From Actinomycetota bacterium (GTDB taxonomy: Bacteria > Actinomycetota > Acidimicrobiia > Actinomarinales > Actinomarinaceae), in contig JAAZZH010000005.1 in NCBI GenBank assembly GCA_014239265.1, forward strand, positions 1,030-65,029: 64,000 bases of DNA, in the 5' to 3' direction. Every line of letters begins with the position of its first letter. Positions within the stretch are counted from its first letter, which is position 1. Shown here one piece after another: positions 1 to 64,000 of the stretch. The notes beneath the pieces are model-generated. The model ran no database searches, was not told the origin of the DNA, and saw only the letters and a list, made by a program, of their open reading frames with translations. The position numbers and the translations under genes are program-made.

Positions 1-205
1 CTCCGTCTACTGAAATTGACCCTTTTGTTATATCACCATTTTGAACATCTAAAAGACCAGTTATTGAACGAATAACAGTAGTTTTTCCTGCGCCGTTGCT
101 GCCGAGCAACGCAACAATTTCTCCTTTTTTGATTTCTAAAGAAACTCCTCTTAGGACGAGGATTACGTCTTGGTAAACTACTTCTAAGTTTTCAATAGCT
201 AACAT
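1..205 (-). CDS. ABC transporter ATP-binding protein, LivF-like (5' part; runs off the window edge)
   Basis: Manual translation from ATG at 205: MLAIENLEVVYQDVILVLRGVSLEIKKGEIVALLGSNGAGKTT (Walker A GSNGAGKT). Confidence 0.85.
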   Translation of the reverse strand, partial: MLAIENLEVVYQDVILVLRGVSLEIKKGEIVALLGSNGAGKTTVIRSITGLLDVQNGDITKGSISVDG

Positions 206-363
206 GTACCTTATTACTCTAACTGATGATTTATTGAATTCACAATCCAAATTTAAGATGACTAAAAAAATAGAAACCAAAATTGTATGATTTAGTCACA
301 TCATAAAATTTCAAAATAATCTCCCTTCTACATATACATCACTACATTTGAACTACATATAAG

Positions 364-1581
364 ATGATGTATATGGATAGTGAAAATTTCGAGCAACAAG
401 AATTATTTAAGCAGGAAAAGTATATTTCTGATTTACTGGAGCAAAAAACTCCAAAAAATAAATCTTCCCTAAATACAATTTTTGGAAGCTCAATACTTAC
501 AAGCATGATTGTTTTATCTTTTTTGTATGTTTACGGAATATTTGATGAAAATGAAATTATTATTCCTGACCCTGTAACTATCACCGAAACGGTTACTGAA
601 ACAGAAGTGATCATGCCAAGAATTGATTCAACTGAAATTGTTTCAATTGCTGAAATTGCTACAAAAACTATAGTTCAAATTCAAGTTGGACAAGTTAACG
701 AAAATGATGAATTCATTTCTTTAGGTGGTGGTTCTGGAGTAGTTATATCGGCAGAGGGGTTAATCATAACAAATCATCATGTAATTGATGAGGCTTCTTC
801 CGTTAGAGTTATTTTTGAAGATGGACGGATGTATAAAGCTGAAATTATAGGATCAGATAAACTTACTGATATTGGTTTAGTCAAAATTGAATCAAGTAGC
901 TTAACGCCAATTGTTATTGGAAACAGTGACATACTACTTGTTGGAGATCTAGCAGTAGCTATTGGTCATCCACTTACGTTAGGAGCAGCCCCAACTGTTA
1001 CTACTGGTATCGTTTCTGCACTAGAGAGAAGACTCGATGTTGGTGGACAGGATATGAACTCGTCGGTTACTTTATTTGGACTCATACAAACTGATGCACC
1101 TATAACTAGAGGATCAAGTGGTGGGGCTCTTTTAAATCAAAGAGGTGAATTAATTGGTATTACTACAGCTATCGCTACAGCTGATGTCGGCGCCGAGGGT
1201 CTCGGATTTGCAGTGCCAATAAATTTAGCCTTAAACATAAGCCAGGACTTAATTGATGATGGAAAAGTTTATCATTCATTCCTTGGAATTTTAGGCGCCC
1301 AACACTTTGAAGTAGCTGAAGATGGAGCAAGAATTTTCTCAGGAGTCGAAATCCAGGAATTGTACGGACCAGCTAACGATATATATGCAATTGGTAAAGC
1401 TGGTGCATTACCTGGTGATATTATTAAAAAAGTTAATGGCAAAAATATTAAAACCTTAGACGGACTGATAAGTTTTTTGAGAGGTAAAAAAGCTGGAGAT
1501 GAAATTTCTATTGAAATAATCAGAAATGGCCAAACCATAACTTTGGAATTCTTATTAGACCTAAGACCATCTGATGTCTAA
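364..1581 (+). CDS. htrA: HtrA/DegP-family serine protease (TM + trypsin-like + PDZ)
   Basis: TNHHV, D of DKLTDI, TDAPITRGSSGG catalytic motifs; N-terminal TM; C-terminal PDZ (GALPGDII). Confidence 0.9.
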   Translation: MMYMDSENFEQQELFKQEKYISDLLEQKTPKNKSSLNTIFGSSILTSMIVLSFLYVYGIFDENEIIIPDPVTITETVTETEVIMPRIDSTEIVSIAEIATKTIVQIQVGQVNENDEFISLGGGSGVVISAEGLIITNHHVIDEASSVRVIFEDGRMYKAEIIGSDKLTDIGLVKIESSSLTPIVIGNSDILLVGDLAVAIGHPLTLGAAPTVTTGIVSALERRLDVGGQDMNSSVTLFGLIQTDAPITRGSSGGALLNQRGELIGITTAIATADVGAEGLGFAVPINLALNISQDLIDDGKVYHSFLGILGAQHFEVAEDGARIFSGVEIQELYGPANDIYAIGKAGALPGDIIKKVNGKNIKTLDGLISFLRGKKAGDEISIEIIRNGQTITLEFLLDLRPSDV

Positions 1582-2621
1582 TGTCTGAGGATATTTTCTC
1601 TCAATTCTTTAATTTGTTTAATAACAATGACTCAGATGTGAATTGGGAGCTTTCAAAACAAATTAACAAACATTTAAACAAAGATAGCTCGGAAGATATT
1701 CTTAAACTCTCTAATGATCAACTTGACTTGAATGAAATATTTAGGTTCCTAGAGCTAAATATTCATAATGCAGGTAATTTTGATTCAGAGCAAACAAGTA
1801 TTCAAGTACTTGAGCCAAGTCTTTATGGTGAATGGTTCTTGAACTCAATACAACATTTTGACTTTTCAAAATTTAGTATTGGAGAGCTTCCTGGAGGGCT
1901 ACAAATAGGAAATATCCAATCTTCCATAATTGGTATGCAACTAGGTAACTTGGCTGGAATGATTAGTAAGAATATGTGGGGACTTAGCCAGTTTGGAATT
2001 ATTCTTCCACAATCAAATATTCTCGCTATTAATAAAAATAAATATTTTGAACGAATAGATCAATTTGAAACCGATATAAATGAACTTGCTCTTTCACTAC
2101 TAACTTTGGAAGTTGTCGCTTTAACTCTTGGTAAATATACCTCCCCTTTTGAAAAAATAATTGAGAATCTTGAAAAAGCAAGTAAAGAGATGATGGAAGG
2201 ATTTAAAGACTTAGATTTAGATCCTTCAAAGATGGCAAACCCTGAGGATATGTTGCAAAACTTCTCTGGACTTGAAGGGTTTGACTCTTCAAAATTAATT
2301 GAAGAGATTATTGCACCACTAAGTTTTTATAGGGGTGTCATAAAATCAAAAGCTAAAAGTTTAAATTTAATTCAAGACAATACTACATATGACCTTCTGA
2401 TGGATCTAAGTTTTACAATTAGTGAAAGTCCTCTTGGTGAAATTGAAAAAAGTATAGATGAGCTTGACGAGTCAACATCACTTTTCTTTGATTTCCTAGT
2501 ATCGTCTAATAGTCAATACTCAATTGATGACATACTTTTGGATAAGGAATTGATACCAAGTAGAAGTGAGATTGAAGACCCAATCTCTTGGGCTGCTAGA
2601 ACTTCTTTACCGCCTATTTAA
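1581..2621 (+). CDS. Zincin-like (DUF2342-type) actinobacterial protein, metal motif degenerate
   Basis: N-terminal VNWELSKQ, central GMQLGNLAG..SKN.WGLSQF and C-terminal LIPSRSEIEDPISW resemble this family; no HExxH. Confidence 0.55.
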   Translation: MSEDIFSQFFNLFNNNDSDVNWELSKQINKHLNKDSSEDILKLSNDQLDLNEIFRFLELNIHNAGNFDSEQTSIQVLEPSLYGEWFLNSIQHFDFSKFSIGELPGGLQIGNIQSSIIGMQLGNLAGMISKNMWGLSQFGIILPQSNILAINKNKYFERIDQFETDINELALSLLTLEVVALTLGKYTSPFEKIIENLEKASKEMMEGFKDLDLDPSKMANPEDMLQNFSGLEGFDSSKLIEEIIAPLSFYRGVIKSKAKSLNLIQDNTTYDLLMDLSFTISESPLGEIEKSIDELDESTSLFFDFLVSSNSQYSIDDILLDKELIPSRSEIEDPISWAARTSLPPI

Positions 2622-2659
2622 AAAAAGTTACTAAAGTATTAAAAAAAGGAGAAAAACAA

Positions 2660-3115
2660 ATGAGCTTACAAGTTGGAGATACGATACCTGAATTTAAATT
2701 ATACAACTATGATAAAAATGCCTACGAAGATAAGGATTTTTTAGGTAAGAAAACAATGTTCGTGTTCCTTCCGTTTCCATTCAGCAGTGTCTGTGACAAA
2801 GAAATATGTGAACTTAGGGACAATAAAGCTTCTTTAGAAGAAAATGGAACTGATACGGTTTTAATAACAGTAGGTGCGAGTCCAACGAATAGAGCATGGG
2901 CTGCACATTATGGTATTGAGTTTCCAATCCTTGCAGATTTTTGGCCGCATGGAGCAGTGTCGCAAAAATTTGGTTGCTTCCACGAAAAAGCAGGAATTTC
3001 TTTAAGGTACTCTTACATAACTGATGAAAATAACGTAATCACTGAAATAATAAAAAGTGATGAAATTGGTGTTGAGAGAGACTTTAGTGAATATAAAGAA
3101 AGTTTTGGCTTTTAA
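2660..3115 (+). CDS. Peroxiredoxin, AhpE-like
   Basis: PFPFSSVCDKE peroxidatic Cys region, LADFWPHG motif typical of AhpE; AGGAG RBS. Confidence 0.85.
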   Translation: MSLQVGDTIPEFKLYNYDKNAYEDKDFLGKKTMFVFLPFPFSSVCDKEICELRDNKASLEENGTDTVLITVGASPTNRAWAAHYGIEFPILADFWPHGAVSQKFGCFHEKAGISLRYSYITDENNVITEIIKSDEIGVERDFSEYKESFGF

Positions 3116-3393
3116 CTAACTTCCCTAATATCAAAACTTTGTACTCTTTGTCTTTTTATACGTCTACGTTCTCTTTCAGAGAGTCCGCCCCATATACCAA
3201 ACTTTTCAGATTGTTCGATAGCAAATTCTAGACAATCTTCCTGGACGCTGCAGGCTCTACAAATAGACTTGGCTTTTCTTGTTGAAGCACCTCTCTCGGG
3301 GAAAAATATATCGGCGTCTGCACCCTTACAGTTTGCTTCCTCAGTCCATGAAGGCATCCCTCCAATTAGATCTTCCATTTTTGAATTTTCCAC
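3112..3393 (-). CDS. whiB: WhiB-family Fe-S transcriptional regulator (WhiB/WhiB2-like)
   Basis: Four Cys (ANC...ICRACSVQEDC), FFPERGAST, GIWGGLSERERR; GTG start with AAGGAG RBS. Confidence 0.92.
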   Translation of the reverse strand: MENSKMEDLIGGMPSWTEEANCKGADADIFFPERGASTRKAKSICRACSVQEDCLEFAIEQSEKFGIWGGLSERERRRIKRQRVQSFDIREVS

Positions 3394-3431
3394 CCTTGCT
3401 CCTTATATAGAAAACTAAATTACATGTGTGT

Positions 3432-3460
3432 AATCTATATAGTTTTACAACAATTGTCAA
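3432..3460 (-). promoter_or_regulatory. Sigma70-type promoter of whiB
   Basis: TTGACA (3460-3455), 17-nt spacer, TAGATT (3437-3432) on the minus strand. Confidence 0.7.
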
Positions 3461-3516
3461 GGGGCTAATTCTTCATTTAATTTAGCGTAATTTTAGATAT
3501 GTAGGATAATTAAATA

Positions 3517-3972
3517 ATGCCTAATCAAAAATTAGTTTCCTCCGGAGGAATTTACAAAGGTAAAACAAGCATGTGGCTCTACATTTTTCATAGAGTTACT
3601 GGTGTAGCTTTATTTGGATATCTTTTACTGCATATCATATCAACAGCTTTAATTCTTTTGGGACCTGAAGTTTACGAGGGTGCTGAAGCAATATACAAGA
3701 ATTTTTATTTTAGAGTAGCCGAAATAGGCTTATTTGGAGCAGTGCTAGCTCATGCGATAAATGGTCTTAGAATAATTACTGTAGACCTATGGAGAAAAGG
3801 TTCTGATTATCAAAAACAACTTAATTTAATATCTTTAGTAATTTTTATCGGTGTTTTTGTCCCCTCTACATACAAAATGGTAGATTCATATTTTGATTTA
3901 TGTTTAGAGAAAAGTTCACCAGGAACAACAGTCACTGATTGTATTGTAAGACCTATTCCGGATTGGAAGTAG
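3517..3972 (+). CDS. sdhC: Succinate dehydrogenase cytochrome b subunit
   Basis: FHRVTG, HAINGLRI heme-ligand motifs; operon context. Confidence 0.92.
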   Translation: MPNQKLVSSGGIYKGKTSMWLYIFHRVTGVALFGYLLLHIISTALILLGPEVYEGAEAIYKNFYFRVAEIGLFGAVLAHAINGLRIITVDLWRKGSDYQKQLNLISLVIFIGVFVPSTYKMVDSYFDLCLEKSSPGTTVTDCIVRPIPDWK

Positions 3973-3976
3973 AGAT

Positions 3977-4372
3977 ATGAAAACTCAAAGAACAGACTGG
4001 GGCCGAAGACAGCCACCTCTAGTGGGTTCAAGTTTCGAATTGTATGCATGGTTTTTTATGAGAGTGAGTGGACTACTGCTTGTACTTCTGGCAGTTGGAC
4101 ATATGTTCATAATGCATGTGTTCAATGATACTCTTAACCTTGATTACGAATTTGTTGCTGCAAGGTGGGATACACCTTATTGGCGAGCTTTTGACTGGTT
4201 GCTTTTAGCCTTAAGCCTCCTTCATGGTACAAATGGACTCAGGGTAGTTCTTCATGATAATATATCAGATCAAACTGTTAGGAAAATCTCATTAACAGCT
4301 CTTTATGTGACTAGCACTGTTTTCTTTATTTTAGGAACTTATGTTATTGTTGTTTTTGTGAGTGAATTATGA
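3977..4372 (+). CDS. sdhD: Succinate dehydrogenase hydrophobic anchor
   Basis: WFFMRVSG, HGTNGLR; 3 TM segments. Confidence 0.92.
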   Translation: MKTQRTDWGRRQPPLVGSSFELYAWFFMRVSGLLLVLLAVGHMFIMHVFNDTLNLDYEFVAARWDTPYWRAFDWLLLALSLLHGTNGLRVVLHDNISDQTVRKISLTALYVTSTVFFILGTYVIVVFVSEL

Positions 4373-6111
4373 AGATAGTTAAACATTCCTTTGATGGGAT
4401 AATTGTTGGAGCTGGTGGAGCTGGTCTTAGAGCTGCTATTGAAGCGGCACCCACAATGAAGCTCGCCGTAATCACCAAACTTTATCCTACAAGATCCCAT
4501 ACCGGTGCAGCTCAGGGTGGAATGAGTGCAGCTTTAGCAAATGTTGAAGAAGATAATTGGAACTGGCATGCTTTTGATACAGTAAAAGGTTCTGACTATC
4601 TAGCAGATCAACCAGCTGTGGATATCCTATGTAAAGAAGCTATCGATGCAGTTGTTGAATTAGAACATTGGGGACTCCCATTCAGTAGATTAGATAGCGG
4701 AAAAATTGCTCAAAGAAGATTTGGGGGTCACACAATAAAAGAAGGTGCTGCGCCTGCTTTTAGAGCATGTTATGCAGCTGACAGGACAGGCCACATGATC
4801 CTCCAAACTTTATATCAGAAATGTGTGTCTATGGGTGTCGAGTTTTTTGATGAATTTCAAGTTTTAGATATAAAAATTGAAGATGGAGTATGTAAAGGTG
4901 TAGTGGCATATGAGATCTCTACTGGAGATCTACATGTTTTTGAAGCAAGAGCGGTAACTTTTGCAACTGGTGGATTTGGGAAAATATTCAAAGTTAGCTC
5001 TAATGCACACTCTCTCACTGGAGATGGACCTGGCATGCTGTACCAAAAAGGTATACCTCTTGAAGATATGGAATTTTATCAATTTCACCCAACTGGAATC
5101 TACAGACTCGGAATACTGCTATCTGAAGCTGCTAGAGGTGAAGGGGGTATTCTTCGAAACAAAGATGGTGAAAGATTTATGGAAAGATACGCTCCTTCTA
5201 TTAAAGATTTAGCTCCAAGAGATATGGTTTCACGAGCAATAGCAACTGAGATAAGTGCAGGTAACGGTGCTGGACCTAATAGTGACTATGTATACCTTGA
5301 CTTAACTCATTTAGGTGAGGAGGCTATTATGAAAAAACTTCCTGATATAACAGACTTTGTTAGAACCTATGTAAAAATAGAACCAATAAACGACCCTATT
5401 CCAGTTCAACCAACAGCTCACTATGCAATGGGAGGTATCCCAACAGACGTTAATGGTAGAGTACTTAGTGACCACAAAGGTGGGGTCATTGAGGGAGTCT
5501 ATGCTGCAGGTGAAGCTGCATGCGTTAGTGTCCATGGAGCAAATCGTCTGGGTACTAACTCTTTGTTAGATATTGTTGTTTTCGGAAAAAGAGCTGGTCA
5601 AAGTATGGTGGACTATGTATCTAGTACTAAGGCCTCCCCCTTGAGTGAATCAGCAGCAGATGATTTATCGAATAAAATTTCTGGCTTAATGGAGAAAGAA
5701 CATACTACAGAATTTTCAGTTGCAAAAATCCGATCAGAACTCCAAGATTCAATGGAAGAAAATGCCAAAATTTTTAGATCTAAAGAAACTTTAGACAATC
5801 AAACAGAAATACTTTCTGACCTAAGAGAAAGATATAAAAATGTAACTATTTCTGATAAAAGCAAGGTATTCAACAGTGAACTTCTTGAAGCAATTGAGCT
5901 TGATTATCTTCTTGATATGGCCGATACGACCGTAGCTAGTGCTTTAGCAAGAAAAGAATCAAGAGGAGCTCATTCAAGAGAAGATTACCCAGATAGAGAC
6001 GATACAAAGTTTATGAAACACTCGTTTGCATTTAAAAATGGGGATTCTGTAAAACTGGAATACAAGGATGTTGAACTTGGAAAATACGAACCAATGGAAA
6101 GAAAGTACTAA
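4369..6111 (+). CDS. sdhA: Succinate dehydrogenase flavoprotein
   Basis: GAGGAG, RSHTGAAQGG FAD-His, QFHPTG, HYAMGG, HGANRLG. Confidence 0.98.
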   Translation: MKIVKHSFDGIIVGAGGAGLRAAIEAAPTMKLAVITKLYPTRSHTGAAQGGMSAALANVEEDNWNWHAFDTVKGSDYLADQPAVDILCKEAIDAVVELEHWGLPFSRLDSGKIAQRRFGGHTIKEGAAPAFRACYAADRTGHMILQTLYQKCVSMGVEFFDEFQVLDIKIEDGVCKGVVAYEISTGDLHVFEARAVTFATGGFGKIFKVSSNAHSLTGDGPGMLYQKGIPLEDMEFYQFHPTGIYRLGILLSEAARGEGGILRNKDGERFMERYAPSIKDLAPRDMVSRAIATEISAGNGAGPNSDYVYLDLTHLGEEAIMKKLPDITDFVRTYVKIEPINDPIPVQPTAHYAMGGIPTDVNGRVLSDHKGGVIEGVYAAGEAACVSVHGANRLGTNSLLDIVVFGKRAGQSMVDYVSSTKASPLSESAADDLSNKISGLMEKEHTTEFSVAKIRSELQDSMEENAKIFRSKETLDNQTEILSDLRERYKNVTISDKSKVFNSELLEAIELDYLLDMADTTVASALARKESRGAHSREDYPDRDDTKFMKHSFAFKNGDSVKLEYKDVELGKYEPMERKY

Positions 6112-6806
6112 TGGAAATTGATTTAAAAATTCTAAGGTATGACCCTGAGAGCGATAAAAAGGGACATTGGGAATATTATAAAGTTGATGCGGAACCAGAG
6201 GAAAGAATCCTAGATTTACTCCACAAAATAAAATGGTTTGAAGATGGATCTCTTTCATTTAGGAAGTCTTGTGCACATGGTGTGTGCGGTTCAGATGCAA
6301 TGGTAGTAAATGGTGAAAACATGCTTGCATGTCAGGTTTTGGTAAAGGAAGTAAGCAACCCAATAAAAATAGAACCCATAAGAGGCCTTCCAGTGCTGAA
6401 AGACTTAATAGTAGATATGAAGCCATTTTTTGATAGCTACAAAAAGGTTATGCCATTTTTAATTAATGATGATGAGCCTGGAGATAGAGAAAGACTTCAA
6501 TCTCCTGAAGATAGAGATAAGTTCGAAGACACAACAAAATGTATTCTATGCGCTGCTTGTACGACAAGCTGTCCTGTATTTTGGACTGCTGACTCATATA
6601 TTGGTCCAGCAGCAATTGTTAATGCACACAGATTTGTAATGGACTCACGAGACCAGGGATCTAAGCAAAGATTAGAAATCATGAAAGATGTGAACGGTGC
6701 ATTTAGGTGTCGTACTGCTTTTAACTGTACAAGTGCATGTCCAAGAGGCATACAAGTAACAAAAGCAATTGAAGATGTTAAAAGAGAAACTCTACTAAAT
6801 AATTGA
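6111..6806 (+). CDS. sdhB: Succinate dehydrogenase Fe-S subunit
   Basis: SCAHGVCGSD, CILCAACTTSCP, CRTAFNCTSACP. Confidence 0.98.
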   Translation: MEIDLKILRYDPESDKKGHWEYYKVDAEPEERILDLLHKIKWFEDGSLSFRKSCAHGVCGSDAMVVNGENMLACQVLVKEVSNPIKIEPIRGLPVLKDLIVDMKPFFDSYKKVMPFLINDDEPGDRERLQSPEDRDKFEDTTKCILCAACTTSCPVFWTADSYIGPAAIVNAHRFVMDSRDQGSKQRLEIMKDVNGAFRCRTAFNCTSACPRGIQVTKAIEDVKRETLLNN

Positions 6807-7093
6807 ACAAAGAAATAATCGACTATCTCGAAAATTTTACACAGAATTTAAAGTTAAATAATAAAGAAAATCTAAATAAAATATATCTACAAATAACATC
6901 AAAAGATAACATATGGAGTATAAATTTAGGAACTCTCGAAGAGAATACAAATTTAGAAAATAATGTGGATAACTTGATAATAAAAATAGAAGAATCAACT
7001 TTCTTTATGCTTAGGGATAATATAAAGCATCCAGAAGACTTGATGTTCGATGAGAAAATTAAAATTAAAGGTAATTTAGATTTACTTAAATAA
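6803..7093 (+). CDS. Small SCP2 (sterol-carrier)-like domain protein
   Basis: Overlaps the sdhB stop (TTGA); C-terminal LMFDEKIKIKGNLDLL resembles the SCP2 signature. Confidence 0.55.
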   Translation: MNKEIIDYLENFTQNLKLNNKENLNKIYLQITSKDNIWSINLGTLEENTNLENNVDNLIIKIEESTFFMLRDNIKHPEDLMFDEKIKIKGNLDLLK

Positions 7094-7097
7094 AAAA

Positions 7098-7122
7098 GAA
7101 AAGACGGCTAAGCCGTCTTTTC
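7098..7122. terminator. Bidirectional intrinsic terminator between the sdh operon and hup
   Basis: GAAAAGACGGC-TAA-GCCGTCTTTTC perfect hairpin with A/T tracts between convergent genes. Confidence 0.85.
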
Positions 7123-7141
7123 AATAAGGTTTTAAGATGTC

Positions 7142-7414
7142 TTAGTTTAGACTATCTTTTAATCCTTTTGCAGCTTTAAATGCTGGTGCATTTTTAGCAG
7201 CTATTTGGATTGTTTCACCTGTCGCAGGATTTCTCCCTTGTCTTGCAGCCCTGTATCTTGATTCAAACTGTCCGAAACCAGCAATACTTACTTTGTCGCC
7301 ATTTTTCATTCCGTTTGTTATTCCGCCAAACACTGCTTCCACAGCTGCTTTAGCGTCTGTCTGTGACAACCCTACTTCTGCTGCTACAACGCTTGCTAAT
7401 TGATCTTTATTCAT
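7142..7414 (-). CDS. hup: Histone-like DNA-binding protein HU
   Basis: MNKDQL, GFGQF, GRNPATGE, PAFKA; no Lys/Ala-rich tail. Confidence 0.97.
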   Translation of the reverse strand: MNKDQLASVVAAEVGLSQTDAKAAVEAVFGGITNGMKNGDKVSIAGFGQFESRYRAARQGRNPATGETIQIAAKNAPAFKAAKGLKDSLN

Positions 7415-7523
7415 AGCTGTTTTGCCTTTCTTATTGCGTTTTACTATATATTAATTATAGTTTTTTTAAATAAATTATCTTATTAATCAATAATTAATGG
7501 CTTTTTTTATTAAAAGTCTGATT

Positions 7524-8462
7524 TTATTGACTATTTATGCTATTAAGCTCGGAAACCTTGTCTTTTACGGCTTTTGAAGCTTCTCTTAATGCATCTAGCT
7601 CAGTTGTGGTTAAGTCATACTCCACAATTTCAGTGACTCCCCCTTTACCAAGTTTTGCAGGGACTCCAAGATAAACATCATTTATTCCATACTCCCCTTC
7701 AAGCCATGCACATACTGGAAAAACTTCATTTGAATCAGAGATTATTGACTTTACCATAGTTGCTGCAGAGGATGCTGGAGCAAAATAAGCACTTCCTGTT
7801 TTGAGAAGCCCAACTATTTCAGCTCCACCTTCCGAAGTTTTTTTCACAAGTTCATCAATATCTTTTTCAGATAAAATATCAACTAGTGGCTCACCACTAA
7901 CTGTGCAAAGAGACGGTACTGGGACCATTGTCTCACCATGGCTACCAAGTGTTAGAGCATAAACGTCACTCATCTTGACATTTAGTTTTTCAGATATGAA
8001 GTATGCAAACCTAGAAGAGTCAAGAATACCTGCTTGACCTATAACTCTGCCTTTAGAGAGTTTTGAAACTTCAGCAGTTAGAGTTGTCATCTGATCTAAA
8101 GGATTTGTAACTACAATTATTATTGGATCTTCGGAATGCTCTAATATTTGTTTAGTAACATCAGTAACAATTCCAGCATTTACTTCTAATAAGTCCATAC
8201 GTGACATGCCCGGTTTTCGAGGCAAACCTGCAGTAATAACAACCACATCACTTTCAGCTGTTTCTTTATAATCATTGGTACCAGAAACCTTAGTATCAAA
8301 TTTTTCAACGAATCTTGACTGATTTATGTCTAAAGCAAGCCCCTGGGGTAAGCCCTCAACTATATCTGTCATTACAACTTCGCTTGCTAAATTATATTCT
8401 GCAACCCGTAAAGCGGTCATCGAGCCATATTTACCTGCGCCAACTACTGTAACTTTTTTCAC
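7524..8462 (-). CDS. mdh: Malate dehydrogenase (LDH-like)
   Basis: TAGLPRKPGMSRMDLL, VTNPLD, LGSHGE. Confidence 0.96.
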   Translation of the reverse strand: MKKVTVVGAGKYGSMTALRVAEYNLASEVVMTDIVEGLPQGLALDINQSRFVEKFDTKVSGTNDYKETAESDVVVITAGLPRKPGMSRMDLLEVNAGIVTDVTKQILEHSEDPIIIVVTNPLDQMTTLTAEVSKLSKGRVIGQAGILDSSRFAYFISEKLNVKMSDVYALTLGSHGETMVPVPSLCTVSGEPLVDILSEKDIDELVKKTSEGGAEIVGLLKTGSAYFAPASSAATMVKSIISDSNEVFPVCAWLEGEYGINDVYLGVPAKLGKGGVTEIVEYDLTTTELDALREASKAVKDKVSELNSINSQ

Positions 8463-8480
8463 AACTTCCTTTCAATAATC

Positions 8481-9710
8481 TTATTGTATGTTTCGGACAA
8501 GAGAATCTGCAAATTCAGAGGTAGATAGAATAGTTGCATCTTCTCTTCCTCTTGCAAGATCATAAGTAACATTTCCTTCAAGAATTGACTTTTCCATACT
8601 AGTAATTATTAAGTCTGCAGCTTCGTTCCATCCCATATACCTGAACATCATTTCCCCTGATAGAATTAATGAGCCAGGATTTGCTTTATTCATTCCAGCA
8701 TATTTTGGAGCTGTACCATGTGTTGCCTCAAAAACTGCTTTCCCATTTTCATAATTAATATTCCCACCTGGACTTATACCTATTCCCCCTATTTGTGCTG
8801 CTAATGCATCGGAAGCATAGTCTCCGTTTAAGTTGGTAGTAGCAATAACGTCAAATTCTTGGGGTTTAATCAATATCTGCTGCAAGAAAGCATCAGCTAT
8901 AACATCTTGCACCAATATTTTGTCACCTGGATTACCATTTGAATCCTCCCATGAAACAGCAACATCTGAAAATTCTCGCTCTATTAACTCATAGCCCCAT
9001 TTTCTGAAAGCTCCTTCTGTAAATTTCATAATGTTGCCTTTATGAACAATAGCAAGATTTTTCTTTCCATTTTCTGCAGCAAAATTGATAGCAGCTCTGA
9101 TAAGTCTTTCTGATCCAGTGTTGGAGATTGGCTTTATGCCGATTCCGCTATCTTTTCGAATTTTCCAACCGAATTCATCTTCAAGAAAGCTATTTAATTT
9201 TAAAACTTCATCACTACCCTCTTCTAATTCTTTACCTGAGTAAACATCTTCTGTATTTTCTCTGAAGAGCACAATATCTACGTCTTGAGGACTTTTCGTT
9301 GGTGTTTCAATTCCCTTAAAGTACTTTATTGGCCTTAAACATACATAAAGGTCCAGTTCTTGTCTTATTGCAACATTTATTGACCTTATACCTTCTCCAA
9401 CTGGAGTTGTTAAAGGACCTTTTATTCCCACTCCATGTTCATCAAAAGTATCTAATGTCTTTTTTGGTAACCATTCTGATACAGTATCGTAAGCTTTTTG
9501 CCCAGCTAAAACTTCAATCCAATTAATTTTTCTTTCACCATTGTAAGCTTTTTCTACAACTGCATCAAAAACTGATTGTGATGCTGGCCATATATCTATT
9601 CCAATTCCATCACCTTCTATAAATGGAACCGTTGGATTATCTGTATCAAAAGACTCTCTAGTTTTATTAATTGCAATATTTAATTCGCTTCTATTCAAAT
9701 TTTCAACCAT
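8481..9710 (-). CDS. icd: Isocitrate dehydrogenase (dimeric type)
   Basis: [45 protein letters not shown]. Confidence 0.97.
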
Positions 9711-10579
9711 TACATTACTTCCTTTACCGCTTTTCCAATCTTTGTTGGATTGCTAACAACTAATACGCCTGCTTCCTCTAATGCTTCCATTTTTGCTTTT
9801 GCCGTACCTTTATTACCAGAAACAATTGCTCCCGCATGACCCATTTTTTTACCTGGAGGGGCTGTTACACCTGCAATATATGAAACTACTGGCTTAGATA
9901 TGTTATTTTTTATATACTCAGCCGCTTCCTCTTCAGCAGTTCCTCCTATTTCACCAATCATTACTATGGCATTTGTTTCGTCATCTTCTTGAAATTCTTT
10001 AAGAATATCTATAAATGACATTCCTGGAACTGGATCTCCACCAATCCCGATACATGTTGATTGGCCAATATTTAATTGAGTTAATTCGTGTACAGCTTGA
10101 TAAGTTAGTGTTCCTGACCTAGATACAACCCCAACATTTCCAGGGAGTGTAATTTCATGAGGCATAATACCAACGTTTGATTTTCCAGGAGAAATTAATC
10201 CAGGACAATTAGGTCCAAGCAATTTAGATTTTGTGTTGTTTTTAATTAGATTGTACATTGCAGCTTCATCTTTGGCAGGAATTCCTTCCGTTATGCAAAC
10301 AATTAACTGACAGTCTGCATAAGCAGCTTCAAGAACAGCATCTTTTGCAAAAGCTGGTGGTACGAAAGTTAGAGCAACATTTGCACCTGTTTCGTCAATT
10401 GCTTCTTGTACTGTATTAAATATAGGGATTGACTCTACTTGCTCTCCGCCTTTGCCAGGACGTGTTCCTGCGACTATCTTTGTTCCATAATCTCTATTTC
10501 TGAGAGCATGAAATTGACCCTCTCTTCCAGTTATTCCTTGAACAACCACCTTTGAATTTTCATCTATGAGTATTGCCAT
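9710..10579 (-). CDS. sucD: Succinyl-CoA synthetase alpha subunit
   Basis: [25 protein letters not shown]. Confidence 0.98.
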
Positions 10580-11712
10580 TATCTATTTCCTTTCACAGAT
10601 AACTCAGCTGCTTCATTCATAGTTTCTGTAATAATTATTTTTTCATTAGGGTTATCTCTGAGAATCTTTAATCCCTCTGTAGCATTTGTGCCATCAAGTC
10701 GAATCACTATTGGCCATTTAAGATCTTTTCCTTTAGTTGCTTCTACAATTCCTTGCGCAACAAGATCACATCTCGTTATTCCCCCAAATATATTTATAAA
10801 AACACTGGATACGGAGTCATCTGTTTCAAGAACTTCAAGAGCCGCACTCACAGTTTCTGCTTTTGCTCCACCTCCTATGTCTAGGAAATTAGCAGCACTG
10901 CCGCCATATTCAGCTACAACATCAAGAGTTGACATAACAAGTCCTGCCCCATTGCCAATAATGCCTACTGAGCCGTCCAGTTTAATAAAATTTAAACCCT
11001 TTTCTTTAGCAGACTTTTCTGAAGGAGGAATTGGTATATCTTTTTCAATTTGATCAAAGTCTTCGTGCCTATATTTTGCATTCATATCCAATGAAACTTT
11101 AGAATCTAATGCCATTACACCGCTACTAGTTATAGCTAATGGATTTACCTCTACTAAGTCACAATCACCAGAAATAAATAGTTCAAATAATCTAGTTATT
11201 ATTGTCACTAAATCAGATTGATAATCCTGGTTTAACTTGGAGTTAGTTATTGCGTCAATTAACACGTCATCATCTAATTCTTTAGAAGGATCTATGTGAA
11301 TCATTGTTAGATCGTCTGGATTTTCTTCAGCAACAGCCTCAATATCCATTCCACCCTTTGCGCTTAACATCATTAAATATTTTTTTTCTGACCTATCAAG
11401 AGTAAATGATAAGTAGTACTCCTCTTTTATATCAGAAGCCTCTTCAATCAAGATTTTTTCAACAGTGTGGCCTTTGATGTCCATTCCAAGAATTTCATTA
11501 GTGTAAGTAATGAGTTCATCATTATTAGTGGCTAATTTGATACCACCAGCTTTTCCCCTACCCCCAACTTGAACTTGGGCTTTAACAACAACAGGATAAT
11601 TTAGATTAAAACCATGTTCTAAATCTTCAATTTTATTTACAAGAAAAGAATTTGGATGTGCAATATCATAGTTTGCATAAAGTGATTTTCCCTGATATTC
11701 AAATAAATCCAT
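10579..11712 (-). CDS. sucC: Succinyl-CoA synthetase beta subunit
   Basis: [35 protein letters not shown]. Confidence 0.98.
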
Positions 11713-11764
11713 AATTTAACTTACAAATTATATATAGTTCATTAATTTATGCATGGTAAGAATT

Positions 11765-13900
11765 TCAATCAAATTTTAACGGGGCCCACTCTATATCTAG
11801 ATATTTAACACCCCATTCACCACCAAAATTGATAGTAATTTCATTGCCTGAAATTTCTTCAATTATTCCTTTTCCATATTTTTCATGTGTGACAGTATTT
11901 CCTACTTTTCCAATCCCATGTGAAGTTGCTGAAGTGGTACTTAAATCTTTAACTTTAATTTCTTTAAAAAAGTTTTCTGATTCTTCTAAAAATCGACTTT
12001 TTAAGTTGTACGTAGTACCTCCCCATAATGTTCTTGTTTGAGAGTAGGTTAAATAAAGTTTTTGCTCAGCACGAGTCATTCCCACATAACATAATCTTCT
12101 CTCCTCTTGTACTTCAAATTCACTTTCTGATTTTTGACTAGGGAAAATATTTTCTTCCATACCAGTCATAAAAACATAAGGGAATTCAAGACCTTTTGCG
12201 TTGTGTAAGGTCATCAATAAAACATTGTCTTCGTCTTCTATACTGTCAGTGTTCGTAAACAAAGCTAGAGATTCTAAATAATCTCTAAGAACTATATAAG
12301 GATCATCAACATCTTCTTCATAAAGGTTTTCAAATTCGAAAGCTGAGTTAATTAGTTCATCAAGATTTTCAATTCTCATTTGGGATTCTAGTGTGCCATC
12401 TTTAATTAGCTGATTTTTGTATCCCGTTAGTTCTAAGGTTTTAATAATGGCTTCTGAAGGACCTTTTATTGCGTGCCCTTTTAAATCTATTATTAGGTCT
12501 TTAAATTCTTTAAGCTTATTAAGAATTCGTGCTGATAGGAAATCTAAACTTTCAAAATCATCTAGTGCATTTGAAACCGATAATTCTTTTGAACTTGAGA
12601 AATCTCTTAATTTTTGTAAAGTAGATTCCCCTATCCCTCTTTTTGGAACATTGAGAACTCTTTCAAAGGAAACCGTGTCGTCAGGATTTACTAAATAGTT
12701 TAAATACGAAAGTATATCTTTTATTTCTTTTCTATCGTAAAATCTTACATTTCCAACAATTTTATAATTAATGCTATTTCGTCTTAACTCTTCTTCAAAT
12801 ATTCTTGATTGATTATTTGTTCTATAAAAAATAGCAATTTCCATTTTTTTATCCTTTTTTAAAATCTCTTGTATTTCAGAGGTAATCCACTTTGCTTCAT
12901 CTCTTTCGGAGCTGAATTCTGCTACATTTACATCCATTCCGCTTGAATTGTCAGTCCATAACTTTTTATCCTGAGTTCTTGGATTATTTGAAATTACTGC
13001 ATTTGCAATATCTAGAATATTTTGAGAAGATCGGTAGTTTTTATCTAGAGTAATAATTTTTGCATTTTGAAAATCTTTTTCAAATTCTTGTATGTTTCTT
13101 ATATCTGCACCTCTGAAGGCATAAATACTTTGATCCGAATCCCCCACTACACACAAATTTTTGTGCCTAGAAGATAGAAGTTCTATCAACTTATACTGAA
13201 CAAGATTTGTATCTTGATATTCATCGACCATAATATATTGGAACTTCGATGACCAAAAATTTAATGCTTCTTCATTTGTTTCAAGTAAATCTACTGTTTT
13301 AATTAGCAAATCATCAAAATCCATTGAATTAGCTAACATTAATTTTTTTTCATAAGAAGTATAAATTTCGGCAACTTTCACATCAAAAAAAGTTTCAGCA
13401 AATTCAATTGCTTCCCCTGGGCTTGTTCTCATATTTTTTAATCCAGAAATAGCGGCTTGAAATCTTCTAGGTGAATATTGTTTAAGATCCACATTATTTT
13501 CCCTCATGCAATTCCTTATCAGTTTTGAAGAATCTGATTGATCATAGATTGTAAAATTATTTTTATATCCAATTAACTGGCCGTGTGTGCGTAAAATTTT
13601 GACGCAAGAACTATGAAATGTAGAAATCCATTTAGGTGAAACATCTAAACCTAAGAGCTTACTAATTCTTTCCTTCATTTCATTTGCTGCTTTATTCGTG
13701 AAAGTAATTGCTAATATATTCGAGTAGTTTATTGAACAGTTCATGACTAAGTGCGCGTACCTATATGTTAATACCCTTGTTTTACCCGATCCCGCTCCAG
13801 CAACTATAAGTAACGGTCCATCTGTATATTCAATTGCTTCTTTTTGCTTTTCATTAACTAAACTCTTCCACTCTTTTGGAATAGGTAGATTATTAACCAT
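11765..13900 (-). CDS. pcrA: ATP-dependent DNA helicase PcrA/UvrD1
   Basis: AGAGSGKT, TFTNKAA, VDEYQDTN, GDSDQSIY, TLHNAKGLEF, EERRLCYV. Confidence 0.95.
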   Translation of the reverse strand: MVNNLPIPKEWKSLVNEKQKEAIEYTDGPLLIVAGAGSGKTRVLTYRYAHLVMNCSINYSNILAITFTNKAANEMKERISKLLGLDVSPKWISTFHSSCVKILRTHGQLIGYKNNFTIYDQSDSSKLIRNCMRENNVDLKQYSPRRFQAAISGLKNMRTSPGEAIEFAETFFDVKVAEIYTSYEKKLMLANSMDFDDLLIKTVDLLETNEEALNFWSSKFQYIMVDEYQDTNLVQYKLIELLSSRHKNLCVVGDSDQSIYAFRGADIRNIQEFEKDFQNAKIITLDKNYRSSQNILDIANAVISNNPRTQDKKLWTDNSSGMDVNVAEFSSERDEAKWITSEIQEILKKDKKMEIAIFYRTNNQSRIFEEELRRNSINYKIVGNVRFYDRKEIKDILSYLNYLVNPDDTVSFERVLNVPKRGIGESTLQKLRDFSSSKELSVSNALDDFESLDFLSARILNKLKEFKDLIIDLKGHAIKGPSEAIIKTLELTGYKNQLIKDGTLESQMRIENLDELINSAFEFENLYEEDVDDPYIVLRDYLESLALFTNTDSIEDEDNVLLMTLHNAKGLEFPYVFMTGMEENIFPSQKSESEFEVQEERRLCYVGMTRAEQKLYLTYSQTRTLWGGTTYNLKSRFLEESENFFKEIKVKDLSTTSATSHGIGKVGNTVTHEKYGKGIIEEISGNEITINFGGEWGVKYLDIEWAPLKFD

Positions 13901-13904
13901 GAGT

Positions 13905-14876
13905 TCAGAGACCTAGAATATTATTTACTTCTTGTATAGTTAATTCTGCAGAAGCTTGGGCCTCTTGAAGATTGATTTTGACTATTTCCGAAATATTTTC
14001 TTTTTCAAGTTCTATAAATTTAAGATTAATTGGGTTTAAGTATTCTGCGACACATTCACCAACTGCCATTTTAAATTCTCCATACCGGGAGTCCATAAAA
14101 GTTTTTTCAACTTCCTTATGAGACATCCCATTTATAGAAGCATATATGTCTATGAGATTGCTAATCCCTTTTTTTTCACTTAAATTATATTGAATAATAT
14201 CGTCCGAATCTGTAACCGATGATTTAAATTTTTTCATTATTGTATCCTTATCATCATCAAAATAAATTGTGCCATTGATATCATCTGAACTTTTAGACAT
14301 TTTACTATCAGGATGTTTCAATGACATTAACCTAGCCCCAGATTTTCCAGAAGATTTTTCAGGTAAGGGGAAAACATCTCCATATTTATTATTAAACCTT
14401 TCAGCGATATTTCTAGTTAACTCTAAGTGTTGTGTTTGATCATCTCCTACGGGTACTTCATTAGCTTTATGAATTAATATATCAGATGCCATAAGTACAG
14501 GATATGTAAAAATCCCTGCATGACTTCCAAGACTGTCAGCTTTTTCTTTGTATTGTGTCATTCTTTGAAGTTCTCCAACCTGACAAAAACTTGAGAGTAT
14601 CCATGATAAATATGCATGTTGAGGGACACTACTTTGTGCATAAATAATTGAATTATCTAAATTTATACCCGCAGCAATTAGCAACTTAAGAGTTTGTTCA
14701 ATATTAGATTTTAATTCCATGGGATCAGGGTGTGTTGTGATGGAATGAAGATCTACAACACAAAAAAAGTTTTTATTTTCTACATTTGATAGATGGACCC
14801 AATTTTTTATTGCGCCCAAAAAGTTTCCTAGGTGAACTTTTCCTGTTGGCTGTATGCCAGAAAAAACAGTTTTCAT
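13905..14876 (-). CDS. trpS: Tryptophanyl-tRNA synthetase
   Basis: SGIQPTG, HLGN, VPVGDDQ, KMSKS. Confidence 0.97.
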   Translation of the reverse strand: MKTVFSGIQPTGKVHLGNFLGAIKNWVHLSNVENKNFFCVVDLHSITTHPDPMELKSNIEQTLKLLIAAGINLDNSIIYAQSSVPQHAYLSWILSSFCQVGELQRMTQYKEKADSLGSHAGIFTYPVLMASDILIHKANEVPVGDDQTQHLELTRNIAERFNNKYGDVFPLPEKSSGKSGARLMSLKHPDSKMSKSSDDINGTIYFDDDKDTIMKKFKSSVTDSDDIIQYNLSEKKGISNLIDIYASINGMSHKEVEKTFMDSRYGEFKMAVGECVAEYLNPINLKFIELEKENISEIVKINLQEAQASAELTIQEVNNILGL

Positions 14877-14916
14877 ATCTGCTATTCTAATGTCTTAAAT
14901 CGATTTGGAGTAGCTT

Positions 14917-15831
14917 ATGAAACCTGAATATACGATGTCTCCATACTCAGGATTAAGAAATATTATATTAATTGGCTCACTATTTGGTTTTCACGGATTG
15001 CTTAATAGAAGTCTACTTATTGATGGTATGGAGGAAATTTATATTGTCACATCTCGTATCACGATTGTTACACTGATTCTTTTTCTCTACTGCTTTAGGG
15101 AATTTAAATCTGAAATAAATTTTAATTATTTGTTAAGAGGTAGTTGGACCGGCTTTCTTGCGATATTTATTCCAGGATGGACTTTTATATATGCTTTAAA
15201 AAATATCTCGTCTGGATTACAAAGTATTTTTATTTCAACAATTCCTATGTTTACAGTATTTTGGGTATATTTTTTTTACAAGGAAGAAAAAATTACTAAA
15301 TTAAAAGTTTCTTCTGTTGTAATAGGTTTACTAGGGTTGATTGCATTATTTTTATCTGGGGTAACAGGACTATCTGAGGAAGGTAGTCTTTTAATTGGTG
15401 GATTGTTAGCATTACTTGGGGTTCAGGGTCTAGCAATAAGTAATATTACAAATAAAAAAGATTCACAAATTATTCCGGCAAAAACTTACCTCTTAACACA
15501 GTGGATTGCTGCAACCTTTATCTCAATAGTATTATTCAATTTCCTTGGTGGAAGAGTGGTCCTTTTAACCCAGCCAGAGATTTTGAAGCTTCTTGGTTTA
15601 GTTTTTATAGATATTTTCAACTACTCTTTATTTTTTTACACCATCAAAAGACTTTCCGCTACGTTTACGACTCTTGTTGATTACGTTGTTCCAATTGTTG
15701 GAATAATAGTTGGATACATTTTTCTAGATGAAGTTATAAGTAATATATTTTTTGTCACACTGACAATGATATTTATCTCTCTTTATCTAGCAGTAAAAGA
15801 TGAACTAGCTAATTCACGCCAAGCCAAGTAA
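14917..15831 (+). CDS. DMT/EamA-family transporter
   Basis: About 10 hydrophobic segments in two repeats; GYIFLDE ending typical of EamA. Confidence 0.8.
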   Translation: MKPEYTMSPYSGLRNIILIGSLFGFHGLLNRSLLIDGMEEIYIVTSRITIVTLILFLYCFREFKSEINFNYLLRGSWTGFLAIFIPGWTFIYALKNISSGLQSIFISTIPMFTVFWVYFFYKEEKITKLKVSSVVIGLLGLIALFLSGVTGLSEEGSLLIGGLLALLGVQGLAISNITNKKDSQIIPAKTYLLTQWIAATFISIVLFNFLGGRVVLLTQPEILKLLGLVFIDIFNYSLFFYTIKRLSATFTTLVDYVVPIVGIIVGYIFLDEVISNIFFVTLTMIFISLYLAVKDELANSRQAK

Positions 15832-16329
15832 TTCCCGAGTCATTTTTGCTGTTGCGCCCCAGAGAGTCTCATTACGGATTTTAAATATCCAATCATTAGG
15901 ATAAATTCCTCTAAACCTCCAATTTTGTTGATTACTTAATTCATCAATGGAGACGAAAAAAATTTCCTGTACTTCTGACCTGTTGAATGATTCCGGTTTC
16001 TTATGCAGCCTACATAGAATAGGAAAAACATTGTATTTAAATTCTATTGTGTCGACTGGTTCTAGGATACCAAAGGGTTCAACATCATTTTTTAAAATTA
16101 ATAGCTCTTCAGATGCTTCCCTCACAGCAGTTTCTACAATATTTAAATCGCTTTGTTCTTTTTTTCCTCCAGGAAAAGCTATATGACCCTTATGGGTTGG
16201 CATATCATTTGATCTTTTGATAAAAAGAACTTCTTTTTCTTTGTAAACTAAAATCGAGACAGCTGCATAGGGCTCGTCGTGTATTTTGTAAGGAAGTTTT
16301 AACTCTTCATATACGAGGTTTGATTTCAA
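15814..16329 (-). CDS. Nudix hydrolase, CoA pyrophosphatase-like
   Basis: KRS..MPTHKGHIAFPGGK, AVREASEE Nudix box, LWGATA. Confidence 0.88.
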   Translation of the reverse strand: MKSNLVYEELKLPYKIHDEPYAAVSILVYKEKEVLFIKRSNDMPTHKGHIAFPGGKKEQSDLNIVETAVREASEELLILKNDVEPFGILEPVDTIEFKYNVFPILCRLHKKPESFNRSEVQEIFFVSIDELSNQQNWRFRGIYPNDWIFKIRNETLWGATAKMTRELLGLA

Positions 16330-16332
16330 TTC

Positions 16333-17040
16333 TTATTTTTCAGCTACTATCGATATCTTTATACCGATAGGGTTCAAAACTTCCCATGCGTTAAATTTTG
16401 TAGGTGCATCAAACCCAAACCAGGTTGTATCAATTTCAGTTACACCTGAAACATAAATCTTATCATCCTCCATAAAAGCTGTTATTGAAAAAGGTACGTT
16501 TATCTCAATATTTCTGATGCTGAGAACGCCTACTATTGTCTCGTCTATTTTGGAGTCAAAATTATTATTTGGTAATACAATTTCATCAATACTGTAAACC
16601 GCATTTGGGAAGATCTTTGACTCTAGCCATTTAGTCTTGATAGCACCATCTCTTATACTGCTACTACTTTTTAATGTCGATAAATCAGCAGTTATAGACA
16701 AGTTTCTAACCTGTAAACAAGAATCGGCTAAATCACACTCTCCTAGGGTTAATTCGAAATCTCCAGAAACTTCATTGGTTATTCCCTCTACTATCTCTAA
16801 ATTTGCATTAAGAAATTGTTTAGGTGCAAGGTAGCTAACTGTACTTAATTCTTTATTCACTGTATATATGGCTCCATCAAAGGATTCAAGTTGAGTAACC
16901 TCAATACTTGTTGTTGTGGATGTATCCTCAGTTTCTTGAATCTCTAAAATTGTAGTTTTAACAGATGTCTCCTCATCTGATACTGTATCTTGAGATGAGC
17001 AGAATGAAAAGAATAGAATTAAAATTATTAATTTTTTCAT
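16333..17040 (-). CDS. YceI-like lipid-binding protein, probably secreted/lipoprotein
   Basis: Likely start MKKLIILILFFSFCSSQ (signal + Cys), Thr/Ser linker, ADLSTLKS...RD...WLESKIFP YceI pattern. Confidence 0.75.
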   Translation of the reverse strand: MKKLIILILFFSFCSSQDTVSDEETSVKTTILEIQETEDTSTTTSIEVTQLESFDGAIYTVNKELSTVSYLAPKQFLNANLEIVEGITNEVSGDFELTLGECDLADSCLQVRNLSITADLSTLKSSSSIRDGAIKTKWLESKIFPNAVYSIDEIVLPNNNFDSKIDETIVGVLSIRNIEINVPFSITAFMEDDKIYVSGVTEIDTTWFGFDAPTKFNAWEVLNPIGIKISIVAEK

Positions 17041-17076
17041 ATTTTTATTGTAGTACTGATTCTTTAAAGACATAAA

Positions 17077-17670
17077 ATGCTAGATTTGAATATGGATTTA
17101 ACCTCAAGAAAAGTAATACAAGTATTAGTAGGAACAACTTTAATCGGTACAGGCGTTGCGTTAAATTTTTCATCAAAATTGGGGCTTGGTCCGTGGGGAG
17201 TCTTTCATGAAGGTATCTCCCTTAATACAAACCTCACCTTTGGGAATGCAATCATAGCTACAGGCATTTTTGTAACCCTTCTATGGATACCGCTAAAGCA
17301 AAAACCTGGAATTGCAACACTTGTTGACATTTTCTGGATAGGGACTGTTGCCGATTTAGTAATTGGTTTAGATCTTAATGCAGAAACTTTGGTCCTTAAG
17401 TGGATATTTGTCTTTTTAGGAATACTGTGTATTGGCTCTGGAACCGCAATATATGTTGGAGCAGACATGGGTTCTGGACCAAGAGACGGCGTAATGGTTG
17501 GTCTTGAAAGCAAGGGGTTAAAAATTGGAATGGCTAGGAATGTTATTGAAGTCACAGCACTAACTCTGGGTTGGTTACTTGGTGGAACTGTGGGGTTGTC
17601 TTCAGTCGTAATAGCCATATCAATTGGACCCGTTGTCCAGTTAGTTATTCCTTATTTTGACCTCAGGTAA
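17077..17670 (+). CDS. YczE/YitT-like membrane protein
   Basis: LGLGPWGVFHEG, GSGPRDGVM, LLGGTVG motifs. Confidence 0.8.
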   Translation: MLDLNMDLTSRKVIQVLVGTTLIGTGVALNFSSKLGLGPWGVFHEGISLNTNLTFGNAIIATGIFVTLLWIPLKQKPGIATLVDIFWIGTVADLVIGLDLNAETLVLKWIFVFLGILCIGSGTAIYVGADMGSGPRDGVMVGLESKGLKIGMARNVIEVTALTLGWLLGGTVGLSSVVIAISIGPVVQLVIPYFDLR

Positions 17671-17724
17671 ATTGTTATAATTACTTATTAATAGAAAATT
17701 AAAATATATGTATAAGATAGTTTT

Positions 17725-18450
17725 ATGAGTCTTGAAATAACTCCCAAAGACATACTCCGGACATTTATGTTATTTCCTTTATATATAACCTTTTTTGTAA
17801 TTCTTTTATTAGTAATTATTTTCGCTTCCTTTTTACCTAACGGTAAAATCTTGGGTACAAAACTATATAACATTTTTGGTTTATCGGGATTGATAGCCGC
17901 AGGGATTGATTTAAAAGTCACTGGTGCTGAAAAAATAGATTTATCTCAGAGTTATGTTGTTATTTCTAATCACCCTTCTACTCTTGATATATTTACTCAC
18001 ATTACCGCCTTACCAGTTTCGATTAGATTTCTTACTAAGACTGAGTTGTTTAGAATACCAATATTAAGTCGTGTTCTTAAAATTCTTGGTCTACCAAGAA
18101 TAGATAGAAAAAATGCTCAAATGAATCTTCCAAAGATTAATGAGTCAATTCAAAGAGTTATTGACAATAAAAACTCCATAATGATCTTCCCAGAAGGCAC
18201 AAGGAGTAACCAAAAAGACTTGCTTCCTTTTAAAAAAGGGGCAGCACATGTTGCTAAACAGTTTAATTTACCAATTATTCCTGTTGTCACACACAATTCA
18301 CACAACTTAATGATTAAAGGATCAGTTTGGTTTAAATCTGGAAAAATTCATGTTCAAATATTGGATCCAATTACAAATATAGGAGATTACGATATTGATG
18401 AGCTAACTGATTTAATTTATTTGAAAGTAAGTGAGAACTTAACTTCCTAA
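17725..18450 (+). CDS. plsC: 1-acyl-sn-glycerol-3-phosphate acyltransferase family
   Basis: NHPSTLD (HX4D), FPEGTRS. Confidence 0.88.
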   Translation: MSLEITPKDILRTFMLFPLYITFFVILLLVIIFASFLPNGKILGTKLYNIFGLSGLIAAGIDLKVTGAEKIDLSQSYVVISNHPSTLDIFTHITALPVSIRFLTKTELFRIPILSRVLKILGLPRIDRKNAQMNLPKINESIQRVIDNKNSIMIFPEGTRSNQKDLLPFKKGAAHVAKQFNLPIIPVVTHNSHNLMIKGSVWFKSGKIHVQILDPITNIGDYDIDELTDLIYLKVSENLTS

Positions 18451-18978
18451 ATACTCATCTAAGAAAGTATTAAATTCTGGATGCTGTGTGCTTTCTTCAA
18501 GCTTTTTATCTAGGTTATTTTCTGAGGAAAATAAATAAAAGTCTTTAAAGACGTTTAAACCATAATTCTCAAGTTGGCTCGAAAGTGAACTATAGGCATC
18601 ATAAGAATTTCCCCCTTTACCAAGTACCGCAGATACAATTGCAACTTTTTTATTTTGGAAAAGTTCATTGTATTTATAATCATTAAATGCAAGAGATAGC
18701 CAATCTAATGTATTTTTAAGATGAGACACATAGCCACCATTAAAAACTGGACTAAAAATTATTATTTGATCACATTCAATTAAGGCATCTCTTATCTCAA
18801 TAATTTTATCTGGTTGGACTATTCCCCCCTCTAATATGAAAGGTATTTCGCTGTAAAGATTATCAAATAGATATGTTTTAATTTCTTTTTTTTCTAAATA
18901 TCCTAATGCATACTGGGCTGCCTTTTTATTACCAGAATTTTCTGAAGTACCAGCTGAAAGTAATAGAATTTTTGACAT
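18439..18978 (-). CDS. NAD(P)H-dependent FMN reductase (flavodoxin-like)
   Basis: SPVFNGGYVSHLKNTLDWLS motif. Confidence 0.85.
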   Translation of the reverse strand: MSKILLLSAGTSENSGNKKAAQYALGYLEKKEIKTYLFDNLYSEIPFILEGGIVQPDKIIEIRDALIECDQIIIFSPVFNGGYVSHLKNTLDWLSLAFNDYKYNELFQNKKVAIVSAVLGKGGNSYDAYSSLSSQLENYGLNVFKDFYLFSSENNLDKKLEESTQHPEFNTFLDEYLGS

Positions 18979-19006
18979 CCCTTAATTATGTAATTAACTT
19001 TAAATT

Positions 19007-19342
19007 ATGGGACAGGATAACCTAAAAAATTTTACTTCACTAGATATTCGAGTTGGCGAGATTCTTGATGTTCTAGACTTTCCTGAAGCAAAAAATCCTT
19101 CCTATATTATCAAAATAAGTTTTGGAAAAGAAATTGGAATTAAAAAAACTAGTGCTCAGGTGACAAATTACACTAAAGAGTCACTCCTTGGTAGAAAATG
19201 TATCGCAATAATTAATCTTGGTGACAGACAAATTGGTCCAATAATGAGTCAATGCTTGGTGTTGGGTTCAATTTCTAAAGATCGTACGGTTGAACTATTG
19301 TCACCAGAAAAAAATGCATCTGTTGGGGACAAAATAGCTTAA
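19007..19342 (+). CDS. csaA: CsaA/Trbp111-like tRNA-binding protein/export chaperone
   Basis: LDIRVGEI, FPEAKNPSY, TSAQVT, IGPIMSQCLVLG. Confidence 0.88.
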   Translation: MGQDNLKNFTSLDIRVGEILDVLDFPEAKNPSYIIKISFGKEIGIKKTSAQVTNYTKESLLGRKCIAIINLGDRQIGPIMSQCLVLGSISKDRTVELLSPEKNASVGDKIA

Positions 19343-19816
19343 TTAAGTTGTAAGGGATGTGAATTTTTCTGGTTTGAAATTACCGACTCTTTTATAAATT
19401 TTTTCAGCATTGTTATCAACAAGAACATAAGTTGGTGTAAATTCTAAACCATACTTCTCAACTATTTCGTTATAGTCTTTTTTTGAAGCATTAACAGAGA
19501 CTATTGGGATTTCTGGTTTGTTTTTTTTGAATTCATTAACTATGAATTTCGAAGCAGTACATCCAAGTCAATAATCAGAATAATACTCAATAATTGTAAA
19601 TGGACTTGCTGCAAAGTCATGATCATCTATAACTGTCCCTCTATTTGAAGTAAATAAATAGAGACCAAAAAATGAACCCAGTACTACAAAGCTTAAAAAA
19701 TATAAGATAGCAATAGGCTTATAAGCAATGAAAATAACTGCTAGGCCGACAACCCATCCAAATGGTAAATAAATTAAGCTATATCTGTTTATTATCCTAA
19801 TAATTGAATTTTTCAT
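19343..19816 (-). CDS. Membrane-anchored thioredoxin-fold protein with in-frame TGA (UxxC), candidate selenoprotein
   Basis: ATG 19816, two TM helices, then FTIIEYYSDY-TGA-LGCTASKFIVNEFKKNKPEIPIVSVNA...YGLEFTPTYVLVD...TAA 19343; the frame stays open for 74 codons after the TGA at 19570-19568. Confidence 0.78.
19530..19548 (-). promoter_or_regulatory. Candidate bacterial SECIS hairpin
   Basis: AATTCAT-AGTTA-ATGAATT; the apical loop starts 26 nt after the UGA and has G at loop position 2 followed by U. Confidence 0.55.
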
Positions 19817-19855
19817 AAATTTTATTTTGTTGTTTAAGTAAATTATACTTTGAAC

Positions 19856-20266
19856 ATGGAATTGATAAGTCATATTAAGAAAAAGGGTCATAGAGTAACG
19901 CAATCAAGAGAACTTATCTGTAAAATTCTTGAAGATTCTGGACATGCACACTTCACTGTTGACGAAATATATAAGAAGGTAACTAAAAAAAATACAAATA
20001 TAGACCTTGCTACTGTTTACAGAACTTTAGAACTTTTGGGAGAAATAGGCTTAATAGCACACCTTCATCAAGCGCATGGTTCAGGAATTTATTTTTTAAA
20101 AAATGATGAAAATACTATGCACATAATATGTGTAAATTGTAATAAAATTTTAGATGTTAGCTCTAAGACCTACAATAAAATTAATAGCCTGTTGACCAAA
20201 GAGACACAGTTTACAAAAATTCATAATAATTTTATTTATTCTGGAACTTGTGGAAACTGTAAATAA
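19856..20266 (+). CDS. Fur-family metalloregulator, Nur-like
   Basis: ATVYRTLELLGEIGLIAHLHQAHG resembles Streptomyces Nur (STVYRTLELLEELGLVSHAHLGHG); HIICVNC and CGNC; adjacent Ni/Co ECF genes. Confidence 0.85.
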   Translation: MELISHIKKKGHRVTQSRELICKILEDSGHAHFTVDEIYKKVTKKNTNIDLATVYRTLELLGEIGLIAHLHQAHGSGIYFLKNDENTMHIICVNCNKILDVSSKTYNKINSLLTKETQFTKIHNNFIYSGTCGNCK

Positions 20267-20275
20267 TTATTCTAT

Positions 20276-20292
20276 TTGCAAACTGTTTGCAT
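20276..20292 (+). promoter_or_regulatory. Nur-box-like operator upstream of nikQ/cbiQ
   Basis: TTGCAA-ACTGT-TTGCAT, containing the perfect 7-1-7 palindrome TGCAAAC-T-GTTTGCA, directly upstream of a TAATAT -10. Confidence 0.7.
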
Positions 20293-20304
20293 TAATATGA
20301 ACCT

Positions 20305-21066
20305 ATGCAAACAACACATTCTCACCATTTATCTCTTCATGGTAAGTCACAACTTCATGGCATAAGCCCTCAACTTAAAATTCTTTCTGTGTTGTTGATT
20401 GTCATTTCAATTGCTTTTTCAAAAATTATTAATCCCATTCAAATTCTATCCCATGCTCTCATAGTTTTTCTTATTATCAGATATTCAAAAATTCCGATCA
20501 AGACTTATCTCAAGAGACTAACTATTGATATTCCCTTCATCTTATTTGCCCTATTTTTGCCCTTTTTAAGCAGTGGTAATAATGATGTAGTAACAACAAT
20601 CTTTACCCTCGATATCTATAAAACTGGCCTATTGGAGATGTTTGCAATACTCTTTAAGGCCACAGCTGGTCTTTCAATGGGAATTGTCCTTACTGCCACA
20701 ACTACTAATATTGAAATAATTTATGGACTTCAGAAGCTTAAATTGCCCTCAATAATAATTGCAATAATGTCCTTTTCTATCAGGTACATTGATGTTTTTA
20801 TAGATGAATTTAAAAGAGTGAAAGTTTCAATGCAATCTCGAGGCTATATAGAGAAGGGTATTAAGACTTTACTCCCCATAGCCTATGCTTCAGGAGCTAT
20901 GCTAATTAGAGGCTACGAACGTGGTGAAAGAGTTTATCTTTCAATGATTTCAAGAGGTTTTACTGGTGTGATTGAATTACAAGATAGAGAATATACTAAA
21001 TCAAATTATCTAATCTTTCTTACAACAATATCAGTCTTCGTTTTGGTCTTGGATATTAGCTTATGA
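20305..21066 (+). CDS. cbiQ: Ni/Co ECF transporter T component (NikQ/CbiQ)
   Basis: His-rich N-terminus, MQSRG and RGERVYLSMISRGF T-unit motifs. Confidence 0.9.
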   Translation: MQTTHSHHLSLHGKSQLHGISPQLKILSVLLIVISIAFSKIINPIQILSHALIVFLIIRYSKIPIKTYLKRLTIDIPFILFALFLPFLSSGNNDVVTTIFTLDIYKTGLLEMFAILFKATAGLSMGIVLTATTTNIEIIYGLQKLKLPSIIIAIMSFSIRYIDVFIDEFKRVKVSMQSRGYIEKGIKTLLPIAYASGAMLIRGYERGERVYLSMISRGFTGVIELQDREYTKSNYLIFLTTISVFVLVLDISL

Positions 21067-21809
21067 GTAAGTATTTAGAAATCACTAATTTAACCTACGA
21101 ATATCCAGATGGCTATAAAGCTCTTAACGAAATTAGCTTTAACCTTGAAGAGGGTGATTCTCTCGGAATACTTGGACCAAATGGTGCAGGAAAAACTACA
21201 TTAATACTCCATTTAAATGGCATCCTTGGTGAAATGGACGGTTCTATTAAATTAAATAATTTAGAGTTTGTTGAAGATAATTTAGCTGAAATTAGAAAAA
21301 CAGTTGGCGTTGTTTTTCAAGATCCAGACGATCAGTTGTTCATGCCTACTGTCTTAGAAGATGTTATGTTTGGGCCAAAGAATTTTGGGTTTTCAGAAGA
21401 GGCCAGTAGAGAAAATGCCGAAGAAGCATTGAAAATGGTTGGAATGAATGATTATCAGGAGAAAGCTCCACATCACCTAAGCTTTGGGCAAAAAAGAAAA
21501 GTCGCTATTGCTAGTGTCCTTGCATCTAAGCCACAGCTTTTGGTGCTTGATGAACCCAGCTCTAATCTTGACCCCTCTTCGCGAAGAGAATTAATTGATA
21601 TATTACTGTCATTAGAAATCTCTATAGTTCTTGTTACTCACGATTTGCCGATGGCCTTAGAAATTTGTCCAAAAAGTATTGTTGTTAATAGTGGATTAAT
21701 AACAGAAAATGGAAAAACAAAAGATTTGCTTACTAACAATAAGGTAATGAAGGAAAATCGATTAGAGCTCCCCTACGGTTTTGCATTACATCATTTAGAT
21801 GAAGAGTAA
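21063..21809 (+). CDS. cbiO: Ni/Co ECF transporter ATPase (NikO/CbiO)
   Basis: GPNGAGKT, VFQDPDDQLF, HLSFGQKR, LDEP. Confidence 0.9.
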   Translation: MSKYLEITNLTYEYPDGYKALNEISFNLEEGDSLGILGPNGAGKTTLILHLNGILGEMDGSIKLNNLEFVEDNLAEIRKTVGVVFQDPDDQLFMPTVLEDVMFGPKNFGFSEEASRENAEEALKMVGMNDYQEKAPHHLSFGQKRKVAIASVLASKPQLLVLDEPSSNLDPSSRRELIDILLSLEISIVLVTHDLPMALEICPKSIVVNSGLITENGKTKDLLTNNKVMKENRLELPYGFALHHLDEE

Positions 21810-22789
21810 GATTCTGTATTAATAAATTTTGTTATCTTTTCCCTTGCATCTTCTGCTTCCTTAATAGGGAAGAACTGCCAAGCATGCCACAAATCATCCC
21901 AAACTTGTAGCTCATGATTGCTGTTAATCAATTCTAGTTTTTTCGAGAATTCAACTGCATCATTATAAAGCAACTCATTAGAGCAGACTTGAATTAGAAC
22001 ATCTGGAAATGATTTTATATCTGCAAAAACAGGTGAGAGAATTGGATTTGACGGATCATGATCTCCTGAATAATACTCCCCCATCATATGCATCCCATCT
22101 AATAAAATTAAAATATCTTTATTTTTGAGAAAATTTCTATCTTTATTTTTATCAGATAAATCTAGCCATGGCGACATAAGTACTAGTTTTTTAGGTCTTA
22201 GAGAGAATTTGTCATCGACACATAATCCAGTTGCTAATCCACCACCAGCAGATTCACCTATCCATATTGAATTCTTACCTTCTTCAATATTATCTAGAAA
22301 AGTAACTATTTCTTTTGCATCATCGTGAGCATTTGGAAATACTGCTTCAGGGGAAAGTCTATATTCAAATATATAAGTAACCATATTTATTGATGCTGTA
22401 ATTTGAGATAACAGATTCTTGTGAGAGATTACACTTCCAGAATAATAACCTCCTCCATGAAAATATATTGCATATGCATCTTTTTTAGGATTCTTTGGAC
22501 TTAGCTTGTGGGTATTGAATTTAGCATTTTCCATCTTTGTAATCTCGATATCTGGATGAAATTCATTTAATTTAATACCCGAATAATTTATACCGTCACG
22601 AGAAACTTTTGCGAATTCAACTCTTTCTTGGTAGGTTACCTGATTAACTGGTTTGCTCATACGGATCTTATCTCTATATTTTCTGAGAGGCAAAATTATA
22701 TAAAATAAGCGTGTTCTCATAGAAATTGGGAACTTAGGTATGTAATCCAAAGTAAAAACTTCAAGAATCTTGATAATAAGTTTTAACAT
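21791..22789 (-). CDS. Alpha/beta hydrolase (HSL-family esterase/lipase)
   Basis: FHGGG, YRLSPE, GESAGG, LWHAWQ. Confidence 0.9.
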   Translation of the reverse strand: MLKLIIKILEVFTLDYIPKFPISMRTRLFYIILPLRKYRDKIRMSKPVNQVTYQERVEFAKVSRDGINYSGIKLNEFHPDIEITKMENAKFNTHKLSPKNPKKDAYAIYFHGGGYYSGSVISHKNLLSQITASINMVTYIFEYRLSPEAVFPNAHDDAKEIVTFLDNIEEGKNSIWIGESAGGGLATGLCVDDKFSLRPKKLVLMSPWLDLSDKNKDRNFLKNKDILILLDGMHMMGEYYSGDHDPSNPILSPVFADIKSFPDVLIQVCSNELLYNDAVEFSKKLELINSNHELQVWDDLWHAWQFFPIKEAEDAREKITKFINTESYSSSK

Positions 22790-22841
22790 ACTTTAATTAT
22801 ACATTTTATGGAAGATTCCAGAAATCCCTATAATAGTTTAA

Positions 22842-23918
22842 ATGGAAATAGTTAAAGGTAGCATTGCAATCATGGGTTCAGGAGAAACTAGTCCTGCGCT
22901 TGTTTCTGTTCATAGAAAGTTTGTTGAAATGTTGGATAACCAGGTAAAGGCATTTTTAATAGATACTCCCTTTGGATTTCAAGAAAATGCAGATGTACTC
23001 GTTGATAAATTACAACTCTTTTTTAAAAAAAGTGTCCAGATAGAAATTAAATTAGCAAGTTTAAGAAATACTAACAATATTGACTCAGTTGAATATTTTG
23101 AAATGCTTGAACAGCTCAAAAGCTCAAATTTCATATTTTCTGGTCCTGGTAGCCCTAGCTATGCTTCTAAAACCTGGTTACATTCAGAGATTCCAAATGT
23201 ACTTACTAATCATCTAAAGGATGGTAAGCACGCCGTATTTTCAAGCGCAGCTGCTTCTACTATGGGAGAGAAAACAATCCCAGTTTATGAAATATATAAA
23301 GTTGGCATGAATCCTTTTTGGGAAGAAGGTCTAAATATACTTGAGCTTTATGGATTAAGTTGTACAGTTGTACCTCATTTTAATAATAAGGAGGGTGGTA
23401 ATCACGATACAAGCTGTAGTTATATAGGTAAAAATAGATTAAATAGCCTGATTGATAAAGAGTATACAAATATTTTAGGAATTGATGAACATACTGCACT
23501 TGTTATTAATGGTGAAAAAGAAATATTCCGTATCGAGGGAATCGGATCAGTTACAGTTAAGACAAGAAATGGACAAACAATTTTTGAAGCAGGTAACGAA
23601 TATTCACTTTCAGAATTACAAAGCATTCTTCAAGAAACAAATAAAAAAGTTCTGGAACCTAAAAAAACCTCTTCAGACAATATTGACGTAAATTCTCTCA
23701 AAAAAGAAATAGCAAAACTCAACTTGGAGATAAAAAATAATAATGACTTTACAACTCTATTTGATAAAACAATATTAGAAATCATTAATTTAAGAAATAA
23801 ATTTAGGACTGAAAAGAAATATAGTGAATCTGATGAAATTCGCGATTTACTCGATAACCTTGATATAACAATTGAAGACAATAAAACAGATTCAAGCTGG
23901 AAATTTAAAGGTCAATAG
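22842..23918 (+). CDS. Peptidase S51/cyanophycinase-like domain fused to a CysRS-type C-terminal anticodon-binding helical domain
   Basis: MGSGET, FSGPGSPSY, FSSAAA, VVPHFNN, GIDEHTAL; C-terminus LRNKFRTEKKYSESDEIRDLLDNLDITIED...W. Confidence 0.7.
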   Translation: MEIVKGSIAIMGSGETSPALVSVHRKFVEMLDNQVKAFLIDTPFGFQENADVLVDKLQLFFKKSVQIEIKLASLRNTNNIDSVEYFEMLEQLKSSNFIFSGPGSPSYASKTWLHSEIPNVLTNHLKDGKHAVFSSAAASTMGEKTIPVYEIYKVGMNPFWEEGLNILELYGLSCTVVPHFNNKEGGNHDTSCSYIGKNRLNSLIDKEYTNILGIDEHTALVINGEKEIFRIEGIGSVTVKTRNGQTIFEAGNEYSLSELQSILQETNKKVLEPKKTSSDNIDVNSLKKEIAKLNLEIKNNNDFTTLFDKTILEIINLRNKFRTEKKYSESDEIRDLLDNLDITIEDNKTDSSWKFKGQ

Positions 23919-24723
23919 TTCCGTATCTACCTATTATTTTAAACTTTTTTGTTACCAAATCTAATTTATCTTTCAATTGAGTATCAATATAACCATCAGA
24001 GTTTTGATAATCAATATAAAATTTATACTCCCAGGGACTTCCAATGATTGGTCTAGATTCTAATTTTGTTAAATTAACATTAGTCTCCTCAAATATTTTC
24101 AGAGCAGACAGTAACGAGCCGGGCTTGTCATCTGCTATCAATATTGCGGATCTTTTATTTTTTGATATCTCAAGTTTAGTATCTTGATCTCCGACAAGAA
24201 AAAAACGAGTGTAGTTTTCTACATGGTTTGAAATGTTTTTTTTCAGAACTTTAAAACGACTATCACCTTCAAAATGCTCTCCTGCAATTCCAGCGATAGT
24301 TTCAGATTCTTCATCTAATAAACTTAAGACACTTCCAGCTGTGTCAAACACTGGTTGAAGTTGTACATTCATCTCTTGTAAAAAGTTGCTACATTGTTGA
24401 AGAGCTTGTGGGTGTGAAATAACTCTTTCAATATTTTCAAGTTTTGAATCTTTTAATCCGATGAGCGCGTGTGTAATTTTTTTCTTAAACTCTCCGTATA
24501 CAGTTAATTCACTCTGGATTAAATTTTCGTAAGAATCTACAACAGTCCCAACTAGTGAATTTTCAACAGGGAGTAAACCATAATCGTCTCCACCTGCCTG
24601 GGCAACAACCTCTCTGAATGTCTGACATTCAACATACTGCTTATTAGGAAAATAGCTCTTTAAAACAGACTCTGAATAAGAGCCTTTTGAACCTTGATAA
24701 TATATTTTATTAATATTTTTCAT
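23905..24723 (-). CDS. pheA: Prephenate dehydratase (with ACT domain)
   Basis: YQGSKGSYS, PVENS, SHPQALQQC, NYTRF, NLTKLESRP. Confidence 0.95.
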   Translation of the reverse strand: MKNINKIYYQGSKGSYSESVLKSYFPNKQYVECQTFREVVAQAGGDDYGLLPVENSLVGTVVDSYENLIQSELTVYGEFKKKITHALIGLKDSKLENIERVISHPQALQQCSNFLQEMNVQLQPVFDTAGSVLSLLDEESETIAGIAGEHFEGDSRFKVLKKNISNHVENYTRFFLVGDQDTKLEISKNKRSAILIADDKPGSLLSALKIFEETNVNLTKLESRPIIGSPWEYKFYIDYQNSDGYIDTQLKDKLDLVTKKFKIIGRYGTIDL

Positions 24724-25141
24724 ATAAATAATCGATTGCCTCAATGTAGCCGTCGATACCTTTTCCAGTGATAGTCAAGTCACAAAAATCTGATATTAAG
24801 TTTACTTGTCTAAAATCCTCTCTGTTTTTTATATTACTAATGTGTACTTCAATTGACGGTATCTTAAGTATTGCTAGGGCATCTCTAATTGCAATACTGG
24901 TATGTGTATAGGCTCCTGGGTTAATTATTAGGCCATCAATATCCTCTTGTATTGCTGTATGAAGCTTGGATACGATTTCCCCTTCAACATTTGATTGATA
25001 GGTTTCTAGGTGAAATTTATCAATCGAATAATCTTGTATGATCTCCTTTAGTTCTTGATAAGAAGTTTTTCCATACTTATCTAGCTCTCTAATTCCTAAC
25101 ATATTAATATTTGGACCATTAACCACAAGTATTTTATGCAT
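24710..25141 (-). CDS. aroQ: Type II 3-dehydroquinate dehydratase
   Basis: NGPNINMLGIRE, INPGAYTHTS, EVHISN. Confidence 0.96.
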   Translation of the reverse strand: MHKILVVNGPNINMLGIRELDKYGKTSYQELKEIIQDYSIDKFHLETYQSNVEGEIVSKLHTAIQEDIDGLIINPGAYTHTSIAIRDALAILKIPSIEVHISNIKNREDFRQVNLISDFCDLTITGKGIDGYIEAIDYLYEKY

Positions 25142-26141
25142 AGGTTACCTCATTAAGTAAATCATCTAGATTGAAATCAACTAAAACTGGATTTCCAATA
25201 TTTTTTAGAAGAACGTACTTTACAACATCCTTAGAAAATTTTTTATCGTTAAACAACAGTTCTTTAAGCTGCTCTGGATTACCGCTGAATTTATAGTCAA
25301 TATTAAGGTCTAACTTTTTTAGAAAATTTTCAAAATTGTCAGAAACATTTATATCTAAATTACACATTTTTTCCGATATTTTTAGGGCTTTTAAAATTCC
25401 TATGCCTACTGCTTCTCCATGGGGAATACTATGTTTAGAATCTATCTCAATTAGATGTCCAATAGTGTGACCAAAGTTTAAATACATCCTCTCAGAACTT
25501 TCTTTAAAGTCATTTTTTATTATTTCGTTTTTAATGTCTATAGCTGCTTTTATAAGTTCAATATTAACTTTAGAAATATCAGTTTCATAAACCTGTTGAA
25601 CTAATTCAGGACTCTTTAAGAATCCTGCTTTTATCAACTCAATCAGCCCATTTTTAATTTGTTTATCTGGTAATTCTCCTAAAAACTCTGGGCAAATTAA
25701 TACCTGATCAGGCATCATAAAAGTCCCGATTTGATTTTTTCCATGTGTGGTATTAATTCCATTTTTTCCACCGTGTGCAGCGTCGACCATTGATAAAAGT
25801 GTTGTAGGGATTATTACGAGACCAGTACCTCTTTTATAGGTACTTGAAGCAAATCCAACAGCATCGGATAATACTCCTCCCCCGATGCATAAGACAGTTG
25901 AGCTTCTTTGTATTGACTTCTCAAACATATCTTCCCAAATTTTTGATACGGTATCGAGATTTTTTTTCTCTTCTATAATTTCAATCTCTTTATAGTTTTC
26001 GGATAATTTTTTAAGTTGAGGAAATTTAAATAAAACTTGTTTATCAATGTAGATCCGGGAGATTTTATCATCAGTTAATTTATCACAATAAATCAATAAC
26101 TCATTTAAGTTTTTAAAGTATTTGACATTAGATTCTTGCAA
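25134..26141 (-). CDS. aroB: 3-dehydroquinate synthase
   Basis: GGGVLSD, PTTLLSMVDA, KNQIG, NFGHTIGH, HGEAV. Confidence 0.95.
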   Translation of the reverse strand: MQESNVKYFKNLNELLIYCDKLTDDKISRIYIDKQVLFKFPQLKKLSENYKEIEIIEEKKNLDTVSKIWEDMFEKSIQRSSTVLCIGGGVLSDAVGFASSTYKRGTGLVIIPTTLLSMVDAAHGGKNGINTTHGKNQIGTFMMPDQVLICPEFLGELPDKQIKNGLIELIKAGFLKSPELVQQVYETDISKVNIELIKAAIDIKNEIIKNDFKESSERMYLNFGHTIGHLIEIDSKHSIPHGEAVGIGILKALKISEKMCNLDINVSDNFENFLKKLDLNIDYKFSGNPEQLKELLFNDKKFSKDVVKYVLLKNIGNPVLVDFNLDDLLNEVTYA

Positions 26142-26142
26142 T

Positions 26143-26655
26143 TTATACCCAACCTAGTCGATTAATGATTATCTCCGAAGCTTCTTGAAGGCTATGTTTA
26201 GACATATCGATTGTATTTTTACAGTGCTTATATGTATGAAGTCTTTCAAGATAAATTTTCATTACATTATCTTTTCCAGTAGAGACTAACGGTCTTTTAC
26301 TATCTTTAATATTTTCCCATAGATTTTCAAATTCATTTTTTAAGTAAAAAGTATGTTCTGATTTCAATACCGCAGATTTAATAGGTTTAGATATCATTGA
26401 TCCTCCACCAAGAGAAACCACTGTATTAGAATTTTGATAAATTTTCTGAAAAGCTTTAAGTTCACAATCTCTAAAATATTCCTCCCCGTATTTTTCAAAC
26501 AATTGCTCAATACTTTCTATATCATCTTTACTTTCACTCAAAACAATATCATCTAAATCAAAAGTATGTATTTCTGTATTCAGTTTTAAGATATTCAAAA
26601 CAGAAGATTTTCCAGAACCCATAAACCCAGCTAAAAATGCTGTCTTATTCGACAT
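26143..26655 (-). CDS. aroK: Shikimate kinase
   Basis: GFMGSGKS, GEEYFRDCE, SLGGG, RPL. Confidence 0.93.
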   Translation of the reverse strand: MSNKTAFLAGFMGSGKSSVLNILKLNTEIHTFDLDDIVLSESKDDIESIEQLFEKYGEEYFRDCELKAFQKIYQNSNTVVSLGGGSMISKPIKSAVLKSEHTFYLKNEFENLWENIKDSKRPLVSTGKDNVMKIYLERLHTYKHCKNTIDMSKHSLQEASEIIINRLGWV

Positions 26656-27817
26656 CGTATTTCATACTCCATAATTCATTTTTTATATTGAATTCGTTAA
26701 TTTCAAGTTTTGGAATATTGTTAAAACTTTGAGTTATTTCTTTTTTATGATCTCCTCCTGTTTTGATTAGTAGATTATTTAATATTTCAAATGCCATGAT
26801 TGCTTCAAATATTGGTATGGCCCTTGGCACAGCACATGTATCAGAACGTTCATAGACTGTTTCCGTTTCAATTTTTTCGGCTAAGTCTATGCTATTAATT
26901 GGGGTTAAAGTAGTACTGATTGGTTTTAAATATGCCGTAATGTGTAACTCTTCACCATTTGTCATACCTCCCTCGAAACCACCGAGGTTATTTGAAATCT
27001 TGGTTATTTTTTTTCCATCTAGAGAGTACTGATCTTGAACTTCTGTACCAAATTTTTTAGCAATATCAACTCCTTTTCCAATCTCGACAGCCTTTACGCT
27101 TTGAACAGACATAAACTGTTTTGCAAGAATTGCATCAAGTTTTTTATCCCAGTGTACGAAGCTACCAATTGTAGCTGGAACTCCTGTTGCTACACATGTT
27201 ATAGAGCCCCCAAGGGTATCCTTATTTTTTCTCGCTGAAAGAATCTCTTCTTCCATCAATTTACTAGTTGCAACTTCAGGACATCCAACTTCAGACTCTG
27301 TAACTTTATCCCTCTCGATTTTATCTTTAATTTTATTTTTATAGGAAATGCCTCCTATTGCTGATACGTATCCTGTGACTTCAATCCCCAGTTCTTCAAG
27401 CACCTCTGATGCAATCGCCCCTATTGCAGTTCTCATAGCAGTTTCTCTCGCACTTGCTCTTTCTAAAACTAATCTGATATCTTCATGGTTATACTTTGCT
27501 GTTCCAACTAAATCTGCATGTCCCGGTCTCGGCACTACATAGGGATCTATTTCCTTATCTTTCCAGTTTTTCCAATCTTTATTTAATATTCGTAAAGCAA
27601 TTGGCGCTCCAGTAGAAACTCCATTGACGACACCTGAGCTAATTAAAACTTCATCTTGTTCAATGTTCATTCTGCCCCCGGAACCAACACCTTTTTGTCT
27701 CCTTTGTAAAAAGCTATCTATATATTTTTTTGAAATATTAAAACCAGCCGGTATGCCTTCTAAAATTCCAGTTAACTCGGGACCATGGCTTTCGCCGGCG
27801 GTTAGATATCTAATCAC
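26645..27817 (-). CDS. aroC: Chorismate synthase
   Basis: TAGESHG, PRPGHAD, ERASARET, KPIST. Confidence 0.97.
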   Translation of the reverse strand: MIRYLTAGESHGPELTGILEGIPAGFNISKKYIDSFLQRRQKGVGSGGRMNIEQDEVLISSGVVNGVSTGAPIALRILNKDWKNWKDKEIDPYVVPRPGHADLVGTAKYNHEDIRLVLERASARETAMRTAIGAIASEVLEELGIEVTGYVSAIGGISYKNKIKDKIERDKVTESEVGCPEVATSKLMEEEILSARKNKDTLGGSITCVATGVPATIGSFVHWDKKLDAILAKQFMSVQSVKAVEIGKGVDIAKKFGTEVQDQYSLDGKKITKISNNLGGFEGGMTNGEELHITAYLKPISTTLTPINSIDLAEKIETETVYERSDTCAVPRAIPIFEAIMAFEILNNLLIKTGGDHKKEITQSFNNIPKLEINEFNIKNELWSMKYDVE

Positions 27818-28599
27818 TTTTCACCTTCCAATTTGTTTAATACTTCACCATAAATACTACTTATACTTACTGCCGCAGATGTCCATATATTAAAAGACTC
27901 TATGGCCTGACAGATTAACATTCCTAATCCATCATATTTTAAGATTGAATCATCAAAATTATTTAAAAAAGTATTTTCTGATCCATAACCAAGATTTATT
28001 ACAGTTTTTAAATTAACTAATTCATGCCACTTTATTGGTAGTTCGACATTTTCATATGGTGACATCCCTACAGGGGTTGTATTTATGACCATTCCTATTT
28101 TAGAACTTAGATTAGGAACATCATTATACGAAATAGTATTATCTCTAAGTGATCGACTCACAATGTGATATTTAATATTTAATAGTTTTAAAGAGTATGC
28201 TATTGCCTTTGAACTTCCACCAGAACCAAGAATTAAAACTTCCATTTTGTTAAAGTTATGATCAATCAAATCTAGAAAGTCCATAAAGCCAGAAAAGTCA
28301 GTATTAAATAAATGCATTCTTGAATTTTTAATTAAAACCGTATTGCAAGCTCCAATTTCTAAAACACTTTTACTTAGGATTGCAGTATCATCAAAAGCCA
28401 GTATTTTTTCTTTGTGTGGAATTGTAATGTTGTATCCATGAAAGTCCTGATTTATTTTTAAAATTGTTTCTTGATTAATATTTTCTTTTCTGATTGAACT
28501 GTAAGAACCTTTAATACCAGTGTGATCAAATAATAATTCATGTATCTGTGGTGAAAATGTCTTCGTCAGAGGCCAACCAAGTACTCCAAATTTATTCAA
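27814..28599 (-). CDS. aroE: Shikimate dehydrogenase
   Basis: SPQIH, NITIPHK, GACNT, NTDF, GSGG, NTTPVGM, DGLGML. Confidence 0.92.
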   Translation of the reverse strand: MNKFGVLGWPLTKTFSPQIHELLFDHTGIKGSYSSIRKENINQETILKINQDFHGYNITIPHKEKILAFDDTAILSKSVLEIGACNTVLIKNSRMHLFNTDFSGFMDFLDLIDHNFNKMEVLILGSGGSSKAIAYSLKLLNIKYHIVSRSLRDNTISYNDVPNLSSKIGMVINTTPVGMSPYENVELPIKWHELVNLKTVINLGYGSENTFLNNFDDSILKYDGLGMLICQAIESFNIWTSAAVSISSIYGEVLNKLEGEK

Positions 28600-29869
28600 T
28601 TATCTCACCACCTATTTTGTTTATATCATCAAAGAATGAAGGATATGAGTCGTTAATACACTGAATATTATCAGGAAGGATTTTCTTACTAAGGGTTAAG
28701 TTAGCTACTAAAGCTGTCATTGAAATCCTATGATCATCTTTTGTTTTTATGACTCCCGCATCTAAATTTTGCTTCCCTATTATTTTAAATCCATCAGGAT
28801 ACATTTTAATTTTTCCATTTAGCGCTTGTATAAACTCTTTCATAGATTCAAGACGATCCGATTCTTTTATTCTCAACTCTTCGGCACCCCTCAAAGTTGT
28901 CTCTCCTTCCGCTTGAGATGCTAAAAAGGTCAATAAAGGAATCTCATCAATTAGGTCGGGAATTTCATCAGGCTCTATCCGTGTAGCTATTAATTCTGAC
29001 TTAATAACTTCAATATCTCCTATTAGTTCATTTCCAACTTCAGTGATATTGCTTATTGTGATGTTTCCATTCATTCTTTTTAGAATTTTGAGAAAACCAA
29101 TACGCCTTTCATTGATAAGAACTTTTTTGAGAACTATTTTATCTGACGACAAAATACCTATTGCAATAAGAAAGGCTGCTGATGATATGTCTGAGGGTAT
29201 CCTAAAACTGCTAGGTTTCAAAACCTGGTTGGGAGGAACAGTGATAGAGGAACCCATCCTGACTAACCCCACTCCCATGTGTGAAAGCATCCTCTCTGTA
29301 TGGTCTCTTGTGGGAACGTTCTCTGTTATTACAGTTGGTTCTTGGTGATATAAAGAAGCTATAATTAACGCGCTTTTTACCTGTGCGCTAGGAACAATTG
29401 TATTTATAGTGTTGAATGCAGATTCTGTTTTTTCGAACTTTATTGGTAAATATCCTTCATTGGACTTAATACCTGAACCATGCTCAGTTAAAAGATTAAT
29501 AACTCTTCCCATTGGTCTTTTGCTTAATTGACTACTTCCGATCAACTCTGAGGAAAAGTTTTGCCTGGCAAGCAAACCTGTTAGAAGACGGGCAGTGGTT
29601 CCTGAACTTTTTGCATCTAAGGCCTGTTTTGACTTAGATAAACCGTTAAGCCCTACTCCATGAATAACAAGAGTATTGAGTTCTTTAACCTCTATGTTTA
29701 CGCCTAAAGAGTTGAAGATTTCAATAGTTGCAGTTGTATCTCCAGATATTAAAACATTAGAAAACTCAGATACTCCCTCAGCTATTGATCCAAATATTAT
29801 TGATCTATGAGAAATTGACTTATCACCTATTAAGGAAATTTCACCTGAAAGCTTTTTTTCAGGATTCAA
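28592..29869 (-). CDS. aroA: EPSP synthase (class II)
   Basis: GDKSISHR, SAQVKSA, RDHTE, KESDR, DHRI. Confidence 0.96.
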   Translation of the reverse strand: MNPEKKLSGEISLIGDKSISHRSIIFGSIAEGVSEFSNVLISGDTTATIEIFNSLGVNIEVKELNTLVIHGVGLNGLSKSKQALDAKSSGTTARLLTGLLARQNFSSELIGSSQLSKRPMGRVINLLTEHGSGIKSNEGYLPIKFEKTESAFNTINTIVPSAQVKSALIIASLYHQEPTVITENVPTRDHTERMLSHMGVGLVRMGSSITVPPNQVLKPSSFRIPSDISSAAFLIAIGILSSDKIVLKKVLINERRIGFLKILKRMNGNITISNITEVGNELIGDIEVIKSELIATRIEPDEIPDLIDEIPLLTFLASQAEGETTLRGAEELRIKESDRLESMKEFIQALNGKIKMYPDGFKIIGKQNLDAGVIKTKDDHRISMTALVANLTLSKKILPDNIQCINDSYPSFFDDINKIGGEIIE

Positions 29870-30696
29870 CTTAGTGGCCTTTCCCCAAATTTGTCAGATA
29901 ATGCCCTTCTCCAATGAACAGAATTATTCAAATAACTAATAAGTTCATCTCTTTCTTGTAGGTCAACTAATTCCATTAATTCACTTAAGAAATATTTAAG
30001 GAATTTATTAATATTTTCAGAATTAGTGTCATACATATCTTTTATCATCTCAGGATTAGTTCTAGTGAGTCTTGTAGCTCCGTCAAAACCACCAGCTGCC
30101 ATACCCATAATTTCATTTATCTCATAGTTATCTCTAGCAGTACCAACTAACGCTGTACTTATTAAGTGTGGAAGGTGGCTTGTTATCGAAATTATCTCAT
30201 CATGATGAGTTCTATCAATCCAGACTTCCTTAGAGTTTAATAATTGAATCATCTCAAGAACAATCTCTTTTGACGTTTGGTCCATTGACTTGGTTTCGCA
30301 CAATAAAAATGTAGCTCCATTGTAAATCTCCGGGTCAGGTTCCCATGAACTATTATCCGAAATACCACACATTGGATGGCCACCAATTGATGGAACCTCG
30401 TAACTATCCATTAAATTGCAAATCTTCTCCTTTGTCCCGCCTATATCAATTATTGCTTTAGTATTAGCAATTAATTTATCTGAACTAAGAGTTGATAAAA
30501 TACTATTTATAGGCATAGCAAGAATAGTTAAATCAACTGCCTGTGATGAATTAACTACATTAATTCCCAGGTTAGATGCTCTCTCGAGTGATTCAGTATT
30601 AACATCCTCACCGTAGACTTTTATCCCTTTACTAAGTAATTTAAGCCCAAGATTTGTTCCCATAAGGCCAAGCCCATAAACTCTTACTGACTTCAT
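29866..30696 (-). CDS. tyrA: Prephenate dehydrogenase
   Basis: GLGLMG, DIGGTK, GGHPMCG, HD...SHLPH. Confidence 0.92.
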   Translation of the reverse strand: MKSVRVYGLGLMGTNLGLKLLSKGIKVYGEDVNTESLERASNLGINVVNSSQAVDLTILAMPINSILSTLSSDKLIANTKAIIDIGGTKEKICNLMDSYEVPSIGGHPMCGISDNSSWEPDPEIYNGATFLLCETKSMDQTSKEIVLEMIQLLNSKEVWIDRTHHDEIISITSHLPHLISTALVGTARDNYEINEIMGMAAGGFDGATRLTRTNPEMIKDMYDTNSENINKFLKYFLSELMELVDLQERDELISYLNNSVHWRRALSDKFGERPLS

Positions 30697-30698
30697 TT

Positions 30699-31715
30699 CT
30701 AGTTAAGTGTTCTTCCTACTACTTTTGCGATAGAGCTAACTTTTTTGCTTAGCTCATTTAACTGAGAGGGAACTAATGCTTGTGGGCCATCACAAAGAGC
30801 TTCATCTGGTCTCGGGTGAATCTCAATTAAAAGTCCGTCAGCCCCTGCTGCAATAGCTGCTAGGGCAACAGGCTCAACAAGCTTACTGTCTCCTGTAGCA
30901 TGACTTGGATCGGCAATAACTGGTAGATGTGAGTTTATTTTAAGAAAGGGTATAGCATTTACATCAAATGTATTTCTTGTTGCTGTCTCATAAGTTCTTA
31001 TACCTCTTTCACACAACATCACATTTTCATTTCCCCTAGCTAAAATATATTCAGAAGCAAGTAAGAGTTCTTCTAAAGTCGCACTCATTCCCCTTTTAAG
31101 TAGAACCGGTAGCTTTGATTCCCCTACTGCCTCTAGCAACTTAAAGTTTTGCATGTTTCTAGCTCCAACTTGAAGAACATCAACATATTTTTCCATCATT
31201 GATAAGTGCTGAGTATCCATTATTTCACTAAATAAAGGAAGGTTATTTATATCTGAAGCTTCTTTGAGCATTTTTAAACCATCTTCACCTAATCCTTGAA
31301 AGCTATAAGGAGATGTTCTTGGCTTAAAAGCACCTCCTCTTAATCCATTACCTCCAGCAGCTACAACAGCCTCAGCTGTTTCAAGAGTTTGTTCCATTGT
31401 TTCGGCGCTGTCTGGTCCTGCAATAAGAGCCAGTTCACTTCCTCCGATAATTAAGTCCTTGATCTTAATTTGAGTATTTTCTTCTTTATAACTGCGGCTT
31501 GCTAGCTTGTAGGGCCTACCTATAGGAATTACCTCATGAACGTTATCTAAAAGTCTCATAATGGCTCTATTGTCTTCAATAACTTTTCCGCTCACGGCAA
31601 CGACAGTTCTTTCGACGCCAAATATAGTCAAAGGTTCATGACCTTGTTCTATAGCTTTACTTTTAACCTTATCAACATCTTCCTCAGAAGCTGCTTGTTT
31701 CATTACGATTATCAT
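30699..31715 (-). CDS. aroF: DAHP synthase class I-beta with N-terminal regulatory domain
   Basis: MIIVMK, RGGAFKPRTSPYSFQG, GARNMQNF, LLKRG, ADPSH. Confidence 0.95.
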   Translation of the reverse strand: MIIVMKQAASEEDVDKVKSKAIEQGHEPLTIFGVERTVVAVSGKVIEDNRAIMRLLDNVHEVIPIGRPYKLASRSYKEENTQIKIKDLIIGGSELALIAGPDSAETMEQTLETAEAVVAAGGNGLRGGAFKPRTSPYSFQGLGEDGLKMLKEASDINNLPLFSEIMDTQHLSMMEKYVDVLQVGARNMQNFKLLEAVGESKLPVLLKRGMSATLEELLLASEYILARGNENVMLCERGIRTYETATRNTFDVNAIPFLKINSHLPVIADPSHATGDSKLVEPVALAAIAAGADGLLIEIHPRPDEALCDGPQALVPSQLNELSKKVSSIAKVVGRTLN

Positions 31716-31729
31716 TTCTTCTCCTAAAT

Positions 31730-31755
31730 AAAAAAATCGGGCTTTTGCCCGATTT
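31730..31755 (-). terminator. Attenuator terminator (3:4 hairpin) upstream of aroF
   Basis: AAATCGGGC-AAAA-GCCCGATTT with a run of 7 U, just upstream of the aroF AGGAG RBS. Confidence 0.85.
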
Positions 31756-31779
31756 ATTACAACACAACTTTAGGGCAGC

Positions 31780-31824
31780 TTATATGTGCTCACTAAAGTA
31801 AAAAAAAGTATTGTTTAATTTCAT
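31780..31824 (-). CDS. Aromatic amino-acid attenuator leader peptide MKLNNTFFYFSEHI
   Basis: 14-codon ORF with consecutive TTT TTT TAC TTT codons, followed by alternative hairpins and a terminator. Confidence 0.8.
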   Translation of the reverse strand: MKLNNTFFYFSEHI

Positions 31825-31831
31825 TGTGATT

Positions 31832-31859
31832 ATCTTACCATCTTTATTTGCTTTGCCAA
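31832..31859 (-). promoter_or_regulatory. Promoter of the aro leader
   Basis: TTGGCA-16 nt-TAAGAT with TG extension; leader ATG 7 nt downstream (leaderless geometry). Confidence 0.6.
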
Positions 31860-31865
31860 TTACTT

Positions 31866-32207
31866 TTATCTATCAGGACGAAGTTTTTTTGCTTCTCCTA
31901 AATAAACATGTTTAATGTTCACATTATCTTCGTAGTGAATCAATATTCGTATGCAACCTTTTAAGTCATATTCTACATTGGGAGCCAAAGTGTCTATTGC
32001 AGGAATAGAAGTATGCCCAAGTTCTCTTAGTGCTTTAGCTGGGAATGCTTCTGTTAAATCATGAGTTAGTGTAAATAAAACTGAAATGATTTTATCAATT
32101 TCTAAATTATTTACTTTAAGGATTTCAGTAAAAAGATCTTTACTTGATTGAATAATGTTCTCTGAAGTATTTTGTACCTCAGCAATTGCTCCTCTAATTC
32201 CTATCAT
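31866..32207 (-). CDS. aroH: Chorismate mutase, AroH class
   Basis: GIRGA, DLTEAFPA, CIRIL, HVYLGEAKKLRPD. Confidence 0.93.
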   Translation of the reverse strand: MIGIRGAIAEVQNTSENIIQSSKDLFTEILKVNNLEIDKIISVLFTLTHDLTEAFPAKALRELGHTSIPAIDTLAPNVEYDLKGCIRILIHYEDNVNIKHVYLGEAKKLRPDR

Positions 32208-32223
32208 ATTTTTAGCTTACTAT

Positions 32224-32250
32224 AAAAAAAGAGCGGACCTAAATCCGCTC
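32224..32250 (-). terminator. Intrinsic terminator after groEL
   Basis: GAGCGGA-TTTAGG-TCCGCTC followed by T7 on the minus strand. Confidence 0.85.
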
Positions 32251-32272
32251 AATTTTTAAATTTTTGATGTAA

Positions 32273-33904
<1,632 letters not shown>

Positions 33905-33916
33905 TTATATCTCCTA

Positions 33917-34210
33917 TTACTTAGTAATTTTTGCAAGAATATCTCTACTTGATAAGATTAAGTATTCTTGTCCATCGACTTTGATTTCTGTTCCACCATA
34001 TTTTGAATAGACAACTTTGTCTCCTGTTTCAACATCTGGCTTTACTTTTTCTCCAGCATCGTTAGGCTCTCCTGGCCCTACAGCTACAACTTCACCTTCT
34101 TGTGGTTTTTCTTTAGCTGTGTCAGGAATGTAAATTCCTGATGCTGTTTTCATTTCATCTTCAGACATAGCTTTGACTACAACTCTGTCTCCTAAAGGTT
34201 GAAGATTCAT
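33917..34210 (-). CDS. groES: Co-chaperonin GroES
   Basis: [27 protein letters not shown]. Confidence 0.99.
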
Positions 34211-34286
34211 TTACAATACCTCCTAAATATTTTTTTTGTACATAAGAAAATTTAATACTGTTGCGTTTATAAATGTATTTTAATTA

Positions 34287-35288
34287 TCAATTAATTATCG
34301 AAGAAAGCCTTACGTCATTGATGTTAAGGTCTTTCGTAGTTAAATTCATTTGTGCTGCACTACATATCATTGCTGCATTATCAGTCGACAGTACTGGTGA
34401 TGGAATGTATAAGTTTTTACTCTCTTCTTCAGAAAAAGTACTTAATTTTTCCCTTAACCTTTTGTTTGCCATTACTCCACCGCCGCCGGATATTGTTGGT
34501 ACTTTTGTTTCTTTTACAGCTTTTTTAAATACTCCCATTAAAGAGTCAACTATTGCTTCTTGATATGAAGCAGCAAAATCTTTCCTTGAAACCTCATCTT
34601 CTTGTTTCAGATCCTGAAGGTAGTAAATAGCTGCTGTTTTAAGCCCTGAAAAAGAATAATCAAACTCTCCTGAAGGTTTTGGCCTTGGAAGAGATACCTT
34701 TGATTCATTTCCACCCTCGCTTATCTTTTGTATTGCAGGTCCTCCCGGAAAGCCAAATCCACAATATCTTGAGAGTTTATCAAAAGCCTCCCCTGCAGCG
34801 TCATCAATAGTGGTTCCTAAAAGTTCATACTTTCCCCACTCTTCAACTAAAACAATTTGCGTATGACCACCGGAAACTAGTAAAGAGAGAAATGGGGGTT
34901 CTAGTTGTGGGTGTTCTATCAACGGAGCACTTAAATGCCCCACCATGTGATCTACTGGTAAAAATAACTTATCTAAAGACCACGCAACTGATTTTGCAAA
35001 ATTGTAGCCAACAACAAGACTACCTACTAGGCCTGGGCCATCTGTAGAAGCAACAATATCAATATCTGAAAGTTCTAATTGTGCTTCGTTGAGTGATGTG
35101 TGAAATAAGTTGCGTATCATTTCTGAATGTGCGCGAGATGCAACTTCTGGAACTACTCCCCCAAATTTTTCATGTATATCTACCTGTGAAGATATTTTAT
35201 TGAGTAGTAATTTGCCATCTTTCATAATCGCAATAGCCGTTTCGTCACAACTTGTTTCAAAACCTAAGATAACTTTATCTTTATACAT
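34287..35288 (-). CDS. tsaD: tRNA N6-adenosine threonylcarbamoyltransferase
   Basis: ETSCDET, GGVVPEVASRAH, HMVGH, VSGGHT, DDAAGEAFDK. Confidence 0.97.
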   Translation of the reverse strand: MYKDKVILGFETSCDETAIAIMKDGKLLLNKISSQVDIHEKFGGVVPEVASRAHSEMIRNLFHTSLNEAQLELSDIDIVASTDGPGLVGSLVVGYNFAKSVAWSLDKLFLPVDHMVGHLSAPLIEHPQLEPPFLSLLVSGGHTQIVLVEEWGKYELLGTTIDDAAGEAFDKLSRYCGFGFPGGPAIQKISEGGNESKVSLPRPKPSGEFDYSFSGLKTAAIYYLQDLKQEDEVSRKDFAASYQEAIVDSLMGVFKKAVKETKVPTISGGGGVMANKRLREKLSTFSEEESKNLYIPSPVLSTDNAAMICSAAQMNLTTKDLNINDVRLSSIIN

Positions 35289-35724
35289 AGACCTTTTCCT
35301 TTAAATAAATATCAGCATCCTCGTTTTTATAATAATTTTTTCTTTTAGATATTTTGTTAAAACCCAATTTCGTATATAGGTTTTTTGCTGTGTCATTTGA
35401 TTCACGTACTTCTAATACTATTTTTAGGTAAGAAGACTTATTAAAATAGTCTATGAGCTCATTCATGAGTTCTCCAGCAATTCCATTCTTTCTATATTCT
35501 TTAATTACGCCAATACCTAATATCTCTATAAAATCATTAATAAACTGAACTCCTAAATAAGCAACTACCTTGTCATTTTTTTTATATAACCAATACTTAA
35601 ATTCTTTATTATTAATTTTTTGCTTTATAGTTTCACTTGGCCAGGCTGTAGCGAATATCTCATTTTCTATTTCTTCAAGCTCTTTTGCCATTTTTAAATC
35701 ACAAACAGATACGCTCTCAATCAT
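35281..35724 (-). CDS. rimI: Ribosomal-protein-alanine N-acetyltransferase
   Basis: YRKNGIA, LEVRESN, LYTKLGF, RKNYY; start reassigned to MIESV. Confidence 0.9.
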   Translation of the reverse strand: MIESVSVCDLKMAKELEEIENEIFATAWPSETIKQKINNKEFKYWLYKKNDKVVAYLGVQFINDFIEILGIGVIKEYRKNGIAGELMNELIDYFNKSSYLKIVLEVRESNDTAKNLYTKLGFNKISKRKNYYKNEDADIYLKEKVYV

Positions 35725-36421
35725 TAAATTCAACCTTTTTTTCAAGTGATGTTTGTGAAAGTGAAATATCTGGCTCGCGCATATAGCTAATAGGTATTTC
35801 ATTGAAGTTTGGATACTTATTATTTTGAAATATTCTTTCGCCTACAGCGTAGATTGTCTCTGCTGTTACAATTTTTGGATCGGCCAATTTTGTATTGCTA
35901 TCATTGGGTAAATCATTTTCAGATATTAAGTCCCAGTTGCCAACTAAAAGTTTTTTTTCAACATCCTCGGCAAACTTTAGTTTAAGAGTTTCAGTGTCTA
36001 AAATTTCGGGCTCAGTTTCTCTGACTACCCCACCAGGAACTGGTTTATAGGTACAAAATGCAAATTCATTCCTTTTGATATCTATTATGGCGCAAATCTT
36101 TCTATGACTTGTATGTGCCGAAAATGCAAGTGAATCAAGGCCATTTACTGGTACTAACGGAATCCCAAGTGTTCCTCCTATTCCTTGAGCCACTGAATAG
36201 CCTATTCTGAGTCCAGTGTAATAACCAGGTCCTGTATCTAAATAAATTGCTCCAAGATCACTCTTGTCTACATTTGTTTTTACTAATAACTCATCTACTT
36301 CATTTAGCAACAAATTGGTAGATCCTTGATTAGATTTAAATATTAAGCTCCCAACTAACTTCTCTTCATGAAGACAAGCAGAAATAAAAGAACCTGAGGT
36401 TGAGATTGATAATTTATACAT
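35717..36421 (-). CDS. tsaB: t6A biosynthesis protein TsaB
   Basis: GPGYYTGLRIG, PISYMRE; synteny. Confidence 0.92.
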   Translation of the reverse strand: MYKLSISTSGSFISACLHEEKLVGSLIFKSNQGSTNLLLNEVDELLVKTNVDKSDLGAIYLDTGPGYYTGLRIGYSVAQGIGGTLGIPLVPVNGLDSLAFSAHTSHRKICAIIDIKRNEFAFCTYKPVPGGVVRETEPEILDTETLKLKFAEDVEKKLLVGNWDLISENDLPNDSNTKLADPKIVTAETIYAVGERIFQNNKYPNFNEIPISYMREPDISLSQTSLEKKVEFND

Positions 36422-36423
36422 AT

Positions 36424-36834
36424 TTAATATCTTACTTTCCTTGTTATTTCATCAACAATCTCTATCTCTAAAAATCTCCACTCTTTAGATTTTGATTCCG
36501 GAATCATATCAGACCACTCAATAAAAAATAACGTATCATCCTCATTTAATGGAAGGTCTAAATCATAAAATTCATGTATGGACGATAATCTATAAAGGTC
36601 TACATGATAAATAGTCAATTCTTCTTTCTTATAAGTTCTAACTATATTGAAGGTTGGTGACGTAACTTTTTCCTCAACTCCCAATGCCTGGATAAAGCTC
36701 TTAACAAGAGTAGTTTTGCCAGCACCCAGATTTCCTTTTAGTCCAAGTACTGACGGGACTGCTAAGTCTAAAATAAACTGTTCAGCAAATTTTTTTAAAT
36801 CATCTTGTTTTAACTCTTTAGTTCTCAATTTCAA
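36424..36834 (-). CDS. tsaE: t6A biosynthesis ATPase TsaE
   Basis: GNLGAGKT, VTSPTF, HVDLYRL, IEW. Confidence 0.95.
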   Translation of the reverse strand: MKLRTKELKQDDLKKFAEQFILDLAVPSVLGLKGNLGAGKTTLVKSFIQALGVEEKVTSPTFNIVRTYKKEELTIYHVDLYRLSSIHEFYDLDLPLNEDDTLFFIEWSDMIPESKSKEWRFLEIEIVDEITRKVRY

Positions 36835-37906
36835 CTCGATTTAATCGATTGTCTTTAATATTGGTAAGTATTTCCCACTCGATGGTGTTATTCCATTCTG
36901 CAATGTCTTTAATTGAAATCTCAATATTGCTATCAAGCGATGCTCCTAAAATAGTGACCTCGTCATTAATTTCTACTTCCATTCCTGTTACGTCAAATAG
37001 AATTTGATCCATTGTGACCCTGCCTATCAACCTACAAAACTTGTTATTGACTATTACCTTCCCATCCGGAAAAGAGTTCCAAGGATATCCATCTCCATAC
37101 CCAATCGGAGCGGTAGCGATTAGAGAATCTTTTTCTAGAATGAGTGCCTTACCATATGAGACAGATTCTCCTTTTTTTCTAATTTGGATATTTGATATTC
37201 GAGTTTTGATTTCCATTACTGGTTTTAATTCACTAGCAACACTAACAGGAGAGATGCTGTACCCATAAGCAGCTAATCCTACCCTTGTCATATTAAAAAT
37301 CTTTTCATTATTGTAAGTGGTAGATGCTGAGTTATCAGCATGTATTAAAAGGTTTTTAATATCAACAGCTGAGATTGTATCCTTAAATATTTTCACGGAG
37401 TGATTCGTTTGTCTTTCATCCGTATCCGCAAGGGGGAAATGTGTACAGATACCCTCTAGAGCTAGGTTGTTAAAAGATGAAATTTTTTCATATAATCTAT
37501 CAAATTTATCAGGACTGCACCCAACTCTATGCATGCCAGTATCAATTTTAAGGTGAACCTTAAATGAGTGCTGTGACTCACCTAAAGCCTCGATAAAGGT
37601 TTGGTTATATACAGTTGTGTCAATATCGTAAATGGCTAATTTTTCTAATTCTGAAATAGATGGTTCTGAAAGTAGCAGAATTCTTATATTGTCTGAAATA
37701 CTTCTAACTAAAATGGCTTCGTCTATTGTTGCGACAGCAAACCATACTACTCCTGAATCTACAGCAGTATTGACAGTCCAATCTATACCGTGACCGTATG
37801 CATTTGCCTTAACAACAATACAAAGTTCACTGTCTGTGAGGTTATTCAAATAGGCAATATTATGTCGAAAATTTTTTTTATTGACATAAATGTATCCTCT
37901 ATCCAT
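36818..37906 (-). CDS. alr: Alanine racemase
   Basis: VVKANAYGHG, KIDTGMHRVG, IGYGDGY, GRVTMDQ. Confidence 0.97.
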   Translation of the reverse strand: MDRGYIYVNKKNFRHNIAYLNNLTDSELCIVVKANAYGHGIDWTVNTAVDSGVVWFAVATIDEAILVRSISDNIRILLLSEPSISELEKLAIYDIDTTVYNQTFIEALGESQHSFKVHLKIDTGMHRVGCSPDKFDRLYEKISSFNNLALEGICTHFPLADTDERQTNHSVKIFKDTISAVDIKNLLIHADNSASTTYNNEKIFNMTRVGLAAYGYSISPVSVASELKPVMEIKTRISNIQIRKKGESVSYGKALILEKDSLIATAPIGYGDGYPWNSFPDGKVIVNNKFCRLIGRVTMDQILFDVTGMEVEINDEVTILGASLDSNIEISIKDIAEWNNTIEWEILTNIKDNRLNRVEIEN

Positions 37907-37909
37907 AAA

Positions 37910-39706
37910 TTATTCTACTGTTACTGATTTAGCTAAGTTACGAGGTTGATCAATAGACTCACCGTTCAAATTTGCAACATGATATGCAATGAATTGAAGT
38001 GGGATAATTGACACTATTGTTGATAACATTTCACTTGCTTCTGGGAGGGTCACATAATCATTAGAAATATCTTGCAATTTCTTTGATGAGTTGTCTCCTA
38101 TTGCGATCACATATGCTCCTCTTGCTTTGACCTCCTGAACATTACTTGTTGTCTTATCAAGAAGGTGATGTTGACTGGCGGTAACAATTACTGGTGTGCC
38201 ATTCTCTATCAAAGCTAAGGTGCCATGTTTAAGTTCACCAGCCGCAAGAGCTTCTGCATGTAGATAGGAAATTTCTTTTAATTTTAATGCGCCTTCTGCT
38301 GCTAATGCATAGTCCAATCCTCTACCAATGAAATAAATGTCTTTTTTCTCATTAATTGATTTTGATATTTCTTTAATTTGGGATTCACATTTCAAAGTTT
38401 CTTTGATCAATAATGGTAACTGTTTAATCTCATCAAAAGTAGTTTCAAGATTCTCAGATTCATCCCAGTGCTTAGCTAAAAGAAGTTGCCCAACAAGCAT
38501 TCCAAGATAAGCTTTTGTTGAGGCTACACCGATTTCTGGCCCCACATGAAGATACAACACACTGTCAGCCATCCTAGCAAGAGAGCTTCCAACAACGTTA
38601 ACTAGAGCGAGAACGTGAGCATCGTTCTCTTTAAGGAGTTCCGTTGCTGCAATTGTGTCCATAGTTTCTCCAGATTGAGAAATAACAATGCCTAAATCAT
38701 TTTCTCCGACTATAGGTTCCCGATATCGAAATTCTGATGCTAGCTCTACACTAACTGGAACTCCTAAGACTTTTTCAAACAAGTCCTTACCGAATAATCC
38801 AGCATGGTAAGCTGTACCGCACGCAACAATCCATATTTTTTCAAATTGTTTGGCCATGTTTAAATCGACAGGGATTTCCTCTGAGCCAATCTCTAAACGT
38901 CCAGTTATTGTCCTTTCAATTACTTCTGCTTGTTCAAGTATTTCTTTGTACATGAAATGATCATGGCCTGATTTTTCTGCTTCAGAAACTTTCCAATCAA
39001 TCTCTTGAATTTCTCTTGATATTTTATTCATGTTGATGTCAAATAATTGATAACTGCCATCTTTAATCTCAACAAAATCTCCATTCTCTAGGAAGATCAT
39101 CTTATTTGTGTGCTCTAGTATTGCTGCTGAGTCTGAAGCAAGAAATACTTCGCCCTCTCCCACCCCAAGAACTAATGGGCTCATCATTCTTCCTGCGACT
39201 ATGGTGTCAGGCTGCTTTGTTGTGGTAACTACAAGTGCATAAGTTCCAACAAGTTCTTTAGCTACCTTACAGACTGTTTCCAAAAGATTACCTGTCCATT
39301 GATTACTCAATTCAACTGCTACAACTTCTGTATCTGTTTCAGATTCAAATTGATAATTATCTCTTTGTAGTTCTTCTTTCATTTCGGCATAATTTTCGAT
39401 TATACCATTATGTATTATTGCAAAATCTTTATTGCGATCATAATGGGGGTGAGCATTTTCATCACTTGGAACACCATGTGTTGCCCATCGAGTATGACCA
39501 ATTCCAATATTCCCATTAATTTCTTTATTAAGTAAATGATTTTTTAAAACTTGTAATTTACCTTCTTTTTTTTCTATAGTTAGATTTTGGCCATCTGTTA
39601 TTGCAATACCGGCTGAATCGTAGCCACGATACTCTAGTCTAGATAGTCCATCCAATAAAATAGGTAAAGGTTGTTTAGGGCCTGAATACCCAATAATGCC
39701 ACACAT
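37910..39706 (-). CDS. glmS: Glutamine-fructose-6-phosphate aminotransferase
   Basis: MCGIIG, EYRGYDSAG, GHTRWATHG, SQSGET, PRNLAKSVTVE. Confidence 0.99.
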   Translation of the reverse strand: MCGIIGYSGPKQPLPILLDGLSRLEYRGYDSAGIAITDGQNLTIEKKEGKLQVLKNHLLNKEINGNIGIGHTRWATHGVPSDENAHPHYDRNKDFAIIHNGIIENYAEMKEELQRDNYQFESETDTEVVAVELSNQWTGNLLETVCKVAKELVGTYALVVTTTKQPDTIVAGRMMSPLVLGVGEGEVFLASDSAAILEHTNKMIFLENGDFVEIKDGSYQLFDINMNKISREIQEIDWKVSEAEKSGHDHFMYKEILEQAEVIERTITGRLEIGSEEIPVDLNMAKQFEKIWIVACGTAYHAGLFGKDLFEKVLGVPVSVELASEFRYREPIVGENDLGIVISQSGETMDTIAATELLKENDAHVLALVNVVGSSLARMADSVLYLHVGPEIGVASTKAYLGMLVGQLLLAKHWDESENLETTFDEIKQLPLLIKETLKCESQIKEISKSINEKKDIYFIGRGLDYALAAEGALKLKEISYLHAEALAAGELKHGTLALIENGTPVIVTASQHHLLDKTTSNVQEVKARGAYVIAIGDNSSKKLQDISNDYVTLPEASEMLSTIVSIIPLQFIAYHVANLNGESIDQPRNLAKSVTVE

Positions 39707-39740
39707 ATTATCTCCATTCCAACGAGCAAGTTGAAATTAG

Positions 39741-39876
39741 ACTACGTTAATTTGCTTCTGTTCAAAGATTTCTCTCTGTTTTTAAACAATTTATTACGAC
39801 TGTAGAGCCGAGTATGCATCCGCCGAATTTTCGATAACACACTTCCTCGTCACCTTTTTCAAGGTCTGGCGCTATA
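39741..39876 (-). ncRNA. glmS ribozyme (GlcN6P-activated riboswitch-ribozyme)
   Basis: Core AGCGCCAG-ACCTT-GAAA-AAGGT-GACGAGG...TTATCGAAAATTCGGCGGATG...CGG in the glmS 5' UTR; predicted cleavage between 39873 and 39872. Confidence 0.93.
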
Positions 39877-39909
39877 TTTGCTCGTTAATATAATTATAAC
39901 GAAGATATT

Positions 39910-41214
39910 TTAATTGAGGTAGCCATTAATTTTAATAAGTAATTCATCGAGGAAAGCATCCATCTCATCACTATTTTTAGCTTCAACTAAAACTCTTAAC
40001 AAAGGTTCAGTTCCAGAGTTTCTTATAAGATATCTACCATCCAAATCCCTCTTATTGGATAGTTCAAATGCAATCTGATTAATGAACTCAAGCTCTTCTT
40101 TATTTAGTTGATTTTGTAACTTTATATTTACTAATTTTTGTGGATATTCTTGAATATTTTGTTTTCTAAATTCTGCAAGTGTTGTATTGAAGTAATTGAG
40201 TGCCTTCAAGGCAAGAAGAAAAGTTACTAACCCATCTCCTACTGGTAAATATTTAGAAAAAATAATGTGCCCAGACTGTTCTCCTCCAAGAACTGCATCA
40301 TGTTTCTTCATAGATTCGGCTACATATTTATCTCCAACAGGAGTTTCAATCAAATTAAGATTTTTATTTTTCATAGCTACTTTAAATCCATAGTTGGACA
40401 TAACCGTACTTACAACACTTTGATTTTCTAATTGTTTAGTTTCTGAAAGATAATTAGCTAGTAACGCAATGATGACATCTCCATTTGCAACTTCTTTATT
40501 TTCATCAATCATAATTAATCTATCTGCATCGCCATCAAAGGAGATACCCAGTTGTCCGTCTTTCATAGTATTTATAAGATTCTTGGTATTTGTTGCACCA
40601 GAATGTTCGTTTATATTTTCACCATTTGGTTCACTTGCAATAAAGGTTGCAGTAGCGTTTTGATTTAAAACTAAATCTTTTATTACCTTGTAAGCAGAAC
40701 CATTAGCTGAGTCAATTACTAAATTGAACTGTAAGAAATCTATGTCATTTATTGAATCAAGAAAGTTTTTATATTGCTCATAACCTAGGTGCGAGTCCTC
40801 TATTTGTGAAGATTTATTTGGCAACCCAATCGTCTCCATTGTCTCTTCAATTGAAATTTCAACTTCATCTGCTAATTTAGAACCATTCTTATCAATCAAC
40901 TTTATTCCATTGTATTCACTTGGATTGTGCGAAGCAGAAATGATAATTCCCATATCATGATTGAGCTCATTAAGTAGTATGGGCATAGATCCCGATGGTA
41001 GAATTCCATAGTTAAGAATATTTACTTCACTGCTGAAACCATTACTTATCCACTTAGTAATTATTTCACAAGAACTTCGAGTGTCAGTAATTAGAGCTAT
41101 TGATTTAGGCTGTAATATTTTTTCGACAGAAGCACTAACTTTTGAGACTATTTCTTCAGTAAGGGATACTTCAGGGATACCCCTAATGCCATCGGTACCA
41201 AAATGTTTTTTCAA
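39910..41214 (-). CDS. glmM: Phosphoglucosamine mutase
   Basis: FGTDGIRG, ISASHNP, FDGDADR, GGEQSGH, SGTEP; TTG start at 41214 avoids overlap with rpsI. Confidence 0.93.
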   Translation of the reverse strand: MKKHFGTDGIRGIPEVSLTEEIVSKVSASVEKILQPKSIALITDTRSSCEIITKWISNGFSSEVNILNYGILPSGSMPILLNELNHDMGIIISASHNPSEYNGIKLIDKNGSKLADEVEISIEETMETIGLPNKSSQIEDSHLGYEQYKNFLDSINDIDFLQFNLVIDSANGSAYKVIKDLVLNQNATATFIASEPNGENINEHSGATNTKNLINTMKDGQLGISFDGDADRLIMIDENKEVANGDVIIALLANYLSETKQLENQSVVSTVMSNYGFKVAMKNKNLNLIETPVGDKYVAESMKKHDAVLGGEQSGHIIFSKYLPVGDGLVTFLLALKALNYFNTTLAEFRKQNIQEYPQKLVNIKLQNQLNKEELEFINQIAFELSNKRDLDGRYLIRNSGTEPLLRVLVEAKNSDEMDAFLDELLIKINGYLN

Positions 41215-41221
41215 TGAGCGA

Positions 41222-41611
41222 TTATCTTTTAGTGAACTGCTCGGCTCTTCTAGCTTTCTTAAGTCCGTATTTCTTTCTCTCAACTTTTCTGGAGTCTCTT
41301 GTGAGTAACCCTGCTTTTTTGAGTTTTGCTCTTAGCTCTGGATTAAATTGTATTAAAGCTCTAGAAATTCCTAAGGCAACCGCATCAGCTTGTGCAGACA
41401 ATCCACTTCCGTTTAGAGTTACGTGTAAGTCAAACTGTTTATCCATTTCTACAACATTGAAAGGTTTGTTTACCCTCATTCTCATATTTGGACTTGGGAA
41501 GTATTGTTCCATTGTCTTGCCATTAAAGGTATACTCTCCAGTACCTTCGGTGAGTCTTACTCTTGCCACGGAGCTTTTTCTTCTCCCTGTGCCTAATATT
41601 GCTTCACTCAT
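41222..41611 (-). CDS. rpsI: 30S ribosomal protein S9
   Basis: GTGRRKSSVARV, ERKKYGLKKARR. Confidence 0.98.
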   Translation of the reverse strand: MSEAILGTGRRKSSVARVRLTEGTGEYTFNGKTMEQYFPSPNMRMRVNKPFNVVEMDKQFDLHVTLNGSGLSAQADAVALGISRALIQFNPELRAKLKKAGLLTRDSRKVERKKYGLKKARRAEQFTKR

Positions 41612-42065
41612 TATCTGCAACCTTCTTTATATTGAAACTTAATTCTACGGGGTTTTGACTTTCATGAGGATGGGTATCTGTGGAATATACATGAAGTTTT
41701 TTAATAATTGCTCTTCCTAGCCTATTTTTTGGAAGCATTCCCCAAACAGCTTTTTCAATGATTAATTCAGGTTTACGTTTTTTGAGTGCGTTAAAGGATT
41801 CTTCTTTTATTCCGCCGGGATACCCTGAGTGTCTATAGTACATTTTTTGTTCTGGCTTTTTAGATGTTACTTGAATTTTATGTGCGTTAATTACAACAAC
41901 ATGATCTCCTACATCTAAGTGCGGTGCATACTGTGGCTTGTGTTTACCTTTTAAAATTTGCGCAATCTCACTAGCTAATCTACCGACTGGAAGATTGCTC
42001 GCATCAACTACATGCCAACTTCTATCAGAAGCTTCTATTCCTTTGAATGTCGTTTTTGTACTCAT
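41604..42065 (-). CDS. rplM: 50S ribosomal protein L13
   Basis: WHVVDA, GRLAS, YYRHSGYPGG. Confidence 0.98.
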   Translation of the reverse strand: MSTKTTFKGIEASDRSWHVVDASNLPVGRLASEIAQILKGKHKPQYAPHLDVGDHVVVINAHKIQVTSKKPEQKMYYRHSGYPGGIKEESFNALKKRKPELIIEKAVWGMLPKNRLGRAIIKKLHVYSTDTHPHESQNPVELSFNIKKVADNE

Positions 42066-42125
42066 TTATAAACCTATTGGATTGTAACGAGCTTTAAGTA
42101 TAAAGGTTACTGATATTTATGAAAA

Positions 42126-42851
42126 CTAGTATTTAATATTCCAAAGATACAAACCATCTGACGGTGCAACATGTTTGAATCTTTGTTCAAGTGGAGTTTT
42201 TAGAGATGTATTGATAGATTTGCTTTCCAATTTTCCATCAAATGCGGCTAACTGTACGCCTACTATAGACCTAACCATGTTGTGTAAAAAAGAATTTCCA
42301 GTGATAGTATAAGTAAAATACTGACTGTTCTTGGTCCATTTACTTAGAGCAATTTCACGTAATGGATTCTGATCAGTTCTTAATTTTGAATAATTAGTGA
42401 AGTTATTTATTCCTGTAAATGAATTTGCAATAAGATTCAGTTCTACAATACTTAATTCCTTCTTTACAAAATAACTATAACCCAGGTTATAAGCTTCATA
42501 ATTACTGGGAGTGTTTACAAAATATTTGTACGTTCTTTGTTTTGCATCGTATCTAGGATGAAAATTCCTATTAGCCAATGTAATCTTTTTTATATAAATA
42601 TGCTTGCCTACTAATGCATTAAATGATTCTTTGAAAGAATCTTTTAATGGGTCACTTGTGATAATGCTTAAAACTTGATGCTTAGCATGAACTCCCGTAT
42701 CTGTTCTCCCAGCATAAGTTAGTTGGTATTTAGTTAAAAGCTTATTTAATGCTGTTTCCAAGGCTTCTTGAACCGTAAAGTCTTTTGGCTGCTTTTGGAA
42801 ACCATGAAAATTATTTCCATCATATGAAATTACTATCTTATAATTCTTCAA
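42126..42851 (-). CDS. truA: tRNA pseudouridine(38-40) synthase
   Basis: YDGNNFHGFQKQ, AGRTDTGVHA, FLHNMVR. Confidence 0.96.
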   Translation of the reverse strand: MKNYKIVISYDGNNFHGFQKQPKDFTVQEALETALNKLLTKYQLTYAGRTDTGVHAKHQVLSIITSDPLKDSFKESFNALVGKHIYIKKITLANRNFHPRYDAKQRTYKYFVNTPSNYEAYNLGYSYFVKKELSIVELNLIANSFTGINNFTNYSKLRTDQNPLREIALSKWTKNSQYFTYTITGNSFLHNMVRSIVGVQLAAFDGKLESKSINTSLKTPLEQRFKHVAPSDGLYLWNIKY

Positions 42852-42852
42852 G

Positions 42853-43398
42853 TTAGAAAAATATTTTTAGAGGACCTGAAGTCCAAATAAGTATAACAAT
42901 AAAGACGGAGGCAGCAATTCTAGAATTTCGTTTTTCAACAAAAAACCCAATTTCTAAACTTCTTGAAATTGTATAGAAGAGCCACAAAAAAATACTCAAT
43001 ATTAAAATTTCAATAATTCTTGCACTTATATTCAAGTAACTTTGAAGCAATATAACAAAAGAGATTCCAGCAACAATTCCGTGTGCATAACCTGTCATTG
43101 TTGAAACGCTGTTTATGTCTAAATTTTCCTTAAAAACTCTGGATAAAATAAACCACATTCCTAAACTCGATATTATCCAGGCGAATGCACCATCTAATAT
43201 TCCATAAAAAACAATATCAAAGAAGTTTGAAAATCTAGTTGTAATAAAAAGTGCAGTATATATTGAGGTAAGACTTGTAATAACAATTAAAAAGGCATTG
43301 CCACTTTCATATCTGTCGTTAACAATATTTTGTATCAAGGAGGGATTGAACCTTAGAAATGCTTGAAACTTTTTCCAGACATCTCTGAAAGTACTCAA
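42853..43398 (-). CDS. Hypothetical multi-pass membrane protein (Yip1-like layout)
   Basis: About 5 hydrophobic segments, TGYAH motif, tightly packed between rplQ and truA. Confidence 0.7.
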   Translation of the reverse strand: MSTFRDVWKKFQAFLRFNPSLIQNIVNDRYESGNAFLIVITSLTSIYTALFITTRFSNFFDIVFYGILDGAFAWIISSLGMWFILSRVFKENLDINSVSTMTGYAHGIVAGISFVILLQSYLNISARIIEILILSIFLWLFYTISRSLEIGFFVEKRNSRIAASVFIVILIWTSGPLKIFF

Positions 43399-43399
43399 T

Positions 43400-43750
43400 T
43401 TAAACTAGTTCTAGTACAGCTAGCTCTGTACCGTCACCCTTTCGGTAAGTTGTTCTTGTAATCCTTGTGTATCCGCCATTTCTCTCTTGATACTTAGGGC
43501 CAATTTCTTCAAATAATTTAGCAACAACAGCTTTATCCTGAATCATTTTTAAGACTTGTCGTCTATCGTGTAATGTTCCTTTTTTTGCTTTTGTTATAAC
43601 TTTTTCTGCATAAGGTTTAACAACTTTAGCTTTAGTTATAGTTGTTTCAATCTTTTCGTGCTGAATAAGTGATCTTATTAAATTACTAATAATTTGATCT
43701 TCATGCGAGGCAGAGCCACCTAGTCTTTTTCCCTTTGTTGGTTTAGGCAT
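43400..43750 (-). CDS. rplQ: 50S ribosomal protein L17
   Basis: [17 protein letters not shown]. Confidence 0.98.
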
Positions 43751-44702
43751 CCGCGTTTTCCTCAGAGTCCAAATCAGAGCTAGTTGGTAAACTTAATCCT
43801 AATTCATCTAACTTTGCAACAAGCTCATCAAGGCTTTTCTGACCAAAGTTTGTTAGATTCAAAAGATCATCTTCCGTGTATTCTAAGATTTGTCCGACAG
43901 TAGTAATATTTTCTCTGCCTAGACAGTTCATTGGTCTTTCTGATAAATCTAATGCATCAACAGAAATTGATAAATCTGGAGAGCTTCCTTCAGATACTGT
44001 TAGCTCGCCTAACTCAAGACCAATTCCTTCATCAATGTCAGCGAAAAGTTTCCATAATTCACCAAGAGTTTTCCCTACAGATGAGATTGCCTCACTAGGT
44101 GCTACTGATCCATCAGTCTCAACGTCTAAAGTAAGTTTGTCATAGTTTGTTACTTGACCAACTTGTGTTGGAGAGACTCCGTAACTTACTTTTACTATTG
44201 GAGAAAATATCGAGTCAATAGGAATGAAACTTGAATCGCTAGTTTTATTTTTATCAGCTAAACGATATCCTACTCCATGGGCAATCGAAACTTCCATATC
44301 TAAAGTTGCATCACCAGAAAGGGTACAAATTTTTAGGTCGGTGTTCACAACCTCCACGCCAGCTGGGCATTGTATTTGTGCGGCTGTAACATCTCCTGGT
44401 CCTTTTGCCTTAACGGTTAAGGTATGGCTTTCTTGATCTTCCACATGAAGAACAAGTCGTTTTAGATTTAATAATAAATCTAAAACATCTTCCACTACAC
44501 CAGGGACTGATGTAAATTCATGGTTCACACCTTGAATTTTGACTCCAGTAACAGCGACGCCCGGAACTCTGGACAATAAAGCTCTTCTCATGGTGTTACC
44601 AAGAGTTAAACCAAATCCTGGTTCTAGTGGTTCAATTATAAACTTTGCTCTGTTTGTACTCAATTCTTCTTGAGATATTTCAGGTCTTTGTAGTATTAGC
44701 AA
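43743..44702 (-). CDS. rpoA: RNA polymerase alpha subunit
   Basis: [29 protein letters not shown]. Confidence 0.98.
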
Positions 44703-44723
44703 TTTAATTCTCCTCTCTAATTT

Positions 44724-45338
44724 TTATTTTGAATAAAGCTCTACTATTAATTGTTCTTCTATTTGATGACTTATGTCTCCCCTTGAAGGTAGAGATAAGA
44801 CTTCAATAGTCTTCTTATTGTTATCAACTGACAACCATGAAGGTATTTCATTATCTTGACCGGTATCAATTGTGTGTTGAACAATGATCATGTTTTGACT
44901 ATTGTCTTTTAATTCTATTTTATCTCCAGGCTTTACTTGAATGGAAGGGATGTCAACTAGTGAACCATTAAGTTTTAGATGTCTATGAGAAGCTATTTGT
45001 CGTGCTTGTGGCCTCGTGGAAGCAAATCCAGCTCTATAAATGACATTATCTAATCTTGACTCCAAAAGTACTAATAAATTTTCTCCAGTGATACCTCCCA
45101 TTCGAGAAGCTTCTTTATAGTAATTTCGGAACTGTTTTTCTAAAATTCCATACATATATCTTACTTTTTGCTTTTCTTTTAGCTGTGTACCATAGTCAGT
45201 TTCCCTAACTCTTTTTCTGCCATTTTCTCCAGGTGGATAAGGTCTGTCCTGGAGAGCCTTGTCACCTTTTTTATTCTCGAATACATTAAATCCAATTCTT
45301 CTTGATATCTTTACTCTAGGTCCTGTATATCTAGCCAT
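44724..45338 (-). CDS. rpsD: 30S ribosomal protein S4 (no Zn-binding Cys)
   Basis: MARYTGP, QLKEKQK, LESRLDN, IVELYSK. Confidence 0.98.
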   Translation of the reverse strand: MARYTGPRVKISRRIGFNVFENKKGDKALQDRPYPPGENGRKRVRETDYGTQLKEKQKVRYMYGILEKQFRNYYKEASRMGGITGENLLVLLESRLDNVIYRAGFASTRPQARQIASHRHLKLNGSLVDIPSIQVKPGDKIELKDNSQNMIIVQHTIDTGQDNEIPSWLSVDNNKKTIEVLSLPSRGDISHQIEEQLIVELYSK

Positions 45339-45721
45339 TATCCTCTCCTGCGTTTTTTTGGCCTGCAGCCATTGTGAGGGGTGGGAGTTATGTCTTTGAT
45401 GGTTCCAACATCCATACCCATGTTTTGTAAGGTTCTTACGGCAGTTTCTCTTCCTGCACCTGTGCCACTAATTATGATATCTAATTTATGCACACCAAAT
45501 TCTGTTGCTCTTCTTACTGCTTCTTCCGCTGCAACTTGTGCTGCATACGGTGTAGATTTTCTTGATCCTTTAAAACCCACTGATCCACCTGAAGTCCAAA
45601 CAATTGTTTCACCATTTGAGTCCGAAATATTTATGATTGTATTGTTAAAGCTAGCTTTTATATGAGCTACTCCTGAAGGTATATTCTTTTTATTTTTTTT
45701 CTTGGATTTTGTTTCAACCAT
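45338..45721 (-). CDS. rpsK: 30S ribosomal protein S11
   Basis: [22 protein letters not shown]. Confidence 0.98.
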
Positions 45722-46098
45722 TATTTAGTCACCTTTTTCTTACCTGCTATCGCAAATCTAGGACCCTTACGTGTCCTGGCATTTGTATGTGTTCTTTGAC
45801 CTCTTACAGGTAAACCTGTCCTGTGCCTTAAACCTTGATATGTACCTATTTCTGTTTTTCTACGAATGTTTTGAGAAACGTCTCTTCTAAGGTCTCCCTC
45901 TACTCTGAAGTTCGCTTCAATATATTTTCTTATTTGTGCAACTTCATCATTTGTTAAGTTACTAACTCTTGTACTTGGATCAATTTTTAGATCTGTGCAA
46001 ATGTCGACAGATCTTTTAGCTCCAACACCGTGAATGTATCTTAAGGATGCAATAACCCTTTTGTCTCTTGGAATATCAATTCCAGAAATTCTTGCCAT
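45721..46098 (-). CDS. rpsM: 30S ribosomal protein S13
   Basis: [27 protein letters not shown]. Confidence 0.98.
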
Positions 46099-46101
46099 TC
46101 T

Positions 46102-46218
46102 TTAGCCTTGCCTTTGTTTATTACGAGGATTTTTTTTGTTAATTACATAAAGCTTACCTTTACGCCTAACAATCTGGTCGCCAGGACCCCTCTTTTTAAT
46201 ACTTGATTTAACTTTCAT
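46102..46218 (-). CDS. rpmJ: 50S ribosomal protein L36, Cys-free form
   Basis: Not in ORF track; [38 protein letters not shown] between infA and rpsM. Confidence 0.95.
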
Positions 46219-46439
46219 TTATGTCTCCAAGTTATCCTACCCCTTGTAGGATCGTATGGCGATACTTCCATATCTACCATGTCTCCAGGAAGTATTCTTA
46301 TGTACCTCATTCTCATTTTTCCTGAAACGTGTGCAAGAATTTCTGCACCGCTTTCAAGCTCAACCTTAAAAGATGCGTTTGGTAAAGTTTCAGTAACTTT
46401 TCCCTGAACCTTTATTATATTTTTTTCTTTTTCTACCAA
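46215..46439 (-). CDS. infA: Translation initiation factor IF-1
   Basis: [25 protein letters not shown]. Confidence 0.97.
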
Positions 46440-46510
46440 AATCACCTTGTAATTAGGACCGATAAATCAGAATAGTGCGATTAAAAACTATTACCAACAT
46501 GTTTTTAAAA

Positions 46511-47257
46511 TTACTTTTCTGTAAATATTCGTACCTCATCGTCCATTATCCCTATCGTGTGCTCCCAATGAGCCGAATTACTTCCATCAAAAGTTCTGAC
46601 TGTCCAATCATCATCGTCAACTTTCGTTTGAGCAGAACCTATATTGAACATTGGTTCTATACATATAGCCATCCCCTTTTTCAGAGTAAATCCTTGATTC
46701 TTCTTTCCATAGTTTGGCACCTGAGGGTCTTCGTGCATTTCAAGACCTATTCCATGTCCAACATATTCTTTAACAACTCCATAGGAAAATTTGTTCCCAA
46801 TTTTTTCTATTTTATTTCCGATTGTTCCCAGCTTTTGTCCATCTGCAACTAATGCAATTCCCGCATATAGGGCATCTCTTGTTGCGTCGATTAATGCTTG
46901 GTTTTCATCAGAAATTTTTCCAATACCGTAGGTGAGTGCAGCGTCAGCGTGATAGCCGTTAACTGAAACACCAACATCTATAGATAAGATATCTCCCTCA
47001 TCTAATATGTATTTACTAGGTATTCCATGGACAATAACATCATTTGGAGATGCGCAGATATAAGCCGGATATCCCATATAACCTAAAAAGCTTGAAGTAG
47101 AGCCGCTTTTTTCTACGATACTTTTAGCTAGTTCATCAAGAGTAGTAAGTGGTACGCCTGGAGTTGATGCTTCACGCAACTCAGAATGTATAGTTGCAAC
47201 GATATGTCCTGCTTTCTCCATATTTAAAAAATCTTCTTGTGATTTAAAAGTAATCAT
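46511..47257 (-). CDS. map: Methionine aminopeptidase type I
   Basis: VHGIP, IDVG, GHGIG..MHEDP, IEPM, AHWEHT. Confidence 0.97.
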   Translation of the reverse strand: MITFKSQEDFLNMEKAGHIVATIHSELREASTPGVPLTTLDELAKSIVEKSGSTSSFLGYMGYPAYICASPNDVIVHGIPSKYILDEGDILSIDVGVSVNGYHADAALTYGIGKISDENQALIDATRDALYAGIALVADGQKLGTIGNKIEKIGNKFSYGVVKEYVGHGIGLEMHEDPQVPNYGKKNQGFTLKKGMAICIEPMFNIGSAQTKVDDDDWTVRTFDGSNSAHWEHTIGIMDDEVRIFTEK

Positions 47258-47261
47258 TTAA

Positions 47262-47819
47262 CTAAAACTCTTTAGATATGAGATTGTATATATCATCAAC
47301 TTCTCCTACAGCATTAATTTTTACTGTTAAGCTACTTTTGTTGTAATACTCAATCAAGGGCTCAGTATCTTCTTTGTAAACATCCAAACGAACACTAATC
47401 GACTCTTTTGTGTCATCACCTCGTCCAGAAGTTTCACCACGATGCAAAATTCTCTTTATCAATTCATTTTGTTCAGCTTCAAATACGATAACTTTGCTTA
47501 TGGAGAAGTTTTCATTCAGCGTTTCAAGACTTTTGGCTTGAGCTAAAGTTCTTGGAAAGCCATCAAGGATTGCGCCATTTTTACAATCATCTGCATTTAA
47601 TCTTTCAATAAGCATCTCTATAACAAGTGAATCTGGAACAAGTTTCCCTTCATCTAATAACGATTTTGCTGTTTTACCTAATTCTGTATTATTAGAGACG
47701 TGACCTCTTAACATATCTCCAGTAGAGATGTGTGCAAGGTTGTTATCTTCAGCCAATCTTGATGCTTGAGTTCCTTTCCCGGCACCTGGAGGTCCCAGAA
47801 AAATAATGATATTGGTCAA
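47262..47819 (-). CDS. adk: Adenylate kinase (short, no Zn-LID)
   Basis: GPPGAGKGTQ, STGDMLR, LDGFPR, GRGDD. Confidence 0.97.
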   Translation of the reverse strand: MTNIIIFLGPPGAGKGTQASRLAEDNNLAHISTGDMLRGHVSNNTELGKTAKSLLDEGKLVPDSLVIEMLIERLNADDCKNGAILDGFPRTLAQAKSLETLNENFSISKVIVFEAEQNELIKRILHRGETSGRGDDTKESISVRLDVYKEDTEPLIEYYNKSSLTVKINAVGEVDDIYNLISKEF

Positions 47820-49129
47820 TCAATAAACCCTTCATAATTTCTCATGCTTAATTGACTTTCTATTTGTTTCATAGTTTCTAATGCAACACCTACAGTAATT
47901 AATATTGATATTCCTCCGAACCCAAGTGGGATATCCCAAATAGCTGATGCAATTGAAGGGAGAACTGCAACAGAGGCAAGAAAAACTGAACCAGGAAGAG
48001 TAATTCTACTAACAATATGTGAAAGGTAATTTGTTGTAGAAATACCAGGTCTAACTCCAGGTACGAAACCACCCTGACGCCTAATCATGTCAGATTGTCT
48101 CACTGGATCAAATTGAATTGTTGTATAAAAGTATGTAAAGAAGATAATTAACATTCCAAGAAAAAAGATATAGAACCAACTTGTTCCCTGTGAGTTGGCA
48201 AGATTAACATCAATCCAATTTCTAATTCCTGCAGTTATTGAGTTGTCTTGGGGTAAAGATGTAGCAATCAGTGCCGGAAAGAATAAAACGCTTGTCGCAA
48301 AAATAACCGGAATAACACCAGCACTATTTACCTTTAATGGGATGTATGTGCTTTGGCCACCCATAACTTTTCTTCCTCTTACTCTTTTTGCAAACTGTAT
48401 TGGGATTCTCCGTTGCCCTTGTTCAACATATATGATTCCAACAATCATCAATATAAACATCAAAACTAAGAATGAAAATTGTCCTAACCTACCCTGGCCC
48501 GCTGTAACTTGATATGCTCCACCAAAACTGGCTGGCAATTGTGAAATTATACTTGCAAATATAATTAGGGACATTCCATTTCCAATTCCACGTTGTGAAA
48601 TTAATTCTCCTAGCCACATAATAAATGCTGTACCAGCAGTCATGGTCAGTACTATTAACCCTACTCTTGATGGAGTGTAGTTAGGTATAAGTGAAATTCC
48701 TCCGGTTAAACTTCCTCTGGAGAAAATATAGGTCAAGCCTGTTGATTGGAGCAATGCTAAAACAACTGTTATGTATCTTGTCCACTGTGTAATTACTTTT
48801 CTTCCTGACTCCCCTTCTTCTTGAAGTTTTTGGAGTCGTGGAATAACTACTGTGAGGAGTTGTAAAATAATACTAGACGTGATGTAAGGCATAATTCCCA
48901 GCGCAAATACAGAAAAAGTTTCTAGTGCACCACCTGAAAATAAGTTGAGTAATCCATAAATTCCAGCCTGCGAACCTGAATCTGTTAATCTTTGAACTGC
49001 CTCAAGATCAACACCAGGTACTGGGACAGAAGCGCCTAATCTATAAACACCGAACATGGCTAATGTAAACAAAATTCTCTTCCTTAGATCTGGAATCTTG
49101 AACATATATTTAAAGATAGATAACTTCAC
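47816..49129 (-). CDS. secY: Preprotein translocase SecY
   Basis: ALGIMPYIT, GIGNGMSLII, PGVRPG. Confidence 0.98.
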   Translation of the reverse strand: MKLSIFKYMFKIPDLRKRILFTLAMFGVYRLGASVPVPGVDLEAVQRLTDSGSQAGIYGLLNLFSGGALETFSVFALGIMPYITSSIILQLLTVVIPRLQKLQEEGESGRKVITQWTRYITVVLALLQSTGLTYIFSRGSLTGGISLIPNYTPSRVGLIVLTMTAGTAFIMWLGELISQRGIGNGMSLIIFASIISQLPASFGGAYQVTAGQGRLGQFSFLVLMFILMIVGIIYVEQGQRRIPIQFAKRVRGRKVMGGQSTYIPLKVNSAGVIPVIFATSVLFFPALIATSLPQDNSITAGIRNWIDVNLANSQGTSWFYIFFLGMLIIFFTYFYTTIQFDPVRQSDMIRRQGGFVPGVRPGISTTNYLSHIVSRITLPGSVFLASVAVLPSIASAIWDIPLGFGGISILITVGVALETMKQIESQLSMRNYEGFID

Positions 49130-49131
49130 AA

Positions 49132-49581
49132 CTAACCTTCGATGATCTCTACTGTACCGCCTGCTTTTTCAATTTTAGTTTTTGCAACTTCACTAATGGA
49201 ATGTACTTTCAAATTTACTGCATTAGTAATTTCACCATTTCCAAGTATTTTGACTAAACCTTTTTTTCTTGTTAAACCTAGATTCCTTAATGTATCAGGG
49301 TCTACCTCACCAGAAATGTCTTTTTCTTGAAGGTCTGAAACATTAACAACGACGTAGGCCATTTTAGGTCCATTGCTAATACCTTTTAATTTAGGAATTC
49401 TTCGATATAGAGGTATTTGTCCACCCTCAAAATAAGCGGGTACTGTTTTACGTGCTCCGGTACCCTTAGTACCTCTACCAGCAGTTTTTCCCCTTTTACC
49501 AGCTTCACCTCTACCTTTTCTTAACTTGTTTTTTGTAGAGCCAGGAGTTGGTTTTAGATGATGAAATCTTAATTTATCCAT
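49132..49581 (-). CDS. rplO: 50S ribosomal protein L15
   Basis: GKTAGRGTKG, FEGGQIPL. Confidence 0.98.
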   Translation of the reverse strand: MDKLRFHHLKPTPGSTKNKLRKGRGEAGKRGKTAGRGTKGTGARKTVPAYFEGGQIPLYRRIPKLKGISNGPKMAYVVVNVSDLQEKDISGEVDPDTLRNLGLTRKKGLVKILGNGEITNAVNLKVHSISEVAKTKIEKAGGTVEIIEG

Positions 49582-49583
49582 TA

Positions 49584-49763
49584 TTAAACCTCTTCAATAC
49601 TTACTAGATGATTTACAACTCGTAACATTCCCTGTAGAGAGTCATCCATATCTCTTTCAACAGAAGAATTTATTTTCTTTAATCCCAATGACTTGATGGT
49701 TTCACGCGACTTGTGACCTTGACCAATAAGGCTTCTTTTAAGGGTGATTTTTACTTTAGACAT
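49584..49763 (-). CDS. rpmD: 50S ribosomal protein L30
   Basis: Not in ORF track; MSKVKITLKRSLIG...TIKSLGLKKINSSV...GMLRVVNHLV. Confidence 0.95.
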   Translation of the reverse strand: MSKVKITLKRSLIGQGHKSRETIKSLGLKKINSSVERDMDDSLQGMLRVVNHLVSIEEV

Positions 49764-50304
49764 CTTGTGATGCTACTTTTCTTTCAGCTTTAGTTTTTTC
49801 ATAAGCATCAACTAATCCTTTTGGAGCAATTTCGGAAGGTTTTTTTCCTCTTAATTTTGCGACTGAATCAGGTGTTCTTTGTCCAAGTAAACCATTGATA
49901 GTTGCTTTTGCGACATTCAAGTGAGTTGGTGAACCTAAAGACTTAGCAAGAATATCTTTAATTCCTGCGACTTGTAATACCTCTCTTGCAGCACCTCCTG
50001 CAATAATACCTGTTCCTGGAGAAGCTGGCTTAAGAAGAACTTTTGATGAGCCATGTTCTCCTGTAATTGTATGAACTATTGTTGAGCCTGCCATAGGAAT
50101 TTGATGTATATCCTTTTTTGCATTTTCAATTGCTTTCTGTATAGCTAGAGGAACTTCTGAACCTTTTCCATAACCTATACCGGCACTACCATTTCCATCC
50201 CCAACAGCTACCAAGGCTGTAAAAGCAAAGTTCCTACCACCTTTAACAACTTTGGCCACTCTGTTTATGTGAATAACACTCTCTTGTAATTCTGATTCAA
50301 CCAT
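49756..50304 (-). CDS. rpsE: 30S ribosomal protein S5
   Basis: INRVAKVVKGGR, PGTGIIAGG. Confidence 0.98.
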   Translation of the reverse strand: MVESELQESVIHINRVAKVVKGGRNFAFTALVAVGDGNGSAGIGYGKGSEVPLAIQKAIENAKKDIHQIPMAGSTIVHTITGEHGSSKVLLKPASPGTGIIAGGAAREVLQVAGIKDILAKSLGSPTHLNVAKATINGLLGQRTPDSVAKLRGKKPSEIAPKGLVDAYEKTKAERKVASQDV

Positions 50305-50657
50305 TAAAACTTAATTCCTTTTTCTCTTATGCCTTCAGCTACAGCTTGTACTCTTCCATGATAAATATATCCGCCTCTATCAAAAACTGCTTCTTTGACA
50401 CCAATTTCATTAAGTGCTTCACCTAATTTTTCTCCAACTTTTTTTGAGATCTCTACAGTTAAATTCTGATTCTTAAGTTCACTAGATAAAGTACTGGCTG
50501 TTGCTATCGTGCTTTGACCTAAATCATCTATTGCCTGTACATAAATATTTTTATTACTTTTAAACACAGCCAATCTTGGCTTTGTAGCAGTTCCATAAAT
50601 TTTTTTTCTTATTCTAATTTTTCTTTTAATTCTAGGATTCTTTGTTTTCATAACCAT
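50304..50657 (-). CDS. rplR: 50S ribosomal protein L18
   Basis: PRLAVFKS, FDRGGYIYHGRV. Confidence 0.98.
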   Translation of the reverse strand: MVMKTKNPRIKRKIRIRKKIYGTATKPRLAVFKSNKNIYVQAIDDLGQSTIATASTLSSELKNQNLTVEISKKVGEKLGEALNEIGVKEAVFDRGGYIYHGRVQAVAEGIREKGIKF

Positions 50658-50658
50658 C

Positions 50659-51210
50659 TTACGCTCCTGCTGTCACAGCAGCTTTACCTGCTTTTCTTCG
50701 AACATATTCATCTTTGTAACGAATACCTTTACCCTTATATGGCTCTGGAGGCTTAATAGCTCTTATGTTTGCAGATACCTCTCCAACTAAAGCCTTATCA
50801 ATACCAGAAACTATTATTGTATTTTGATCTGGAACTTCATATTTTATGTTTTCAACTTTTTTAAATAATACCGGATGCGAGAAACCACATAATATTTCTA
50901 AATCATTACCTTTCATTGACACTCTGTGACCAACTCCAACAAGTGTAAGTGTTTTTGAATAACCTTCTAGAACACCCTCTATGTTATTTGAGACAAGAGA
51001 TCTATACAAACCATGTAAACTTTTAACAAATTTGTCTTCACTTGTTCTTGAAAATGTAAGAATTCCATCATTTATTTCAAAAGTTATTCTGTCATCAATA
51101 ATTGTTGTTGCCAAATCTCCCTTTGGGCCTTTTACTGAAATTGTCATATCTTTTATTAATACTTCAACTTTTTCAGGTATTGTAATTGGTTTATTGCCAA
51201 TACGACTCAT
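50659..51210 (-). CDS. rplF: 50S ribosomal protein L6
   Basis: MSRIGNKPI, PEPYKGKGIRY. Confidence 0.98.
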   Translation of the reverse strand: MSRIGNKPITIPEKVEVLIKDMTISVKGPKGDLATTIIDDRITFEINDGILTFSRTSEDKFVKSLHGLYRSLVSNNIEGVLEGYSKTLTLVGVGHRVSMKGNDLEILCGFSHPVLFKKVENIKYEVPDQNTIIVSGIDKALVGEVSANIRAIKPPEPYKGKGIRYKDEYVRRKAGKAAVTAGA

Positions 51211-51605
51211 GACCATACCTCACAAATTAACTCTCCACCTAGTTTTCTTTTTCTAGCTTCTGAGTCAGTAAGTAGACCACGTGATGTGGAAACTATTACT
51301 GTACCTAAACCACCGTTGTTTCTTGGCAACTTATCAAAACTTGAATAAACTCTCTGGCCTGGCTTTGACAATCTGTTCATACCAGATATTACTGACATAC
51401 CCTCATCTGAATATTTCATATCGATATCAATGAGCTTTTCAACTCCCTCACCAGATATTTTTACATCTGACACATAACCCTCATTTTTTAAAAGCTTTGC
51501 TAATTCGAACTTAAAGTTTGAGTGGGGTATAGAGACACTAGGTTTTGAGACCATAGATGCATTTCTAAGTCTTGTAAGTAAATCGGATATTGGATCAGTG
51601 ACCAT
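51207..51605 (-). CDS. rpsH: 30S ribosomal protein S8
   Basis: DPISDLLTRLRN, SKPGQRVY, STSRG. Confidence 0.98.
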   Translation of the reverse strand: MVTDPISDLLTRLRNASMVSKPSVSIPHSNFKFELAKLLKNEGYVSDVKISGEGVEKLIDIDMKYSDEGMSVISGMNRLSKPGQRVYSSFDKLPRNNGGLGTVIVSTSRGLLTDSEARKRKLGGELICEVWS

Positions 51606-51608
51606 TTT

Positions 51609-51914
51609 TTACCACGAAGCTTTCTTTATTCCAGGAAGCTCGCCTTTGAGTGCTAAGTCTCGAAATGTATTTCTTGACATGCCAAATTTCCTGAGTGTAC
51701 CTCTTGGTCGGCCAGTTACTTGGCATCTGTTTCTATGTCTAGTTGCAGAGGCATCTCTTGGCATTTTTGCTATCTTCTTTTGAGCCTCTCTTTTTTCATC
51801 ATAAGTAGAGGCCGGATCTTTAATTATTGCTAGTAATTCTTTACGTTTTTCATTGTAAAAATTTACAGTGTCTAATCTTTTGTTGTTTTTAACTATTTTA
51901 CTTGTTTTTGCCAT
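51609..51914 (-). CDS. rpsN: 30S ribosomal protein S14, long zinc-independent form
   Basis: 101 aa; [14 protein letters not shown]; [11 protein letters not shown]; a single Cys. Confidence 0.97.
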
Positions 51915-51917
51915 TTT

Positions 51918-52463
51918 TTAATTCTCTCTAAAAGGAAACCCTAGCGAATGTAATAATACATATCCTTTTTTATTATCGTTAGCGGTTGTACAAATTGTAA
52001 TGTTCATGCCTCGAATGTCTCTAACCTTATCGTATTCGACTTCAGGAAAGACTAACTGCTCGTTTAACCCGAGTGAGTAATTTCCATTTCCATCAAATGA
52101 TTTCTGGCTAAATCCTCTAAAGTCTCTAATCCTAGGGACTACTACTTGAATGAATCTATCATAGAATTCCCACATTCTATCTCCGCGAAGGGTTACGGCT
52201 ACCCCCACTGGCATTCCCTCTCTTACCTTAAAACCTGCTATGGATTTTTTAGCTCTTTTAATAACTGGTTTTTGACCTGAAATTGCAGTGAGCTCATCAA
52301 CAATTGACTCTAAAGTTCTACCATCTGTTGCAGCTTTACTAGATCCAATATTAAGAACAATTTTTTCAAGGGTGGGTATTTGATTTACATTCTCCAGACC
52401 TAACTCTTTTTTAATCTCTTCATTTAACCCAGTATTAAATGCTTCTTTTAACCTTGGAATCAT
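51918..52463 (-). CDS. rplE: 50S ribosomal protein L5
   Basis: GQKP, PRIRDFRG, FDGNGNY. Confidence 0.98.
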   Translation of the reverse strand: MIPRLKEAFNTGLNEEIKKELGLENVNQIPTLEKIVLNIGSSKAATDGRTLESIVDELTAISGQKPVIKRAKKSIAGFKVREGMPVGVAVTLRGDRMWEFYDRFIQVVVPRIRDFRGFSQKSFDGNGNYSLGLNEQLVFPEVEYDKVRDIRGMNITICTTANDNKKGYVLLHSLGFPFREN

Positions 52464-52762
52464 ACTTCATCTCCTGTTTGAGCTAGAACTCTATACTTTT
52501 GACCATTTTTATCAAATTTATAAGCAACCCTTCCACTCTTCTTTTTAACGACTAGGGCTACATTCGAAATGTGAACTGGCATGGTGATGTCAATTACGCC
52601 ACCTTGCATTGTTTGGCCTTGCGGTTTTTGATGTTTTTTAGCTATGTTGATGCCTTCAACAAGTACTTTATCTTTTTTAGGAAAAACTTGTAATACTTTA
52701 CCTTCTTTTCCATTATCTTTCCCAGCAATAACTTTTACTAAATCACCCTTTTTAATTTTCAT
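52460..52762 (-). CDS. rplX: 50S ribosomal protein L24
   Basis: KKGDLVKVIAGKDNGKEG, PVHISNV. Confidence 0.98.
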   Translation of the reverse strand: MKIKKGDLVKVIAGKDNGKEGKVLQVFPKKDKVLVEGINIAKKHQKPQGQTMQGGVIDITMPVHISNVALVVKKKSGRVAYKFDKNGQKYRVLAQTGDEV

Positions 52763-53130
52763 TAGATTACCTCCGGTGCTAGCGATACTATTCTCATAAA
52801 CTTTTTCTCTCTTAACTCTCTACCAACTGGTCCAAAAATTCTTGTACCTCTTGGCTGTTCTTGCTCATTAATAATTACACAAGCATTTTCATCAAACCTT
52901 ATATAGGTGCCGTCTTTCCTTCTTGTCTCTTTACTTGTCCTGACAACTACGGCTTCAACGATATCCCCTTTTTTTATTTGGCCACCTGGTATTGCATCTT
53001 TGACAGTAGCAGTGAAAACATCCCCTAGTCCTGCATACCTAATTCTAGAACTACCTTTTACTTTGATACATAACACTTCTTTTGCACCAGAGTTATCAGC
53101 AACCTTAAGACGAGATTCCTTTTGTATCAT
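52762..53130 (-). CDS. rplN: 50S ribosomal protein L14
   Basis: [16 protein letters not shown]. Confidence 0.98.
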
Positions 53131-53393
53131 CTTGCCCTCTCAATTACTTCAGTGACTCTCCATCTTTTGGTCTTAGAGATTGGTTTTGTCTCCATAATTT
53201 TCACTGTGTCGCCCATTTTTGCTTCAAAACTTTCATCATGAACATGAAGCTTTCTAGTTTTTTTAACAATCTTTCCATATTTTGGATGAGGATACTGTAG
53301 CTCGATAGCTACGGTAACTGTATTTTGTCTTTTATCTGAGACAACTACACCAGTTTTAACTTTTCTTGACGATCTTTCTATTTGGTCACTCAT
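53127..53393 (-). CDS. rpsQ: 30S ribosomal protein S17
   Basis: [24 protein letters not shown]. Confidence 0.98.
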
Positions 53394-53604
53394 TATTATC
53401 AGCCTTCATCATATCTTCTCTTTTTTTTTGGTTTAAAACTGTGTTTGCTTGTGCAATTTGTTTTTTAATTTTTTTAAATATAGAAGTGTCCTCAATCTGA
53501 CTTGTTGCCAAAGAAAATCTTGATTCCATTAGTTCTTTTTTTAATTCAGATACTTTAGTCTCAAGCTCCGAAATAGACAGTTCTCTTAGGTCGTTTATGC
53601 TCAT
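53386..53604 (-). CDS. rpmC: 50S ribosomal protein L29
   Basis: LRELS...[10 protein letters not shown]; operon position. Confidence 0.93.
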
Positions 53605-54011
53605 GTGTGCCTCATAACAAATTTTGTACTTATTGGTAATTTATGTCCTGCTTTTCTAAAAGCTTCTCTTGCAACTTCCTCGGAAACACCAGAAATCTCG
53701 AACATTATTCTTCCGGGCTTAACAACAGCTACGTAGTATTCAACAGCTCCTTTTCCAGAACCCATTCTTACTTCTGCAGGTTTTGTGGTTATAGGTTTAT
53801 GAGGAAATATATTTATCCAAACTTTACCTTTTCTTTGCATGGTACGAGTAATTGTTATTCTTGCAGCTTCAATTTGACGTCCAGTAATGTAAGAAGTTTC
53901 TATAGCTTGTAAACCAAAGTCCCCAAAATGAACTTCTGTTCCACCTTTGGACATGCCTTTTCTTCTCCCTCTATGGGATTTTCTATACTTTGTTTTTTTA
54001 GGCATTAACAT
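53601..54011 (-). CDS. rplP: 50S ribosomal protein L16
   Basis: [18 protein letters not shown]. Confidence 0.98.
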
Positions 54012-54014
54012 AAA

Positions 54015-54905
54015 CTATTCTTCTTCCAATATTGATTTTTCTTCTTCAAATTGTTCTTGTGCTTTTACGGGAGTTATTTTTTTGCCGCCTCCAGCTTCCA
54101 CTATTTTAGAAGTTTGTTCTCCAGCTTTTTTACCGCCTCCAGCTTCAAGGATTCTTGACTCTTTTGCTTCTCCTACCGCAGCTTCGACTCTTGATTTTAC
54201 AGATTTAACTCTTCCGCTTGCTGGACCTCCACTAGCTAAAGATGCTTCCGCAGCAATTTTTTCTTGATGTAATTTATTTGTTGCCACTACATCACCTTTG
54301 TAAACCCACACTTTTACACCTATAGCTCCAACTGTTGTATGAGCTGCTGCTCTACCAAAATCTATATCTGCTCGGAGTGTGTGTAGAGGTACTCTTCCTT
54401 CACGGTACCATTCCCTTCTACCCATTTCTGCTCCACCTAAGCGACCAGAACATTCCACTCTAACTCCTTCTGCTCCCGCCTTTAATGCAGATCCTACTGC
54501 TCTTTTCATAGCTCTCCTGAAAGCAACCCTATTTTCTAACTGATCAGCTACAGCTCGAGCTAAAAGCTGAGCATCTAATTCAGCTTCCCTAACTTCAATG
54601 ATATTAAGTTTTACTGGTTGGCTTGTGAGTTCTTCAAGACCTTTTCTTAAACGATCTGCTTCAGCACCTTTTCTACCTATTACAACTCCTGGACGTGCAG
54701 TATGGATATCTACTTGAACTTTATCTCTAGTTCTTTCAATATCAATTCTTGAGAGAGCACCTTTTAAAAGCTCTGCTGTTAAAAATTCTCTAATTCTGTA
54801 ATCTTGATTTACTAGTTTCGTATAGTCTTTATCGCTAAACCATCTAGATTTCCAATCATTGACTATTCCTATCCTAAATGCATATGGATGTGTTTTTTGA
54901 CCCAT
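54015..54905 (-). CDS. rpsC: 30S ribosomal protein S3 with long C-terminal tail
   Basis: [25 protein letters not shown]. Confidence 0.98.
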
Positions 54906-54907
54906 CG

Positions 54908-55255
54908 TTATCCCTCTACACTTTCTAATTCAATTAATATGTGGGAAGTTCTTTTATTAATTCTTCCAGCACTTCCTCTAGCTCTAGGTCTAAATCTTTT
55001 TAAAGTTGGCCCTTCATCTGCAATGGCTTTTGTAATTTCTAGATTTGCGGATGACATGCCAAAATTATTTTCAGCATTAGCAATTGCGCTTTCTAAGAGC
55101 TGTTTAATATCTGTTGCGGCTTTTCTTTTTGTAAAAGTCAATATGTTGAGTGCTTCATTAACATTCAATCCTCTTATGAGATTCAAAACTAATCTCACTT
55201 TGTATGGAGATTGTCTAATATACTTACTTTTTGCTGTAACTGTTTGTTTTTCCAT
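54908..55255 (-). CDS. rplV: 50S ribosomal protein L22
   Basis: [22 protein letters not shown]. Confidence 0.98.
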
Positions 55256-55518
55256 TAGTTTTGTCCCGGATGACCTTTAAAGGTACGTGTTGGAGAAAAC
55301 TCTCCAAGTTTGTGACCAACCATTGCCTCAGTAATAAATATAGGAAGGTGTTGCCTTCCATTATGGACTGCTATTGTCAATCCAACCATTTCAGGAACTA
55401 CTGTTGACCTTCTACTCCAAGTCTTGATTACTGTTTTGTTACCACTATTTTTTGCATCCTCTACTTTTGAAAGTAAATGATCGTCAACAAATGGCCCTTT
55501 TCTCAAACTTCTTGACAT
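55255..55518 (-). CDS. rpsS: 30S ribosomal protein S19
   Basis: [22 protein letters not shown]. Confidence 0.98.
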
Positions 55519-55520
55519 AA

Positions 55521-56354
55521 TTAACCTCTACCCTTTTGGGATCGTCCTCTAATAATTGATTTGTTACTATATTTCTTTTTATTTCTAGTCTTTTTCTCTG
55601 GCTTACCCCAAGGGCTCACAGGAGTTCTACCTCCAGATGATTTACCTTCTCCACCACCAAGTGGGTGATCAACTGGGTTCATTGCAACACCTCGAGTTTG
55701 GGGTCTAACACCCTTCCATCTTTTACGTCCTGCTTTTCCAAGTTTTGTTAATTCTGCTTCAGCATTACCTACAGTTCCAATTGTTGCCCTGCAATCCATG
55801 GAAACAGTTCTCATTTCGCCAGAAGGTAGTCTTAAAAGTGCTAATCCTCCCTCTTTGCTCATAAGCTGTACAGATGAACCTGCTGATCTTGCCATTTTTG
55901 CGCCACCTGCGGGTCTTAGTTCGACATTATGGACAAATGTTCCTGCTGGAATATTTCTAAGTGGAAGACAATTACCATCTTTTATGTCAGCTTTTGGACC
56001 TGAAATTATTTCTGCTCCAGGAAGAATTCCATCTGGTGCAATAATGTATGCTTTTTCTCCATCAACATAGTGAAGAAGAGCTATACGGGCATTTCTATTT
56101 GGATCATATTCAATCGCTGCTACTTTTGCAGGTATATTATCTTTTGTTCGCTTGAAATCTATAATTCTGTATTTTCTTTTGTGCCCTCCACCACGATGCC
56201 TCGAGGTAATTCTACCTTTATTATTTCTACCACCGGATGAATTTTTAGATTGAAGTAATGACTTTTCTGGTTTACTTTTTGTAATTTCTTTAAAGTCTCC
56301 CGATACTTGTCCTCTCATTCCAGGTGTTACTGGTCTAATTTTCTTTTGACCCAT
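55521..56354 (-). CDS. rplB: 50S ribosomal protein L2
   Basis: GGGHKR, EYDPNR, MNPVDHP. Confidence 0.99.
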
Positions 56355-56357
56355 AAC

Positions 56358-56645
56358 CTATACCCCAAATGCCTCAATAGTATCTCCCTCTTGAAGGGTG
56401 ATTATTGCAATCTTCTTTGTACTTTGTTGACCTAAGATATAGCCAAATCTTTTTTTCTTGCCTTTTCTATACATTGTATTAACTGACAACACTTCGACAT
56501 CAAATAGCTCTTGGGCAGCTCTTTTTATTTCAGGCTTATTAGCATCTGAATGAACAAAAAAAGTGTAAGCATTAGAATCTGAAATTCTGTCATATGACTT
56601 TTCAGATATTACAGGCGAAATTAGTACATCTTCTAAATACTTCAT
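56358..56645 (-). CDS. rplW: 50S ribosomal protein L23
   Basis: PVISEKS, ANKPEIK, SVNT. Confidence 0.97.
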   Translation of the reverse strand: MKYLEDVLISPVISEKSYDRISDSNAYTFFVHSDANKPEIKRAAQELFDVEVLSVNTMYRKGKKKRFGYILGQQSTKKIAIITLQEGDTIEAFGV

Positions 56646-57265
56646 TTAACTTCTCCTGTTAAGTAATCCATTGCGTTTTTTGATAGAACTGTATTATCTG
56701 TTGAGACGACGTCATAAGTAGAAAGTTTTTTTACAGAAACTATTCTTGAGTTTTCTAGGTTCCTAAATGATTTTATTAAATTGTCATCACCTTCGCCGTA
56801 AACAAATATAAATGACCGTTTTATATTAAATTCACTTAATACTGTAGAAGCTAACTTTGTAGAGGGTACGTCTACCGATTGACCATCAATGACAAATAAA
56901 GCTTCCTCTTTTATCCTTTGAGAAATTGCCATATTTAATGATTTCTTTTTCATTTTTTTTGGAGTTCTGTCAAGGTACACTCTTCCACCTGGACCATGTG
57001 CAATACCTCCACCAACAAACTGTGGCGAACGTAAAGAACCCTGTCTTGCTCTACCTGTTCCTTTTTGTGCCCAAGGTTTTGCACCTGTTCCTGAAACTTG
57101 TGATCTTGTTTTCACAGAAGCTGTGTTATTTCTATAATTTGTTCTATTTGATTTTACAACTTGATGTAAGAGTCCAATATTGATATCCTCAATTACTTCA
57201 AAATTAAATTGACTCTTAGTGACTTTATTGTCAGCTGTATTATAAGTTTCTAGTTTGATACTCAT
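56642..57265 (-). CDS. rplD: 50S ribosomal protein L4
   Basis: KPWAQKGTGRARQGS, GGGIAHGP. Confidence 0.98.
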   Translation of the reverse strand: MSIKLETYNTADNKVTKSQFNFEVIEDINIGLLHQVVKSNRTNYRNNTASVKTRSQVSGTGAKPWAQKGTGRARQGSLRSPQFVGGGIAHGPGGRVYLDRTPKKMKKKSLNMAISQRIKEEALFVIDGQSVDVPSTKLASTVLSEFNIKRSFIFVYGEGDDNLIKSFRNLENSRIVSVKKLSTYDVVSTDNTVLSKNAMDYLTGEVK

Positions 57266-57894
57266 TATGAAACCTTAACTGCTGACTGAATTTGGACTAT
57301 ATTTCCTTTTTTACCCGGAACTGGTCCATTAACTAAAATATAGTTTTTTTCTGCATTGATTTCAACAATAGTTACAGATTGGATAGTCTTTTTTTGGTTA
57401 CCCATTCTACCAGCCATTTTTTGACCTTTGAAAACATGTCCTGGGTATGAGGCATTACCAATTGAACCCCCGGCTCTATGCACCTTATGAACACCATGAC
57501 TAGCTTTTTGTCCGGAAAAGTTATGACGTTTCATTACACCTGTAAAGCCGTGGCCTTTTGAAAATCCTGTTATATCAATTTTTTGTCCTACTTCAAAATA
57601 CTCGCTTACATTTAATTCTGTTCCAGATTTAATTTTAGAATCTTCATCAAGAGGAACTTCATAAAGACATTCTCCTGGTTCGACTTTGTATTTGTCGTAA
57701 TGTTGTTTAGTTGGTCTGTTGGCTTTTTTGTTAGACCCTATTGTTAGCTGAGCTGCAGAGTAACCATCTTTTTCAGCTGATTTAATCTGTACTACTCTAC
57801 ACCCTGAAATGTCTAATACTGTTACACCTTTTGCATTTGACTCTTCATCAAATATTTGAGTCATACCTACTTTTTTAGCGATTAATGTTTTCAT
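57265..57894 (-). CDS. rplC: 50S ribosomal protein L3
   Basis: [23 protein letters not shown]. Confidence 0.98.
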
Positions 57895-58205
57895 AACTTA
57901 ATCTCTACTTCTACACCGGCCGGTAAATCAAGTCTCATTAATGAATCTACAGTTTTTGGAGTAGGTTCAATAATGTCAATAAGTCTCTTATGAATCCTCA
58001 TTTCAAAATGTTCTCTTGATTTTTTAAAAACATGTGGTGATCTTATTACACAATATCTGTGTATTTGAGTAGGTAGAGGAATTGGACCCTTTACTTTTGC
58101 TTGAGTCTTAATAACAGTTTCTGCAATTTTACGTGCAGACTCATCAACAACGTAGTTGTCATAAGCCTTTAATTTTATTCTTATTTGCTGTTGTTGCTTT
58201 GCCAT
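57891..58205 (-). CDS. rpsJ: 30S ribosomal protein S10
   Basis: [24 protein letters not shown]; ATG 58205 with GAGG RBS. Confidence 0.98.
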
Positions 58206-58214
58206 TTCTTCCTC

Positions 58215-58249
58215 AAAAAAAACCGGGAGCAAGTAGTCTACCCCCGGTT
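58215..58249 (-). terminator. Intrinsic terminator between tuf and rpsJ
   Basis: AACCGGGGGTAG-ACTA-CTTGCTCCCGG followed by T8. Confidence 0.8.
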
Positions 58250-58257
58250 GATTTTTA

Positions 58258-59442
58258 TTACTCTATAACTTTTGTTACTTGTCCTGCTCCTACAGTTCTG
58301 CCACCTTCACGGATAGCAAACTTCACTCCTTCTTCCATCGCAATTGGGGAGATTAGTTCAACTGTTACGGAGACGTTGTCACCAGGCATTACCATTTCGG
58401 TACCCTCTGGGAGACTAACTTCACCGGTTACATCAGTAGTTCTAAAATAGAACTGCGGTCTGTATCCTTTGAAAAATGGATTGTGACGTCCACCTTCTTC
58501 TTTTGTCAAGACGTATACTTCACCCTCAAATTTTGTATGAGGTGTAATTGAACCTGGTTTTGCGATAACCTGTCCTCTTTCAACATCTTCTTTATCGATA
58601 CCTCTTAAAAGTAGACCAACGTTATCTCCAGCTCTACCTTCATCAAGTAGTTTTCTGAACATTTCAACACCAGTACACACTGATTTTTGAGTATCTCTAA
58701 TACCAATAATTTCAACTTCTTCGTTTACATTAACGATTCCTTGTTCGATTCTTCCAGTAACAACTGTACCTCGACCTGTAATAGAGAATACGTCCTCTAC
58801 AGGCATTAGGAATGGTTTATCAACGATTCTTGTTGGTTCCTCGATATAATTATCAACTTGCTCCATCATTTCTAAGACAGCTTTCACACCAGCTTCATCA
58901 CCCTCAAGTGCTGCTAATGCTGAACCTCTGACTACTGGAACGTCGTCTCCAGGAAAATCATATGCTGAAAGAAGTTCTCTTACTTCCATTTCAACTAGGT
59001 CAAGAAGTTCCTCGTCATCAACTTGATCAACTTTATTAAGGAATACTGCTATTGCTGGTACTCCAACTTGTCTTGCCAAAAGAACATGTTCTCTTGTCTG
59101 AGGCATTGGACCATCAGCTGCTGATACAACTAATATTGCACCATCAACTTGTGCTGCACCTGTAATCATATTTTTTACATAGTCAGCGTGACCAGGCATG
59201 TCCACATGAGCATAATGTCTATTCTCAGTCTCATACTCTACGTGAGCAATCTGAATTGTGATTCCTCTTTCCCTCTCTTCAGGGGCTTTATCTATATCTT
59301 CAAAAGCTGTCGCGTCACCATCACCGGCTTCAGCTAAAACTTTTGTTATTGCGGCCGTCAATGTGGTTTTACCATGGTCAATGTGGCCCATTGTACCGAT
59401 GTTCACATGAGGCTTGCTGCGGTCAAATTTTTCCTTTGACAT
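58258..59442 (-). CDS. tuf: Elongation factor Tu
   Basis: [29 protein letters not shown]. Confidence 0.99.
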
Positions 59443-59483
59443 ATTTTTCTCCTTTTTTAAAAAACCTTAGCTTGAAAACAAGC

Positions 59484-61574
59484 TTAGACTTCAACCTCTA
59501 CTCCACGAATACTCGCAGTTATCTCCTTAGTTATTGCGTCGGGGACGTCTTCATAACTATCAAACTGCATCGTAAATGTTGCACGGCCTTGAGTTCTTGA
59601 ACGCAAATCAGTTGCGTACCCAAACATCTCTGAAAGTGGAACAGTAGCGTTGATGACCTTTGCAGATCCTCTTTGTCCCATCTCAGCAATCTTTCCTCTT
59701 CTTGAGGATAGATCTCCGACAACATCTCCCATAAAATCTTCTGGTGTCACTACTTCTACTTCCATAACTGGTTCAAGTAGTTTAATTCCAGCTTTTTTAG
59801 CCCCATCTTTTAGAGCCATCGATCCAGCAATTTTAAATGCCATTTCCGAAGAGTCAACATCATGGTAGCTTCCATCAATTAATGTTGCTTTAATATTTTC
59901 AAGTGGATAACCAGCTAAAACTCCAGATTCCATTGCTGCTTCAACCCCAGCATTTACAGATGGTATATACTCTCTTGGAATCCTTCCACTCTTAATTAGG
60001 TCTACAAATTCGTAACCTTCTTTTATCGGCTCAAGTTCCATAACTACGTGGCCATACTGACCTCTACCACCACTTTGGCGAATGTATTTTGCTTCTATCT
60101 TTACTTCTTTTTTAAGAGCCTCACGATATGCAACTTGTGGCTTGCCAATGTTAGCTTCTACTCTAAATTCTCTTTTTAATCTATCTACAAGAATATCTAA
60201 GTGTAATTCACCCATTCCTGAAATAATTGTTTGACCAGTTTCTTCATCAGACTGGACTACAAATGTAGGATCTTCTTCTGCAAGTTTTTGTAATCCCTCA
60301 GAAAGTTTTTCTTCATCAACTCTAGATTTTGGTTCAATTGCAACAGAAATTACTGGTTCTGGAAATGTCATCGACTCCAGCTGTATTGGATTTGAAGAGT
60401 CAGCAAGTGTATCTCCTGTTTTAGCATTTTTAAGTCCCACTCCTGCGACAATATCTCCAGTCGAAATAGCATCGATATCTTCTCTACTATTTGAATGCAT
60501 TCTTAAAATTCTTCCAAGTCTTTCATCTTTGCCTGTAGTTGTATTTACAACTTTGTCACCTTTTTTAAGTGTCCCTGAATAAACCCTAAAGTAGGTTAAT
60601 TTTCCAACATGAGGGTCACTTACAACCTTAAAAGCAAGAGCAGAAAATGGTTCTTCATCAGAGTGTTCTCTAACTATTTCATTCTCTTCATCTCCCGGTT
60701 TAAAACCAGTTGTAGGTTCAATGTCAAGTGGAGATGGAAGGTAATCTATTACAGCATTAAGAAGTAACTGTACACCTTTATTTTTAAATGCACTTCCAGC
60801 AAGAACTGGGACAAAGAGACCTTCTAGTGTACCTTTTCTAATAGCTTTCTTGATTTCTTCTACGGTTAGCTCTTCCTCGCCTAAATATTTTTCAAGAACT
60901 TCATCATCTGCCTCAGCAATAACGTCTAATAATTCTTGTCTTTTTTCATTTGCCTCATCGAGCATATCTTCAGCAATATCACTTATATCCCACTCAGATC
61001 CGTCATCTTTAGACCAAGTATGTGATTTCATTTCCACTAAATCGACTACACCAACAAAATTTTCTTCAGCTCCAATAGGAATATGTAAAACTGCTGGTTT
61101 AGCTTCTAGTCTTTCAACGATAGATTGCACGTCAAAATCAAAGTCTGCACCTGTTCTATCTAGTTTATTAACAAAGCAAATTCTTGGAACGTTGTATTTG
61201 TCTGCTTGTCTCCATACTGTTTCAGATTGAGGCTCTACCCCAGCTACTCCATCAAATACTGCAACTGCTCCATCTAAAACTCTAAGTGATCTTTCTACCT
61301 CTACTGTGAAGTCAACGTGACCTGGTGTGTCAATAATATTAATTGTGTGACCTTCCCACTCACATGTGGTTGCAGCCGAGGTGATTGTAATGCCTCTTTC
61401 CTGCTCTTGCTCCATCCAGTCCATAACCGCAGCTCCGTCATGAACTTCACCAATCTTGTATGTTTTACCGGTGTAGTACAAGACTCTTTCAGTAAGAGTT
61501 GTTTTTCCTGCATCAATATGAGCCATTATTCCAATGTTTCTAAGTTGTTTTAAATCTATAGCTCTTTCTGACAT
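59484..61574 (-). CDS. fusA: Elongation factor G
   Basis: [32 protein letters not shown]. Confidence 0.99.
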
Positions 61575-61576
61575 CT

Positions 61577-62044
61577 TTACCACCTATAGTGAGCAAAAGC
61601 TCTATTTGATTCGGCCATTTTGTGAACATCTTCCCTTTTCTTGACGGATGCTCCTGTATTTTTACTTGCATCAAGAATTTCTCTGCCTAAACGTTCAGCC
61701 ATTGTTTTTTCTCCTCTTTTTCTTGAGGCTGCAACCATCCACCTGATTGCTAGTGTTGTACTTCTTCTATGTGGGACTTCCATTGGTACCTGATAGTTAG
61801 TTCCACCAACTCGTCTTGATTTTGTTTCAACTTGGGGTTTTACGTTTTCAAAAGCTTCTTTTAATACGGCTAGTGGATCTCCTCCAACTTGTTTTTCAAC
61901 TAACTCAAGAGCACTGTAGACAATGTTCCTAGCTGTATCTTTTCTTCCATCTAATAAAATTTGATTCGTGAGTTGAGATACCAAAACACTGTTGAATAAA
62001 GGGTCAGGTTCTGGTTTACGTTTAAGTGATGGTCCTCTTCTCAT
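61577..62044 (-). CDS. rpsG: 30S ribosomal protein S7
   Basis: [23 protein letters not shown]. Confidence 0.98.
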
Positions 62045-62046
62045 GA

Positions 62047-62415
62047 TTAACCTTTTTTACTTCCATATCTTGATCTAGCTTGTTTTCTATCAGTCACACC
62101 GGAAGTATCTAATGCTCCTCTTATGACTTTATACCTCACGCCAGGAAGGTCTTTAACTCTACCACCTCTTACTAATACAATTGAATGCTCTTGAAGGTTA
62201 TGTCCTTCACCAGGTATGTATGCGGTAACTTCTGTACCAGTAGATAATCTAACTCTACAAACTTTTCTTAAAGCAGAGTTTGGTTTCTTAGGTGTAACTG
62301 TATACACACGAGTACAAACCCCTCTTCGTTGAGGTGAACCTTTTAGGCCAGGTGTCTTTTCTTTAGACACTTTAGACTTGCGTCCTTTTCTGACTAACTG
62401 TTGCGTAGTAGGCAT
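62047..62415 (-). CDS. rpsL: 30S ribosomal protein S12
   Basis: [20 protein letters not shown]. Confidence 0.99.
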
Positions 62416-62505
62416 TAATTTTCCAATCTAAATAGTGTTATTGACTTACCGAGAAAGAAGTATATGAGAGTTTTGAACTTACAACAACCAAAAATTTATA
62501 AGTTT

Positions 62506-64000
<1,495 letters not shown>

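Follow-up and report, generated by a model that had tools for sequence, protein, structure and literature searches.

A conserved in-frame TGA in a membrane-tethered, thioredoxin-fold selenoprotein gene of Candidatus Actinomarina

Introduction

The minus strand of the window (the whole stretch of 64,000 nucleotides that was analyzed) carries a reading frame that runs from the ATG at 19816-19814 to the TAA at 19345-19343 and contains a single internal stop codon, a TGA at 19570-19568. The question raised by this locus is whether the TGA ends a short membrane peptide or is read as selenocysteine (Sec) within a longer protein. The original prediction chose the latter and described the host as a streamlined actinobacterium, which is correct, as the genome belongs to Candidatus Actinomarina. 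These organisms rank among the smallest and the most numerous free-living bacteria in sunlit ocean waters, according to the available text of a recent preprint entitled "Actinomarina, resolved" (10.64898/2026.04.03.716425).

The available text of the same preprint reports selC, selA, selD, and a divergent selB in all 84 complete genomes, about 5 candidate selenoproteins per genome predicted by deep-Sep, and 69 "families" set by the first 20 residues of the candidates (10.64898/2026.04.03.716425). Its main text names a 78-aa family, selD, and a K07090 family and contains neither "thioredoxin" nor "membrane"; the Rfam SECIS models are reported to give nothing significant in Actinomarina (10.64898/2026.04.03.716425). 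The 157-aa protein described here may be among the 69 families. A search of the full-text literature on selenoproteins of Actinomarina or Actinomarinales yielded nothing beyond this preprint, and the BSepDB paper, in its available portion, mentions neither Actinomarina, Actinomycetota, nor thioredoxin. The gene had originally been called hidden. It is indeed mishandled by gene callers, but the selenoprotein is less hidden than was first claimed because the 2026 preprint already reports the use of Sec in Actinomarina.

Among bacterial selenoproteins, thioredoxin-fold proteins with a UxxC motif are the most frequent type, and many of them come from marine metagenomes, according to the available sections of two papers (PMC13188914, PMC9312934). 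The types tabulated in those sections of the first paper include thioredoxin (PF00085), thiol:disulfide interchange protein (PF13098), thiol-disulfide isomerase-like protein, GOS_C, and others (PMC13188914). The gene described here is a real selenoprotein gene, and its product is a new membrane-tethered member of this well-known class.

The reading frame across the TGA

The full coding sequence (19343..19816, minus strand) consists of 157 codons and the TAA stop, and Sec is codon 83. The in-frame TGA (19568..19570, minus strand) provides the U of a U-L-G-C motif and stands in the context IIEYYSDY-U-LGCTASKFIVNEF (IIEYYSDY-U-LGCTASK in the immediate surroundings of the motif). The continuation of the frame past the TGA to the TAA, the 157-aa product, and the motif agree with the original prediction in every coordinate. 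Under translation table 11, the called ORF covers the 5' part of the gene alone (19568..19903), and the 3' part is without any called ORF of at least 40 aa.

Distribution and selection within the genus

A pattern scan in which each species was represented by one genome recovered 48 loci, which together with the genome of the window gave 49 loci read at the DNA level; the 21 loci from an earlier genome search are a subset of the 48 (21/21 identical). The codon is TGA, rather than TGT or TGC, in 49/49 genomes, and the frame then stays open for 75-76 more codons in the 48 scanned loci. This TGA is invariant while adjacent codons differ at synonymous sites. A profile search was also carried out over 65 genomes of the order, 64 of which belong to the genus and one to a sister genus. 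A full-length match with one TGA was obtained in 55/64 genus genomes, and the nine genomes without the gene are 60-87% complete; the gene was found in each of the 12 genus genomes with a completeness of 90% or more. Orthologues are as little as 43% identical to the window's protein, and their length is 156-157 aa across the genus (157 counted from TTG where the ATG is missing).

Selection acts on both sides of the TGA. The dN/dS ratio (Nei-Gojobori method, the window's own sequence plus 21 others, median dS above 1) is 0.226 upstream and 0.219 downstream, and the downstream domain is therefore under purifying selection (0.22), as a domain that is translated should be according to the original prediction. 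The same sequences contain no further in-frame stops. In 39/49 loci there is no ATG, GTG, or TTG in frame within 40 codons past the TGA, and the conserved 3' part therefore cannot be a protein with an initiation site of its own.

These observations bear on the simplest reading of the locus, in which the TGA is a true stop that leaves an 82-residue membrane peptide, and the downstream frame is a decaying remnant or an assembly error. This is the reading that table 11 gives, and two database entries do end at YSDY. It is nevertheless hardly credible, since the 74 downstream codons are open in 49/49 genomes with a dN/dS of 0.22 at saturated dS, the TGA does not vary amid the synonymous variation of its neighbors, and the identical stretch is present in DNA runs of nine studies (some of which are perhaps the source).

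Public protein entries give a distorted picture of the gene. Among 57 relatives in a large protein collection, 54 have W at the site, the two mentioned above stop there, and none has Cys, so the expectation that gene callers would mishandle the gene was borne out. All full-length W forms lie on contigs of at most about 3 kb, and they would be the product of gene calling with table 4. Since nearly all of the public entries are mistranslated (W in 54/57) or shortened, surveys of marine redox and selenium use will miscount this gene. It is a core, Sec-only selenoprotein gene of Actinomarina.

Sec machinery and the meaning of TGA

The host genome (1.05 Mb in 96 contigs, 84% complete, 34.3% GC) contains the Sec machinery that the original prediction had proposed to look for. 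There is one copy of tRNA-Sec (75.3 bits; typed by ARAGORN as SeC with anticodon tca), a selA gene (385 bits, above the cut-off), a SelB-like ORF of 557 aa directly after selA, and a selD gene (364 bits, above the cut-off) that has a TGA of its own at the classical GSG-U-ACK site. The SelB-like ORF matches TIGR00475 in two pieces (163.8 and 33 bits) and remains below the cut-off, which fits the "divergent selB" of the preprint's available text (10.64898/2026.04.03.716425).

Four Sec genes were confirmed in the genome, including selD and a gene unrelated to the target that is TlpA-like and lipoprotein-like and has a VFWADY-U-GIC site. A coding-potential scan for Sec genes returned nine candidates, the target included, and three others were examined. 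One Sec candidate (C88) was discarded as false because the sequence past its TGA is a tRNA gene. If a genome of about 1 Mb is to retain the entire Sec pathway, it must have client proteins that make this worthwhile; the gene described here is one of at least four.

Could the UGA instead be read as a standard amino acid (Trp, Cys, or another), so that the protein has no selenocysteine? The W at this site in 54/57 public gene calls is what such decoding would give. Genome-wide, TGA is the terminator of 91/464 ORFs of at least 300 codons, and the sole tRNA-Trp has the anticodon CCA. What had been seen in the window, that TGA is an ordinary stop and Trp is TGG, is thus true of the genome as a whole, and this rules against a genome-wide code change. 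A standard residue at this one position is very improbable as well. The W calls come from short contigs while a related cluster stops at the site on its longer contigs; the site aligns with a catalytic Cys, a place where Trp would abolish the motif; the genome has a complete Sec system and the gene a SECIS-type hairpin; and the sister genus, where the Sec system was not found, has Cys.

A SECIS-type hairpin downstream of the UGA

The hairpin lies at 19530..19548 (minus strand) and has a 7-bp stem (AAUUCAU/AUGAAUU) and the loop AGUUA (19537-19541), with a spacing of 26 nt from the UGA to the apical loop. The stem is fully paired in 49/49 genomes. At its third pair, 43 genomes have U-A, 4 have C-G, and 2 have U.G, and a C opposite an A occurs in none of them. 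When the hairpin columns are masked in building the tree, the C-G state has two independent origins, and one clade follows a stepwise path from U-A (L075) through U.G (L067) to C-G (L065 and L066). The U-to-C change at stem position 3 converts Phe to Leu, and the change in its partner (GAA to GAG) is silent. Covariation is confined to this one pair, and 5/7 pairs are constant. Constraint on the RNA is also evident in the codons for F, I, and V at +8 to +10, which span the end of the 5' arm and the loop and are synonymously frozen (TTC in 45/45, ATA in 49/49, GTT in 49/49), while 0/52 of the other scored codons are invariant (mean minor-codon share 0.316).

The consensus bacterial SECIS (bSECIS) model, as given in the available sections of the review, has a loop of 3-9 nt, a stem of 4-16 bp, a G in the first two loop positions, a distance of 16-37 nt from the UGA, and a minimum free energy of -7.5 kcal/mol or lower (PMC13188914). 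The hairpin has this geometry (a 5-nt loop A-G-U-U-A/G, a 7-bp stem, 26-nt spacing, and a G at loop position 2 followed by U). Its predicted energy is -3.5 kcal/mol alone (z -2.9) and -4.7 and -5.9 kcal/mol in contexts of 51 and 66 nt, respectively, and both of these windows fall short of -7.5 kcal/mol in this genome. Energy z-scores were rejected as support for the hairpin since they are about 0 in the 51-nt and 66-nt windows. The hairpins of three other species have energies of -6.0, -7.5, and -8.5 kcal/mol, the threshold being reached by the C-G variants (-7.5 and -8.5). The best hairpin of selD, which is a certain selenoprotein gene of the same genome, has an energy of just -1.6 kcal/mol, and the -7.5 threshold therefore seems unsuited to a genome of 34% GC.

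The AGUU(A/G) loop also occurs in the TlpA-like Sec gene, on a different and G+C-rich stem, in 3/3 species examined. A loop common to unrelated stems is as expected of a contact for SelB, and the AGUU(A/G) apical loop is likely to be that contact. Its occurrence on hairpins below the energy threshold gives a practical starting point in the search for selenoprotein genes of low-GC genomes. A whole-genome scan for target-like hairpins after a TGA gave eight hits, among which the target alone was convincing; the scan missed selD, so there is no single SECIS sequence family in the genome.

The internal TGA of the Actinomarina gene is almost certainly decoded as selenocysteine, and each of the checks suggested with the original prediction that was run favors it. 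The UGA at codon 83 would be decoded by the organism's SelA, SelB, SelC, and SelD, and decoding would be directed by the short AU-rich stem-loop 26 nt downstream. We infer the insertion of selenium itself from the conserved frame and TGA, the machinery, the selection downstream, the constraint on the hairpin RNA, the fold, and the pairs of Sec and Cys forms described below.

Sec and Cys forms of the protein

The one sister-genus genome analyzed (G080, 71% complete) encodes a full-length homologue without any stop. This protein has 178 aa, the sequence EFSSIY-C-AGC at the site, and 28% identity to the target (E 1e-18), and its gene is syntenic, lying between genes for an FMN reductase and a tRNA-binding protein on one side and a divergent Fur-family gene with a Cbi transporter on the other. 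A search of this genome for the Sec machinery gave tRNA-Ser genes as the best matches to the tRNA-Sec model and a selA score of 19 bits; at 71% completeness, the machinery is to be called not found rather than absent. The Sec form of Actinomarina and the Cys form of its sister genus form a clean natural comparison for studying what advantage selenium confers.

More distant homologues were sought by a profile search of 1.84 billion representatives, which returned 868 proteins at E up to 0.001. The best 150 of the 868 include 27 that match the target in their entire layout, with an N-x-Y-S motif, two helices, and a Trx domain in about 160 aa, and in these the Sec column holds C in 20 and W in 7. 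The Cys forms are named "thiol-disulfide isomerase/thioredoxin" in their sources or, in Chloroflexota, "hypothetical protein." The TGA had been placed on the first Cys of a CxxC motif, and it does align with Cys both in the sister-genus orthologue and in 20/27 of these distant proteins. In one of the W clusters, the proteins from longer contigs are fragments of 81 aa whose last residue directly precedes the W position, which suggests that Sec forms probably exist outside Actinomarina too.

Fold and membrane topology

The protein begins with a K/R-rich N-tail that carries the conserved N-x-Y-S motif. Two hydrophobic helices follow (19646..19780, minus strand; residues ~13-31 and 34-57) and are predicted to form a membrane hairpin; they had been claimed from the sequence and are recovered by both hydropathy and the AF2 model. 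The C-terminal part is a thioredoxin-fold domain (19346..19603, minus strand; residues 72-157) that contains U83-x-x-C86 and, as the original prediction had noted, an intact cis-Pro strand, with the loop T-P128-T. N10 and S13 are conserved in the wide family, and the wide alignment shows no variation at C86 or P128.

The AF2 model, built from a 22-sequence alignment, has a mean pLDDT of 79.8 and long helices at residues 2-31 and 34-57. The elements of its domain (E73-79, H86-99, E105-109, H113-122, E129-134, E139-144, and H149-156) form a beta-alpha-beta-alpha-beta-beta-alpha fold with U83 at the start of helix 86-99 and Pro128 before strand 129-134. Nearly all of the 50 matches listed by Foldseek against the PDB are thioredoxins (E about 1e-6 to 1e-7), and the TM-score by target is 0.65-0.75 among the best thioredoxin matches. 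The Pfam model PF00085 (Thioredoxin) matches residues 72-150, across the TGA, at a marginal 24.8 bits (cut-off 23.5). The Pfam match, the AF2 model, and Foldseek thus agree with the thioredoxin fold of the original prediction.

Narrower families do not claim the protein. Scores fall below the cut-off for PF13098 (24.1 against 27 bits) and the classical TrxA equivalog TIGR01068 (25.1 against 96.8 bits). In an NCBIfam scan at E up to 1, the only curated selenoprotein model listed was TIGR02187 (16.2 against 185 bits), and GOS_C (NF045500), HUIPC (NF047660), and SaoT (NF040730) gave no match. The ESM Atlas, searched with the natural Cys orthologue, returned generic thioredoxin or "hypothetical" clusters alone.

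The distribution of Lys and Arg predicts the orientation of membrane proteins (the positive-inside rule). In the 21 full-length Actinomarina sequences there are 3-5 K+R in the N-tail, 0-1 in the inter-helix loop, and 1-3 after helix 2, and the resulting bias is +3 to +8 in 21/21 sequences. The closest Cys relative (P0071) has the same bias (3-5 K/R in the N-tail, 0-1 in the loop). By the positive-inside rule, this bias predicts an N-in/C-in arrangement with a cytoplasm-facing domain held at the membrane. A simple charge count of this kind makes it somewhat probable that the Trx domain of Actinomarina faces the cytoplasm. In most of the distant Cys homologues this is reversed, the inter-helix loop being rich in K/R and the N-tail short and uncharged. 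Per this crude count, the topology of the Actinomarina protein contrasts with that of its distant Cys homologues.

Promoter, transcripts, and gene neighborhood

A -10-like hexamer, TATAAT (19842..19847, minus strand), lies ~25 nt upstream of the start codon and adjoins the start of the divergent Fur-family gene. GTATAAT or GTATATTAT is kept at this position in the 40 distinct upstream sequences listed, which suggests that the gene has its own putative promoter beside the start of the Fur gene. Three RNA libraries gave contigs over 19152-19549, 19389-19589, and 19576-19745, which take in both halves of the gene, with DNA carry-over possible, and none of the contigs in the three libraries bridges the TGA under a 31-nt rule. 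These contigs were counted neither as evidence of translation nor as solid evidence of transcription.

The Fur-family gene is divergent and 33-59 bp from the start codon in 67/67 loci with that flank and is followed by CbiQ/CbiO; tRNA-binding and FMN-reductase neighbors are present in 69/69 loci (both counts include 21 duplicate loci). Every score of the Fur neighbor against the Fur-subtype models is below the cut-off. A metagenome scan with a narrower alignment gave 26 distant loci of Cys homologues, in which the neighbors are an EF-G paralogue (11 loci), a PF01676 metalloenzyme (10 loci), and a TPMT/TehB-like methyltransferase (5 loci); CcdA, Ccm, Fur, and Cbi are not among the neighbors in these 26 loci. 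Derivation of the substrate from the gene neighborhood was rejected because the region is wholly syntenic within the family and the distant neighbors are different.

The Fur and Cbi genes could be taken to mean that U-x-x-C is mainly a Co/Ni site that works with the Fur-family regulator and the cobalt-type ECF transporter. The same gene arrangement is retained in the sister genus, where protein identity is 28% and CbiM is also present, and selenoproteins involved in metal handling are listed in the available sections of the review (PMC13188914). Such a role is quite improbable, as the region of ~6 kb is syntenic as a whole within the family and adjacency is therefore not specific, 0/26 distant loci have Fur or Cbi neighbors, and the fold, the cis-Pro loop, and the position of the motif are those of redox-active thioredoxins.

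Proposed function

The reading preferred here is a redox function, and it is highly probable that the gene encodes a 157-aa Sec protein, with its UGA decoded by SelA/B/C/D via the hairpin, that serves as a membrane-tethered U-L-G-C thiol/selenol-disulfide oxidoreductase. The selenolate of U83 would attack a substrate disulfide or an oxidized thiol, Cys86 would resolve the mixed selenenylsulfide, and the resulting Se-S bond would be re-reduced, presumably by TrxB/NADPH or thioredoxin. TrxB and one classical thioredoxin are encoded in the genome. Judged from the fold and motif, thiol/selenol-disulfide exchange at U83/C86 is the most likely chemistry. The "membrane oxidoreductase" of the original prediction is in the same way a probable reading of the fold and motif.

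The genome also encodes one CcdA, CcmF/CcmC-type cytochrome c maturation genes, and other Redoxin-fold ORFs. The presence of the CcdA and Ccm genes makes an outward, CcdA-fed role the main rival to the cytoplasm-facing enzyme. In this case the Trx domain would resemble DsbD-gamma, TlpA, or CcmG and would pass electrons from CcdA to exported proteins such as apocytochrome c. The K/R-rich loop and uncharged N-tail of most of the distant Cys homologues do predict N-out/C-out, and these homologues match the DsbD model over its C-terminal domain, several with C-V-A-C, which we take to be the DsbD-gamma motif. An outward-facing domain is unlikely in Actinomarina, however, as the K/R bias is the opposite in all 21 sequences and in P0071, ccdA and ccm are adjacent neither here nor in the 26 distant loci, the dsbE model TIGR00385 gives 15.5 bits against a cut-off of 123, and the exported TlpA-type UxxC selenoprotein and the Redoxin-fold ORFs could serve CcdA. 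The notion that the target is the sole possible partner of CcdA was rejected, since those ORFs and the TlpA-like selenoprotein exist.

A wider interpretation would unite the sequences as a "selenothioredoxin" family defined by N-x-Y-S, a two-helix hairpin, and (U/C)-x-(G/A)-C. In Actinomarina the family would be turned to the cytoplasm, opposite to most Cys relatives in other phyla, and would be a Sec-only core component read through a lineage-specific SelB code, namely a weak AU-rich SECIS with an AGUU(A/G) loop common to it and the exported TlpA-like selenoprotein. Taken jointly, these propositions are tentative and rather doubtful. If they are true, energy-based SECIS finders miss the recognition code of the divergent SelB in low-GC genomes. 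The gene itself will not surprise those who work on selenoproteins; its value lies in annotation, in marine selenium biology, and in the detection of SECIS elements in low-GC genomes.

Comparison with known systems

The protein agrees with classical TrxA in its fold, in the cis-Pro loop, and in having two residues between the redox pair, but it is membrane-tethered and is without the first strand and helix (the fold begins at residue 72). The DsbD gamma domain, TlpA/ResA, and CcmG/DsbE are likewise membrane-attached thioredoxin folds. They have a single anchor or a signal peptide and face outward, whereas the protein of Actinomarina is predicted to be anchored by two helices and, from its charge bias, to have its domain on the inner side, and its scores against the models of those families are far under the cut-offs.

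The closest likeness is to bacterial Sec thioredoxins and UxxC selenoproteins, with which the protein shares the thioredoxin fold, Sec as the first residue of the CxxC motif, and the existence of Cys homologues. In the available sections of the two papers, these proteins also share a SECIS stem-loop just past the UGA and, for many families, a marine metagenomic origin (PMC13188914, PMC9312934). The protein described here differs in its two-helix membrane hairpin with N-x-Y-S and in having U-L-G-C instead of a motif of the C-G-P-C type, and it is set apart from the UxxC families of PMC13188914 and PMC9312934 by their descriptions rather than sequence by sequence. The selenoproteome described in the available text of the preprint concerns the same genus, in which selA, selB, selC, and selD are universal and selD is itself a selenoprotein, and its ~5 candidates per genome are in line with the four confirmed here (10.64898/2026.04.03.716425).

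Target locus and its immediate neighbors

The stop codon of the Actinomarina selenoprotein gene (minus strand) abuts, with zero spacer, the stop codon of a convergent plus-strand gene encoding a CsaA/tRNA-binding-domain protein (19007-19342), the junction falling at window positions 19340-19345. Since the two stop codons abut, there is no room for a terminator between these genes. The plus-strand segment at 19856-21809 contains a Fur-family gene followed directly by a CbiQ gene and then an ABC ATPase gene. The corresponding locus of the sister genus (L108, 3615-6538) encodes a 315-amino-acid CbiM-like S component between Fur and CbiQ. The Actinomarina arrangement lacks this intervening gene, and thus the substrate-capture component is missing at that spot. 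The window also includes a 171-amino-acid Redoxin-fold ORF (2669-3094, plus strand; PF08534, 64 bits), and three more Redoxin-fold ORFs are found outside the window in the same genome.

The product is represented in public protein collections mostly by 157-amino-acid entries that carry Trp at the active site (proteins P0002-P0051). Family models built on these entries, and analyses of residue conservation, would be misled. A 4.7-kb contig (L059) from a metagenome-assembled genome titled Saprospiraceae carries a typical Actinomarina locus, which the tree places among Actinomarina sequences on a branch of zero length; this contig is probably misbinned.

Selenocysteine machinery and additional selenoproteins

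Genes for selenocysteine machinery lie outside the window in the same genome (G000). The selD gene (contig C22, 85017-85943, plus strand) encodes a selenoprotein in its own right, with the motif GSG-U-ACK. On contig C33 (4956-7864, plus strand), selA is followed directly on its 3' side by a SelB-like ORF of 557 amino acids that scores under the SelB model cut-off.

Two other selenoprotein genes, both on the minus strand and outside the window, were found in G000. One encodes a second UxxC selenoprotein, a TlpA-like product of 153 amino acids (contig C11, 180344-180802; locus L163, 445-903) that has a signal peptide and a lipobox-like FSFC and carries VFWADY-U-GIC at its active site. Its single TGA is kept in 24 of the 26 genus genomes searched. 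The SECIS of this gene shares the loop AGUU(G/A) with that of the target gene, but the stems differ, that of the TlpA-like gene being G+C rich and located 16 nt after the UGA. The other gene (contig C1, 15179-15775; locus L164, 280-876) encodes a 199-amino-acid protein with the sequence C-E-Y-U-VRSH, in which C-E-Y-U constitutes a CxxU motif. The single TGA is kept in 21 of 26 genomes, and a hairpin with the loop GGUC is located 25 nt after the UGA. The protein appears to resemble AhpD/CMD-like selenoproteins, a label taken from the motif and from a table in a review of bacterial selenoprotein families (PMC13188914).

Comparison with distant Cys homologues

The neighborhoods of distant Cys homologues were compared in 26 metagenome loci (L130-L152; e.g., L132 2828-3391, L133 4480-5061 and L135 4474-5040). 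The homologue gene is flanked by a divergent EF-G paralogue in 11 loci and by a PF01676 metalloenzyme gene in 10, and in five a TPMT/TehB-type methyltransferase gene lies 0-27 bp downstream. The TPMT/TehB enzyme family is associated with methyl transfer to selenium and tellurium compounds.

Charges around the two helices were compared in alignment A3. The Actinomarina sequences and their closest Cys relative (P0071) have a K/R-rich N-terminal tail, whereas most distant Cys homologues (among proteins P0081-P0205) have a K/R-rich loop between the helices. Because this charge bias is opposite, the homologous redox domains of the Actinomarina form and of the distant Cys homologues may face opposite sides of the membrane.

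Follow-up and report, generated by a model that had tools for sequence, protein, structure and literature searches.

The window, the whole 64,000-nt stretch of DNA analyzed here, belongs to a 1.05-Mb genome of 34% GC. Its aroF shares 94-99% identity with records named as Ca. Actinomarina or Actinomarinales, which identifies the host as Ca. Actinomarina, a small marine actinobacterium. The minus strand carries, in this order, groEL, a terminator, aroH, a 150-nt gap, and then aroF-tyrA-aroA-aroE-aroC-aroK-aroB-aroQ-pheA, in which the genes from aroF to pheA abut or overlap. The nine gene names given in an earlier note on this DNA fit the NCBIfam/Pfam best hits, several of which score below the curated cut-off. 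The product of aroF is a DAHP synthase of type I-beta with an N-terminal ferredoxin-like domain. The order of the operon is identical in two of the three relatives examined at full length, the contig of the third ending within aroK. The features at and around the 150-nt gap, in window coordinates, are as follows.

31866..32207, minus strand: aroH, chorismate mutase (TIGR01796), upstream of the leader promoter
31854..31859, minus strand: -35 hexamer TTGGCA, overlapping the end of the aroH intergenic gap
31832..31840, minus strand: extended -10 element TG-G-TAAGAT, with TAAGAT at 31837-31832 preceded by TG
31825, minus strand: probable (inferred) transcription start, an A one nt before the AUG; alternative 31824
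31780..31824, minus strand: leader ORF MKLNNTFFYFSEHI followed by a stop codon, 14 codons, no SD, ATG at 31824
31808..31814, minus strand: 5' arm of the outer extension of helix 1:2, pairing with 31765-31759
31795..31806, minus strand: putative control codons Phe7-Phe8-Tyr9-Phe10 (YFYF, FFYF or YFFYF in relatives)
31788..31799, minus strand: segment 1, 5' arm of the anti-antiterminator (from folding and alignment)
31767..31779, minus strand: segment 2, whose GCCC (31776-31773) can pair with the segment 1 side or with segment 3
31759..31765, minus strand: 3' arm of the outer extension of helix 1:2, pairing with 31814-31808
31730..31755, minus strand: intrinsic terminator, with segment 3 (31755-31747), a loop, segment 4 (31742-31734) and U7 (31736-31730)
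31721..31725, minus strand: SD of aroF, AGGAG, outside the terminator stem and 3' of the U tract
23905..31715, minus strand: operon aroF-tyrA-aroA-aroE-aroC-aroK-aroB-aroQ-pheA (NCBIfam/Pfam best hits)

The promoter (TTGGCA, a 16-nt spacer, TAAGAT and a further 7 nt to the ATG), the leader ORF lacking an SD, and segments 1:2 and 2:3 with a terminator ahead of the aroF RBS had all been described in the earlier note and are present at the locus; the TG extending the -10 box is added here, and the outer stem of helix 1:2 had been missed. Between 31400 and 32600 the leader promoter is the sole promoter-like site on the minus strand, yet the total from the promoter scan (3) is not above that of shuffled sequences (3.6 ± 1.9), which places the promoter match, taken alone, at chance level. 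A TTG-like -35 hexamer can be seen by eye (uncounted) in most relatives. Only 14 nt, containing the SD, separate the U tract from the aroF ATG (31715, minus strand), which leaves no room for a separate aroF promoter, a finding that the earlier note had said would count against its reading; transcription can therefore reach the operon only by passing the terminator. The upstream gene aroH has a leaderless signature of its own (TAAGCT, 6 nt, ATG; window 32207-32250, minus strand), placed directly after the groEL terminator, and no terminator stands between aroH and the leader; this chorismate mutase gene lies outside the predicted attenuated unit.

We regard conservation as the decisive evidence for the predicted element. 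A search of 65 genomes from the order gave an aroF match in 54, the 11 unmatched ones being 60-87% complete, and one matched genome (G013), in which the aroF 5' end is missing, was left out of the counts. All 53 genomes with an intact aroF 5' end have the leader ORF with an unbroken run of four or more Phe/Tyr codons, as well as the GCCC and the terminator, so that the conservation of the ORF and its aromatic run, proposed earlier as a check, extends to every relative counted; these genomes, which include G088, the single genome of a second genus, are close kin from one family and therefore not independent. The aromatic run reads YFYF in 40 genomes, FFYF in 12 and YFFYF in one. The GCCC stands just behind the stop codon and the U tract is at least six long in 53/53, and an SD-like motif before the leader AUG is found in 0/53. 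A TGnTAnnnT element precedes the leader ATG in all 53 genomes, at 7 nt (40), 8 nt (12) or 6 nt (1), and its variable positions change while the spacing stays at 6-8 nt. The leader itself varies in a coding-like manner: among 34 distinct leaders the changes include TAC/TAT, AGT/AGC, CAC/CAT, AAA/AAG, TTA/CTA/TTG and TAA/TAG, a one-codon (3-nt) deletion keeps the frame, and the first control codon toggles solely between Tyr and Phe (TAC/TAT/TTT, with two-base changes). The stop codon is TAA in 36 genomes and TAG in 17. The His-Ile pair before the stop (window 31783-31788, minus strand) occurs in 34/34 distinct leaders (CAC/CAT, ATA/ATT) while the two preceding codons vary, and either a peptide or an RNA constraint could account for it.

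Outside the order, the leader was seen in none of 105 aroF loci that share ~45-55% identity and have 150 nt or more of upstream sequence (of all 190 loci, 7 that were truncated had been dropped). Some aromatic-rich short ORF is present at 16 of the 105, and six loci of the same class from other families have no Phe/Tyr run. A metagenome search with the divergent aroF returned three Actinomarinales-like loci among 80, all of them repeats of known leaders. At the metagenome loci L136, L137, L161, L142 and L157, aromatic-rich short ORFs lie 80-265 nt upstream of aroF, and likewise at L124, L146, L148, L188 and L189 (aroF ~48-50% identity, unrelated loci), examples being ...TAYFYFYR..., ...NFYYYYYFF... 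and MFYDTYVFTL; judging from sequence, these are likely separate aro attenuators.

The start of the leader transcript can be approached through the genome as a whole. The distance from a TANNNT box to the ATG of a gene peaks sharply at 6 nt (149/939 and 144/1025, over a background of ~30), and ~12-15% of long ORFs have TANNNT exactly 6 nt before the ATG, suggesting that leaderless genes are common in Ca. Actinomarina. For the aro leader the spacing is 7-8 nt against this peak of 6, and an A directly precedes the AUG in 52/53 genomes, which together make 31825 the likeliest start. The start at ~31824 suggested earlier should probably be moved by one nt: a start at 31825 is the more likely, and the aro leader mRNA would then be near-leaderless. 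RNA contigs (4 of 14 runs holding the stretch) cover aroF, the leader and aroH and give no usable starts, ends or levels: one ends exactly at 31825, a weak hint of a start there, and another reaches 31870, but assembled contigs cannot show starts, and breaks in the assembly may account for the ends seen at 31825, 31736 and 31742.

Leaderless attenuator peptides are described, in the available parts of the respective papers, for Deinococcus deserti, in which the trpE leader transcript starts at -1 (PMC4007540), the same position as predicted for the aro leader, and for C. glutamicum ilvL, the leader peptide of ilvB (PMC11857589). [quoted passage not shown] In the searched part of the D. deserti supplement, aroF was not found (PMC4007540).

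Folding of the whole leader gives a z of -4.7 (0/200 shuffles), and the terminator (-13.6 to -13.8 kcal) likewise reaches z -4.7 with 0/200 shuffles. Taken alone, neither the 1:2 core (-9.0 kcal, z -1.0) nor 2:3 (UGCCC/GGGCA, -8.6 kcal, z about -1) is significant. The outer 7-bp stem, which varies in sequence, brings the 1:2 hairpin to -13.2 kcal in total, and its duplex scores -5.63 with its own partner compared to -5.08 ± 0.23 with permuted ones (8/500, among kin that are not independent). RNAalifold recovers 1:2 and 3:4, the stems of which hardly vary. The antiterminator is mutually exclusive with the 5' arm of the terminator, its GCCC/GGGC pairing in 37/37 distinct leaders, and because this 2:3 core never varies it gives no covariation signal (score 0, 500/500 shuffles equal). 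The compensatory stem changes that the earlier note proposed to look for do occur, but they are few, nearly all come from one leader (L105), and there are none in 2:3: across the 37 distinct leaders, a double change affects one of the 18 predicted pairs, a terminator U-A that has become G-C in L105, while helix 1:2 has two single changes and two of the 37 leaders break two pairs. In L105, the most divergent leader (aroF 74% identical), both arms of 1:2 and the terminator stem have changed, and it still folds 1:2 (-11.8), 2:3 (-7.9) and 3:4 (-17.5); it was folded as a single sequence because MAFFT mis-registers it in helix 1:2. At the Rfam gathering score, there is no match to a leader (Phe, Trp, His, Leu and Thr leaders, T-box), and the window contains only a glmS ribozyme. 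The latter (RF00234, 89 bits) is located at window 39738-39884 (minus strand), upstream of glmS.

To model the switch, the RNA was masked under a ribosome at each codon and the transcript was folded up to segment 3. Over the 37 distinct leaders, the mean P(1:2) is 0.99 with no ribosome, the mean P(2:3) with the ribosome on the four aromatic codons is 0.84, 0.91, 0.96 and 1.00 (minimum 0.20, on the first), and with the ribosome at the stop P(2:3) is 0.00. In the window's leader, 2:3 can form from about T6/F7 onward and is lost again at I14/stop, whichever footprint between 11 and 16 nt is assumed and at both 20 and 37 °C. Since 2:3 stays open at S11-H13 as well, the open range in the model is not specific to the aromatic codons. 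When the full-length transcript is folded, the terminator prevails wherever the ribosome is placed (P(2:3) 0.00), and the model therefore needs kinetic, co-transcriptional folding; in attenuators, the antiterminator is generally held to form first and to persist. With these provisos on the assumed footprint and on kinetic folding, a stalled ribosome frees segment 2 in the model and a ribosome at the stop covers it, which is the switch expected from the 1:2 / 2:3 / 3:4 logic of the earlier note.

The aro leader carries, as far as can be predicted, every sequence-testable feature of a classical attenuator, its codon run being matched to an operon whose products are precursors of Phe and Tyr, and it is very probably a ribosome-mediated transcription attenuator of this kind on a leaderless or near-leaderless mRNA. 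A ribosome would load at the 5' AUG of the leader mRNA. With charged tRNA-Phe, and probably tRNA-Tyr, it would reach the stop and cover the GCCC of segment 2, upon which 3:4 would form and transcription would end near 31730. A stall on codons 7-10 would instead cover segment 1 and leave segment 2 free, 2:3 would form before segment 4 is made, and the polymerase would read into aroF-pheA. In the absence of a ribosome, the long 1:2 hairpin would form and lead to termination. Transcripts of aroH would continue into the leader; there the ORF, internal and lacking an SD, would be poorly translated and 1:2 would form, so that the attenuator would end them; the same terminator probably also serves aroH in this way.

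The pheL and trpL leaders of E. coli have an SD, whereas the Actinomarina leader has none. The two are alike in the alternative helices 1:2, 2:3 and 3:4, in control codons that overlap segment 1, in a stop codon adjoining segment 2 and in the intrinsic terminator; the Actinomarina leader differs further in its mixed Phe/Tyr run, its shorter antiterminator (5-bp core) and the lack of an Rfam match. Two other mechanisms were considered and rejected. Translational attenuation by sequestration of the SD does not fit, as AGGAG comes only after the U tract and the centroid structure leaves it unpaired, and for frameshifting on a T8 run, as described for pheL in the available part of PMC3082878, there is no evidence, most relatives being without a T8 run.

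A scan of the genome for a -10 box followed by a short ORF, a terminator and a gene passed 6 of 2122 ORFs. Besides aro, two of the passing leaders fit their pathways; their positions in the window's genome (G000) are given by contig.

L201, G000:C66:20650-20540, minus strand: leader MKKLYVLITLLVLVLM before ilvB (TIGR00118), -10 box 8 nt upstream
L202, G000:C96:21030-21110, plus strand: leader MMNIIIIN before cimA (citramalate synthase, TIGR00977), with a hairpin and a terminator

The ilvB leader has an AGCGCTC hairpin and a CCTCCC/GGGAGG terminator, the stems of the latter varying by eye in a paired way, and the ORFs downstream of ilvB are presumably ilvN, ilvC, leuA and leuB. Its pattern is found in 34 of the 35 genomes fetched (of 56 matching). 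The cimA leader, with 4-5 Ile codons (MKKIIIII in many relatives), is found in 35 of 36 fetched (of 52 matching); by eye, the two misses have a similar ORF with another spacing or -10 box. A literature search found no Ile attenuator of cimA, and predictions elsewhere may exist. The conservation of these two pathway-matched leaders suggests that attenuation is a habit of the whole lineage, and this strengthens the attenuator reading of aro. The scan filter was also passed by a short ORF, MFSSISVILCINYLNMLFVE, with a terminator-like hairpin before a lipoprotein-like gene (G000:C77:9449-9339, minus strand); it has no pathway-matched codon run.

Sensing of Phe by the predicted aro attenuator is likely, and sensing of Tyr is plausible and on balance slightly favored. 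The attenuator could instead sense Phe only, or general ribosome speed, with the Tyr codons kept for RNA pairing; we hold this to be the less probable course, though a serious one, and it is a sub-case of attenuation rather than an alternative to it. In C. glutamicum, a leader with Phe-Tyr-Phe, aroR, precedes aroF (available parts of PMC4046766 and PMC3890552), and according to the available part of PMC11802643, which cites Neshat 2014, it responded to Phe limitation and not to Tyr availability. The leader of this genome has a single Tyr codon; the invariant Tyr9 lies in helix 1:2, and its conservation need not therefore reflect Tyr sensing, and in the model the switch stays open between T6/F7 and H13, beyond the aromatic codons. 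A sensor of Phe alone is harder to reconcile with the two Tyr codons found in 41/53 genomes, with a first control codon that toggles between Tyr and Phe alone, and with an operon that includes both tyrA and pheA. The aroR and Actinomarina leaders are alike as actinobacterial Phe/Tyr leaders before a DAHP synthase gene in which stalling leads, or in Actinomarina is predicted to lead, to read-through, the likeness being one of FYF motif and position in what is available on aroR, not of aligned sequence. They differ in the run (Phe-Tyr-Phe versus four to five Phe/Tyr codons) and in what follows, since the Actinomarina operon has nine genes that cover the shikimate route in full together with tyrA and pheA, and begins with the gene of a type I-beta DAHP synthase.

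It is very unlikely that the leader is an untranslated switch under the control of a protein or a metabolite (TRAP-like, or a riboswitch), with a U-rich stretch that mimics Phe/Tyr codons. Translation of the leader is a prediction, the loop CACATATA is highly conserved in its nucleotides, and TTT/TAC runs are common at 34% GC: in this genome, 7 of 2081 short ORFs behind TANNNT have four Phe/Tyr codons in a row, of which the aro leader is the only one also among the 6/2122 that have a terminator and then a long ORF behind them. An untranslated switch would, however, not account for an AUG that in 53/53 genomes keeps a distance of 6-8 nt from the -10 box, for the synonymous changes, the TAA/TAG swap and the 3-nt deletion, or for sister leaders whose codons are Leu/Val/Ile at ilvB and runs of Ile at cimA, and the leader has no Rfam match. 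An unregulated, leaky terminator that ends aroH transcripts and damps the operon, the peptide being functional or incidental, is highly improbable, because although aroH has no other terminator before aroF and one RNA-library contig (30949-31870) spans the whole leader, it leaves unexplained the conserved GCCC complementary to segment 3 right behind the stop, the dedicated promoter and the aromatic run.

The mechanism is already known, and there are published cases both of leaderless attenuator peptides and of an aroF gene preceded by an FYF leader. A literature search outside subscription journals found no prior description of such a leader in Actinomarinales. The available part of a 2005 survey reported finding no element for Phe/Tyr among the Actinobacteria sequenced by that time, and also that changing the candidate control codons of S. 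coelicolor ilvB had no effect (PMC1262725), a result that counsels caution about the attenuator reading. In Acholeplasma, the uORFC-13-1 motif contains a predicted uORF upstream of aroF (available part of PMC8632094); by its description it resembles the Actinomarina leader in having Phe codon(s) and a terminator ahead of aroF, in a bacterium whose genome is small, and differs in its RBS and lineage.

The aro leader has no Trp codon. Among the 65 genomes of the order, trpA is found in none and trpB over the cut-off in none, and Actinomarinales are reported, in the available part of PMC7771536, to be auxotrophic for Trp, His and Arg. The lack of a Trp codon matches both observations, from which it would also follow that chorismate goes mainly to Phe and Tyr. 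A weaker trpB-like match (~145 bits, below the cut-off, in frames of 450-470 aa, L191-L200) occurs without trpA in 26 of the 65 genomes, and there is none in the window's genome. We take these matches to be possibly a stand-alone TrpB2 for indole salvage. As to His, the His13 codon of the leader lies at the border of the range over which the modelled switch is open, in an organism reported as a His auxotroph. ARAGORN calls a tRNA-SeC (tca) in this 1-Mb genome.

Actinomarinales are described, in the available part of PMC7771536, as having 'little regulatory capabilities', with 2 sigma factors, a lack of two-component systems and a genome that is 97% coding, and despite this ~150 nt of scarce intergenic DNA appear to be spent on an order-wide switch that gene callers and Rfam missed. 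We tentatively suggest, as a reading that could well prove too broad, that in this lineage, which ranks among the most streamlined free-living ones, three family-wide, leaderless, ribosome-sensing attenuators (aro for Phe/Tyr, ilvB for Leu/Val/Ile and cimA for Ile) may be the main control of amino acid synthesis, that aro may be a true two-input Phe and Tyr sensor, unlike aroR, and that the aro terminator may double for aroH; leaderless initiation would then let only 5'-proximal transcripts read the aro terminator. The value of the finding is in the host lineage, the mechanism being textbook. The aro leader would be a compact test case for whether mixed Phe/Tyr leaders sense both amino acids, and the ratio of terminated to read-through transcripts of the three leaders may indicate in situ, in marine metatranscriptomes, whether Phe/Tyr, branched-chain amino acids or Ile are limiting.
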